DNA of 64,000 nt from Ramazzottius varieornatus. Its lineage: Eukaryota > Animalia > Tardigrada. Made by a program: the position numbers and the translations under genes. The notes under the pieces were generated by a model, which did not search any database, was not told where the DNA came from, and saw only the letters and a list, made by a program, of their open reading frames with translations. Of the stretch, positions 1-64,000 are shown piece by piece. The stretch covers positions 893,620 through 957,619 of the forward strand of contig BDGG01000004.1 of the NCBI GenBank assembly GCA_001949185.1. Reading direction: 5' to 3'. Each line of letters opens with the position of its first letter. The stretch's first letter is position 1.

Positions 1-1607
1 ACAGCAGCTTTTCCTACGGCGAATAAAAATGGTTTCTAAGTCCCAGACGGAATATCGAGAATCCTCAAACAAAGAAAAGTACCCCAAAAAGCGAAAAAAC
101 AACAGGACTTACGTCATTTCCGGCTTGGTTGCAGATTGAGCAAGTCTTGCATTCAATGCATTTCCACGGATAGCGGCAAGTCGATTCCCGTTGGTTCCTC
201 GAGAAGTTGAGACAGGTCGGATGCGCTGAAACGAAAGACCTCGTCGAAGCTCACGCAACCTAAGCAAAAGTAGTACAGGAGGTGAAGGTACCAGAATGAC
301 CGCAGCTGGTACAAGTAATGAGTTTTTCGCCCTTGGGTCCTGGTCGTCCACTAGCGTTCTCCACCTCACAGACATCGCACAGGAGGATTCGTCCTTCACG
401 ATCTCGATTAGTTTCTCGAGCGATCGGAGGAGGTATGGGCAGGCTAGGTGGCATGGCTGCGCGCGGGAACGGAGAGTTTAGAGGGTTGCTGTTTACACTG
501 CTGCCAGAGAATGCTTTGCTTGGAGAAGCTGCCCCATTCGGATGTTCTTTGGATACGTGGTATGTCAGACCCGGTCTCGTTTTGTACGTCATGTCGCAAT
601 CTGAAAAACCAAACAACGAGAAGTATTGGTTGCATCACCATAAATTCTCTCATAAAAAAGCAACGACACGGAAGCTACTTACGTTTACAATGGAAAGGCT
701 TCTCAGTTCCCGTATGTACCGTGTAATCGATATCCTTCCTCGCTCTTCCCGCCTGCAAAATCATACCAGTTATCCGTCAGCAAGTCAAAATAATTACCAG
801 AAGTCATTCCATTCCACGTAAAAATATGAATGTGATAGTCGAGCAGAATATGGAACTGATGTAGAGGCTCTTATCAGAAAGCCAGACCATCTTGTGCTCT
901 CATCAACTGGCGCATAAACATTTTCATCTTACGTCACGCATGACCTCACTGCGGCCAGGTGGTAAACTATCACAGTACGCACAATGAACACAACCTGATG
1001 TGACAGTCACAAAGCCACTTACTTTGGATATTGGTTTCGAGGCTTCGGTAGCTTTCTTACGTGCGGATCGCGGAACATATTCATCTTCTTCATCGTCTTC
1101 GGACTCCGGCAGTTCTTTTTCCTCATGCTTCCTTGAGCTAGACAAGATGCTTTCTTGTGGAATCTCAAGCGGTGCGGGCATCGCTGAGCTGGCAATGGCG
1201 TCTTCGAACAACTCAACAGCTGGATTCTGCAGCACACGATCGATGTGTGAAGTGGATGCTTGATTACTTGATGATTCTTCTGTCTTGACGGATGGCTGTC
1301 CATCTACGCCCTGGCTTGCTGGAACATTTTCGGTGCTTACAGCTGGAGTAGCAGATCGCTCGACAGGAGCAGGAGGTGGTCGAGTCTTTATCTTCCACGG
1401 GCGAGTTGGGTAGACGTAGACCTGGCCTGGTTCTTGTCCAGGACAACGTTCTTTGGCTTGGTACGTCTGGCGTCCATCAGCGTACAGCAGGCCTGTCGAG
1501 GAGACAAAGTATGGTATGCGTGAGCGACGGGCGGACAACAGACGTGAGTTGAACTTGGATACGCTTTCAAGAAGCTCGTGATAGGACATGAATGTCTTCT
1601 CGGCCAT
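1..1607 (-). CDS. DPF2: DPF/d4 (Requiem) family BAF-complex subunit with double PHD finger; multi-exon, 3' end runs off the left edge
   Basis: Minus-strand exons encode a Requiem-N-like segment (MAEKTFMSYHELLESVSKFNSRLLSARRSRIPYF, ATG at 1607), a C2H2 finger (C..CDMTYKTRPGLTYHVSKEH), PHD1 (CDVC...LITCTSCGHS|AHPTCLNF...YPWKCIEC) and the start of PHD2 (KTCSICNQAGND) before a GTAAGT donor near 112. Confidence 0.85.
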
Positions 1608-2279
1608 TTTTCTGGACTTTGACGAATGGATTTGAAACTGGAAGAAAACAAAAAGTCTTCGAGGCGAAAATCTGAGTGTCTGGAAGCTTGCAATCAAACC
1701 CAATCAACTGCTTTCGTTGATTCCACAGGACGGCTCACCACAAATCGACCAAGACCCGGAAGTCATCTGGTTTCGGACGTCCAACGTACTGACCCATGTT
1801 CGTACACCGACTGCTGACTTAATGAGCTTTCGGGAATTTAACCCAAGCAGAACCTGTTCTGCTGTATCATGATGAAATTCATTTCCGGTACGTGTATGCC
1901 TATCGCTGTCGGTGAGATTCCGAACTACAGGTGACTTCCGGGATGCCTTTGGAGTTCTCCGTCGAAGCATCCGGCAACTCCTTCACACATTGCCAAATAC
2001 TCCCATTGTAAACATTCTTCGTTTGTGGGGACTTGAATTCTAGAAAATATTAGAAGTAAACTCGCGTCAGACAATATATTTTTGGGAACAGCGGAAGTTC
2101 CGTACAGTATTTTCGCACAACTTTCTTGTTTATTACTGGTTCGGGCATTGTGTTACTTCATCGGGGAACCACGTGGGCAGATAACTGGAGAACGTTCCTA
2201 CTCTGTAAGGCGTGTAGCCAATTTCCGGAACAAGAAAGTCGCATCAGGAGACGTCCCATCTCCTCGGGAACGTGAACGG

Positions 2280-2318
2280 TATATAAGCTCCCGAGGAGTG
2301 GATTGTGATTTCCTCAGA
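2280..2318 (+). promoter_or_regulatory. TATA box with Inr-like element upstream of the small secreted ORF
   Basis: TATATAAG at 2280-2287 and TCAGAT about 33 nt downstream, followed by AAAAATGG at 2391. Confidence 0.45.
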
Positions 2319-2390
2319 TCGTCTTTTCTCACCTTCCGTCACAATTGTTTTGTTTTCGTGCAAGCCGTTCCCTTTTCTATCCTTTAAAAA

Positions 2391-2744
2391 ATGGCGTCGA
2401 TGTTAGCTGTTGCTATCCTTCTTTTCGGCAGTACCACCTTTTGTAGCTGCAGGCCGATGTCAGCGACCTTAGACGAAGGTCTTTCGTCTTCGAGTCTCGA
2501 ATCCTCTCTCATGTCCGAACGCACTCCAGTGACATTTCTTTCTCAAGACTACGGAAGACGGATAGCAGCTGTTAAGACCTGTAGAACGAACCGACGTGCT
2601 CCATGAGATTCCTGTACACGAACGAATCATTTTTACTTGAAATGTATGGTGTCTTCAGCAGACCAGGAACTAAAGGACCTACTACAGGTCTACACCAACC
2701 TAGTCAAGAGCACGGTGGGAAAGGAGAGACCCAACGACGAATGA
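2391..2744 (+). CDS. Candidate small secreted peptide/neuropeptide precursor; second exon uncertain
   Basis: The ORF opens with a signal-peptide-like stretch (MASMLAVAILLFGSTTFCSC), then a Ser-rich spacer and R-TPVTFLSQDY-GRR (amidation plus dibasic cleavage signature). A possible second exon after TTCAG (~2659-2744) reads DQELKDLLQVYTNLVKSTVGKERPNDE*, but its donor site is weak. Confidence 0.45.
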
Positions 2745-4181
2745 ATCCCCATTAGTCGTCTGATACAGGCCGAAGAGTGATAATTATGGTCCGAAAGGGG
2801 TGACGTACAGCATAATAACAAGCACCGTCCGACTTGACGAACCTCGATGGCCAAAGGTCAAACTAATAACTCCTCTTCGAACCTGCACCACAAAATTATC
2901 TTTACTCGAGAATTTTCTTACTCAAGAATAGAGCAATATTTATCTGTGTGGTACTTGACTGCGGTATGCGATCTTTTTAGAAGAGCCGGCCTGATGGGGT
3001 TTCTTGCAGTCGTAGTCTGCTCGCGCTTGTTGGCGTTTGGTTCACCCCTTGGTTTGTGGAGTTTTGTTCCCGAATGCGCCAAAGCTTCACGCGACATGTT
3101 GATAGTTCTGGTCGGTTAGAACTATAAACTGTGAACGCCGCTACCGTTTTTCGCTTTCTGAGGTACCCGCGTCAACACGCGAGAACTAAACTGCAAGTTC
3201 CACAACGCCCTTCGTTATCAGTAAACAGAAGTGATTCAATATTATGTATGCGATATTGTTTACGAGCCATGCTGTACGGTTTGTACCTAAAGCGTTGCTG
3301 ATAGCCGAGACTCGCGGCTATCACGATGGAGTTACTGTACCATTCCATTCCGCAAATATTGCGATATGAATATAGTCTAGTCGGCGAGGTGCCATTTGAC
3401 CGTAAAACCGGTTACAGGTACGACGGCCACATGCACCCTCTACTCTTAAGTACAGTGGCCTAGAGTACATTCCAAATGTAGGTTGTAAAGATAGGCTACT
3501 CTCTCTCTCTCTCTGTTCTTTGTGGTCATACGGACGGACAAATTTCAACAGCCACTGACCAGCACGAGCTGCGAGACCGTAAAGGTATACCGTATCCCCC
3601 AAGGTAACCAAGCAGAGGCTCTTCAGCCTTCAGATTCATCAATGCCACGCTGATCTCACATTCGAACTACGCTCTGATATAATGTCCGTAGTTGTATTAC
3701 TGTATTTATGTACACAGTTTCATAGTGCATACCTCATTGAACCGTGAATTTGAAGCCAGCAGGAAAGCAAAGCGCTTCTATCAGCACATTCCTCAGATTG
3801 CCTCTTTGCCTTTTGGCCGTCCATATGTGTCCCTCTCTTTGGACGGAATAACACTCCAACCTACATCATTAAATTTTATTTTACGGACTTTATTGCGTTT
3901 AAAAAGCCGTGTGAATCTTCGAGAAGTTTTATTTGATACCTACATCGACGAATCTCACCTACGGACAATTTTCATGACCAGCGCGTCTCGATCGCAGCCT
4001 TGGAACAATGTGATCCATAACGCGTTGCCTCACCTGTTCAACAGAAAATCGATATTTTGTCAGTCATGCCAATCCTTGCAGTTTTACCTCTAGATCTGGG
4101 CAAAGGCTATCCGTCATTTTAGACAAGGTGGGTTCTCTTACTATGCATCCGTTCTGCGAGGAGGCCTGAAAAGATTCGAAA

Positions 4182-10232
<6,051 letters not shown>

Positions 10233-10806
10233 AGTGACTTCAGATTGTGCTTTTCTTGTTACCAATACCGTTTTGATCTCAAGCCCGTTTGTGCTTATCT
10301 TAATGTTAGGCGGTTGTATGTATTTTTATTATGGACTTCCCTGTTGTCTTTTTAGCTTTCTCCCTGGACCAAATTTTGCACGTTTTAACTTTTATTCATC
10401 ACTCGCCAACAAAGGCAGCTGGGTTTCGAATACATTGTTGTGCGGGAAATGCTCATTTCCCCAGTTAAAACTACCGAAGAAAAACCATGCACAACAGAGA
10501 AGCGTAAAATCAGATCTTAGAGAAACCGTTCAACGCTTGACAGATAAAAAAACTGAGAAAAATGCAAACAAATGAAACTTTGGCACGTAACGAAAGAGAG
10601 TGCGTTTTCCAACTGTAGTATCGATAAGAAATGAAACAATATCCCGGATGCAAACGAAAAGAAAAAGGATACTGGGACTTTGGTGTAAGATTCTAGAGTT
10701 TGAGAGGAAAAAATAACTGAACTGACAAAAAAGAGAGAATCCCTAAGGTTGTGTGTCAATTCTTCGTTTTCACCTGAATATCGCAGAAACCATCCTGTGC
10801 AATTAA

Positions 10807-11980
10807 TCACATCCGGGAGCCGCGTTGTTGCAAGACCTTACCGCGATCCGTGGGTTCGGTCTGGCCATCGCGACCGTCCACACGGACTGGTGTGGATCGC
10901 GACACGACACAAAGGAACTCGGCGTGGTCGTCACTGCCGTACGTGTAGGAACTCCCGACGTTGATCAGCTGCTCAAACTTCCAACCGTCGGAGAGTGTGC
11001 TAATCATCTGAGTTAGCTCGTCTTCGTGACATTGGAGAACGCGGTAAACTCGCTTCATTAATGACTATAAAAACAGGATTCGATTACAAACGGAATTTGC
11101 CTTGTTTATGTCAGAAATTTCACCGAAATATCAAGTACCTTATCGTGTTTCCGGTCGCGTTCCGCAATCCGTTCCTTCACCAGATGAATAAGCTCCTTGA
11201 TGTTATAAAATTCGGCTTCTTCAAGAAGACCTGAAGTATAGAAGATTAACGTTAGATGTATGGTCACATTGTGGAAAACTGCCAAAAGCTGAACTGCAAG
11301 AGAACGCATACCTTCTTCTGCGAGATTCTTTTCCATCACCAGTTTACCATGACGAAGAAAATTCAGAACAGGTCCGAAGTAAGTAGCATCACGATCGATG
11401 AGGTAGGCTCCTTTTTCATCCTACAGCAAACGAAAATCAGTCACTTTGAAGCGTCCACGGAAGGTTTCAAGAAAATAAGGACAGTAGGACACGAGCTCCA
11501 GGCTGTCTAGCCTATCTTCAAAACTGAGACTTCACGCGCAGGTATGCAGCACTGTCTTTCCCGCAACTGTTTGTCTGCGTAATCTTTCGATGGTATTACC
11601 TTGTCTGAGTCTAGATCGGGATCCCCTTGACACCTGCAAGACATGGTTCCATGACAGTAAAAAGACAATTTCCGAGTATACCAGTGCCCAGTCTACGTCG
11701 ACCAACGCATGACGTCACTACGGTCACATACTTACATTACAGTGCATTCATGACGTCGTGCGGGAAACTGCCCGACGTAATTACGAAATTTTGGCACTCA
11801 CAGTCGAAATAAAAAGCTGCATGGATCCCTTCCCAAGGTCTGTCTGGTCGTCCGGAACGTCGTGCCTCCTACGTTCAGAGCTACCCACTTTTCCCAATGC
11901 CCTCTGGAGCGATGGTTATCGTTTGACGCTCCGTTATCTGAAATGCCATTCTCTGATCCCGAATGATCCATGTCTAGCAT
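10807..11980 (-). CDS. KCTD5: BTB/POZ protein of the KCTD5/insomniac family (5 coding exons)
   Basis: Spliced product contains [53 protein letters not shown] and the KCTD5 C-terminal domain [28 protein letters not shown]...AEFLCVVSR...LQQRGSRM*. Confidence 0.92.
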
Positions 11981-14110
11981 GCAAGCCAGCAACGAGACCC
12001 TTGATTCGTTGATGTGGTTAACTCCGCTGTCCGTAAATATGTGAGGGCAATCAAGGTGTTCCCGATGTCCCTAGAAACAAGCTGAGTTCCCGATCACCTG
12101 CAAAACACACAAAGCGTAGCGTAGTAGAATCCGAAAAAAATTCACATTCATAATTTCGAGCAGAAAGAATGTCGTGTACAAAGATGCAGCTCACAGGCAG
12201 CGCAAGCAGAGCCGAGTCAACATTTCGTTATCGATCTGTCCGTATACTAGCCAGGAGGTAGTATCCGAGATACCCGTCAGTGACGGCCTGAAGTTGTACT
12301 CAGTAGCTAGCGTTAGGGAGGGAAAAAACTAGCGGATCAGCGTCGAAACTTGAGACGAAGAGATGAAGAAGAGCTCCATCTATCCATAGAAGCAAAGGGC
12401 GTGGCTCGTGGGATGGAGCTGTAACGTTAGTGATGTCATTTTGCATCCGTTAGTATGTATCAGGCGCGGAAGTATGACTTATCCCCCTTAGAACACCTTG
12501 ACTTCAAAAATTCATAGTTTTGCTCCCCTTCGTCCTTTCGTTTTAAACATTTTCTGCTGTCAGCCAGCCAACTCCCGACCCTCGTTCGACACTTCGTTAA
12601 TTCAAGTTTCTTAGCTCTGGGGTACGGCAGGAATTATTTTGGCTGAGTCATGCATAACTGATATTTCGGAGGTTTTGCTGTTCAAATTTTATCGCAGGCA
12701 CGAACGCATCTCGCACCGCCGACAAAATCGGATCCGTGTTTGATGAAACACCTAACAGTCTTAGCGTGGGTGATTGGGGCGATCGGTTCATTCTGGAAAT
12801 TTTTCATTCAGAAGTTACCCTTACGGAAGACTGCAATTGAAAGTGAACGACAATGTGCTGACCGATCATGTCACACCCGATTCTCCCCAAACTAGTATAT
12901 AATTCTTACAGGACTGAAATGTGCCTTCCTGAAGTCTCGCTGTAAACTTAAACGGAACGGGGAAGGCGAAAACACAAGAGAAATTGATACCCCGCTTACT
13001 TCGCGCGCTTCAAAAAGAACGCATAGTTCTGCATTTTTCCCTCTCTGGATCGCAAACAAGAACGACCCGATAGCAAACCGGATCGATACCCGTGACAACA
13101 CGGGCACTCCATAGAAGATTCCCAAGCGAGAAATGGTGTGGCTAACCATCACAGAAAATTTCGAGCCGTGAGCGGCACTAAAAAAGAACCATGATAACAT
13201 TTTGATGGCGACCTCACACCCCTGACCGCTATAAATCTCCTTCATCCCGCAACGCCATAGCGGTATTCTACTCCTCTCTGGAACAGGCATTATTTTTGGA
13301 AACCTTCCCGTTGAACAATCGAAATTATTTCACGGACTGGACTCACTACTGTGGCAAGTCTGCTCCGAAGTGCAGTCTGAACAAAACACTTCCGCAAAAC
13401 CGCAGGAATAGGAATTGGAATTTCCCATTCAGACTTCTTAGTAGGATCCTCCTGCAAACAGACTGTCACCTGCTCAAGGTCTTCTCCAGCGAGATAGAGA
13501 AATTTTCCTGAAAGTGGATTTGAAATGTGGCGTTACGGAGATTGTTGTCCCTCTTCTCCCAGGCTCTTGCAGCAATGGAACAAAATGTCTCCCAAAAAAA
13601 TCTCGGGAGTTCCGTGCTAGTATGAGTGTATAAGTCGATGAAAAATGATTGAGGTATGGCGTCAGAAAAGATTTTCAACTTCAGCAGAGGCCAAGGGGTC
13701 AAGCCATACTTCCGCACTTAATACACATGTATCAGAATGAATATCGAGCAGGACCGTTAAATTTCTTACTTCGTCCAGACAGCAATACCTATTCAAACAG
13801 GATGACAGGGGTAAAATGACCGAAGTCCTAACGGCCAACAGAGCGAGGTATGAATATAACGTTGTACGAAGCAAACAGAGGTAAAAGGGAGTAAGAAAGC
13901 AACGGTGAAGTAGATCACAGGACAGCCGTCCATCGGTTCTGATCTGAGGCAGAGACACACCTGATCGTTTTAGCTGTCAACGACACATAGTCCAAACAAA
14001 GCTCTAAACCGTCACTATGGCTTTCATCGTCTGAGAAAAACAGCACTCCATGTCCCGACGGTCCCACGAAGGACCTCAGCAATCGACGCGCGAGGGGTAA
14101 TCTACAGGTC

Positions 14111-15936
14111 TCAGTCTTGGCTGTATTGAACAAGAGAGTTCGCCGTCCTTATCTTTGGTAGAGCATTCCGTGGTAAGGCTGCTTGAAAGTCTTCGAACGC
14201 TATAGCTGCCAGTTCATTTTCATCTCTACAAGAAAACACGTACGGTATTAGTTAGGCTTGCTTTCAATCGGCTTGGAACGAGTATCACAGACAATGGAAC
14301 GAGTCCACTTACGCTGTTGCTTCGAACATCTTGACCACGTCTTCGCTTTCTTGGTCCAGGCAGTTTCGATGATAGCACCGTACCGCCGCTTTGCGACATA
14401 GTTCTTGCAGGTCAGCACCGGAACAACCTTCAGTCTGCTCCGCCAGAGCGTCGAGATCGACATTATCGTCCAGCTGAAAATATCGACAGGATTTTTTTAC
14501 CAATAAAGTCTGTAAGTCACATGGACTGCTAAACCCCATTTCCATTCGAAATGAGCAAATGCAATCAGTTCAAGGTTGACTTGTGCTAATTTTGGTGAAT
14601 GTATAGGTGAGAATAAACGCTCGATAATTTCCACTCCGCAATTCACCGTCAAGGGAAGCAGCACTTCGCTCTGGTCCGATGATTATTTGAAATTCAAAAC
14701 AAACAGGAACCAGTCGGTTTACCTCTTCTTTCGCCAAGATTTTCTGAAGAATCATTCGGCGTTGAGGAGTATTCTAAAAACGCAGAAGCGGCTCGATAAG
14801 AATCCCTATGTTAACTATCTAACACAAAGTTCCGATATTCAAAGCAGCCTTACTGGAAACGTTATGCAGAAAGTACACGGAAGTCTTCTTCGAATCGCGT
14901 CGTCCACATCCATCGGTCTCTACAGTTGAGGAAATCAAGATTACCAGGGTACCGCTGGCACAAATAAGTGACAATATAAACGTACGTTTGTGGCACCAAG
15001 AACGACGATGCGGCTTGTGTTATCCGATATCAAGCCGTCCCATAAACTGAGAAACTGCGCCTTCATCATAGCTGTCACTTCATGGTCTCCTCGATCCCGG
15101 ACCCGTAAAAACGCATCTGAAAAGGGAGGAAAGGTATTTTGGCTGCCCTTGGTTGTACGGCAGGAACCGAAAATTTGATGTTCCGGACGGAAAACACTTC
15201 TGAAAGACCTTACCGATTTCGTCGATGAAGATGATGACGGGCTGGATCTTTTCCGCCAGACTAAAGACGGCTGCTGCCAGTTTCTGCGATTCACCGTACC
15301 ACTTGTCCGTCAACGTGGAAAGCTGCAGGTTGATGAATCTCGCATCTACAGAGTCAAAGAGATTAGGAACCATTTATAGCTTATCGGAAAAGTTCGGGGT
15401 GGAAGACGGTGAATCACCTGCTTCTTTGGCGAGAGCTTTGGCCAGCATCGTCTTGCCACATCCAGGAGGTCCGTAGAGTAAAACACCTTTCGGTGGCTGT
15501 ACTAGAGAAGACACTCGCGTGTTCTTCTGACGTCGAAGTGGCAAGAGCACCGTGCGCCGAATTTCGGAGATGGTGTCATCCAGTCCTCCAATGTCACTCC
15601 ACGAGATGGGCATCGACGACGGCTCAACCAAATTCGTAGCCACAAAGACCTCATGCTCCGACAGCTTTATTGCGGAGCTCAATCCAAGACGTTCCAGTAA
15701 CTTTTTCGTCTATCCAACCAAGTATGTTTCTCAAGTACAAAAGTTGTGCAGCCGAGAGAGTTGCTTACCCGTTTCTCTGCCTCCAGCCTCTCCTTCCGGT
15801 TGGGCTCGATCACCTCCTTCAACGCTCTCCATGTGATATAGGACAATGCGACGCTCAGGGCAAAGCGCAGAACCAACCCTACTGTCTCCTGGTGGTTCGA
15901 CATCTTCAGGGACAACGGTTTGAAGAAGTCTTTCAT
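14111..15936 (-). CDS. ATAD1: ATAD1/Msp1 outer-membrane AAA+ extractase (multi-exon)
   Basis: N-terminal TM anchor, SWSDIGGL, Walker [14 protein letters not shown], pore loop [12 protein letters not shown], Walker [31 protein letters not shown]|[26 protein letters not shown]; last exon [13 protein letters not shown]...QYSQD*. Confidence 0.92.
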
Positions 15937-16554
15937 GGCGGATTCCGTGAGAAGAGAGAACTGAACTTTGACGAGATCATAAGAAGTCCTGAAGAAAGTC
16001 CTGATGTTTATTTCCGGATCGTTGCGTCATGAGTCGTGACTCATATGGAATTTCAAGAGTGGAACCTACTGGACGTGCAGAGTCCAGTCTCTCTGGTACG
16101 TGCAACTCTTCATCAGATTCGTGCCTTCCACGTCCACCCACCCTTTATAGGCCTGCACAAAGCACGCGAACAGAGTGCGGTTCCTTTGTGGTATGAAGGG
16201 TGACTCGCGGCAGACTGAGCGCTGTCAACCCTTGCGGCGTCTGATGCCACACCCCCCAGCTATCAGTGATCAGCTGATCGTTGATTGAGCTCCTTATCTA
16301 GCAATCAAATTTGAACAGCTTGCAAAAGTTGAGTTTCCGGCACACTTCCGTTTCCCTTCCAGGCTTCCGTTCACCGCCGTCGTGTCACCGTTCCTTGGAA
16401 GACTGCTGGACTTTCGAGACTCCCGGGAGCTCCTTGCGACCACGAATTTGTCTCTCAGGTGATCCGTTTCAGTGAGGTAACAGGGAAGTGCTTCGCTACG
16501 AGGTCGTACAAACGGTTGCGAAATATCGGCATCTTTGCTGAATATCCATCAGCC

Positions 16555-18554
<2,000 letters not shown>

Positions 18555-19097
18555 TTGCAAGCATCCATAAGTATTTTCCGCTTCTTACTTCTTCAACATT
18601 GCCTTCCCGTGTCATGACAATTGTAACCTATGGTATATGCCGTAGCTAAAATAGTAAAAATTTTTAGGCTTAGAGTTTCATCAGTCAGGAAGTTGCTGCT
18701 GTTTCTTTTGATGTTGCCCTTTTATTAAATGTGCTCGTGCGGATAACTTCTGTTTGCCGCCCGAAAAGACCTTATAGGTAAATAATTTCGCTCGAAGTTG
18801 AAGAGAATTGAAATATTAATGGAGTTAGTGGTGTTTACCAAGTTAGGAGGGCGTTGCGTAATGTTTAGGTGACAAGGAAGTGGAGCTAAATTCGTGGGTC
18901 CTTGGTAGGTGGCAAACATGTTCGTTTGGGTGTCACGTCGAGGAGCAACAGGAAGTGAAAAGCAAGTCAAGTTTGTCTTTTTGCTTGCATTATTGACTGT
19001 CAACTGTAGCAGATAAGCTCGAGAGATAATAATTCTAATCATTACAGCGCATCACTTTGCCCAAAGTCAACAGCTTCCGTTTACTAATAAACAAAAT

Positions 19098-19297
19098 GGG
19101 AGCTCGGCAAACAAACTCGACCAGATAGTCCTCCCAAGTGGCGCACAACTCTAGTGATATTAGCTGGAAGGGTGTGTCACTTGGAAAAACGATCTAGTTG
19201 AATTGGTTTCCACAGTGACGCACCTTTCCAGGCAATATTACTGGAGCCGAGCGTCGCTTGGTAAGACGATCTGGACGATTTTGTTTGCCGAGCTCCC
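19098..19297. mobile_element. Palindromic MITE-like element, copy 1
   Basis: Starts GGGAGCTCGGCAAACAAA and ends TTTTGTTTGCCGAGCTCCC; imperfectly self-complementary over about 200 bp with internal CCAAGTGGCGCAC-like units. Related copies at 42641 and 43815. Confidence 0.7.
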
Positions 19298-20282
19298 GAA
19301 CATGTAAAGCTTATCTAAATTTCACGAACCACCGTCAGATTAACCCAAAACTTCGTTCTGACTCGTTAGAAAGCCGAAGCTTGTAAGAGGAAAAACAATT
19401 CGCGCAAAAATTTGGGCTGCGAAAGTTTCGATTTTATGGACTTCCAGGTGGAATGCGGACATTTTCATGTTTTTTATTGACAAAATGAATGGATAGTGTA
19501 CCAATAAGTGGGCTGATTTAGCAAACGGACCTGCACACGACGTAGCGTACTTAGAATACTCAAAATCTGATCGTGACCTAGATGTTCACTTTCAGGAACA
19601 ATCCATCAACATTCCAACATTGATCAATGTGTGGCTTTGCACGCAAAGTGCGCCAAGCCACATTAGTATCAGAGCATAGTACCTTGGCTTACTCACCGGC
19701 AGCCGTAATTGCTTGGAATCAAGTTGTAATGAAAGTATAACGCGACCAAGGCTGTGGCGCATCTTGTAGTACTTACCCTTCGCACCACTTGAGAAGATCC
19801 GTCCACAGTGACGTCACCGCGGTCGCTCTGGTACGTGCCGTCCGTGTAAGCGAACCTTCGCCGTAGGGCTGATGTTGTTGGGTCTAGCTACTGCTGTATG
19901 TAGTACGTGCCGAAGAGGACATCGAGGTGTGGTCTTTTGCCTATGAAGCTGGCTGGAGAAGTATAAAGGGAAACGCAGTGGCTCAGTTGTTGACTCATTT
20001 CCTCGTAATAAGCAGTGGTCGCAGACAGAGGCTGGCTGCTCGGCTTCTGGTTGCACCTCTAGCTCAAAGCTGATGTTAGAAGTTCTGCTGGCGAGTTAGA
20101 TCTACGGGTGAAAGGCCTGCGTGTTTTTTGAACGAAGCCTTGTGTAGCAGACAAAATGGGGTCTCAGTAGTCCACGATCGCGACTATCGGCGGGCTCCTG
20201 TAACAAAGCTTACCAAGTTCAAGTTCCTGGGGATATTCTCCGTTGAGTACGACAAGCCAGCTGAACTTGCCTTCTGCAAAAA

Positions 20283-23077
20283 ATGGTTAGTCCAAGGACG
20301 GACTTCCTGATCTACATTGGATACCTGATTGCATGGAGATACTCGAGAGCCTTCGGAGCTGCTGTTAGCGGCCATGTCGATGTGAGTGGATTATCAGTTA
20401 CTTTTTCTTCATTTATTTTGTGGTTAGGTGAAATTTCGGAAGCCATTTTTGCAAATCATGTAATTTAAAACTTGACCAATAAATGCAGTCGAATTGCAGG
20501 AAGTAATGATTAGAGCATGGACATTGGGCGTGTTGCACCAAATGACGCATGCGGGGCTTGTGAGGCCATTATCTTTGTTATGGCCAAATCAAGTTCTCAC
20601 CCTGTGCTTTTACCTTGACCATGAATGAGCGGAAGCTGCCTCACTAACTACAGTATATCCGATGAATCACGTCTCATAGCCTCGCATTCGTCAAACCCAT
20701 AAAGAAATTTCCTACTTCAAAAGCAGGCCACAGATTTATTTTTGGATGACTTTTACATCACCGAAATTGATTGACCGTGGTGTTTCTAGGTGGCTGCATA
20801 TCTGCAACGCTTCGGCTACCTACCAACACCCAACCCGGAAACCGGCACGCTGATCACCCACGAGCACTTCACCGAAGCCGTCAAAACATTCCAGAACTTT
20901 GCGAACTTGCCTATCACCGGTACAAACATTTTTGTCATCTAATTTTATCGGTGACTGACCAGAAGCAGAGACCGATTATGATCGAATCTTTGCTCGCGTA
21001 GGTGTGTTAGATGACCAGACGAAGGAGATGATGACGGCACCTCGCTGTGGTGTGGCCGACGTGGTCGAAGGCGAGGTGGCCGAGCCCGGTGGTCAAACTC
21101 ACAAGCGACGGAAACGATTCGTCTTGCAAGGCAGCAAGTGGAAATTGAAGGACTTGACATGGTCCGTTTCTCAAATGACGAACCAGCTGTCGCGAGATGT
21201 GGTCGAGACCCAGATTGCGCGGGCTTGGAAGGTTTCTCATTGGCCTCTTTCAGTTTTTCTATAGCGCTACCGAAAACTGTAGGACGAGAAGTGAACTTTA
21301 TTTCGGTTGTAGATTTGGTCGGACAAGTCGGACCTTCGCTTCACGAAGACGAATGGCGGCAACGTTCACATTGACATTCGCTTCGCCCGATACGACCATG
21401 GTGACGGCGATCCTTTCGACGGAGCCGGCAAGACGCTGGCGCATGCTTTCTTCCCGCAGTATGGAGGTGATGCTCATTTCGATGACTCAGAATCCTGGAC
21501 TACCGGTCGATATGGTTAGTCACATAATCACAACTAGGATTCCTTTTTCCGGTCCTTTCGCTTTACTCGAGCCAGGGTACTCATTGTTCATCAAACGTTC
21601 TTCAGGAACCAACTTGCTGCAAGTCGCCGCTCACGAATTTGGCCATTCCCTTGGCTTGTCCCATTCCAACGTGCGTACTTCCATGATGGCCCCTTTCTAC
21701 CGCGGATACGACGAGAACCCGCAACTAGACGTTGACGATATCCGAGCTATCCAGGAATTGTATGGTCCACCGACATATCGAGCTGGTCTCTCGGCAGCCG
21801 GCGCCACCGTCGACAAGCCTGCGTCGACCACCTCGACCCGTCGTCGGACCTTCACAGGCCGCCCATCCATCTTCGACGAGAGGAAGCCGAACATTTGCGA
21901 GAATGCTATCATCGATGCGATGACCACGACCAACGACGGCCATACCTACGCTTTTAAGGGCGAATGGTACTACCAGCTGAACGACTACGGTGTGGAAGCA
22001 GGGTACCCAAGGAAGATCTCAAAGGACTGGGATGGTCTGCCGGACAACATTGACGCGGCGCTCACTTGGGCCGATGGCAAAACTTTCTTCTTCAAGGTAG
22101 GGCACACTTACCTAGTAGACAAAATAGCTCAGAGGGAAGTATACTCTGCAAGGGCGTGCTAGAAGGGTTCTCTTATTCGAAATACTGAGGAAAGTTACTT
22201 AGAGCTCCACAGTTACGAATTATCGTAGGAGAACAGCGAGTATTTGGCACTGGAACGAGTTCCCGTCAGAAGTTTGAAACACAAGAGAAAAAGTGATAAA
22301 AGCTTGCAAAGCGAAAGGAATTACAAATTTTCATTGTGAAGTTTTTGATAATTGCAAAATGATTCGCGTTATTTGTCAGCCCAGTGTTTCATCTTCCTGT
22401 TTCTTTAGGGTGACAAATACTGGAGGTATCTGGACAAGAAGCCGCTACCCGGTTATCCCAAACTGATTTCGAAAGGTTTTGCCGGTATCCCCAACAACCT
22501 GGACGCAGTCTTCAGCTGGTCAGGTAACGGCAAAACCTACTTCATCAAGGGAACCCAATATTGGCGCTACGACAGCCAAGCCGAGGTCCCCGTCTCCGAC
22601 GACTACCCCAGGTCGATCACCACCTGGGAAGGTCTGCCCGGCCACATCGATGCCGCTTTCCAGTGGAAGAATGGCAAGACCTTCTTCTTCTCCGGCCAAG
22701 AGTACTACCGCTTCAACGACCAGCGCTTCGCTGTTGAGACGGACTACCCGCGACCCACGGCGGTATGGTGGTTCGGTTGTGGCCATGATAGCAAGAAGGA
22801 CTTCGTCGCTGCTGGTGTCAATGTGATCAACCGGAACGATGTCCAGTCGGACTGGCCGAAAAGGTTCCCGCTGTTTGACGGCCAGCAGAAAGAGATTGTG
22901 AAAGATGTGCCCCCGACTGAGACCGTCGTCGCGATCTTTCATGAAGATAGGGTTAGCAATAAGGAGTCGAGAATATTCCCTCCACAAATTGGCCACCTGA
23001 ACTCTGCCTCAACCAGTTCCTATCCAGGTTTTTGTACTCTGACATTCACCGTTTTCTTTCTGTTCAAACTTTGGTGA
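20283..23077 (+). CDS. Matrix metalloproteinase (Mmp1-like), furin-activatable, likely GPI-anchored
   Basis: Signal peptide, YLQRFGYL, cysteine switch PRCGVAD, furin site RRKR, LAHAFFP, zinc motif HEFGHSLGLSH, Met-turn (SMMAPFY), four hemopexin blades ending WWFGC, and a hydrophobic C-terminus (SASTSSYPGFCTLTFTVFFLFKLW*). Confidence 0.93.
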
Positions 23078-23984
23078 GCGGATGTAAGAGTCTAATAGAA
23101 AGATTTGATATTTTCTATTGAGCTCGAAGTTTATGATTTTATTGTCCGATCTCAAGTACCCTTACATTTTCCCACACGTTCCTTCGTGCAATCGTGGTCC
23201 CTTTTGTTACCTTTCATGATTAATAATTTTGTTGATTGTTACGAGCTGGTTGCTTTTGTAGTGTGCTGCAGAAATCCAGCAACGAAACTACAGTCTTACT
23301 TCCCGGTAACCGATTTACAGTACACAGCCCCGAGGCTTTTTGGTAAAACCCGCGCGAATTCTGTTTGTTCTAATCCGACGTAAACAACATTTTAGACTTG
23401 CTGTTTTGCAAATTACGTAACAAGTGTTGTATGCGGGGTGTCTTCTTTGCTCTGTTGGCGATCTAGAGGGTACGGGCTCGAAGAACTGCGAGCGCGATAT
23501 CCACCGGAGCTCGAACGGCATCTAAGTTAAGTGGGTCTTGCAGCTCCAGCCAGTCGATAATTGCCTGTGCGACTGACATAATGTTGTACTCCGTTTCAAC
23601 GGTGTTTTTAAACATGAGCCTTGTTGCTTTCCTTAGTGTACCGATATCGATTTGATGGTTGTGCGGCTTGTAAGAGGGACTATGCGTATGCGGGGTTTTC
23701 CACGCACAAGCCGCATGTGCTCCTCGTTGTTTGTCCCGCATAAGGCAGGCCTGGAGGGGAATGCCATAAATCCGGTTTTGAGCTGGCTAAAGCCTCTTGT
23801 CAAAGCTTCATATCGACAGCCTTTTCGACTTTGAACCAAGCTGCATTAGTGGGAGAAAATACTTTACGACCACGTAGTACTTGCTCGTTTCATTTCGCTT
23901 CATTTCGCCGAAGCTGTGCTTTACTATTTTCCAGTTCGCTGACTTTGCAGGTTTTTTTAGAATCCTCCGTATCCACAACTCAAA

Positions 23985-25113
23985 ATGGCTAACCGAGAAT
24001 GGGAGAAGGCAAAGACGGATGCCAGCAACGCTGCGTCGCATGCTTATGATGCTGCTGCCTACAAAGTTAGTGATGCCACCTTCAGCGCGCAACATGGCGC
24101 AGCCAGGGCCCAAGACCTCGTCAACCAGGTTGGACGCGAAGTAGGAAATACCGCAAGTAAGTCCGCATAAATGTACCGGAAAGAATCAATGTTTTTTTGG
24201 ACCTCGATGCATTTTGAATGTATACCTGACACTCACTGGTCACTGTCCGATTTCACTATAAGCTCTTCACACGAACAGGAAAAGTAAAAATAATAAAATC
24301 AGTTTTCGCTGTAGCGGATTTGAGAAGCCTGCGGATATTATAAACGATTGCAATCTTTTGGTTTACTTATTAGGCAATGTCTGGGAAAACACAAAGGACA
24401 CAGCCCGCGACGTCAGCTACCAAGCCGGTCAAAAATGGGACGACGTCAAGCATGATGCCAACCGCGCCGCTTCCGATGTCAGCTATCAAGCTGGACAAAA
24501 GTGGGATGAGGTAAAACACGATGCTAGCCGCACTGCTCACCAAGCCGTTCGTGCCACGAACCAAGCCTGGGAAGACACCAAGGACAACGTTGACTGGCAA
24601 ACCAAGAGCGATGCACAGTCCGGCATCAACACTGCCCGTCAGTATACCGACAGTGCCGCCACCAATGTCCAGCACGGTTTGGACAAGGCCGAGGCCCACG
24701 TTCACGACAGTAAATCAGTCGTGGAACAAGTCAAGGAAGGAGCTGCCAGCGTTGCCGCAACCGTGGGACCAGCGATCAGCAGCGCTGCTGCCACCGTCGC
24801 ACCCTACGTCAACCAGGCTGCAAGTGCCGTCGGTACTGGTTTGGTGATGGCCGCTGAAGGAGCTGCACATCTGGCCACCGCTGCCTACGAGAAGGTCTCC
24901 AGCGCTGTCGACTCGGCCATCCATCCTGCGCCAACTGCCGGAGTGACCGCGACCACGACCACTGGCGATGCTTATGTGGGTGCTCGTGTCGATACTGGAG
25001 CCCACTCGGGCAGCGGCGTCAGCGCTCATGCCGGTACTGGAGGACACTCGACCGGCAAATATGTCAGCGAGGAGACCACCGTTATCAAGAAGATCGACAC
25101 TAGCCGTCATTAA
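23985..25113 (+). CDS. LEA group 3-like hydrophilic/amphipathic repeat protein (2 exons: 23985-24156, 24374-25113)
   Basis: Ala/Asp/Lys/Gln/Thr-rich, no Cys. Has a 22-aa (2x11) tandem repeat DVSYQAGQKWD[D/E]VKHDA[N/S]R..., with W-E/D-x-x-K-x-D(A) units recurring. Canonical GTAAGT/TAG splice sites join the exons in frame. Confidence 0.65.
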
Positions 25114-25782
25114 GCGTCAAGGACTTTCGTTCAAGAACCATAGTGTTCTAGTAAAACTCTTCTTGACGGATCAGAGAATTTGTATTTGGTCGGAGAACGG
25201 CGTAAACTGTAGTGTAATACACTGTCTGTTTCATCGCTGTATTTGTAAAATTTTCGCATCGAACGCTTTAAGCTGTTGCAATCTCGCAGCACATTCCACA
25301 TCCACCAACCTCCACAAAAAAAAGTAAAAGTCATCTGGGTGAGCTGTAACTTCGACACTATGGGCCTTTAATACTTCCTCGTTCTAAGCGATTCCGCCTA
25401 TTCTTATCCGGGACCAGATCTCGAAAACTCTTTCCGCGTTTGCGAGCCGGAAAGTCGAACTTCCGTCCGTTCTTTCTTTTACTTTCAGCAGTCCGCTTAG
25501 GACTTTGCAGACAGTGAGTTTTTGGGTTTTACTAGTTTCAGGCTACAGGCGACAGCCTATCTCTGCATACAGTGTACGACAAAACTAACCGTTAAAAATG
25601 GGCGTAACGCTCCAGCTGAGCTTGCGACTCAGTCGATGAAAGTTAAGTTTTGCTGCTTGCGCAAATTTCATTGGCTTTAACCATCTGGCTCCATACACCC
25701 ATTTTTTACGGTTTATTTTGTCCTGCACTGTACACGGCCCCAGTACTAACTTGAGCGCGCAACGCAGTCGGGAACTATGGTG

Positions 25783-25832
25783 NNNNNNNNNNNNNNNNNN
25801 NNNNNNNNNNNNNNNNNNNNNNNNNNNNNNNN
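25783..25832. other. Assembly gap (50 N)
   Basis: Run of 50 N. Confidence 0.99.
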
Positions 25833-26382
25833 CACCACAAAGAACGGACCACTTAGTGCAGAGCGTAGGCAGAGCGTATATTCGTGCCCCGATATTCCTA
25901 CTATGTCAGTTTCTTTGGAACATTCGATAGTCCGTTATCAGCCCCAGGAGGTGAACTTCCTGGACCGGACGCGAATCATTTTGCGATTTTCATGGGCGCA
26001 CAGTTCATGCGCCCATGAGAATCAATGGGACCTTTGCTGGCCATATGTGCACTATATCTGGGCATTTATCTGCCCCCTAGTGTCACTTTTCTTCCTCTAC
26101 AAGAAAGTCAGATACCTAACCGTTCCATAAAGTAGTTTCCGGTTTTTCATCAGAGGTTTCTGAAGCACGCGGATCTTGAAGCAATGTGGTAGAACAGAAG
26201 GCACCTGGCGGTCAGGTTACACTTTTGATATGGATATATACGGGTGTCAGGTATGGCAAACGGCATGGTCAGTTCCCGCGTGCTGTACTCTCGTTGCAGA
26301 CGCACAGGGTGGCCCACCATAACCATAGCATAAAAGGGATAGATATTACATAACAACGACATAACACATAACACATGATAAA

Positions 26383-26910
26383 TAAGCTCTGTTCATCTAC
26401 CGATGGGTGGTACTTTTAGCCTCCTGGCCAACCCATCCAACATTTTTTATATCAAAAGTGTAACCAGGGTGGTCAGCACGCGGCAGACCGGCCAATCAAC
26501 GTTCAGCTGTCAATCAGGAAACAGATTNNNNNNNNNNNNNNNNNNNNNNNNNNNNNNNNNNNNNNNNNNNNNNNNNNTGACACGCTGGGCTGACCGTGTG
26601 TGATACTGCACATTCATGCTCGACTGATTGACAGCGACTCTTGATTGGCCGGTCTGGCGCGTGCTGACTACCCGGACGGATACACGCGCACGACTGTGTG
26701 GTGGATCGTACATACTGAGGATCAGAGATCCTATCAGTTGATCTTCCCCCGTAGCAGGATGATCGAAAGCTGATCTTAACTTTCTAAAACGGCCAAGTTG
26801 ACTCGCCTCGCGAACTAAGAACTATGGCCGTAAAAGAATCCATAAAAAATGTTGGATGGGTTGGCCAGGAGGCTAAAAGTACCACCCATCGGTAGATGAA
26901 ACAGAGCTTA
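26383..26910. mobile_element. Foldback/MITE-like element with ~68-bp terminal inverted repeats, spanning an assembly gap
   Basis: TAAGCTCTGTTCATCTACCGATGGGTGGTACTTTTAGCCTCCTGGCCAACCCATCCAACATTTTTTAT (26383-26450) is the near-perfect reverse complement of 26842-26910. A second inner inverted pair lies at ~26460-26517 and ~26624-26685. TA at both outer ends. Confidence 0.7.
26528..26577. other. Assembly gap (50 N)
   Basis: Run of 50 N. Confidence 0.99.
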
Positions 26911-27576
26911 CGACATTCTCTATCAGCTGATCGAACTTCCAGTTTCCACGGGAGATCGATGGAAAGAGTATTCGAACTGCTCCTGTTTTTCTTTCTGTTT
27001 TCTGGAACGAGTTCCGGCCTTGGTCGTCAGCATAACTAGTCTTGTTGTCTTTGCAGGAACCCTTCAGCTTCCAGTCGTGCAAGGCCGCGTTCGGAGAATG
27101 CAACGGACCAAGTGGATAGCGATTTGCATTCCGGTTACCCATTCACGCCTATAAGTGAATTGTTCGTGGTATCGAGCTGAAGATATAGCCGGACTTCACT
27201 ACCACTGGCCAGAGCTTCGCCCAAGGATTGTCAGCCGGGCACCGACCAAATGGGCCGATGATTGATAGCCCATTGTAAACACTTTATGCTTTATCTGCTG
27301 TCTCACTAGTCTATCAGAGCAGGTACGTTCGCTGAAATCACGGCACCCTCCGTAACTCTTGTCTACAATAGTGATAACCCCCTTAGCCGACATTTCTCAG
27401 GAAACAAAGTTTACATATAAAACTGCCAGTCCTGCAGTTTTGGATTTAAAGTCGCTGCTCGGGTTTCCGAGGAGTGTATTTCGTTTCGCGAAATCGCTTG
27501 ATTGGATCACTTTGGTTGACTCATTTGCGGTTCTTCGCTGTTTTGATTGGGCTGATTGTGGTGGTCCGGTAGGAAA

Positions 27577-29424
27577 ATGCCGTGTTCTTGCAGAAGTGCG
27601 GATTTACTTTCGAACGGATCATCGCGTGCGCCTTCAACGGATGAGGACTCCTTAGACTCAAGTCCAGATTCCGGGGAAAAAAGAAAGACTCTTGAAAGGA
27701 AAGAAAGCTACAATTACTGCGAGTGCGTGTTAGAACGAGAAGAATCTGTCGCTGGACCACCAGGCTTCCAAACGCGAAAGGTTCGCGACGAGAAGATGGT
27801 GTTCGGTATCGACAAAGTCCTTTCCGGCATTGTGAAGTACCATCAGACTGTCCGAGGGGGTATGCTTGAGCAGTTCAAGCGTGTCCGCGACAATCCTGTG
27901 GTAAGGGAACACATCCTTTGAAAGTTCTTCCTGGTCCGAAGTTTGAAGCCTGATTTCAAAGGCCTGCTTTTTTCTTCCTAGCCTTCTGTCCTGATGTTCA
28001 CCTGCATGGACTCACGCATGATTCCCTCCCGCTTCACGCAGTCGGACGTTGGTGAAATGTTCATCGTCCGAAATGCTGGCGTCCTCATTCCCCATTATAA
28101 ATATTACGGCAAAGAAGCCACTATCAGTAAGTCAAGCATTCTACATATAAGAAACCTTCCCCATGAATCCACGGCATCGTTTCTTGACATATTGCAGTAC
28201 TCTGCACCACAGCTTACCTAGTTAAAGGAGCCGGTGAACAATGTGAAAGCTTGACAACTACAAATTCTGTTGATCAATGACGTCACCACACCATGTTGCG
28301 TGTAGACCGTAGATCTATCGAGTATCGCACCTGCTCAAAACTTTGCCTGAATTTTCTTTGGTTCTGGATAGATGTCAAAAATGCGAAGGAAAAAAACAAA
28401 TCTGGGGTTGAGCCACATAATTACGATGTTTTGTGTTTGCAGCAACGGAACCCGGTGCACTGGAGTTGGCCTGCGTCATCAATACCGTGCAAGATATCAT
28501 TGTGTGTGGTCATTCAGATTGCAAGGTCAGCACAGTGTACTTTCCGCTTTATTTCTGCTTTTCGTGCATTTTTATACTGTTTGATAAGTTAATCGCATGT
28601 CTCGATGTGTTGGGAGTGGTCCATCTACGTCATTTTATGGCTGAACGATCAGTTGGTGTTGCTGTAGGCCATGAACTTGCTGCAAAGTTTAAAGGCCGAA
28701 AACACTCCGGAGGACACGGACTTCGCGCATTCGCCGCTGAGGTCGTGGCTGATGCGGTATGGCGGAGATTCCTGGGTCCAGTTCGAGAAGATGTTGCAGA
28801 GCAAGAAAAACCGCCTGGTCTTCATGGAAGGCAACCACGCCTATGAGGCCGTCATTGACGCGAAAAACGAATTCAACATGGCCGACAAATTTTCGCAGGT
28901 AACGTAAGCGACCGTGGATTACTAAGTCTTAGTAAAGATCCAAACCTTGCACTGAAAGAAAATACCTAACGAGATAACTTGCCTTTCCGTCCAGAAGCTT
29001 AGGTATCGATAGAAGGGAAAAAGAAGTATTCTGCTGTTTCTCTACGAGTCTATGTTTTTGCGTCTCAAGCCCGGCAAAAAATATTGGGTATTTTCGTAGA
29101 AAAAGGACAAAAGCGCCCAACGACCATACTTTGTAACTCATTAGGATTGCTTGTTTTAACGGTTTTGTTTCTCAGGTGTCGACGTTGCACCAACTGGAAA
29201 ATATCACCTCATACCCGTTCATGCAACGTTTGGTGGACAGTGGGCTGGTGCGTCTGCACGCCATGTGGTTTGACATCTATACCGGAAGCATCTTCTACTT
29301 CAACAAGCCACACAAGACCTTCATTGAGATCACCGAGAAGAACTGGGATGAATTCCTGAATGAGAAGGACCGCGAAGCTCTCAAGAAGCAACAGATCTTC
29401 GGACTGCGCAATCTTGTAATATAA
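27577..29424 (+). CDS. Beta-class carbonic anhydrase (5 exons); alternative start at 27796
   Basis: Zinc-ligand motifs FTCMDSR (CxDxR) and VCGHSDCK (HxxC), plus GEMFIVRNAG, EPGALELAC, TLHQLENITSYPF and LHAMWFDIYTG, typical of invertebrate beta-CAs. Confidence 0.92.
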
Positions 29425-32400
29425 ACTTCTTTTTCAGACTTTATCTCAAATTTTTCTTCTTTGAAATGTGCCTTGCCGGTATTTAAACACTGCTATTTTT
29501 TGCTCTTATCCAGAGAGACATTTATCCACTTTTGCGGCAGTATATGCTGCCACCTTTTATCCTTTGGTGTCTACTTGTGAGGTTGTACCTTTGGTTCCAT
29601 ACCGGCTTGTATTGAATGGTTCCTGACGTGCTACGAGATCTTACTGTAGGTCGCCCTTTGCCTAAGATTCCGTGCCACAGAAAATCTGTATTTTTGATAA
29701 AGTAGTGGTAAGTTTCCAGCTGTGCCTTCTTGCTTTGCGAGTCGGAAGAGATACTTTCTCTGGACTTTTCGGTAACCTACAAGCTTTGCTATGATGTTTT
29801 GAGCTTCCAGTTATCGACCATTGTTGCCTACTTCGGCTTTCCAAAAGAACAAACTTTGAGATTAAAATTTTGTACTAACCCGCTGCTTCGCGTTCTCGTG
29901 TGTGATCATCTTCCCAGCTGTACACGTCTGACGCTAACTGAACCTAACTCGGTAAGCAATAATGCTGCATGACGTCAAGTTACATAACCATTATCCAAGG
30001 CGGAGATTGCATTGTACTGTAAGAGCCGCGCTGCGTAGGTAAAGAGGGCCAAATGATCCATAGTGAGCCTCTTTCCTCTTCCTTTTTTGTTGAAGTATTG
30101 TAGGACATCAAGCAGAAGCTTGCCACAACGGTTGCGTCTGCATAACAGAGTACTATGTTGTTGATTCGGTCGATTGGGTGGCTTGTCGGGCTCTTCCTCC
30201 CTATTCCTTTGCGTTCGGATTCCGCGTTGTCGAGCTGGTGCGCGCAGCACGTCGAAGCCTCATCGCATCGATCGACCGTTTTTGCAACTTCCTCCTTCTC
30301 CCCCTTTTCACCGTCCCGGAGTATAAGTCCATCAAAAGGAAGCTACAGTATTGGAAAATCTGCCGTACACGGACACAAAAACGAAAGAGCTAAACATAGT
30401 AGATGATATGATGGTGCAAGGTTAACGTGGTGCCTAATGGAAAGTGTCGCCAGCGGTAATAAATTCCTCATTCCCTTGTCACCCAACTTCTTCCCCCTTT
30501 TTCCTTCTCCATCTTTCGAAGATACAGTAGATTAAACATAAACCGTAAATTTCATCAAGTTTCCGACTGTTCTTTCGACGGCGATTCATCGGTTTTGGTG
30601 AAGTTTTTGGTGGTGACGTCACGGCCGCACGGAACAATCTGGATGGCTCTCTGACGGAAAGGAAAGTGTATGCCACATCCTTAATTTCATTGCAGATTGG
30701 TGTATCCAGTTATTACTTCACTCAACATTGTAACTATTCCGTGTTTGTCTGCCACTAATTGAGACAGGTGACAGTTTATAATCGCCGTCACGCAAAGGAG
30801 GAAACATCATCGTTTGGCTTCTCCGTCATTCCACTTGAAGTTGTTTATCATTCTGATTCCCTACCTGTCGCACTCGTCTGGATAAAGTTCTTCTTCTTAT
30901 GGGATTGCTCCAAGTAAGTTCATTAGAAATCTGTCCGGAATCTGGAGCTCAATGAGAAGTGCCAACCATAGGAAACAGCTGCCCTTTACGACGTTACCCT
31001 TTTCGCGGCGACCGTCAAATTTCAATCGTATTACAAAGGCGGAAGTCCAGATGATTTACTGTCATCGGATAGACTTCATATGTTCAATTATTTTTCGCGG
31101 TTTGGCCCTCGTTGGATTTTGTCTCAACGAGATCGGGATACCGACCACGGCGGACAGGGAAGCTCTGCATGCGAAAAACAGTATACACTGTGCCGTGTTG
31201 TCGAAGGTCTTCCGCAGTCTGAACCAAAATTACTTGAAATTGTGCCGGTTCCCCGGTACTCTCAGTCCTGAGGAAGTCTAGACTTCGGTCAGCTATTTGT
31301 GGATATTTAGCAAGTGTGGGACCTTCGGCTGTGTGCAATCGAAGTTTGTTTTCTAAATAAACAACACCAGTCACGCCGGGCAGCCCTTCCACTGATTTTT
31401 CGAATATTTAGATTATGAGCTAGTCTGGGATGGGTTTCGAGTTCTTGACGAAAAGATACTGTAGGTTGTTGTTCGACGTTCGTTAATTCTTACGTCACAG
31501 ATGAATGTGCCTGAAGGAACACAGTTAGTCGATAGGGATAAGTTTAGTTTGCCAGTGGGAAGAACCCGAAAGATGCACTCTGCTTGGGAGTGTCGTGCAC
31601 TGAACACGCATGCAAGCCGTCATCCTTTAAAGTCCTTGTGGGGGTAGAGGATAACGCTCGACTCGAGGTCGATGTTGAGGGTATCTAGTCAACGCTCGTG
31701 TCATCGGCACGATCTCGCGATTCGCTTGAAAGACTAAACAATGCCTCTGCCAGTTACCCTTGTGTAAACAAGCAGTTCTTTTCATGGCGAACCAAGAGAA
31801 TGCAAATGGCTGAAAAGGGCACTCAAATCTCCGACGTGAAATAACTTCCGCCATCTGCTAAACTCATTGCCACCTTCCACATGATACATAGGGATTCAAT
31901 AAGTTTTAAAGCTGCGTTGACCTGAAATTTATTGTCGTTCGATCTCCGCAACTTTCTGCATAAAATTAGAGCAACTTATGGGCAACACGGCAAAATTAGA
32001 GCCTAGGTTGGAAAGTCATTCGTTACAATGTATAGGGAGGTTTCTGGAGTATCTCGTACTCAATGTTCTGGAGGAAGTCATATAGTCACTTCCTGGTTGC
32101 GCTTTTACGTTCGAATTCACCACTGGATGAAAGAAGAGCGTCGGGTAACTACTATGTAGTTTGACCAGAAGGAAGTCAAGTCTGACTGCTGTGCGTGTCA
32201 AGACTCGAGAAAATTTTCAATTTTTACAAAATAAACGTGCGCAAGTGGAACGGAGTCGATTTATGTAGTACGCTACCGGATCACCTAGCAGGTTTTCAAA
32301 ACTTTTCTGTTTTCTCCACCGCGTTTCTATTTCTGATAAAGTTAGCTTTTACTCTGTATTCCCTTTACACTCTCGTTGCGCTCTATCGAAGCGCTGAAAA

Positions 32401-33108
32401 ATCTTCTATTCCACATATCCAAAAACTGCATTTTCACCATCGGCGCGGATAACGTAAGAATACCATCACAAAATATACGAATTTACGAAGAAAATCGTGA
32501 ATCAATTTTTTACATCTTTTCGAAAAATCATTTCTGTTCTGTGCGAGTACCAGGTACCTTATCTCTAGAGGATGGTGGCTAGATGAGATCGGCTATCTTC
32601 TAAACGCGTGTTTTGGAAAATAGCACCTTCAGGTGATTTTAGCTTTGAAAATTATTGAACCTCTGACGTACGAAACATCCTCCACCTAATTTGCGTTTCA
32701 GTGAAACGGTGGTAAATGAATCTATAAACACATTGTTTTCCCAAGTGGCGCACTTTCTTAGCCATTCACATCGTCAGCTTGCGGCTATTGAGATAAAGGT
32801 TCGGGTGAAATCATTTGCCGACGTTCCAAATTGAGGATCAGTTGCGATTACTTTGTAACAGCTACTTTTCAGTATATCATACGATTGACGTGTTCAAGCA
32901 TGGTATCTTCGTTTGCATAATTGAGGTGTGAAGACAGGGTGGGGCCGTGTTTTCTGGAGCGGAATAACGCACCAATCCAAGTTTTCTGGTGTGGACGAAA
33001 CGATCGACGTCGGCGGATCTGATCGATTGGGCGTGAATTTTGAATTAGCGCAGTCAGCGTGGGCTGAATCTAAACGTACTTACCGTGCGCAACATCAACT
33101 GAAGCAAG

Positions 33109-36100
33109 ATGGCAGCAGACGGAGTCCCGACTACCACGCCGGTCCCAAGAACCGAACTGGAGGAAATCCAGCTTAACATCAACCAGAAAGCTGACGAGGT
33201 ACGTGTGCTGATTCATGATCTATTTTAGTGGCATTGAGATAGAACCGAAATCAAACAAACCCTTATGTCCAACTTGTTAAAAACACAATAGCAGCACCAC
33301 CTCTGTTGTGGCGAATGCGTCACTTGCAAGCCACCGGAAATCGATCGTACGACAGCCTTGAAACGTTACGTGTGGAAGTTTGGTTCAGAAGATGGCGTCT
33401 CAGTGAGTTGAATCCTTCTTGAGCCTCACCGTCAGGTTGAAAGTATCTGATCGCCTCCTCTTGGTTCAGCTGAGTGCACACAACGAAAGGAGGGACTGGG
33501 GAAGAGAGGCGTGAAGGTGAGACTGTATTAACAGCAATTCTGCGACAAGGTAGTGACGTCATCGCGCACTTTTAAACATGTTAATGTCTAACAGTGGGTT
33601 TATGCGGCGCGATAACTGTGGCTGACTAGACTTGCTCACTGGATCAGGCAGAGGATCCTCTGATACATCCGCCGTATTCAAAGTTCTCACAGAAGCTGAG
33701 TGCGGTTTCGGAGTTTCTGGAGAACTTGACTGAACGACTTCACTAGTCTACGAGTAGATTTTCCCACATAACGACGCAATTAAGACACGCCTGAGAGACC
33801 GGAGACGCCGGCGAAAGTAGAGGGTTGTTCCCTTCTAATCTCTGGAGCTGTCGAGCCTCGAGTTCATAGGATGCCGCGCTCAGCTCGCTAGGAATCATAA
33901 ACGCAAAGCATGCGAGGAAAGTGAGTTTCCGTCCAGTCATCCTGTATCCGGATCCCAGGCCGTATCGATCTTCGAACGCTCCAGCCGACCCCAGACATGC
34001 CTAGACATCGAGACTGACACGTCAGATGCGAATGCGAAACTAAATATGACGTGTAACGACACCGACCTTGGATGGCTCTTAAGCATTTTGGAGATTGTGG
34101 GAGATTGAGACTTCGCTTCCGGGTTGGGCTAGTGAATTCGGTACGTCGAACTCCCAGGGTATGCAGAAACGTACAGCTATGGCTCTTTTAATTTGTCACG
34201 CATACCACAGCGCCTGTAGTCTGTACCATAGTCAAGCTTGATTCAGAGGGGAAGTTAGTCGAGCTCTGTACTATAGCAGCCTGCCGGCAGGGGAGGGCTA
34301 TTTTCTCATCGTTATGCAAAGTACTGGTCCCAGTGCAATTGTCCTTTTTATCCTAGCCGCTCACTAAAGACCTCCAGCTGTAGTAGCGAGGCTGGAGTCC
34401 CGGTTGGTGATCGCTTGATTTGATACACCCGACCACCAACAGGGACTCACTCCACTCTAGCTGACTAATCTCCAACGTAGGCACGCTTTTGTACAACGTA
34501 CAAGGTCCGCAGAGAAGACATCCCGGTCTGCAACTCCATCACAGATGGGCTTTGTGGATTGCTGACACTTGTTTTGAATGTTCCACGATAGTTGACGAAA
34601 TCTAAATTGCTTTTCTCCCCACTCTGCATCTCTCTCTCTCCCTCTTCTCTTCTGAACCACCCAACTGTACCGGCGCAGTATTTACTAGCGGCAATCATCT
34701 GCTTTATCTAGCGCACTTAATTCATCCTGTACTTCCGACATTGCATCTCGTTTCCTTTCACCAAGGCATGCAGAACGGATCCCAACGACAGACATATTCT
34801 GCCTAACATCATATTATACCAGAAGCCTTATCTTTCGCCTGCACGATGGGTCTTGGGAACGCGCGAATATATCTAGAGTGAACTTATATGATACGGTTAG
34901 CTTGAACAAAAAAATGCCTACGGCGGAATCTGTGCGAAATGGCCACGGGACGGGTGGGAAACCCGGGAGCAGAGAACCAGTCGATCTGAAAACCTTGGAC
35001 CTGAATCTTCGAGGGGAGAAAGATGAGTTACAAGTCGAAGAACTGCCCAGGAGGCCTAGTTGGGAAGTCCAGATCGATGATGCGGTGTACGAGGTATCTT
35101 GTGTGAATACGCAACAGAGGAAGAACCCAAGAGCTAGTGAAACTCCAGTGACAAGGAGAAACAAGACGTTCACCTTTCTTCTGGAGTCCAACTTTTCGTC
35201 GTTTCTTCCACGAAACCAAAATAATTCTGCTAAACGGGGCACGAAGAGCGATATCAAATTTTCGTCAAGTTGAGCGTGATATCATGATAGCACACGTGCA
35301 GGTTAAGCTGCTGGTACGCGGTGTTAGGTGTGCAGCTTGCAAGTAAAGCTTGTCACATCAGCAGTCGTTTTGTTTGATTGAAATGACATGTGATCCACAT
35401 GAGCAAACTCATATCCAAAAGGACGTTCGTAGCAGGAACTATCATGTTTATCGATCAGGACAAAACGCTAAACTATGCTTTTGTTTTCATAGTCCCTGGA
35501 CGCAACACGGAGGATGCTCGCCATGTGTGAAGAGGTAAGTAACGTGTTCCTCTTTCTGTACAGAGTAGCTCCAGGAAACCAACATTACACTAAAGCTGTC
35601 ATGATCAGGAGCTTCAGGAGATGGTGAGACCACTCAACAAACTCACCTTTCCCTACGCTTTTAGGGGTTCCACATTTCCTATCATTGTCACGGCGAAAGC
35701 GAGTAACATATGGCGTGAGCAAGGTTATTGGAAGTTGTTGCGTCGTAAAAGGTCGTTAAAATGATCGTTCTGCTGCCTGTGATCAAGTACCGCGTGCTGA
35801 CATGTACTTTATACCTATCAACTCAAAAGGTCAAATCCACAAAGCACACTCAAACATTTTTTAGCGCACGTCACATCAGCTAACTCGAAGCCAGACCAAT
35901 GCTTCCAGTACCGTTAAAACAAACAATACAGTCGTAAATTCGATTATCTGGTGAAACATCCAAAGTTCCATCTGGGACCTCGCATAATGCGCTCTTTGCC
36001 TCTTTCAATTAATATCGATCGAAAGCTCGCTCAAGATGATGGAACTCAAAGTTGGGCGGTAACACGAAAAAAGCACTGACTTGTACCTGATCAGTAAGAA

Positions 36101-37248
36101 TATGGAGTTCTCCAGTGTCTGGTAAGGTACACCAACTTTTGGACGAAAGCGAGGTGTCGGCTACTTTTCAGTATATCAGTGCGAAGCTACTTTGGATGGA
36201 GTCGTCCGCATATCACACTTACCACTCCCTATCTTCATCTAGAGCAAAGATGCTGGTATCCGGACGCTGGTTATGTTGGACGAGCAAGGCGGTAAGTGAC
36301 AAGGACCTTATTCTCCAGACGTTGAACTTGATTGATCCTTTCGAAGTGGGACTAACTCTTGTGAATTTGCTGTCGTTGAAAGTCAATTGAGCGAGAAGTC
36401 TCTTGCCGTTGAGAATATAATTATGCAATTGTACAGAGCAACTGGATCGTATTGAGGAGGGGATGGATCAGATTAATCAAGATATGAAGGAAGCCGAGAA
36501 GAACTTGATTGGCATGGACAAATGCTGCGGCTTATGCGTTTGCCCTTGGAACAAGTATACGCCCTGCTGGTCTCCCACTCGAATTGCAAATATCCTAATG
36601 ACAATTTCTTGTGGTATCCCACAGAGGAAAGAATTTCGAAAAAGGGGCGGATTACGACAAGACGTGGAAAGCAACCGACGACGGCAAAGTCTCGTCGAAC
36701 CAGCCGCGTATGGTGGTCGGTGATGGGAACGGCATGGGCCCTACAGGCGGCTACATCACAAAGTACGGTATAAAATTTAATATTTCCATGAAAAAGTTTA
36801 CATAATCAAAGACTACAATCATCTTTTCGAATTCCTGGTTTTTGCTGGTTTTAAGTTCTCCCTCTGTGTCGCATGATTCACGAGGCACTTGCGCATGTGG
36901 AAATGTGCTTGTCGTTCTTGCATGTGCCTTCTCTCACTCCACCGATTGATTGTTTGTGGTCGGCAGGATCACAAATGACTCTCGTGAAACGGAAATGGAG
37001 GAAAACTTGGGCCAAGTGTCCAGCATGATTACAAACCTGCGTAATATGGCAGGTTAGTGATGCTCACCAAACTTCCGGCAGCTAGAACGGAGTGTCAGTA
37101 ACATTGGGTTTCGGTCTCTGCAGTCGATATGGGTGGAGAAATTGAGACGCAGAATAGTCAAATCAGCCGTATTGGAGACAAGGCCGCTTCCAATCAAGGT
37201 CGGATTGATGAGGCCAACAAAAAAGCCGACAAACTTCTCAAGAAATAA
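33109..37248 (+). CDS. SNAP25: SNAP-25 Qbc-SNARE, isoform using terminal cassette A
   Basis: Shared exons 33109-33198 (MAADG...[17 protein letters not shown]), 35493-35534 ([14 protein letters not shown]), 36243-36291 ([16 protein letters not shown]), 36437-36554 ([40 protein letters not shown]), 36625-36762 (linker). Cassette A = 36967-37052 + 37124-37248 ([14 protein letters not shown]...[12 protein letters not shown]). Confidence 0.95.
34914..35093 (+). CDS. SNAP25: Candidate alternative first coding exon of SNAP-25
   Basis: AAAAATG start, 60 open codons ending ...[10 protein letters not shown], then a phase-0 GAG|GTATCT donor matching the phase-0 acceptor of exon 35493. Confidence 0.5.
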
Positions 37249-37772
37249 CCCTGTTTATCTTCTCCATGACATGCATGTAAATTTTCCCTTCGTTCAATCC
37301 ACTCTTAATTTTGTCGGAGACTTCACATGCTCGATGTTTTTCGGCGAATGGACCTAAGCATGATCTATGTGACTTCCGCTCTTCCTGGTAGACTAACGCT
37401 TGCGCATCCTTCTCTACGCATGTTACCTATTTTTGGTGCTGCTTTCTGTGAAACCAATACGATTCGCGGTCACTTAGCAATCATACCAGTATATCAAATA
37501 CAAATGAGGCAGTTTCGGTATTGCACACACTACCACAATAAGGATTTCCGAAACGGCGGCCCGGTTAACGCTTATCTCGCCAAGTTTTCGCTGTTCGCTG
37601 ATATCGTCTACCACACGATCCCCCGCCACCTTGTGTCATAATCACCGTCCGCGTTGTTACCGTTGCCGCCCCCGGAAACCTCTCTCGGCAATTTTCATTA
37701 GAGCCTTCTGAATTTCGAATGTGGTAAAGCGTTTGGTCCAACTACAGATTGACTGTGCAGTGTATCGTCTAG

Positions 37773-37989
37773 GATCACGAACGATTCTCGCGAGGACGAG
37801 ATGAAAGATAACCTGTGCCAAGTGTCAACCATGATTGGCAATTTGAGGCAAATGGCGGTGGACATGGGTACAGAAATTGGTTCCCAAAACGACCAGCTCG
37901 ATCGGGTTATCCTCAAGGGCGAATCCAACGCAACTCGCATCGTGGAAGCCAATAGAAAAGCCGACAAACTTCTGGTCAAGGCCTCATGA
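37773..37989 (+). CDS. SNAP25: SNAP-25 alternative terminal cassette B (single intronless exon, second SNARE motif)
   Basis: CTAG|G acceptor in the same phase as cassette A; encodes [71 protein letters not shown]. Confidence 0.85.
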
Positions 37990-38425
37990 TCGAGCCTATC
38001 TCCGTTTCTCTCGATCGCCATGATGATGCGTTTCGGCTTTTGCTTGCCCTCTAGCTCCCAATCCAGAACCATGGCCATCCCTTTTAACATTTTTATGAAA
38101 CCGCTCCGATACATACGAACATGCTTTCCCAAGCGCGACGAATTGTTTCGCTCGCAGAAAGTTTCTGTAACTTAGCCAGCCTAAGTCGTAGCTGCGTCTT
38201 GTCTGCTTTCGTCCAGTGCCGATTAGCAACCTGTACTATAGCCTTTTCAAGTCAGAAGACCCACTTCACACAGTGAACCTAAAGATACCCCAAATTGTGA
38301 AACCTTCATCTCTCATGTAACAGTGTTGCCGATCAGAGTCGGCTCAAAAGAGCTCTCAGAGTCGGCCGGATTCAGCTCAAAAATGCGTTGATTTCTACTG
38401 AACAGTTCTTTGGATTTTGTTTTAG

Positions 38426-38700
38426 GATAACGAACGACGACAGAGAAAATGAAATGGAGGACAACCTCTGTCAGGTGTCGACGATGGTTACCAATCTTCG
38501 GAACATGGCGTAGGTTATGCGTTCCGTTAAAGCTTTGATTCAAACAAAAGTTTAAGATTCACTTTGTTAGGTGCGACATGGGTGGAGAACTGGACACACA
38601 AGTGAAACAAATTGAACGCCTTGGCCACAAGGGAGAGTCCAACGCCACGAGAGTAACCGAAGCCAACAAAAAGGCCGACAAGCTCATCGCGAAGGCCTGA
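38426..38700 (+). CDS. SNAP25: SNAP-25 alternative terminal cassette C (exons 38426-38509 and 38571-38700)
   Basis: TTTTAG|G acceptor in the same phase; encodes [28 protein letters not shown]|[42 protein letters not shown] using a GTAGGT...TTAG intron. Confidence 0.82.
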
Positions 38701-39147
38701 AACAGGTTGCCGTGATCACGGCCGGTATTCGCTTCCCGAAAATTCAAGGATTCTATCTGCCGGAGTGGTCGACTGGAAGGATCAACGATGACAATACATT
38801 GATAGTTGCACGCTTACCACGTAACCTAATGCTTTGAATCGGTTGTGTAAGTTGGGACTTTGTAAAGCTCTTCGGTTTTTCTTTTAGTTCGCTTTTGAAC
38901 ACCTAGGTTCGGTCTTGATCTCTCATTAACCAGTCGCAAAACTTACCCAATTCTGCTTCACACGTGCACACGGTACTTGATGTCGTCGAAAAAAATTGGT
39001 ACTGCAGTTCGCCACATTAACATTAAATATTCCCTCAGACAGGCACACCAATAAAATCTGCTGTCTTGCTGCTGGTCCGCGGGTACAGGCCATGAGAAAA
39101 CCGCATTGCGGAGTTCGACATACAGTGTAGGCAAATAAGGTACTCTA

Positions 39148-39197
39148 NNNNNNNNNNNNNNNNNNNNNNNNNNNNNNNNNNNNNNNNNNNNNNNNNN
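39148..39197. other. Assembly gap (50 N)
   Basis: Run of 50 N. Confidence 0.99.
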
Positions 39198-39547
39198 AGC
39201 TTGATCAGCTGTTTGCTTTCTGCGTCACGTCGATTTTGGCCTTGCCCCCTTTCAGAGTACCTTATTTGCCTACACTGTATCACTGTCTTTCTTACCGTAT
39301 ACGGATATGGACCGCAAAATTTCCCAGCGAACGTCAGAAGGGTTCCAGTCATATGAGTGTAATTACAGCTGCTTACAGCGTATTGCGATTGTCAGAGCTG
39401 AAAGGTCATTGTTGCCAAGTATTGCGAGAAACCATTGGTCAAGCTCTGAGACGCCGGCAAAATCTTCTGGAGTACCTAACAATGTAAATAGCGAACTCAT
39501 GTTTTGAATCAAAGAATCAACGGTACATATAGCGAGGTTGTCAGTTG

Positions 39548-39602
39548 TGACGTCATAGTACTGCTTTTGCACAGCGGGAATCGCAGTGATGCTGTGACGT
39601 CA
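39548..39602. promoter_or_regulatory. Tandem CRE/ATF palindromes upstream of macoilin
   Basis: TGACGTCA at 39548-39555 and 39595-39602, about 190-240 bp upstream of the macoilin ATG. Confidence 0.5.
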
Positions 39603-39787
39603 GCGCATTGTGTGGGCAACTGAGGGAAACGGTGGATTGATTTGTATTGATTAGTGTTGATTGGCACAGTCCGTTTGTTTGTATGATCTTCGTTGCAGAT
39701 TTTCTTCTTGTCTTCTGGTATCCATCCTCAGTGTACTTCTTACTTTATTGCTCTTCAACAACAGGACCATCCTAGTGTTGGCGAAAG

Positions 39788-42700
39788 ATGAAACGTCGTA
39801 ACGCTGAAGTAACTAAAAATCGCAAGTGTCCTAAACGATCGAAATACGGCGAAGGATCACTCGGTGTTAGGTAAGTGGACAACGTGACGCATTCTGTTGC
39901 AGCCATAACCCGTGTGACTGCGCCACTGGAGTTGGGTGTTTGGCCTTGTGTTCAACCTGCATGCTGGCTCCTTCCCGCATCTTCTTCCCGACATAATTGG
40001 ATTGTGGATAGCAGGAAGAATGTCTGGTAATACAACGGAACGAAGAAGGAGGATGAAAAAGAATGTCTGGCCTTGTTCTTTGTGTTGATGGCCGTTGTTG
40101 CCTCTACTGGTTTCGACGTTGGTGCGCCACGACAACATAGGGATAAATCACACAGCCGATATTCCCCTACGCTAATCGATCGATAAATCTATCATCCCCG
40201 TTCCTCCGTTCCTAATGGAATTTGTGCTGACTAAGCTTGGCCGGCTTGCTTGCAACGTGAAACCTGGATCGAAAAAGGATTGTTGGCTCGTTTTCACCAT
40301 GCACCTTTGCTCCGTTCGCTGTGTTCTCATTTCGTAATTGCCTGATTCGTGATTGACATCCTTCAGCACTAATTGCTCTCCCTTCCTCTCGGGGTCGGAA
40401 TCCAGTTCATTGGAAGCCAACTATGTCCAGAAGACTGCGGGAAAGGGCCAGAACACTCAAGATACCCAACAAACTGCTGGCAGAACGGTGTGTCAATAAC
40501 GATGGTTCTCCGTTTCTTTGCAGCATCTTCATGGCTGGAAAACTGCTGATCATGTGGATGGTTATTGTTGCCCTGGACTTCGCCTGTGGATTTCGTCTGG
40601 AATATTTTTGGCCCGTCTGGCTCATGCTACAGAGTGTCGCGGATGCCTACAAGTACCAAGGCATCGTAAGTCCTTCTACATGATATTTTCCCGGAATGTT
40701 CCCCCGTATCACAGCACACGGCACGGCCTTGACCATTGCCGGCACAGCCTTGTTCGTCACCCTCGGCACGTCTCTTACCAACGTGCTTATCTTCTTTTTT
40801 CAGGGCTTCACGGTATTTTTTATCAGTATGGTAGTGACGTCGGACATTCTTGTCTACATGTTCGTCCCGACATCCTTCATGTTCTTCTTAGCCAGTCTTT
40901 ACGTCTGGATACAGTACGTGGAAGTTTCCTGTTTACGTACTCGGGTCAGCTTTTGAAACAGTTGTGATCTGTTTTGCGGTTGTTTGCAGGTTGATGATGG
41001 TGTCGGGGATAGAACGAGGTGTATGTCTACAAAACGCGATTATATGGATGGTCTTCCTGTATCTGGAAGCCACCATGAGGTGGCGAGATATCAAAGGCGA
41101 TACCAGCTCGAGTAGTTCGCCCAACTCCAGCACAACCTCCAGTTCCTCGTTTAATTGGGACATCTGTAGGCCGTTTGCAGCACACTGGTGTGTATTTGAT
41201 AACTATCGGTGTTGTAAGAGGGATTAATTTGAAGGTTACAGGATGTTAAACTGGTTCAGGTCGTGGTTTTTTATACGTAGTAAGCTCATTGTTGGTTGTG
41301 CTTTTGCAGTATGGGCTATCCACTGGTGACGCTAAGCTTTAGCATAAAGTCATTTGTGGGCTACAAATATCGCAAGGTGAGTGGCATGTGATGGCAAAGT
41401 GGTTGTAGTTGTGGTCATTAAAACAAACATGAAGGTGAATGGCGAATGCTTTCCCCTCTGTTGCAGCACAAACAGTTGCAGATCGCAACGGAAAATCGCC
41501 TCTTCAGAGATCTCATAAACGACGCGCTACCGGAGGAGAATCGCCGGCCTGTGCCCGAACCGCTTCTTCCTCTCGAAATAACTAAAAGTAAGCCGAAAGA
41601 AAGATTCTTTGTCAGACTAGATGTATTATTTTCCGAGGCAATGGATAAAAAGCAATGATCCTGCATATGTATTCTGCCCTTTTGATACGAGAGCGTCTGA
41701 CAGTTTCAGGGCCGTGCTCTGCACCAACTTGACAGAAATTGCGCAGAAAAACGGCAAAATAATTCAGCGCTCGGAATGCATAACTATACAGCCCGGACGT
41801 TTATCGTCCTGTGCAAAATTTGTGTTCGTTGCAGATGGAATAACAGTGGGTGGAAAAGTCTTATCGACAGATTCGCCCACGGTCTTATCCAACGGCTTCT
41901 TGGCAGTGCCGGTCAATCCCGCGCCGTCAGAACTGCCGAACGGTACCGGTCCGTCATCCTCGTCCTCCTCGAGCAGGAGGGCGATGTTGGTGCAGCAGCC
42001 GACGTCGCAGCCCTCTTCGGACACGTCCAACAACGTCTCGCGGCACTCGCAAAAGTCTCAGCGGAAGTCGTTACGGTTGTTGGGCGACATGCTGTCGACC
42101 ATCACGACGCTTCCTCTGGCCAAGCCGTGTGTCGTGACGGACGACCTGTCGTCAGGCTCGTCGGCGTCCTCGTCTGCTTCCTCAGTGGTCGACGCCCAGG
42201 ATCTCTTTATCAATAGCAGCTCATTAAGCAAGAAGAATTTTAACCTGGAAATGGATAATTGTGATGGCGATTCGGTGGAATCGGAGAAGGTCTTTAGGTT
42301 CAAAGACAGCCATAATCGGTCCAGTTCCAAGTCTAACAGATCACTCTCACCCCGAGCTCCGCAGGGAAGCCACAACACGCTTCAGACCTACGAGAAGGAA
42401 AGTGTCAGTGGCAATCTGGCGACTACGACCACTGCGGGCAGTAGTCGGAATGGCAATGTGGGCAAGAAGGCTCAAAAAGAAAGCATTGGCGACGGCGTGG
42501 CGTCTAAACCGGAACAAGACAGTTTATACTAGTAAGATCGAAACATTCCGAAATTCTTGAAAACTAATCAGTTCTAACCTATCTGAGATGTTTCGTGTTG
42601 GAAAAAATTGGGAAATGGGAATTTGTATAATGCTGCAGATGGGAGCTCGGCAAACAAACTCGGTTAGATCGTTGTTTCAAGTGACGCACGTTTGCAGTAC

Positions 42701-44340
42701 TACTGAACAATAGCATGCGCCACTTGGTAAAACGTTTTTGTTTACCGAGCTCCCAAATAGGTGTCATGTATTTTATCCGATATAATGTTTTGTGTTTATT
42801 GTAGTTCGAAGCTGGAAGGTGACTTGAAGAGGTTGCGCGTGGACCTGCAACTCAGTCGGCAGATCGAGCAGGACTTGAAGAGCCAGATGGCGACGCTGAC
42901 AAGCAGTGACAGGTCCATCCGGTCCGAAATGGCCAAGCTCCAGACTGACAATGACCTGCTTCAGCAACGCTTGACCAATCTACTAGCTGCTCGTACTCAG
43001 GACAAACAAAATGCTCTGCTGGCGGAAAAGAAGCTTGCTGAAGAAAAGAAATTGAGGCAACAAAGCGAGGCGCAGCTGGAGAAAGAACGGAAGCAACGCA
43101 AGGCCCAAGACGAAATGTACGTTCAACTCGGTGTCCATAACTTACGGGCCTTTTGATTGGTATTTCAATGCTATGGCTGTTCGGATTACCAGGACCTCGG
43201 AAATTGGGGTCTAGACAAACAACGTCGACCAGATCGTTCTTTCATGTGGTGCACGTTTTCACCGAAAAACGGTGGAGATGTGCGCCAGTCGGGAAAACAA
43301 TCTTGTCATGTTTGTTGGCCGAGCTGCCAAATGATTCGTGCAATTTCCGCTAGCCGATGTTGATGTGTGATCTTCCTTCAGAGTACCCGAATGCTCAACG
43401 ACGTGTAAGCAGCAGAAACGCGATTTGGAGAATGAGTTACAGCAAATCAAGCGCGATTTGGCTAGCAAGGACGAGAAGATGCGAAATCAAGGAGCAGAAA
43501 TCAACGTGAGTATTTTAATCATGCTTTGAAATCCATTCATGCCTGATGGGTGTTTTTGCTCGATATTTAGTCGATGAAACAACAGAAGGAGAGCACACGA
43601 GAAACCGACAGGTTGATGTCTACCATCACGCAACTGCAAGACCGCAATGCTCACTTGGAACACTCGCTGGGCGCGGAGACCCGCCTGAAACTGGAACTGT
43701 TTTCGGCACTCGGTGAAGCCAAACGACAAGTGGAAATCTCTCAGAGTAAGATAACAGTGTTGAACTTCTGTCTGTCAGTGAAAGTCTTGTAACCAAAGTG
43801 GTTCGAAATGAAATGGGAGCTCAGCTAACAATCTCGACACGAGCGTTTTCCTAAGTAGCGCACGTTTGCAACCAATAAAGTCGACAGCGTGCGCCACTTG
43901 GAAAATATCTTGCCGCATTGACTGCCGAGCTTCCAAAAATGACTTATTCAATCGTAGAGTTGAGTCTCAAGAACTTGAGTCCTGAAAATTCAGTTGGGAA
44001 GATTACGCTCACTGGTTTTCGAGTAACGATGTCGTTACGAACCAAGTCGTGTATTGACATGATTTTTTTCCTGCCTTCTACAGTTAACATTGGAGATCGC
44101 GATAAGGAAATTCGTCAATTAAAACAGACGATCGCGCGCATCACTGAAGCCATGAATTTGCTACCATCGAGCGGCAATCAGTCCTCCATCGCTTCGTTCT
44201 TGGCCGACGCCTCCAAGCAGCATCAGCAGCAGCAACAACAACAACAACAACAAGCCCAGTCCAACCAGCAGAAGGGACTCCAAGCCTCCGGTAGCCAGTC
44301 CAGCACCAACCGCAGCCTCTCCTCACCCGACTACCAATAG
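39788..44340 (+). CDS. MACO1: Macoilin (TMEM57), multi-exon
   Basis: Start MKRRNAEVTKNRKCPKRSK, TM region with DFACGFRLEYFWPVWLML and DICRPFAAH, Ser-rich middle, coiled coils LEGDLKRLRVDLQLSRQIEQDLK and LEHSLGAETRLKLELFSALGEAKRQ, poly-Q tail. Confidence 0.92.
42641..42754. mobile_element. Palindromic MITE-like element, copy 2 (macoilin intron)
   Basis: GGGAGCTCGGCAAACAAA...TTTTTGTTTACCGAGCTCCC with inner CAAGTGACGCAC / GCGCCACTTG inverted pair. Confidence 0.7.
43815..43934. mobile_element. Palindromic MITE-like element, degenerate copy 3 (macoilin intron)
   Basis: GGGAGCTCAGCTAACAA...CTAAGTAGCGCACG...CGTGCGCCACTTGG...CTGCCGAGCTTCC. Confidence 0.6.
44218..44253 (+). repeat. CAG/CAA poly-glutamine tract in the macoilin last exon
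   Basis: CAG CAT CAG CAG CAG (CAA)7 encoding QHQQQQQQQQQQ. Confidence 0.85.
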
Positions 44341-46119
44341 CCCAGCCAGTCCACTTTACCTTCTCTCGGGTCTTCACTTTGGGTGTAGCGATAAAGTTCC
44401 ACACAACCTCAGACTTTTGCTTGTTTTTTCTTCTTTTTCTTCACACGGAACAGGAACACAGTTACAGACAACTTCATTTCACACCCAATGTACTGTAATA
44501 ACGTGTGGGCTAACATCTATTCTCTCTTACTATTCTCTCTGTTGTTGAAACATGTTTGCATTGTCATATAAGCGCGAGAAACTGGTCCCCCTTCATACGT
44601 TCAGAAATATGGAATTTGAATTATTTCTGCTGTCTTGTAAATACTCGACGGACTTGATTATTTCCACTCCACTTTCTCTTTAACCTTCGCTTAATTTCTA
44701 ACTCGACGGAGGAAAATGTTGGAGACTTGGAGAGCCTCGCGTTTTCCTTTTATTTTTAATATCCGTTAATTACCGAATAAAACTGGTTTCTACAAAGAAA
44801 GATAGTCGACCGGAAGTTCTTCGGTGTCGGCGGTGGAGGTGTGTCTAGTTCGCGTCCGTGCTCGCCTAAATTTAAAGCCAATGGAATCTTACACCGATCT
44901 GACGATTACGGTGTTTACTAGAGCGCGGTCGAGGTTGAGCTCATATGATTATTATCCGATAAAGAGGTTTGCTTCTTCCTGTCGTAGTATTAAAGTCGAT
45001 TGCCAAAACTCATCACGCCATGTGATTATCTCATCATGGAGTCACACTTTACGTACGCAGGCTGACTACCATCAGTATCGCGTAAGATTGAGCGCGATTA
45101 CCCAGATTTCGCAACAGGGAAAAAAGAGCACCAAACCTGTAAACGTGCAAAATTTCGAGTCCGGGTTCTGCGTTCAAGGACCCATGGAATTCTGCAATTA
45201 CGTAGTTGCCAAAGTGGCCAACCATGGCTGGCCGAAAGCTTGGCACAGCGATGACACGCCTTTCGATAGGCACTTTCGAAGTTAATGCGTAGTGAAACGC
45301 CGTGAAATCTTTTGAAGTTTAAAAGCGCCAGCGTTTTCAGTTTTTTGTACAAACCGACTTTAGCAGGTTAGCTTCTTTCCGTTCTTCGGATGCCAGAAGA
45401 AAGTTTTGAAAAGTTAGCTCTGCATTCGAGTTTGCAGTCTGAAACCTATCAGTGATTAATGTTACCCGAGCTTGATTACACCCTCCACCGCAGTGACCGC
45501 ACAACGCTGGAACCACATGTGACTCAGGTGAGAATATATTCCCTTCGGGTGTTTTTACAGTTGGGAAACTAGTTTGACTTTACTATCAGACTCTGTGTTT
45601 ACTCGTCCTCGTCGGAGTCTGATGCCCGAAGACCGAAGTTCATTTTGTTACAGATGCAGTATGGTTGGAATTGGAAACGATATTTCCAAAGCTGGATAAG
45701 CTGGACGGGAAATTACTGAAGAAGCGAACTATACCATTGCAATCTACTGCAGTTCGTCCCGAAATCTGCCCTTCACGAAGAGGTCGCGTAAGACATTGAC
45801 TCGCGGTTCGATCAGTGGGGTAAGTCAGTGTGTTCTTTGCACCATCCACGCGACAGCTGGCTGCTTCTGGACCTTAAAGGCTTAAATGTCATTCCCTGAC
45901 TTCGTGTCTAGGGCGGTGAATCGACGCTAACAGAACACGCTTTCCGTAATTTCCTTACATGTGGCCCGTTTACGTTGGACGAACTGTCAGATGGACTGAT
46001 CAGGGACAGCCAGCAGTTTTTCTTGCAACGTATCAACTAGAAGATTAACGCTCCGAATGTGCATTGATCGACTAACCATGACGTATCTTGCAGGTGGAAG
46101 AAAGCTGAACGTGGCCCTG

Positions 46120-49004
46120 ATGGCTCCCCGAAAGAAAGTTACATTGTCCATGTCGGGTGGTGGATTCCTGGGCATCTACCACATTGGCGTTGCTAGCTGC
46201 TTCAGAGAGATGGAGGAACACTTCGAAGTGGAGAAGATCGCGGGTGCCTCAGCTGGCGCAATTGCTGCAGCATGCTACCTGTGTCGTTGCTGTCTCGGTA
46301 AGCAGATAATCTCTATACTTACCTCCTCATCTTGCCGCCTCGTCCTCAAAATTAACTCTAAATTAAAATTCAAAGATTCTTCAACATCGAGAAGAAATTC
46401 CGGAGACAAATAACCTTTTTGGCGTTATCTAATCGCTAAAACGAAAAGTGCGCGAGTTGGCCAGGGGGATGTGCGCGATTTGGTCAGGGACATATGCACA
46501 GGCTGATCAGTACCCAGTTGGTCTTTCTCTGAGTTAATTTTGTGTGATTTTGTTATGTAGGCCAAGCAGCATCGGACGTTCTGAAGATTGCGCAAATGGG
46601 TCGGTCCTCACCGATAGGGCCTCTTTCGCCGCGGTTCCGGGTGGTTAATGCGCTGAGGAACGGCCTGGAACGGATTCTTCCAGATGACGCCCACATCATA
46701 TGCAGTGGTCGGCTGTCGGTTAGCATGACGCGTTGTATGGATGGCGGAAACAAGATTGTTTCCCACTTCGAAAGCAAAGCTGAACTGATTCAGGCTTTGA
46801 TTTGCTCTTCGTTTGTTCCATTTTACTCGGGTCTGGTTCCTCCTTACTTCCATGACGCGGTACGTGTAGAAAATCCTCGAGTATTCAGTATAGAAATTAA
46901 ATCCATATCTTTTACTTTTATCGTCCAGAGGTACTGGGACGGTGGACTGACCGACAACATGCCAGTCTTTGATCCTTTCACCATAACGATATCGCCGTTC
47001 TCGGGTGAAAGCGACATCTGTCCGTCAGACGACTTTGCGCTGTCGTTCATGGAGATGAACTTCGCCAACCAAAGCTTCAGACTAAATTCTAAGAATGCGT
47101 TCCGCCTCTCGCGAGCACTTTTCCCACCTCATCCCGATGTTCTTCGCGAAATCTGTGAGGAAGGCTACATTGACGCTCTCCGGTTTATCAAAAAGACCCG
47201 TAAGTCTCCCCTCAAGGCTTTCCATTTACTGTACACTTATCCACAGAAACGGTCTGTTATTTACTGATCCATCGTCCATGTCCATGTGGCTTTTCATAGT
47301 GTTATGTGAAATGGTGAAAGGGCCTTCACGACTGCCATTTACACCTGTGACCGAAGCGGGTACCGTGGACACAAGTCCACCGACACCGGATCAGCTACCT
47401 TCTTCCGCTTTCCCTCCAATCTCTCACTCTTCTGTAGAGACGGACGACGACACAAGGTGTGGTATCAAGAACGACGAAAAAGCCAGAACCTCAGTCGAAA
47501 CATGGGAGCCCATGGAAGGACGTTTACATCGGTCAAACAGCGTTGATCAGGTCATGCAAATCCTCAACCGATCCTCCACCACTCACAACCTTCCCACACC
47601 TGTCATGGATGGTAAGCCATTTCCCCAGTCACTCTGCTCTGCCTGAAATTTGGGCAGTGAACTAACGACGTTAATTCTTCCTATCTTTAGCACTGAAAGA
47701 AGCCTCAGAGTCCGCGCAGCATCCAATAATTCGGGCACTGTCCTTCGTGGCCATACCGTGGGTCCTTCCTCTGGAGATTGTCTACTCGACGTGCGTCCGC
47801 CTGATCGAGTTGACACCAAGGCCGGTTACGATGGATGTGCAGCATTACTTGGACATCTTCGCCAGAGTGGCCCAGAATGTGGCAGATGGTCTCATGCAAA
47901 GCCATTCACGAGATGGAGCCTGGTACAGTAGTCTATTCTCTTTATCCAGGTTCTTGTATGCAGCACAAAATTATACAAAGATGGCCCGTATTAGTGCATG
48001 AGTCTGTCGTTTTAAGCTTTTGCGGTTTCAAGTTTGGACAGATTCTCCCCGTGGCGCAGTTGTAAATTCTGGTGCATGTCACTATTTTGTTTGCATGGTA
48101 CGGTTGGTGCTCTTCCGAATAAATTTGTACAGTGGTCTTGTGGGTCACAATTTTAGTTCGGTATCTTGCTGCATGCCTGGACTGGCTGGCATTTTCTTCC
48201 CGTAAAGTGCGCGGAAAAGAAGTTCATTTGGTGCGCTAGTACTATGTATCAATATCTGCTCGCTATCCTCATCATTCAAGCCAGCGCTTTCATGAACATA
48301 CTGTAGAAAAGTGGCTGTGACTGACCGAAGGACCATTCCAATGAGCACAAACTCAGGTTTAGCAGAAATTTTGGAAGAAAACTCTCTCATGGCTTTGGAA
48401 TGTGTAACGATTCCCGTATGCAGAGCGGGAATACAATACTTTGCTAAAAACGCGTTGGTTTTGATCGTAGTTTTGCTTTTTCACAGGTTGCAACAAAAGT
48501 GCCATTGTCATCCGGAAGACCGGCAACAGTTTGTCGGGCTCAACAGTCTCGGGGAAGACAGTAACGGATGTTTGCTACATGGTAGCGCTAACATCACACC
48601 GAAGCACCAGCTGTCGTTCGCCGTTATGCTAGTGGAAGAGTCGGCGAACATGCCGGAAGTTAAGCCTTGCCAACCCGGTAGCCTCCATAAAGCGACGGAA
48701 ACGGCCATCTTAACGGCCAGTGTACGCTGCCTCGACCCTAACGACGTTAGCGGCGTTCCACTCTTCCCAACGGAACACGATGCGCTCGACATGAGCGCAC
48801 TCCAAGTCAGCGCCGAATGCAATGACATTATCCAACAGTTTGAAACGGAAATTGCCGATTATTTCAAAGTATAATTTCCCTTTTTCTGATCTTGTTACTA
48901 GTTGGAAAGTGAAATAAATACGCGGACTGATCTTACTTTCCTGCTTGTAGGCAAAGTTGGAATACGAAGCAACTGAGCCCAAGTTCAACTGTGAAGGTTC
49001 TTGA
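46120..49004 (+). CDS. PNPLA2: Patatin-domain triglyceride lipase (ATGL/brummer family), multi-exon
   Basis: SMSGGGFLGIYHIGVA (Gly-rich loop), GASAG nucleophile elbow, SGRLSVSMTR, LIQALICSSFVPFYSG, YWDGGLTDNMP, TITISPFSGESDICP, ALFPP, GYIDALRF; long C-terminal tail ending FNCEGS*. Confidence 0.9.
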
Positions 49005-52000
49005 AGATCAACGGGTGCGGAAGAAGAAAGGAGGCTCTAGTGGAGCCGTTTTAGCTTTGAACTTTATTTGTTCTGAAATCTGTCGGTTTTTCTTGTTTCG
49101 GTATAGTGTAAATACGAATACGGGCGTTTTATTTGTGGTGATAACTTCGGTTTTTGATTCTGGTCAGATTATAGGTCTCACATCTTCCTGATCTTTTCTC
49201 TGCAGCTCCCAGTTGTCCCTCGGTTTTCTAGAGTGTTGGCACGTGGGATAATTTTATCGTCTCAGATATTTTAGGTAAAAAAGTCAAATCCGACTAAGTG
49301 CCGCCGTCTTGCCGTCTGGTCCACGAACGAACTTCTGTCTTCAGTATCAGGCCTTTACCTATGAAATTTCGGTTTTTTGTGCCCTAGTTTAGAAATTCAT
49401 ATCACGGAAACACTTCCACCTCTCCTATTGTAATTTGGCGCAAATAATATCTCAAATCTCTTTTCTCAAATAGGTAGTAAACTGCCCATGACACGTATTT
49501 CCAGCATTTCTTAAAAATATAACTTATCAACTTATTAAAGTTTGAAAATATCGCAAAACTTACTGTATTGACCACTGCTCATCGCCTGATTGGCTTAAAA
49601 GTTCAAGCTGTAAGAGAAACAATAGCAAGATGAATATGATTTCGAAAGCACGAAAAGTTTTTGGTCGAAATGTTTTCTTCCAGAAAATCAGCCGCTTGCA
49701 AGTTTACCCCCAGAAAAGCAAGAGATCTCAAAGATACCGAGTGTCGCTCAAGGCTCCTCGGCGAATAACTATTTCCAAACTTGGAATGGTGATAGAAGAC
49801 ACATCAGCTGCGTCCCCCAGCACAACATATAAAGGAACGGTTAATGCTGTGAGACAGGAAAATTCGGAAGCGAATACCTCCCTAAACTTGCTCACCTGAG
49901 ATAACTCTGATCACCACCCGGTATTTCAGGAAAGCTTTTTCCAAAATTCTGCAGGCCGAATTCCAAGCTCAGTTTCCTTTACTACGTAGCACGAGTGTAG
50001 TACTAGAGGACGGGACACTTTTTGGATCAGGCCGCCACTGTCGAAAGAGAAAGATTTCCGAATGAGATTCAGTTTCGAGTTTCTTCCTTCCTTCCACAAT
50101 TTTACTTATTTCCTAGGACGTTCACTGCGGCTAGCTTTCTTTTTCAGAAAATTGACGAAAGACTTCTGGTGACATGCAATCTAAGTTAGACTTTGAGAGT
50201 CGTCATACAAAGTCGCAAAGAGGTTTCAAAGATGATCCAAGAGGTTTCAAAGTCGAGAACCGAAATTTCGTATGATAATCCGAAATAACCTGATGATTCG
50301 ATTGTGACATTGAAATCGGTCGTTTCCGCCAGTGTTGGTCTTCCTTCGCTACCTCAAGTCACGTTTGTCATCACGCTCATCCTCTTTTCCCGGTCCCATA
50401 TAGCGGTAGGCGCAAGACGGTGAACCTGGTTGGAGAACTCTTCAAGAACCCTTGCATCACACCGTGCACGCGTTCATGCATTGTCTTGAGTTCGACGGCG
50501 GACAACAGGCGTAGTTACTCGAAGTGCCCTCCTGCGTTCAAGATATTTTTGAATTTGACTAGCTACGCAGGAAACTTGTAAGCAGACGAGGAAGCACTAC
50601 ACGCGGCTTTCACGCGTTATCTTAAAGCAACATATTAATGCACCTTCGCGGAATGTGCCAGTGCCAACAAGTCTCTGGTCGAAGCTAAAAATAGCCACCA
50701 GGAATGTTTTCGAATAACTTATACCTTTGTTTCGACAAGATCGATGCGTTAATGATTCACAAGAGCGTGTGTTGCCTTTGTTCATGAATTGTCAGTCGGG
50801 AGCCCCGCTCGACGCTCGGGCGCCAAGTCTCGCACGTCGGAGGTCCTCGGAGAAATTTTAATAAACAAATGTCCGCGTTGCTTCGACCGTCGTGAATTTG
50901 CGTATGGCGGTTCTCTTTACGCTCGTTTAAAATGTCAGCACGATGAGATATGCGTGCTCACGAAAGTTCGACGTATGAGCAACGCCTTTGGCCATCAAAA
51001 CTGATCATACCATTAGATAGCTCGGCCTCGCTGGAGCACGGCAAGGCCGACACAGGAAAGACCGTGCCGGAGAGAGAATCTGCGGGATATTTAAAGGAGC
51101 AAAATCAGCGATTGGAATTTTTTTATCGATATGCAAGCTGACAAACTCACGTTACAAGCAATGGAAGGAAGATAGCGGGTCCTCGGTTGGCCTGTACAAG
51201 CGACCGTAAGTCTTTTTACAGCTAGACCAGAGCCTTCACCGTGAAGACGTGAATGCCGTCTCACTCGAAGGAGCATTTAAGTTATCAACTCACTCTTCGA
51301 TCGTTTTCCTTCATCTAGCCTTCCAGCTCAGCTTGGTCTGATCGACCTATTCTGGAGTCATTTCCGGTGGCTGAGCGCTGTGCACTTTCTATAATATTAG
51401 AGACCAAGTTACAAAACTGAATTACCTCCCTTGTATAGGCAGTATGTCATATGATATATGTGTTGACTTACATGCGTGACGTGCTCGGCTGAAACGGTGG
51501 ATTATCTCCTTCATAGTCGCAGGATTTTATTGATTCCCTAGCTTCCAAGGAAGACCCGAGCGCAGGAAGGAACGGAGGAAAGCCCTGCACGTCTGTATGT
51601 ATGGAAGATCCTTCTTGCCAGCGCCAGTTCACTACAAAGTAGGCACTGTGTGTTTTTTCCCATCTCGCATCTGCCTTGCTGGGGAGGCTGCCTTTGCTTC
51701 TGCTCCTCGCCTGTTCCTGTCGTGCCGCTGCATCAAGCATCAACGATTTCCCAGACTGCAATTGCTACACACATCTACCACAATCATCAGCTTGAAACAC
51801 AACCTTCCACCAGAAGGGGAACAGCAATCGAGCTTGCTTCTTTGCCTTGACTTTCAACGGGATACAGATCTTTCCCATCGTTTGGCATAACTGCTCCTCT
51901 TGTTGCTCCATCCACATCCTGCTGCCTTCTGTCCACAGCTCAAGAAATTTGTGCAGCCGCCTGAAATTGTATCCATCACTGAATCGAATGGAATTTGATC

Positions 52001-52393
52001 CCTCTGGCTAATCTGCAAGACAAAACAGATGTAGCTGTTGATTGAATTTGTTGATTACCCTTACCTTACTACCCTTGCTTACGGAGTGCATTGATTGGTT
52101 GATCGGCCACGGCTAAAGTCCGACTGTCTCGTCGTTACAAAAGAGGATCCTATTGTTCGACTGTTGATCCGGAAGATTTGAAAATGAAAGTAAGGAGAAA
52201 TTGTGGGCGGTTGCTTTCGTCTGCTGGTTTGTTGAGAGAACATGGGATGGGATAATCTCAAGGAAGGAGATCGTCTGACTTCAAGGAATTCAAATTCCGC
52301 CCTGTAATCTTGACCCGCACTGTTTCTTTTGTTGGACTTGTCTTGATTGTTTGCGGAATACTACGTACCACTGGTCAAGCCCGCGCGATCTCA

Positions 52394-55300
52394 ATGGGGA
52401 AACGGAATAGCAAACTCAAAGCTGACAGTATTCAGGAGCTGGCGGACAAAACCCACTGTAATTGATGAACCTCTTCTTTATCCTCCCTAAGTCGGTCACG
52501 GAAGCGGAAGTTAATCGTTGTTTTCTTTGCAGTTACGGAGAAGGAACTAAGGCAATGGTAAGAGGAAGAATTGGGGTTGGTAAAGTTTATTTACGGCTAA
52601 TTGGGATTGGGTGTTGCGTGGGTGGGGCTGTTGAGTGATTGGTCGATATCAGGTAAAGTATTTTTTAACGTGAGCGGCATGCGCTACTATTTATCTTCAG
52701 GCCATGGTGATGGTGGTTCCTCATCATTAGTCCTGGACGGTTGCACCACATCCTCATTGGATAATGTGCCACCAGGGAGAAACTAACATGCTCATCCTCT
52801 GCGTGCAGATTGCACGGAAAGAAACAAACAGAATTCAAAGATGGAGGTTGAGAGTGGAAAACAACAACTAGAATTCACAATAATTTTCGTTTCTTTTGTT
52901 GCACAGTGAAGAAATAGGAGATGGGATGAATAAACCATCCAAAGATAGAAGAAATGAGCAGGATCGATAAGGAATATTTAGAAACGTAAAGAGTGGGTTG
53001 GAAAAAGAGTAGAAAGGGAAGAGGAAGTGACAGTTGAAAGTGGAGAGCGACGCGCAACGGTACCAACAGTGTGCTAGAGGTGTTTTGTCACTAAGCTCCA
53101 ATCAGTACTGATCGAACTACCTTGGGTGTCGCACGACCCATGTTGCCGAGTTAGCCTAGAAAGAGGCCCTTCCGGGTTGTCCAGTTTACACAAAGTGAAA
53201 ACTTTTATCGGGTATAGTTTTCGATACTTTCTGCTTTCTCCAGCCCGGATTTACTGAATGAATGGAGCGCAGGTGATGCCGAGGTGGGGCTTGTTTCGGA
53301 GTAAGGCCGAGTTTCGAGGTGTGAGCTCCGACAGAGTGATGACAGGTAGACATTCTCGAGTGTTTTACAGGATATTGTTAAATCACAGGAAGCAAATATA
53401 ACCACCACGGCGTGCGTGATGAAGCAAGCGAGAGCGAGAGCCACACGGCAACCCAGCCCTTAAAAATACCTGCTGCCTCGTCACTCTTCATTTCATGATG
53501 ATCAAAGTATTTTATGGCGCAATGATTAGTTGATTCTTCTCCATCAACTGTCGTGAAAACGACCGCGTGGTAATTTATTACCTGTCATGAAACAAGGAAG
53601 AATTATTGACGGTACTGTTGGAGCTTAGAATGACCACATTGAGCGAAAGCTGGACAACAGTATTACAATGTACTGCAAACTGGTAATTTGAGCCTCTTGT
53701 CAGTCGGGAAGAAAACTGAAGGGAATTATCATTGAAATCGGTACACGTGTAGTGCTACAGCATTAAGCTGGTTAGGTCTACGAAATTTTAGTACGGTGGC
53801 ACAACAAAGATGGTTTTGAAGGCATTATGCAATTCTTAGGTTCCTCAGACTATGATAAGCAAGACTATGATGCTCGCGGGTCCCGTGCGCGACTGCGTCG
53901 TCGGGCTTGCTTCGGGTTTCGTGGACTGTTCGGTACAGTAACAAAGCAAATAAATGTCGTACGTTGGCACGTTTGTTTTCGGGGACTTGAACAAATATTA
54001 CGCGACCAGATTGCCTTCGATTCTTCAAAAGGCCTAACCAAGAGCCAATACTGCTCCAATCCTCCCCCGCCCTTCGCGCAACTTACCATCTAAGATTCGA
54101 TTTGAGTTACTAATCATATTCATTTTTCTTATTTTACAGGCACAAATGCTTCATAAAAGACTGTCCAGAAGGAGCCTTATCCAGAGAAGTAAGTTCTCCA
54201 CCCCAATCTTCCACAACCCAAAAAGGGTTGCGTAGTCGATTATGGGGGGAAAATCCAGTTCAGATATTAGAAATCTGACAAAATTCATGCAGCTTAATTT
54301 GGACTAATTATTTTTTCCGGCGAAAGATGCCTGGATAGACCTGGTGTCGGAAATGACGAGAAACTAAGAGGCCCGGGTAGTAGGCAAGAATTACGAGGTG
54401 CCGGAAGGATAGATGTGCTGGATCAGCCCGGTTATTGCATGTTTCTGTTGCAAGCCTGAGGAAGGAATTTAAGATAGCTGGGAAGTGGCAGACGATGCGA
54501 AGGTGGAGTGCGAGTGTTTACCATCAGGAGCGCGGTGGCTGTCAGACAAATTCTCCACTTCCCGAACTGTCTCGTATTTGGCCTGACCTGAATTATATGG
54601 TTCCAAAGCTTGGCTTTGGAACCAGTCAATTCGGTTGGCCGATGATTAATGGCTTATTAAGTTGGATGTCAAGCTGACAACTTTACTTCACCAACAACAC
54701 CCAGTTCATATACCATCCGAAACTTTGGCGGGAGAGAATGCACAGTTGACCCGGGAGCTTACTCCACCGTGTTCAGGGTAATATGATCGCTGACCTTTTG
54801 CCGTCCTCCACAGGCGAAGAAACGCTTCCGTGCAATTCCTGACTGGAAACGGTCTCGCACTGACATTTTGATTGACAAGCTGGCAATCACTGCAAAGAAT
54901 AAGGGGCAAATATGTTCTAATGTCGATGGGGAATACTCCGGGACTCTATGGGTTGTGAATTAGCTGGCATTAGGTTGTGCAAGTGTGTGGCAGACAGGGG
55001 TTGTTAGACGATGTCAGTTTGCTGCCTTACAAGTTTGGGCAGTTAGTAGGTAATTTGTGGTGACGGCTTGCCGTCTAGAGAGTGATGAAAGTCGTGGAGG
55101 GCCAAGGCAGATCATGGTAGGGAGCTCGAGTCGATCTTTTAATGCCAGTTCCCCGCGGTTCCTGCTCGTCTACAACTGTACATCGAGGGTTGGCATTGCC
55201 ATGTTAACAAGAAGCTTACAAGCGGATTTAGTTTGGCTAATGTGCGGTGTTAGAGGGGAACAAGCGAGCGAGCGAGACGACGTCATGAAATCATGGTGGC

Positions 55301-57604
55301 AAATATAACATTTAGCGGAGGAGATGTAAAAAGGCCAAAGTGTCTGACGTCGGTGTTAACACCACCAGCTGCTCTGTCGAACTTCCATTCAAAACATGTG
55401 GCATTAATGGGCTGGTAAAGATCAGCAAGAGCAAGTTAAAATCGGTCCACTGACATTCTCGCAGAACCCTGTTAGAAAAGTGACGCAGTTCTAAAGCATC
55501 CTATCAGCCTACACCGCTCGAATGAAACCGGGAGGCATGGTAAAAAAGTTATCGAAATCGGAAAGGGAAATACTTCCAACGAAAAGCTTAGAGCTTGATG
55601 AACTTTAACTTACTATATTCTGACAGAAAACTAATCTACAGGGTTTCCTTTGACAGGCATTTCTCCGGATCTACGCCGAATTCTTCCCTAACGGCGGCGA
55701 CCCAACGAAATTTGGGAATTTCCTTTTCAAAGTCTTTGACCAAAACAAGGTGGGATGTTGCCCTATACATATCAAGCAGTGACTGGCAATCCATGGAATA
55801 ACTGTACTGAAGTTTCTGTGCTATTTTAGGATGGGATGATACAGTTTCATGAGTTTATCCACGCGCTTTCCATAACTTCCAGAGGAAATCTGGATGAGAA
55901 ACTAAATTGTATGGGTCCTCTTGTCTTTCTCCGTTGGCGCTAGCCACTTTAGCTCCTCGAGTGGGTGCAATAAGTGTCTGAGACGAGTGTTTTTCTCTTC
56001 TTTAAAGGGGCCTTTCGATTATACGACATCGACGATGACGGATACATAACGCGCGCCGAGATGTTGCACATTATCGCGGCGATATACGGCATGGTCGGCA
56101 AAACAGAGGATTCTGAAGGCCGGTCGCCCGAACTACGCGTTGAACGCATCTTTCAGATGATGGATAAGGTAGGAAGACACTTTGACCGGTTAAACGCACT
56201 CTCAAAGTTGTCTCGAAAGCTCCGAAACAGCGTTCCTCTATCAAGTGAAGCAGTTTGATGCTATGTGACCTGGTGCACTGCGCCACTTCAGCACCATCTG
56301 ACTCAAGTGGCGCGGCTGAGTGGTGCCGAAGCTAGTATTGCTAGGTACTGCGCTACACGAAAATCCGCTCCCTAGTTAAGGTGATAAACGGTGAGATACA
56401 ACCATAGTTCTGATCAAATGTTATAACTTCAAGTTCCTATGACGCACTGCGCGAGTTAGGCCAGAGAGCATAAGTGATACGTCAGCGAGCGGCGAATATC
56501 GAACCGTGATGACGTATTCGCAGCGGAATGGCAAGTTCCTCTATAAGCCGCACGTAGGCTGAAGCGTCAAATATTTGTCCCTCTTGTTTCAGTTTCAAGG
56601 GAGTGGCGAAGAAAAATGCGGACGCTGTTCGTTATATCTGCTGGAAAGACAAACAAAAGAGGAAATTTGGGCGACCCTGGAGCCCAGTCCATTCAAGGCT
56701 AGGGTTTCCAGCGAGTTAGTGTGGGCAGAAGTAACATCTAGGAGATGAATAGGCAGAATTACAGTGGGCCGGAGTTGTAGGTTGGCTTGGGAGTGAAGGG
56801 AGAAAGGAAGAGGGCCGCTTCCTGTGTAATCAACGGCGGCAATCGATGTGTGTCCTTGTTTAAAGAGCAGGGTAAAAATAACTTGTAATATGCGGCTTGT
56901 GTTGTTGACTGTACAAACGATGGTGGCTGGCAAGGCAAAGTTAGAGCGGCCTTGCCGGTGCCACGAGGGAGCGACGTGGCACTGTGCACTCTGATTTCCT
57001 GCAGACAAACGACCGCAGCATTGCCGAGTACTTTTTGAATGCAGGAAGTCGCGGCAAAAGATCCCCAGCTCCACCAAGATCGATAATGCTTTTGCTTGCC
57101 TTACAATCACATTGCATGCGATAATACAAAAATATTCCCCTCTTAGAGAGAAGAGCAGGAGGAGGAATCGAAAGGTGCGAGTCAAAGGTTTTTCGACGAA
57201 TGCAGAAATACATGATCAATGTTTTGATGGCGTAACATTTTGACATGGCGACATCGATCACTACACGATCGAAAACACTTGCAATATTGTAGTGATGTTT
57301 TTGCCTCACTTAACTTGCGCACCGTTGCAGTACTTCGCCGTTAAAAATGCGCCAGCTGGGAAGTTAAGGTGATAGCTCGATTAAGTTGCGCAGTTGTAAT
57401 GTTGGTCGCAGGGTGGAAATGCGTCACTTGATCGAGGAACGGGTTGAACACACATGAAGCTCTGTGTTGACATGGCGTAATGGGTGTTATGTTTCACTTT
57501 TGCAGAATCATGATGATAAATTAAGCATGGATGAATTTCGAGAAGGGACGAAATCGGATCCGGCCATACTACAAGCCTTGTCCTTTTACGATGGCATCGT
57601 CTGA
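52394..57604 (+). CDS. NCS1: Frequenin/neuronal calcium sensor-1 family myristoylated EF-hand protein (7 exons)
   Basis: Exons 52394-52457 (MGKRNSKL...), 52533-52557 (FTEKELRQW), 54140-54188 ([11 protein letters not shown]), 55657-55749 ([11 protein letters not shown]...VFDQNK), 55830-55908 ([25 protein letters not shown]), 56008-56168 ([19 protein letters not shown]), 57506-57604 ([11 protein letters not shown]...[10 protein letters not shown]). Confidence 0.9.
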
Positions 57605-58392
57605 CATGAGGCCTAGCCGCTAAAAGGATAGACTAGAACTCTGACTGGGTTCTAGGACTAATTCCTCTGACGTCAGTGACGTTTCCGATTTCCTTCTCCG
57701 CGGTGTCGGTCTATTCCTGAAGGAGGAGTAGGAAACCCGACTGGACACGACACAGCTGGATAAAAGAAGAGAATATGTTTTCTTGATGGATACTTTCCCC
57801 TTCTTTACTTCTCTCTCTCTCTCTCTTCTAAACGGCCTTCCTCTTTGATGGGAAGCTAGCTTCTCGCCAGCGGGACTAGTGGTCGTTCTGTGATTTTCTT
57901 TCCTTTAAAGAAAGAACAGCATTTGCGCACCCTGGATAAGAGTAGCGGCAACCCTGCTGTTCGGTTGATGTTTTACTGATTTCAATATTTTAAGAAGAAC
58001 AAAATAATGGTGGATAGTGACGATGAGAAGAATGTTTAATGCGAAAGGGGCAAAACATGGGTTCGAGCCTTTCTTCTGCCTGATTGACTCTCCTCTCCTT
58101 CTTTTGTTTTGTCGTCTCTCTTGAGTTTTGACTGGGGTCTTCCCTTTCCTGTAATTAGTGCGGATGACCTCATTTTGTTGTTGCTTTCCTTCCCTACAAG
58201 ATCCATGATGCTTCACTGGTTAAATATAGCTTGAGGACTTATTAAACATAAATCGAAGAAACCACTTCCCGCAGTATCTTCCAGGTTTCACTAAGATATT
58301 GTAGCTCATTCTTTTCAGTGTTGCGAAGCCCATTACACATACGGAATACAGTTGGTCACATCCATAGGACTTTCCTTCTTTCAAAATTCATG

Positions 58393-60113
<1,721 letters not shown>

Positions 60114-60551
60114 TCTGGCATTATGACGCCAAAATGTTACCCGGCTGGTTCGGTCACCAAGAAATCTTGGTCTGTCTGTCGTCCGGTCGTGGTTTTTTAA
60201 AAAACAATCTTGTGATGTTACTTTCCCCAAGACAACATGCGGGATGGAACGTGGTTCTGGCAGAGAATATCAGACTTTGTCATGCACCAAAGTAACAACT
60301 CGGTTCACCGAAAAGTGACCGTCGGTTTCGAGTAACCTTAAACCTTTAACTCGTTCTGCTGAGAACTACTGTAGAAGAAGTTAAATTGAGCAAGAGAAGG
60401 ACAAAACTTAGATAAAACAATATTTTAGTGGTGCCATCTTCAGCAACAGATCACGTAAGAGGGCTTCATTCTGACCTGACGAATGTTACGGCACGTGGAC
60501 CATCACACCAAAACCGACGTTGAGAAGACACGTGACCGACATCTTTCATGT

Positions 60552-60571
60552 GGAACATTCGAGAAAGTTCT
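60552..60571. promoter_or_regulatory. Perfect four-unit heat-shock element
   Basis: gGAAcaTTCgaGAAagTTCt = nGAAnnTTCnnGAAnnTTCn, about 150 bp upstream of the sHSP TATA box. Confidence 0.85.
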
Positions 60572-60718
60572 CCTGCAGGGCCGACATTGCTGGTAGGTTC
60601 TCGTCCTACTAAGGCTTTCGGATAATGGTTGTCTTTCCCCGAACCCTTCTCTCTTGCGCCTACTACAGCAAACCGCAATAACGTCAGGCCACTTTCGTCA
60701 GCCACTCGTTTCCTACAG

Positions 60719-60726
60719 TATATAAA
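60719..60726 (+). promoter_or_regulatory. TATA box of the small HSP gene
   Basis: TATATAAA about 170 bp upstream of the sHSP ATG, with TCACTT Inr-like elements about 30-40 nt downstream. Confidence 0.7.
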
Positions 60727-60890
60727 CACCGCAAATGTTCCAGCTGCTACCCTCACTTTACTCACTTCACATTTGCCGAAGACTGCATTTTCTCTCTGCG
60801 CTTCAAAGTACAGTATCAAACTCCTGTTTTCCTCGGTCGAATATCTTTCAAAGTATTTCTCGGAGTCAAACTACCATCCAAAGCCTCAAC

Positions 60891-61708
60891 ATGTCGCGGA
60901 ATCTAGCTCGTCTGCTGCCTCAGATCACCAACATGCTGGATACGCCATTCCGTCGAGCTGTCACACCTTTCAACCGCTATCGATGGCCAGCGTCCAGCTT
61001 GGGCTTCTTCGATCGCGAATTCGAACGCATGTCCAACATGGTAAGTTCCCGTTGTCAGTTGAATATTCGTGAAATAAGCCTCAACATAGTTTTCCGTTTT
61101 GACATACAATATTGAATTAGCCATGCCTGAGAATATTGTGGAATAAAAACAACATACTGTCGAAACGCTAGATCTTCCAAGGGAGCAGTCTTTCCTGTTC
61201 TTCTCGCCGCTCTGGTTGTTGTTCTTTGTTGTTGTAATTCATGCTGAGCAAAAAGTCATGTCGATTTCAGATGGATCGGATGCACAACGATTTATGGCAC
61301 TCTAGCTCGTTGCTGGAAAATCCCCAAGGCAGCCAGCGCGGAAAGATGAATCAAGACCTGTTTAACATTGTCGAAGAGAACGGCAAAAAGAAGATGCGCA
61401 TCATCTTCGAGGCCGAACGCTGCAAGCCCGAGGATATCGAGATCAAAGCCAAGGGAAACCACCTAGAGATCAAAGCTCGAACGGAGGAGAAGGGCGAACA
61501 CTTCCAGTCCATCCAGGAATATTCCCAGTACCTGACATTACCGGAAGGCGTCAAGGCCGAAGAACTGACGTGCCAGTTCGAGGGAGGCATGGTCACCCTG
61601 GAGGCACCTTATACTCCACCCGCCATCGAAGCACCCAAGGACATCCCTGTCCAGAAGGAGCCGGCCGAGCCACCTGTCAAGCATAACATCCCCATCAAGC
61701 ACGAATAA
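60891..61708 (+). CDS. Small heat-shock protein (HSP20/alpha-crystallin), 2 exons (60891-61040, 61271-61708), 195 aa
   Basis: Alpha-crystallin domain (KPEDIEIKAKGNHLEIKARTEE...EYSQYLTLPEGVKAEELTCQFEGGMVTLEAP) and C-terminal IPV and IPI (IXI) motifs; upstream HSE and TATA. Confidence 0.92.
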
Positions 61709-63273
61709 GATGGGCAGCTCCACCTTTAGGACTTTTCATCAGAAACATGTGTGATCTTGACGCATTGACGATATGGACGCCTTCACGTACAAACTGTTAG
61801 AGCTTTCTCTTTCCTGATATGCTTGATATCTCTGTGCATACCCAGTACTAACCTGTCGTACCTGTACTACAAATTATTCTGCCACTACAATGTACAGTAG
61901 CAGTTCCTCACTAGGTTTGTCTCCTAATAAATTACGCTATTAATCGTAACTGTTATCACGGGCTGGATACGTCGTAGTAAGAGTCCCTGGGAAGGCTGGA
62001 AGTCGTGGCATGAAAGCTGTAAATCAGGTTATCAGGAGCGTAAGAAGGTACACTACCCATGCAGGCTCCACAAACCGCAAGAGATGAAAAGTGAGGGTGG
62101 CGCCACAAGCGTACCGAGTGCGAGACGGTAAGACCGAAGCTGGTTGAGCCGGTCTACAAGACGGTCGGGCAGGCGATTTCGAGATTTATTAGCTCAAGAT
62201 AGGACGATCAATTGGCGGTGAAGGTACTTCAACCGGATACATTACATGGTCCTATAATGTGTTTTGGAGGTTACTTCGCACGGTACTCGTACGATAATAA
62301 CCGAAGAACAGAAGACTGACTTGGTCCTCTGTATGACCCTGATGAAGGGGATTTTGACAGTACGCAGCCTCCAATCAACACATAACTAACTTAACAAGAC
62401 ATGTGGGTAGAGGAAAGTACTGTATTGTCCACAGCTTGAGCCGATAACCGCGACCCACTGGCGTTCCTGGACGAAACTGCGGGCATCGAAGGGCATATGA
62501 GACAATAAGCAAACCGGTCACCGGTGCAAATTTCGAGTTTTCCAGCCGATCAGCTGATCGTTTCGTAGTCAATCAAAATAACCATCAAGACACTCTACGT
62601 CATCAGAGCACGCTTACGTCATCGCGGCACATCGAAGCGGTCCTGTGCGCTGGCGCTTTCAAAGTCCGCAGTGTCCTCCAGGAACACCAGTTGGTCGAGG
62701 CTATCGGCTCAGACTGTGGACAAAACTTTCCATTATCCACCTGTCTTGTTATTAGTTCGTTGGTTGGAGGCGGCGTATTGTTATACAGTATCCCTTTTGT
62801 CAGATTGTTTTGGCCTGCTCAGTGATCCTTTCAGAATGCTAACGCGTGAGAACTTACCTTTGAAAGCTGGAAACACCCAACAGCTGATCGCCGGTACTTC
62901 TTTGAAGTAACCTCCACAGGTATGCTCCACTTCGACGAGCGACCGAACCATCCATCTCTGAAACGGTAATGTTGGCTCAGCTTGGAACTGCGAAAGCGAA
63001 ATGGAAAAGTGCACTTGTGAAGGAGAAAAATCTGAGCCGGCCGGACAGTCTCAGGAATATCAGAATAAAATTTATCGCACGGTATCAGCCATCTGTGAAC
63101 GGGTGACGATGTCAAAGTCCAAAGAAAGAACCCTTCCGGTTCACATGTGGCGCTAGCATGCATCCGAATGTCGTACAACGGAAAATTCTGGTGAAAAGCG
63201 TTCGAAGCATGCAAAAGTACAATACCCGCATCGAAATGTAGCAAGGAAAAGACCACAAGGGCAAGCAGAAGAA

Positions 63274-64000
63274 TTATACAGGCAATGGCAATGGATCAAG
63301 CACCGGAAGTACAGTAGAGCCAGTAGCGGTAAACATGAGCGCTTCTGTAAAAGAAGGAACCTCAGCTGGAGCATTCGGTAATAAAGGCACCGAAGGCTCG
63401 TCTGCATATCCGTCACTTCGGGGCAAGACAATATCATCAGAGACAATAAGACCAGCCGTCTCAACTGAAAGATTCGCTTCTTCGCCGCGAAAGTCCGTGG
63501 TACAAGATGCCGGCGGATCGCCAACTGGAAGAGTTTCGTTTGCGGGCAACAGCTTGCTTTTCTTTGCTGGTCGCTGCCTCAAGGGTCCTAAAGATTAAAA
63601 AAGGTACTTTCTTCATTTCACAAACCAGACATTCCTAATATAAGTCGCATACTTTTAAGCGGAGTAGAAAAACTCGGTAGGGACTGTTCGCAGTCGATGA
63701 CGCTAGACGAGGTTTTTTGTACGGTCGATATGGCAGAGGGTCTTTTTCTTTTGGGCTTTGGCTTCTCACTGGGAGCAGCGGCGTTAGTCGGAACTTCCGG
63801 GACCTTAAAGTCATCTGGTCCTTCCGCCTTTAAAAGATGAGGGGTCGAGACCGAAGTCGCTGGGTTGTTCGAAACCGAACTGAGCGGGGTTGTATCGCAG
63901 TTTGTGACGTTAGTGACTTCCACCGTAGTACCGTCCAACGAGCCGTTGTTGAGGTGTAGCAGAAACTCAGCGTCGAACTGCTCCGTGTTGCTGACATTTG
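63274..64000 (-). CDS. 3' part of an unidentified Ser/Thr/Pro-rich protein; 5' end lies beyond the window
   Basis: Two open minus-strand segments (...DDFKVPEVP...KPKPKRKRPS...STPLK and RPLRQRPAKKSKLL...PLPLPV*) joined in frame by a short GTATGC...TTTAG intron (~63589-63651). Basic NLS-like clusters; no recognisable domain. Confidence 0.55.

Follow-up and report, generated by a model that had tools for sequence, protein, structure and literature searches.

Can a single SNAP-25 gene furnish a tardigrade with more than one version of its second SNARE helix? SNAP-25 provides two of the four helices in the synaptic fusion complex, and the second of these carries the C-terminal layers that drive final zippering as well as surfaces for synaptotagmin, complexin and the clostridial neurotoxins. 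A first-pass annotation of 64,000 nucleotides of Ramazzottius varieornatus DNA (the whole stretch analyzed here, hereafter the window) proposed that one locus swaps its entire second SNARE motif by splicing, and all three of the GT..AG joints that this entails are present in public runs. Our analysis makes it likely that the locus is a neuronal-type SNAP-25 (Qbc-SNARE) gene in which the segment for the whole Qc helix has been triplicated and in which one donor is spliced to any of three acceptors. Below we describe the shared upstream part of the gene and its three alternative ends, trace their use in assembled contigs and their age, and weigh this reading against its rivals.

The identity of the gene rests on exon-by-exon tblastn matches to the proteins of other animals. 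Single exons or existing protein entries served as queries for the database searches, and the joined coding models for translation, alignment, dN/dS and trees. Exons 1a to 4 align with SNAP-25 of other animals over the N-terminal Qb SNARE helix and then the palmitoylation cysteine cluster (KCCGLCVCP), and exon 5 contains the SNAP-25 linker domain (Pfam PF00835; 50 bits against a cut-off of 25, E = 3.3e-13). For the splice joints we used four public runs from four studies (X1, X2, X7 and X13), which are presumed to be RNA and which consist of assembled contigs, not reads. The shared part of the gene is made up as follows (a slash marks the cut at a splice site):

33109..33198, forward strand: exon 1a, the canonical first coding exon (30 aa; donor GAG/GTACGT)
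34914..35093, forward strand: exon 1b, an alternative first coding exon (60 aa, MPTAESV...DDAVYE)
35493..35534, forward strand: exon 2 (14 aa), part of the first SNARE motif, from tblastn with SNAP-25 references and from joints
36243..36291, forward strand: exon 3 (16 aa), with joints 35534->36243 and 36291->36437 in 4/4 runs
36437..36554, forward strand: exon 4 (40 aa), which completes the first SNARE motif and encodes the palmitoylation cysteine cluster
36625..36762, forward strand: exon 5, the linker region, with joint 36554->36625 in 4/4 runs

The unjoined end that precedes exon 2 in an X2 contig matches exon 1a at 33167-33196 with 1 mismatch. The ATG of exon 1b at 34914 opens an uninterrupted frame, and the exon together with its 5'UTR starts at or before 34448; contigs cover 34448-35091, and the joint 35091->35491 (35093->35493 when the cut is moved by +2) is found in X1, X7 and X13. 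Exon 3 is the homologue of a 16-aa exon in helix 1 that has three mutually exclusive versions in the SNAP-25 models of insects, mayflies and decapods, whereas in the tardigrade it is single, with no second copy in the flanking introns. The same genome also holds a second, compact two-exon SNAP-25-like gene (L002), which lies on a different contig.

Exon 5 ends in a shared phase-2 donor (ACAAA/GTACGG at 36762/36763), beyond which acceptors of the form AG/GAT occur at 36967, 37773 and 38426; donor and acceptors were all located where the first-pass annotation had placed them. Each acceptor opens a terminal cassette:

36967..37052, forward strand: cassette A exon 1 (28 aa), with joint 36762->36967 in X1, X2, X7 and X13
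37124..37248, forward strand: cassette A exon 2, coding part, ending ...ADKLLKK with TAA at 37246-37248; joint 37052->37124 in 4/4 runs
37773..37989, forward strand: cassette B, one uninterrupted exon, ending ...ADKLLVKAS with TGA at 37987-37989; joint 36762->37773 in X1 and X2
38426..38509, forward strand: cassette C exon 1 (28 aa), with joint 36762->38426 in X1, X7 and X13
38571..38700, forward strand: cassette C exon 2, coding part, CDMGGELDTQ...ADKLIAKA with TGA at 38698-38700; joint 38509->38571 in 4/4 runs

The translations agree that every cassette starts K-ITND. The further claim that each runs without frameshift to its own stop is right as to the stops of A, B and C, and as to uninterrupted reading it applies to B only: A and C contain introns of 71 nt (37053-37123) and 61 nt (38510-38570), both absent from the spliced contigs, and without splicing the frame closes after ...NMAG in A and after ...NMA in C. 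There are exactly three cassettes in the 64 kb window by tblastn, and that search found no N-terminal SNAP-25 exons or start sites between them, in agreement with the annotation. The cassettes are homologous and share an entry phase. Terminal in position, without a common downstream coding exon and with an exon structure of 2, 1 and 2, they differ from classical mutually exclusive exons in that they are neither internal nor equal in length and have no constitutive exon 3' of them. Cassette B shows intron loss, and A and C differ by an apparent 2-nt shift of the intron.

That each cassette encodes a complete second SNARE motif of ~70 aa, as had been claimed, is borne out by its 16 layers: layer 0 is Q in all three cassettes and the remaining 15 layers are occupied by hydrophobic or small residues, the core layers being identical or conservatively replaced across A, B and C. 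Cassette B moreover aligns without gaps over 67 residues with the SNAP-25 chains of the solved SNARE complexes 1l4a, 1sfc and 6ip1 (E = 3e-23, HMMER). A Pfam search with five cassette pieces returned no family; since Pfam holds no model for this helix, this result is not evidence against homology. Protein identity is 46/69 (66.7%) between A and B, matching the two-thirds first estimated, 68.1% between A and C and 67.1% between B and C. In DNA the cassettes are ~65% identical, and the likeness starts exactly at each acceptor AG and is limited to coding sequence (families D1-D3). The equivalents of T138 and S187 were, like the zero-layer Gln, correctly recognized in all three cassettes. The equivalents of D166 and E170, which in mammals are synaptotagmin contacts, are invariant, and differences among the cassettes fall at the equivalents of D172, D179, D186 and D193.

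The junction check proposed with the annotation gives a positive result for each end: the GT..AG joint to A is present in 4/4 runs, that to B in 2/4 (both of the diverged strain) and that to C in 3/4, and one X7 contig starts exactly at 37773, the B acceptor. The upstream flank of every alternative joint measures 24 or 27 letters, in all cases fewer than the 31 that are the criterion for bridging, and its length equals 31 minus the sum of the shared cassette prefix and 1, A and B sharing GATCAC and C only GAT. These lengths fit the branch points of a k=31 de Bruijn graph, which indicates that alternative joints co-occur within one run. X13 comes from the same strain as the window (contigs at least 99% alike), and X1, X2 and X7 come from a diverged strain (95-99% alike) in which all three cassettes are kept and spliced; the order A-spacer-B-spacer-C is reproduced by contigs of both strains.

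Contigs give no usage levels, RNA ends or strand, and the depths that accompany them are rough, with one value per contig. On this scale, the A, B and C depths of X1 (13.8 + 13.1 + 61.5) sum to 88.4 against 87 on the shared exons, those of X13 (14.1 + 3.7 for B + 35.4) sum to 53.2 against 50.4, and in X2 B (33.5) exceeds A (20.2). In X1 the true intron at 35548-36235 has a depth of 0 whereas the inter-cassette spacers have 13-14, so the spacers are present in mature RNA.

These observations suggest the following mechanism. Five shared coding exons, the first of them in two versions, encode the first SNARE helix, the palmitoylated cysteine cluster and the linker; the segment for the whole second (Qc) SNARE helix was triplicated in tandem; and three acceptors appear to compete for the single donor at 36762, which joins one of 36967, 37773 and 38426. 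Because each cassette has its own stop, the first one included would set the C-terminus and be the only one translated, with everything downstream becoming 3'UTR. The predicted products that begin with exon 1a are 215, 216 and 217 aa long and have residues 1-146 in common, whereas roughly a third of the C-terminal ~70 differ. Most of these differences fall on the helix surface, some of them at sites whose mammalian counterparts are turned toward synaptotagmin, toward complexin or toward the C-terminal end of the bundle. All three forms are presumably translated, and the conservation of the layers suggests that each would enter a four-helix bundle with syntaxin-1 and synaptobrevin; from cell to cell, A, B and C may thereby yield fusion complexes that are regulated differently or act with different kinetics.

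The 3' ends and the candidate splicing signals add two features to the map:

36871..37422, forward strand: seven GCATG (RBFOX-type) motifs clustered around cassette A
38701..39067, forward strand: the terminal 3'UTR, with contigs ending at 39032, 39045 and 39067

A hexamer scan of 37240-40500 finds the only canonical AATAAA at 39050-39055, after C. In X13 and X7 the contigs with A exon 2 stop at 37479 and 37528, near an AATACA at 37497, where A may have a poly(A) site of its own; in X1 and X2 they reach 37792 and 37781. The 3'UTR of cassette A reaches at least 37479-37528. The B-joined contig of X2 reads through C exon 1, splices out the C intron and ends near 39032, and B transcripts appear to use the poly(A) site after C. 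No poly(A) signal belongs to B itself, and its stop lies ~520 nt upstream of a spliced junction, so that B mRNA may be subject to decay. The description of the locus as an alternative last-exon choice holds insofar as one donor leads to three ends, but three independent last exons are improbable, as the only AATAAA follows C and B reads through C. Farther downstream, an assembly gap occupies 39148-39197, 450 nt from the cassettes. Three motifs of the GCATG cluster are in the intron upstream of A, one is in A exon 1 and three are in the A 3'UTR; at the window-wide density of 0.9 per kb, the Poisson probability of at least seven in 0.55 kb is ~1e-6. A search for docking-site/selector RNA pairing of the kind seen in insect exclusive-exon clusters found only short or imperfect inverted repeats, and the best of these (20 nt at 80%, 36854-36873 versus 38572-38591) is not taken as evidence.

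How old are the three ends? Between cassettes dN is 0.24-0.28, third-position identity is 39-48% and synonymous sites are saturated; NG86 is unusable and maximum-likelihood dS ranges from 3 to 29, so dS and omega are not estimable and we rely on dN and a qualitative conclusion. A, B and C all have intact reading frames and splice sites and retain the residues of the 16 layers. We considered five ORFs of other public samples (P0001, P0275, P0279, P0298 and P0299) as relatives of the cassettes, and in a tree A, B and C cluster with these five, apart from the SNAP-25 of other animals, with a support of 93/97. Within the cluster a B-type group has a support of 89/91, and the tree does not resolve A with P0299, or C with P0298, as sisters. 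The best matches are P0299 for A (78%), P0275 for B (76%) and P0298 for C (79%), and a B-type intronless ORF occurs in other samples at 76-80% identity. Cassette-specific residues are shared by C and P0298 (MAC, RLGHKG) and by B and P0275 (SQNDQLDR, KLLVK). The longest contig of P0279 (B-like) and that of P0298 (C-like) both measure 2707 nt, which is a hint, not proof, that the two ORFs lie on one contig. P0300 (375 aa), which the database look-up for these ORFs lists as a cluster member, is an unrelated membrane protein and was set aside. Taken together, the saturated synonymous sites, the dN of 0.24-0.28, intact layers and A-, B- and C-like ORFs elsewhere indicate that the triplication is old and has been maintained, and these comparisons at the sequence level show long-term purifying selection on the cassettes.

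Not every end need contribute a protein. Only C, and perhaps A, might be a working end, B being little used, prone to decay or a regulatory "poison" cassette with unproductive transcripts, since a long 3'UTR with a spliced intron after the stop would make its mRNA a likely substrate of nonsense-mediated decay. The B joint in only 2/4 runs, the B depth of 3.7 in X13, the absence of AATAAA between B and C, the passage of the B-joined X2 contig through C exon 1 with the C intron spliced, and the strain differences listed (3 non-synonymous to 1 synonymous in B, 1 to 1 in A, none in C) would all fit such a cassette. We nevertheless consider it quite unlikely, since the B frame is intact despite the saturation of its synonymous sites relative to A and C, the 16 layers and the zero-layer Gln are retained, the intronless B-type ORF found elsewhere groups with B, and the B depth in X2 is higher than that of A. 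Nor is the exon-junction rule for decay known to be established in tardigrades. An artefact is highly improbable, whether the assembly collapsed or expanded the region, the graph joined similar cassettes into chimeras or three separate genes were mistaken for one: the short joint flanks in de Bruijn contigs and the nearby assembly gap could raise the suspicion, but cassettes that are 65% identical in DNA cannot be merged by k=31 graphs, the flank lengths match the branch points exactly, the order of cassettes and spacers is the same in X13 and the diverged strain, and no N-terminal exons or start sites intervene.

The three ends could also all be translated and yet be interchangeable, the copies being kept for regulation through their 3'UTRs, through splicing by cell type or stage, or through dosage. 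The sameness or conservative replacement of the core layers, the invariant D166 and E170 equivalents, the dense GCATG cluster around cassette A only and the separate 3'UTR that comes with each choice are what such a gene might show. One third of the residues differ, however, among them the equivalents of D172, D179, D186 and D193, and residues peculiar to one cassette reappear in its best match elsewhere, which makes interchangeability unlikely in our view. Nagy et al. reportedly found in 2005 that the difference between SNAP-25a and SNAP-25b changes secretion. That mammalian difference comprises 9 residues, and its effect on secretion (PMC2581893) likewise argues against interchangeable ends. 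Beyond the triplicated gene with one donor and three acceptors that we favor, we tentatively suggest a conserved tardigrade system in which three functionally distinct Qc helices would be put to use according to neuron, secretory cell or life stage, desiccation entry and exit among them, under splicing control (e.g., by the GCATG/RBFOX sites around A).

The closest known parallel is in vertebrates, where SNAP-25a and SNAP-25b come from the mutually exclusive exons 5a and 5b (PMC2581893). In both cases a SNARE-motif segment is tandem-duplicated within a single SNAP-25 gene and one copy is used per transcript, but the vertebrate exons are two, internal and of equal length, encode the last part of the first helix with the cysteine cluster and differ at 9 residues, whereas the three tardigrade cassettes are terminal, span the entire second helix, have their own stops and differ at about one third of 70 residues. 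Arthropods are the sister group of tardigrades, and NCBI models of arthropod SNAP-25 (Procambarus, Cherax, Amphibalanus and Petrolisthes) indicate that decapods and barnacles have an alternative last exon, by which the Qc helix exchanges its final ~22 residues, starting near layer +3/+4. The arthropod swap affects no more than the last third of the helix and takes place at an ancient intron after ...RINxK, whereas this intron is absent from the tardigrade gene, which swaps from the ITND boundary; the arthropod isoforms are predictions, and we found no paper describing them. The view that the arrangement is undescribed stands as far as the literature goes, with no description of it or of tardigrade SNAP-25 found in a search that most subscription journals lay outside, but has to be tempered by the alternative ends of the decapod and barnacle models. 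The paralogues SNAP-23, SNAP-24, SNAP-29 and SNAP-47 likewise give alternative Qbc/Qc helices for different fusion reactions, although they vary in both helices, in the linker and in the promoter at once, whereas the tardigrade gene changes helix 2 only. Syntaxin-3A/3B and other SNARE splice forms have alternative C-terminal halves that make for cell-type-specific fusion machinery. As in syntaxin-3A/3B, alternative exons here replace SNARE motif sequence, but syntaxin-3 belongs to another SNARE family and exchanges part of the motif plus the membrane anchor in two forms, in contrast to a whole motif in three.

The locus is a clear example of tandem-duplicated terminal cassettes. Whereas the known natural variation in helix 2 consists of paralogues, or of the last ~22 residues in the crustacean and barnacle models, three complete versions of the helix are here kept behind a single promoter and a single first helix. 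Any functional difference among the isoforms would make them natural chimeras, with which one could single out what the helix-2 surface adds to release probability and kinetics, and would give a view of how release machinery diversifies in a very small nervous system, here one of only a few hundred neurons. Should the more tentative reading of a conserved system prove true, the gene would be the first natural case of a whole SNARE motif swapped by splicing, and would offer a ready set of variants of the helix-2 surface.

The SNAP-25 gene occupies 33.1-39.1 kb of the window on the + strand. Its shared exons were located by tblastn with SNAP-25 proteins from a representative search, together with direct reading of the DNA, and exon 5 matches the Pfam SNAP-25 family (PF00835, E = 3.3e-13). 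As the first-pass annotation had it, exon 5 ends at a phase-2 donor (ACAAA|GTACGG, 36762/36763), downstream of which lie the three cassettes A, B and C, each coding a second (Qc) SNARE helix.

Coding segments of the SNAP-25 gene
33109-33198, +, exon 1a, canonical N-terminus (MAADG...LNINQKADE); loose end in run X2
34914-35093, +, exon 1b, 60-residue N-terminus (MPTAESV...DDAVYE); joined to exon 2 in runs X1, X7 and X13
35493-35534, +, exon 2 (tblastn with SNAP-25 proteins, DNA reading)
36243-36291, +, exon 3 (tblastn with SNAP-25 proteins, DNA reading)
36437-36554, +, exon 4, Cys cluster at its end (tblastn, DNA reading)
36625-36762, +, exon 5, linker (tblastn, DNA reading, Pfam match)
36967-37052 and 37124-37248, +, cassette A, stop TAA at 37246-37248
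37773-37989, +, cassette B, single exon, stop TGA at 37987-37989
38426-38509 and 38571-38700, +, cassette C, stop TGA at 38698-38700

Each cassette had been thought to run uninterrupted to its own stop; this holds for B, whereas A and C each carry a short intron. In both the intron follows ...NLRNMA, but that of A (37053-37123) is in phase 1 (GCA G|TC) and that of C (38510-38570) in phase 2 (GC|G TGC), an offset of 2 nt relative to the aligned codons. DNA similarity among the cassettes begins precisely at each acceptor AG and is confined to coding sequence. By tblastn there are no N-terminal exons between the cassettes, in agreement with the first-pass annotation, and no fourth cassette was found across the window.

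Runs under one organism label contain 27-52% of the words of 36200-38750, and four of them from four studies (X1, X2, X7 and X13) were aligned to 34000-39140. These data are Logan contigs that we presume, as a guess, to derive from RNA, yet they are spliced: in all four runs the introns of the shared part are removed with GT..AG ends, and A and C have lost their own short introns (37052->37124 and 38509->38571, respectively). All three junctions proposed earlier are present with GT..AG ends, 36762->36967 (A) in X1, X2, X7 and X13, 36762->37773 (B) in X1 and X2, and 36762->38426 (C) in X1, X7 and X13, with upstream flanks of 24-27 letters, under the 31-letter bridging criterion. The first six exon letters (GATCAC) are common to A and B, and C matches three of them (GAT); a k=31 unitig ending at the branch point is expected to carry 24 letters if A and B compete, and 27 for C or where A and C only are present. 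Since the observed flanks equal this expectation (24 for A, 24 for B and 27 for C in X1; 27 for both A and C in X7 and X13), the alternative joints co-occur within one run. Contig depths, for which the tool warns that each contig has a single figure, are 13.8 for A, 13.1 for B and 61.5 for C in X1, summing to 88.4 vs 87 on the shared exons; the corresponding sums are 14.1 + 3.7 + 35.4 = 53.2 vs 50.4 in X13 and 20.9 + 16.2 + 45.2 = 82.3 vs 86.4 in X7. These depths suggest that C predominates and that A and B are minor forms.

The first coding exon also has two alternatives, 1a and 1b; the N-terminus encoded by 1b is unrelated to that of 1a and takes the place of the opening part of helix 1, and the joint of 1b to exon 2 (X1, X7, X13) has about 1/6 of the depth found on the shared exons. 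X2 alone among the four runs has depth in all introns, and X2 alone holds a contig in which exon 2 is joined to an acceptor at ~35663 and then continues unspliced to 36270 (window 35532-35663), which probably reflects either precursor RNA or a splice that is minor or aberrant.

The three joints support the earlier proposal that the whole motif is swapped by splicing; its separate last exons seem not to fit, the sole AATAAA in 37240-40500 (at 39050) lying after C. Contigs with the second exon of C terminate at 39032-39067. One X2 contig consists of 24 letters of exon 5, 37773-38509 and 38571-39032, so that B-joined RNA crosses the B-C spacer and the first exon of C, splices the C intron and appears to take the site after C. 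Contigs with the A joint extend through the A-B spacer to 37792 in X1 and 37781 in X2, and end at 37479 in X13 and 37528 in X7, close to an AATACA at 37497, where A may have a poly(A) site of its own. In X1 the depth is 0 in a true intron (35548-36235) vs 13-14 in the inter-cassette spacers, which therefore belong to mature RNA and not to precursor. In the arrangement we propose, the three acceptors would compete for the single donor at 36762 and the protein end would be set by the first included stop, later cassettes becoming 3'UTR. Seven GCATG motifs occur in the 0.55 kb around cassette A (36871-37422), against a mean of 0.9 per kb across the window (P about 1e-6, Poisson), and none around B or C, a cluster that fits putative RBFOX-type control of the A acceptor. 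Past the 3' end of the gene a perfect 27-nt inverted repeat (39120-39146 / 39254-39280) brackets an assembly gap (run of N, 39148-39197), and X7 has an 'opposite strands' joint, 38952->38993; either a true palindrome or an artefact of the assembly or the contigs could lie behind this.

Over 67 residues cassette B gives an ungapped alignment with SNAP-25 chains from solved SNARE complexes (1l4a, E = 3e-23; 6ip1; 1sfc). We take cassette position + 136 to be the human residue, from this structure alignment and the human sequence. At each of the 16 core layers the three cassettes keep the residue or have a conservative replacement (from -7 to +8: L, V, I/V, L, A, M, I/L, Q, I/L, I/V/L, A/G, N, I/V, A, A, L), and the equivalents of T138, D166, E170, R180 and S187 are identical, in keeping with the first-pass reading of the zero-layer Gln, T138 and S187. 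The cassettes (A/B/C) differ at the equivalents of D172 (E/G/D), D179 (S/D/E), D186 (A/E/E) and D193 (D/V/T), surface positions that play a part in synaptotagmin or complexin action in mammals and may do so here.

Pairwise, the cassettes are 67-68% identical in protein, matching the two-thirds estimated by hand for A and B, 65% in DNA and 39-48% at third positions. Comparison of dN and dS gave dN of 0.24-0.28 with dS saturated; because frame, splice sites and layers survive saturating synonymous divergence, the cassettes are not neutral. In trees of the 70-residue region they join ORFs from other public samples, separate from arthropod, nematode, mollusc, flatworm and vertebrate SNAP-25 (support 89/86 with 40 rows, 93/97 with 18 rows). 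These ORFs are of three types: P0299 is closest to A (78%); P0275 and P0279 are closest to B (76-80%; B-type clade support 89/91) and, like B, have no introns; and P0298 is closest to C (79%), with which it shares MAC, RLGHKG and a 12-residue stretch. P0298 and P0299 are identical over their first 19 residues (MEDNIGQVSTMISNLRNMA) and divergent afterwards, and the organism they come from may thus have A-type and C-type ends with a common first cassette exon, or one homogenised by gene conversion. X13 is 99% or more similar to the window and X1, X2 and X7, at 95-99%, represent a strain that has diverged, or a sibling, filed under that organism label. Among the coding differences listed between the strains, the shared exons have two synonymous and no non-synonymous, A one synonymous and one non-synonymous (E to D), B one synonymous and three non-synonymous, and C none of either kind; of the three, B may currently be under the least constraint. 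The assembly has another member of the SNAP-25 family on a different contig (L002, G000:C3:618215-621424, with ORFs at 584-1210 and 1207-1713). This compact gene seems to have two coding exons; its N-terminus is long and rich in Gly/Ser, its Cys cluster is identical to that of the gene in the window, and its second SNARE motif, of which there is one version, shares 53% identity with cassette B. The gene probably represents a non-neuronal paralogue.

Splicing of tandem-duplicated SNARE-coding segments within SNAP-25 is already known. In vertebrates, SNAP-25a and SNAP-25b differ by a swap of exon 5, which lies in helix 1 (PMC2581893). A search with a crustacean SNAP-25 returned many NCBI isoform models, and alignment of isoforms within species revealed two events that recur in arthropods, one in each helix. 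In helix 1, insect, mayfly and decapod models have a 16-residue exon with three mutually exclusive versions (SKEAGIRTLVALDDQG / SQDAGAKTLYMLGEQG / a third type; proteins including P0157-P0177, P0162/P0173 and P0215/P0225/P0246), a homologue of tardigrade exon 3, of which no second copy was found in the flanking introns of the tardigrade gene. Decapod and barnacle models carry an alternative last exon that exchanges the last ~22 residues of helix 2. The tardigrade gene lacks the ancient intron where that exon is exchanged. No whole-helix swap occurs among the proteins fetched. The literature search found nothing on tardigrade SNAP-25 or alternative second SNARE motifs, and no paper describing the arthropod helix-1 or helix-2 isoform exons. 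New in the tardigrade gene is that the exchange extends over the complete Qc helix, which is present three times and lies at the 3' end of the gene.
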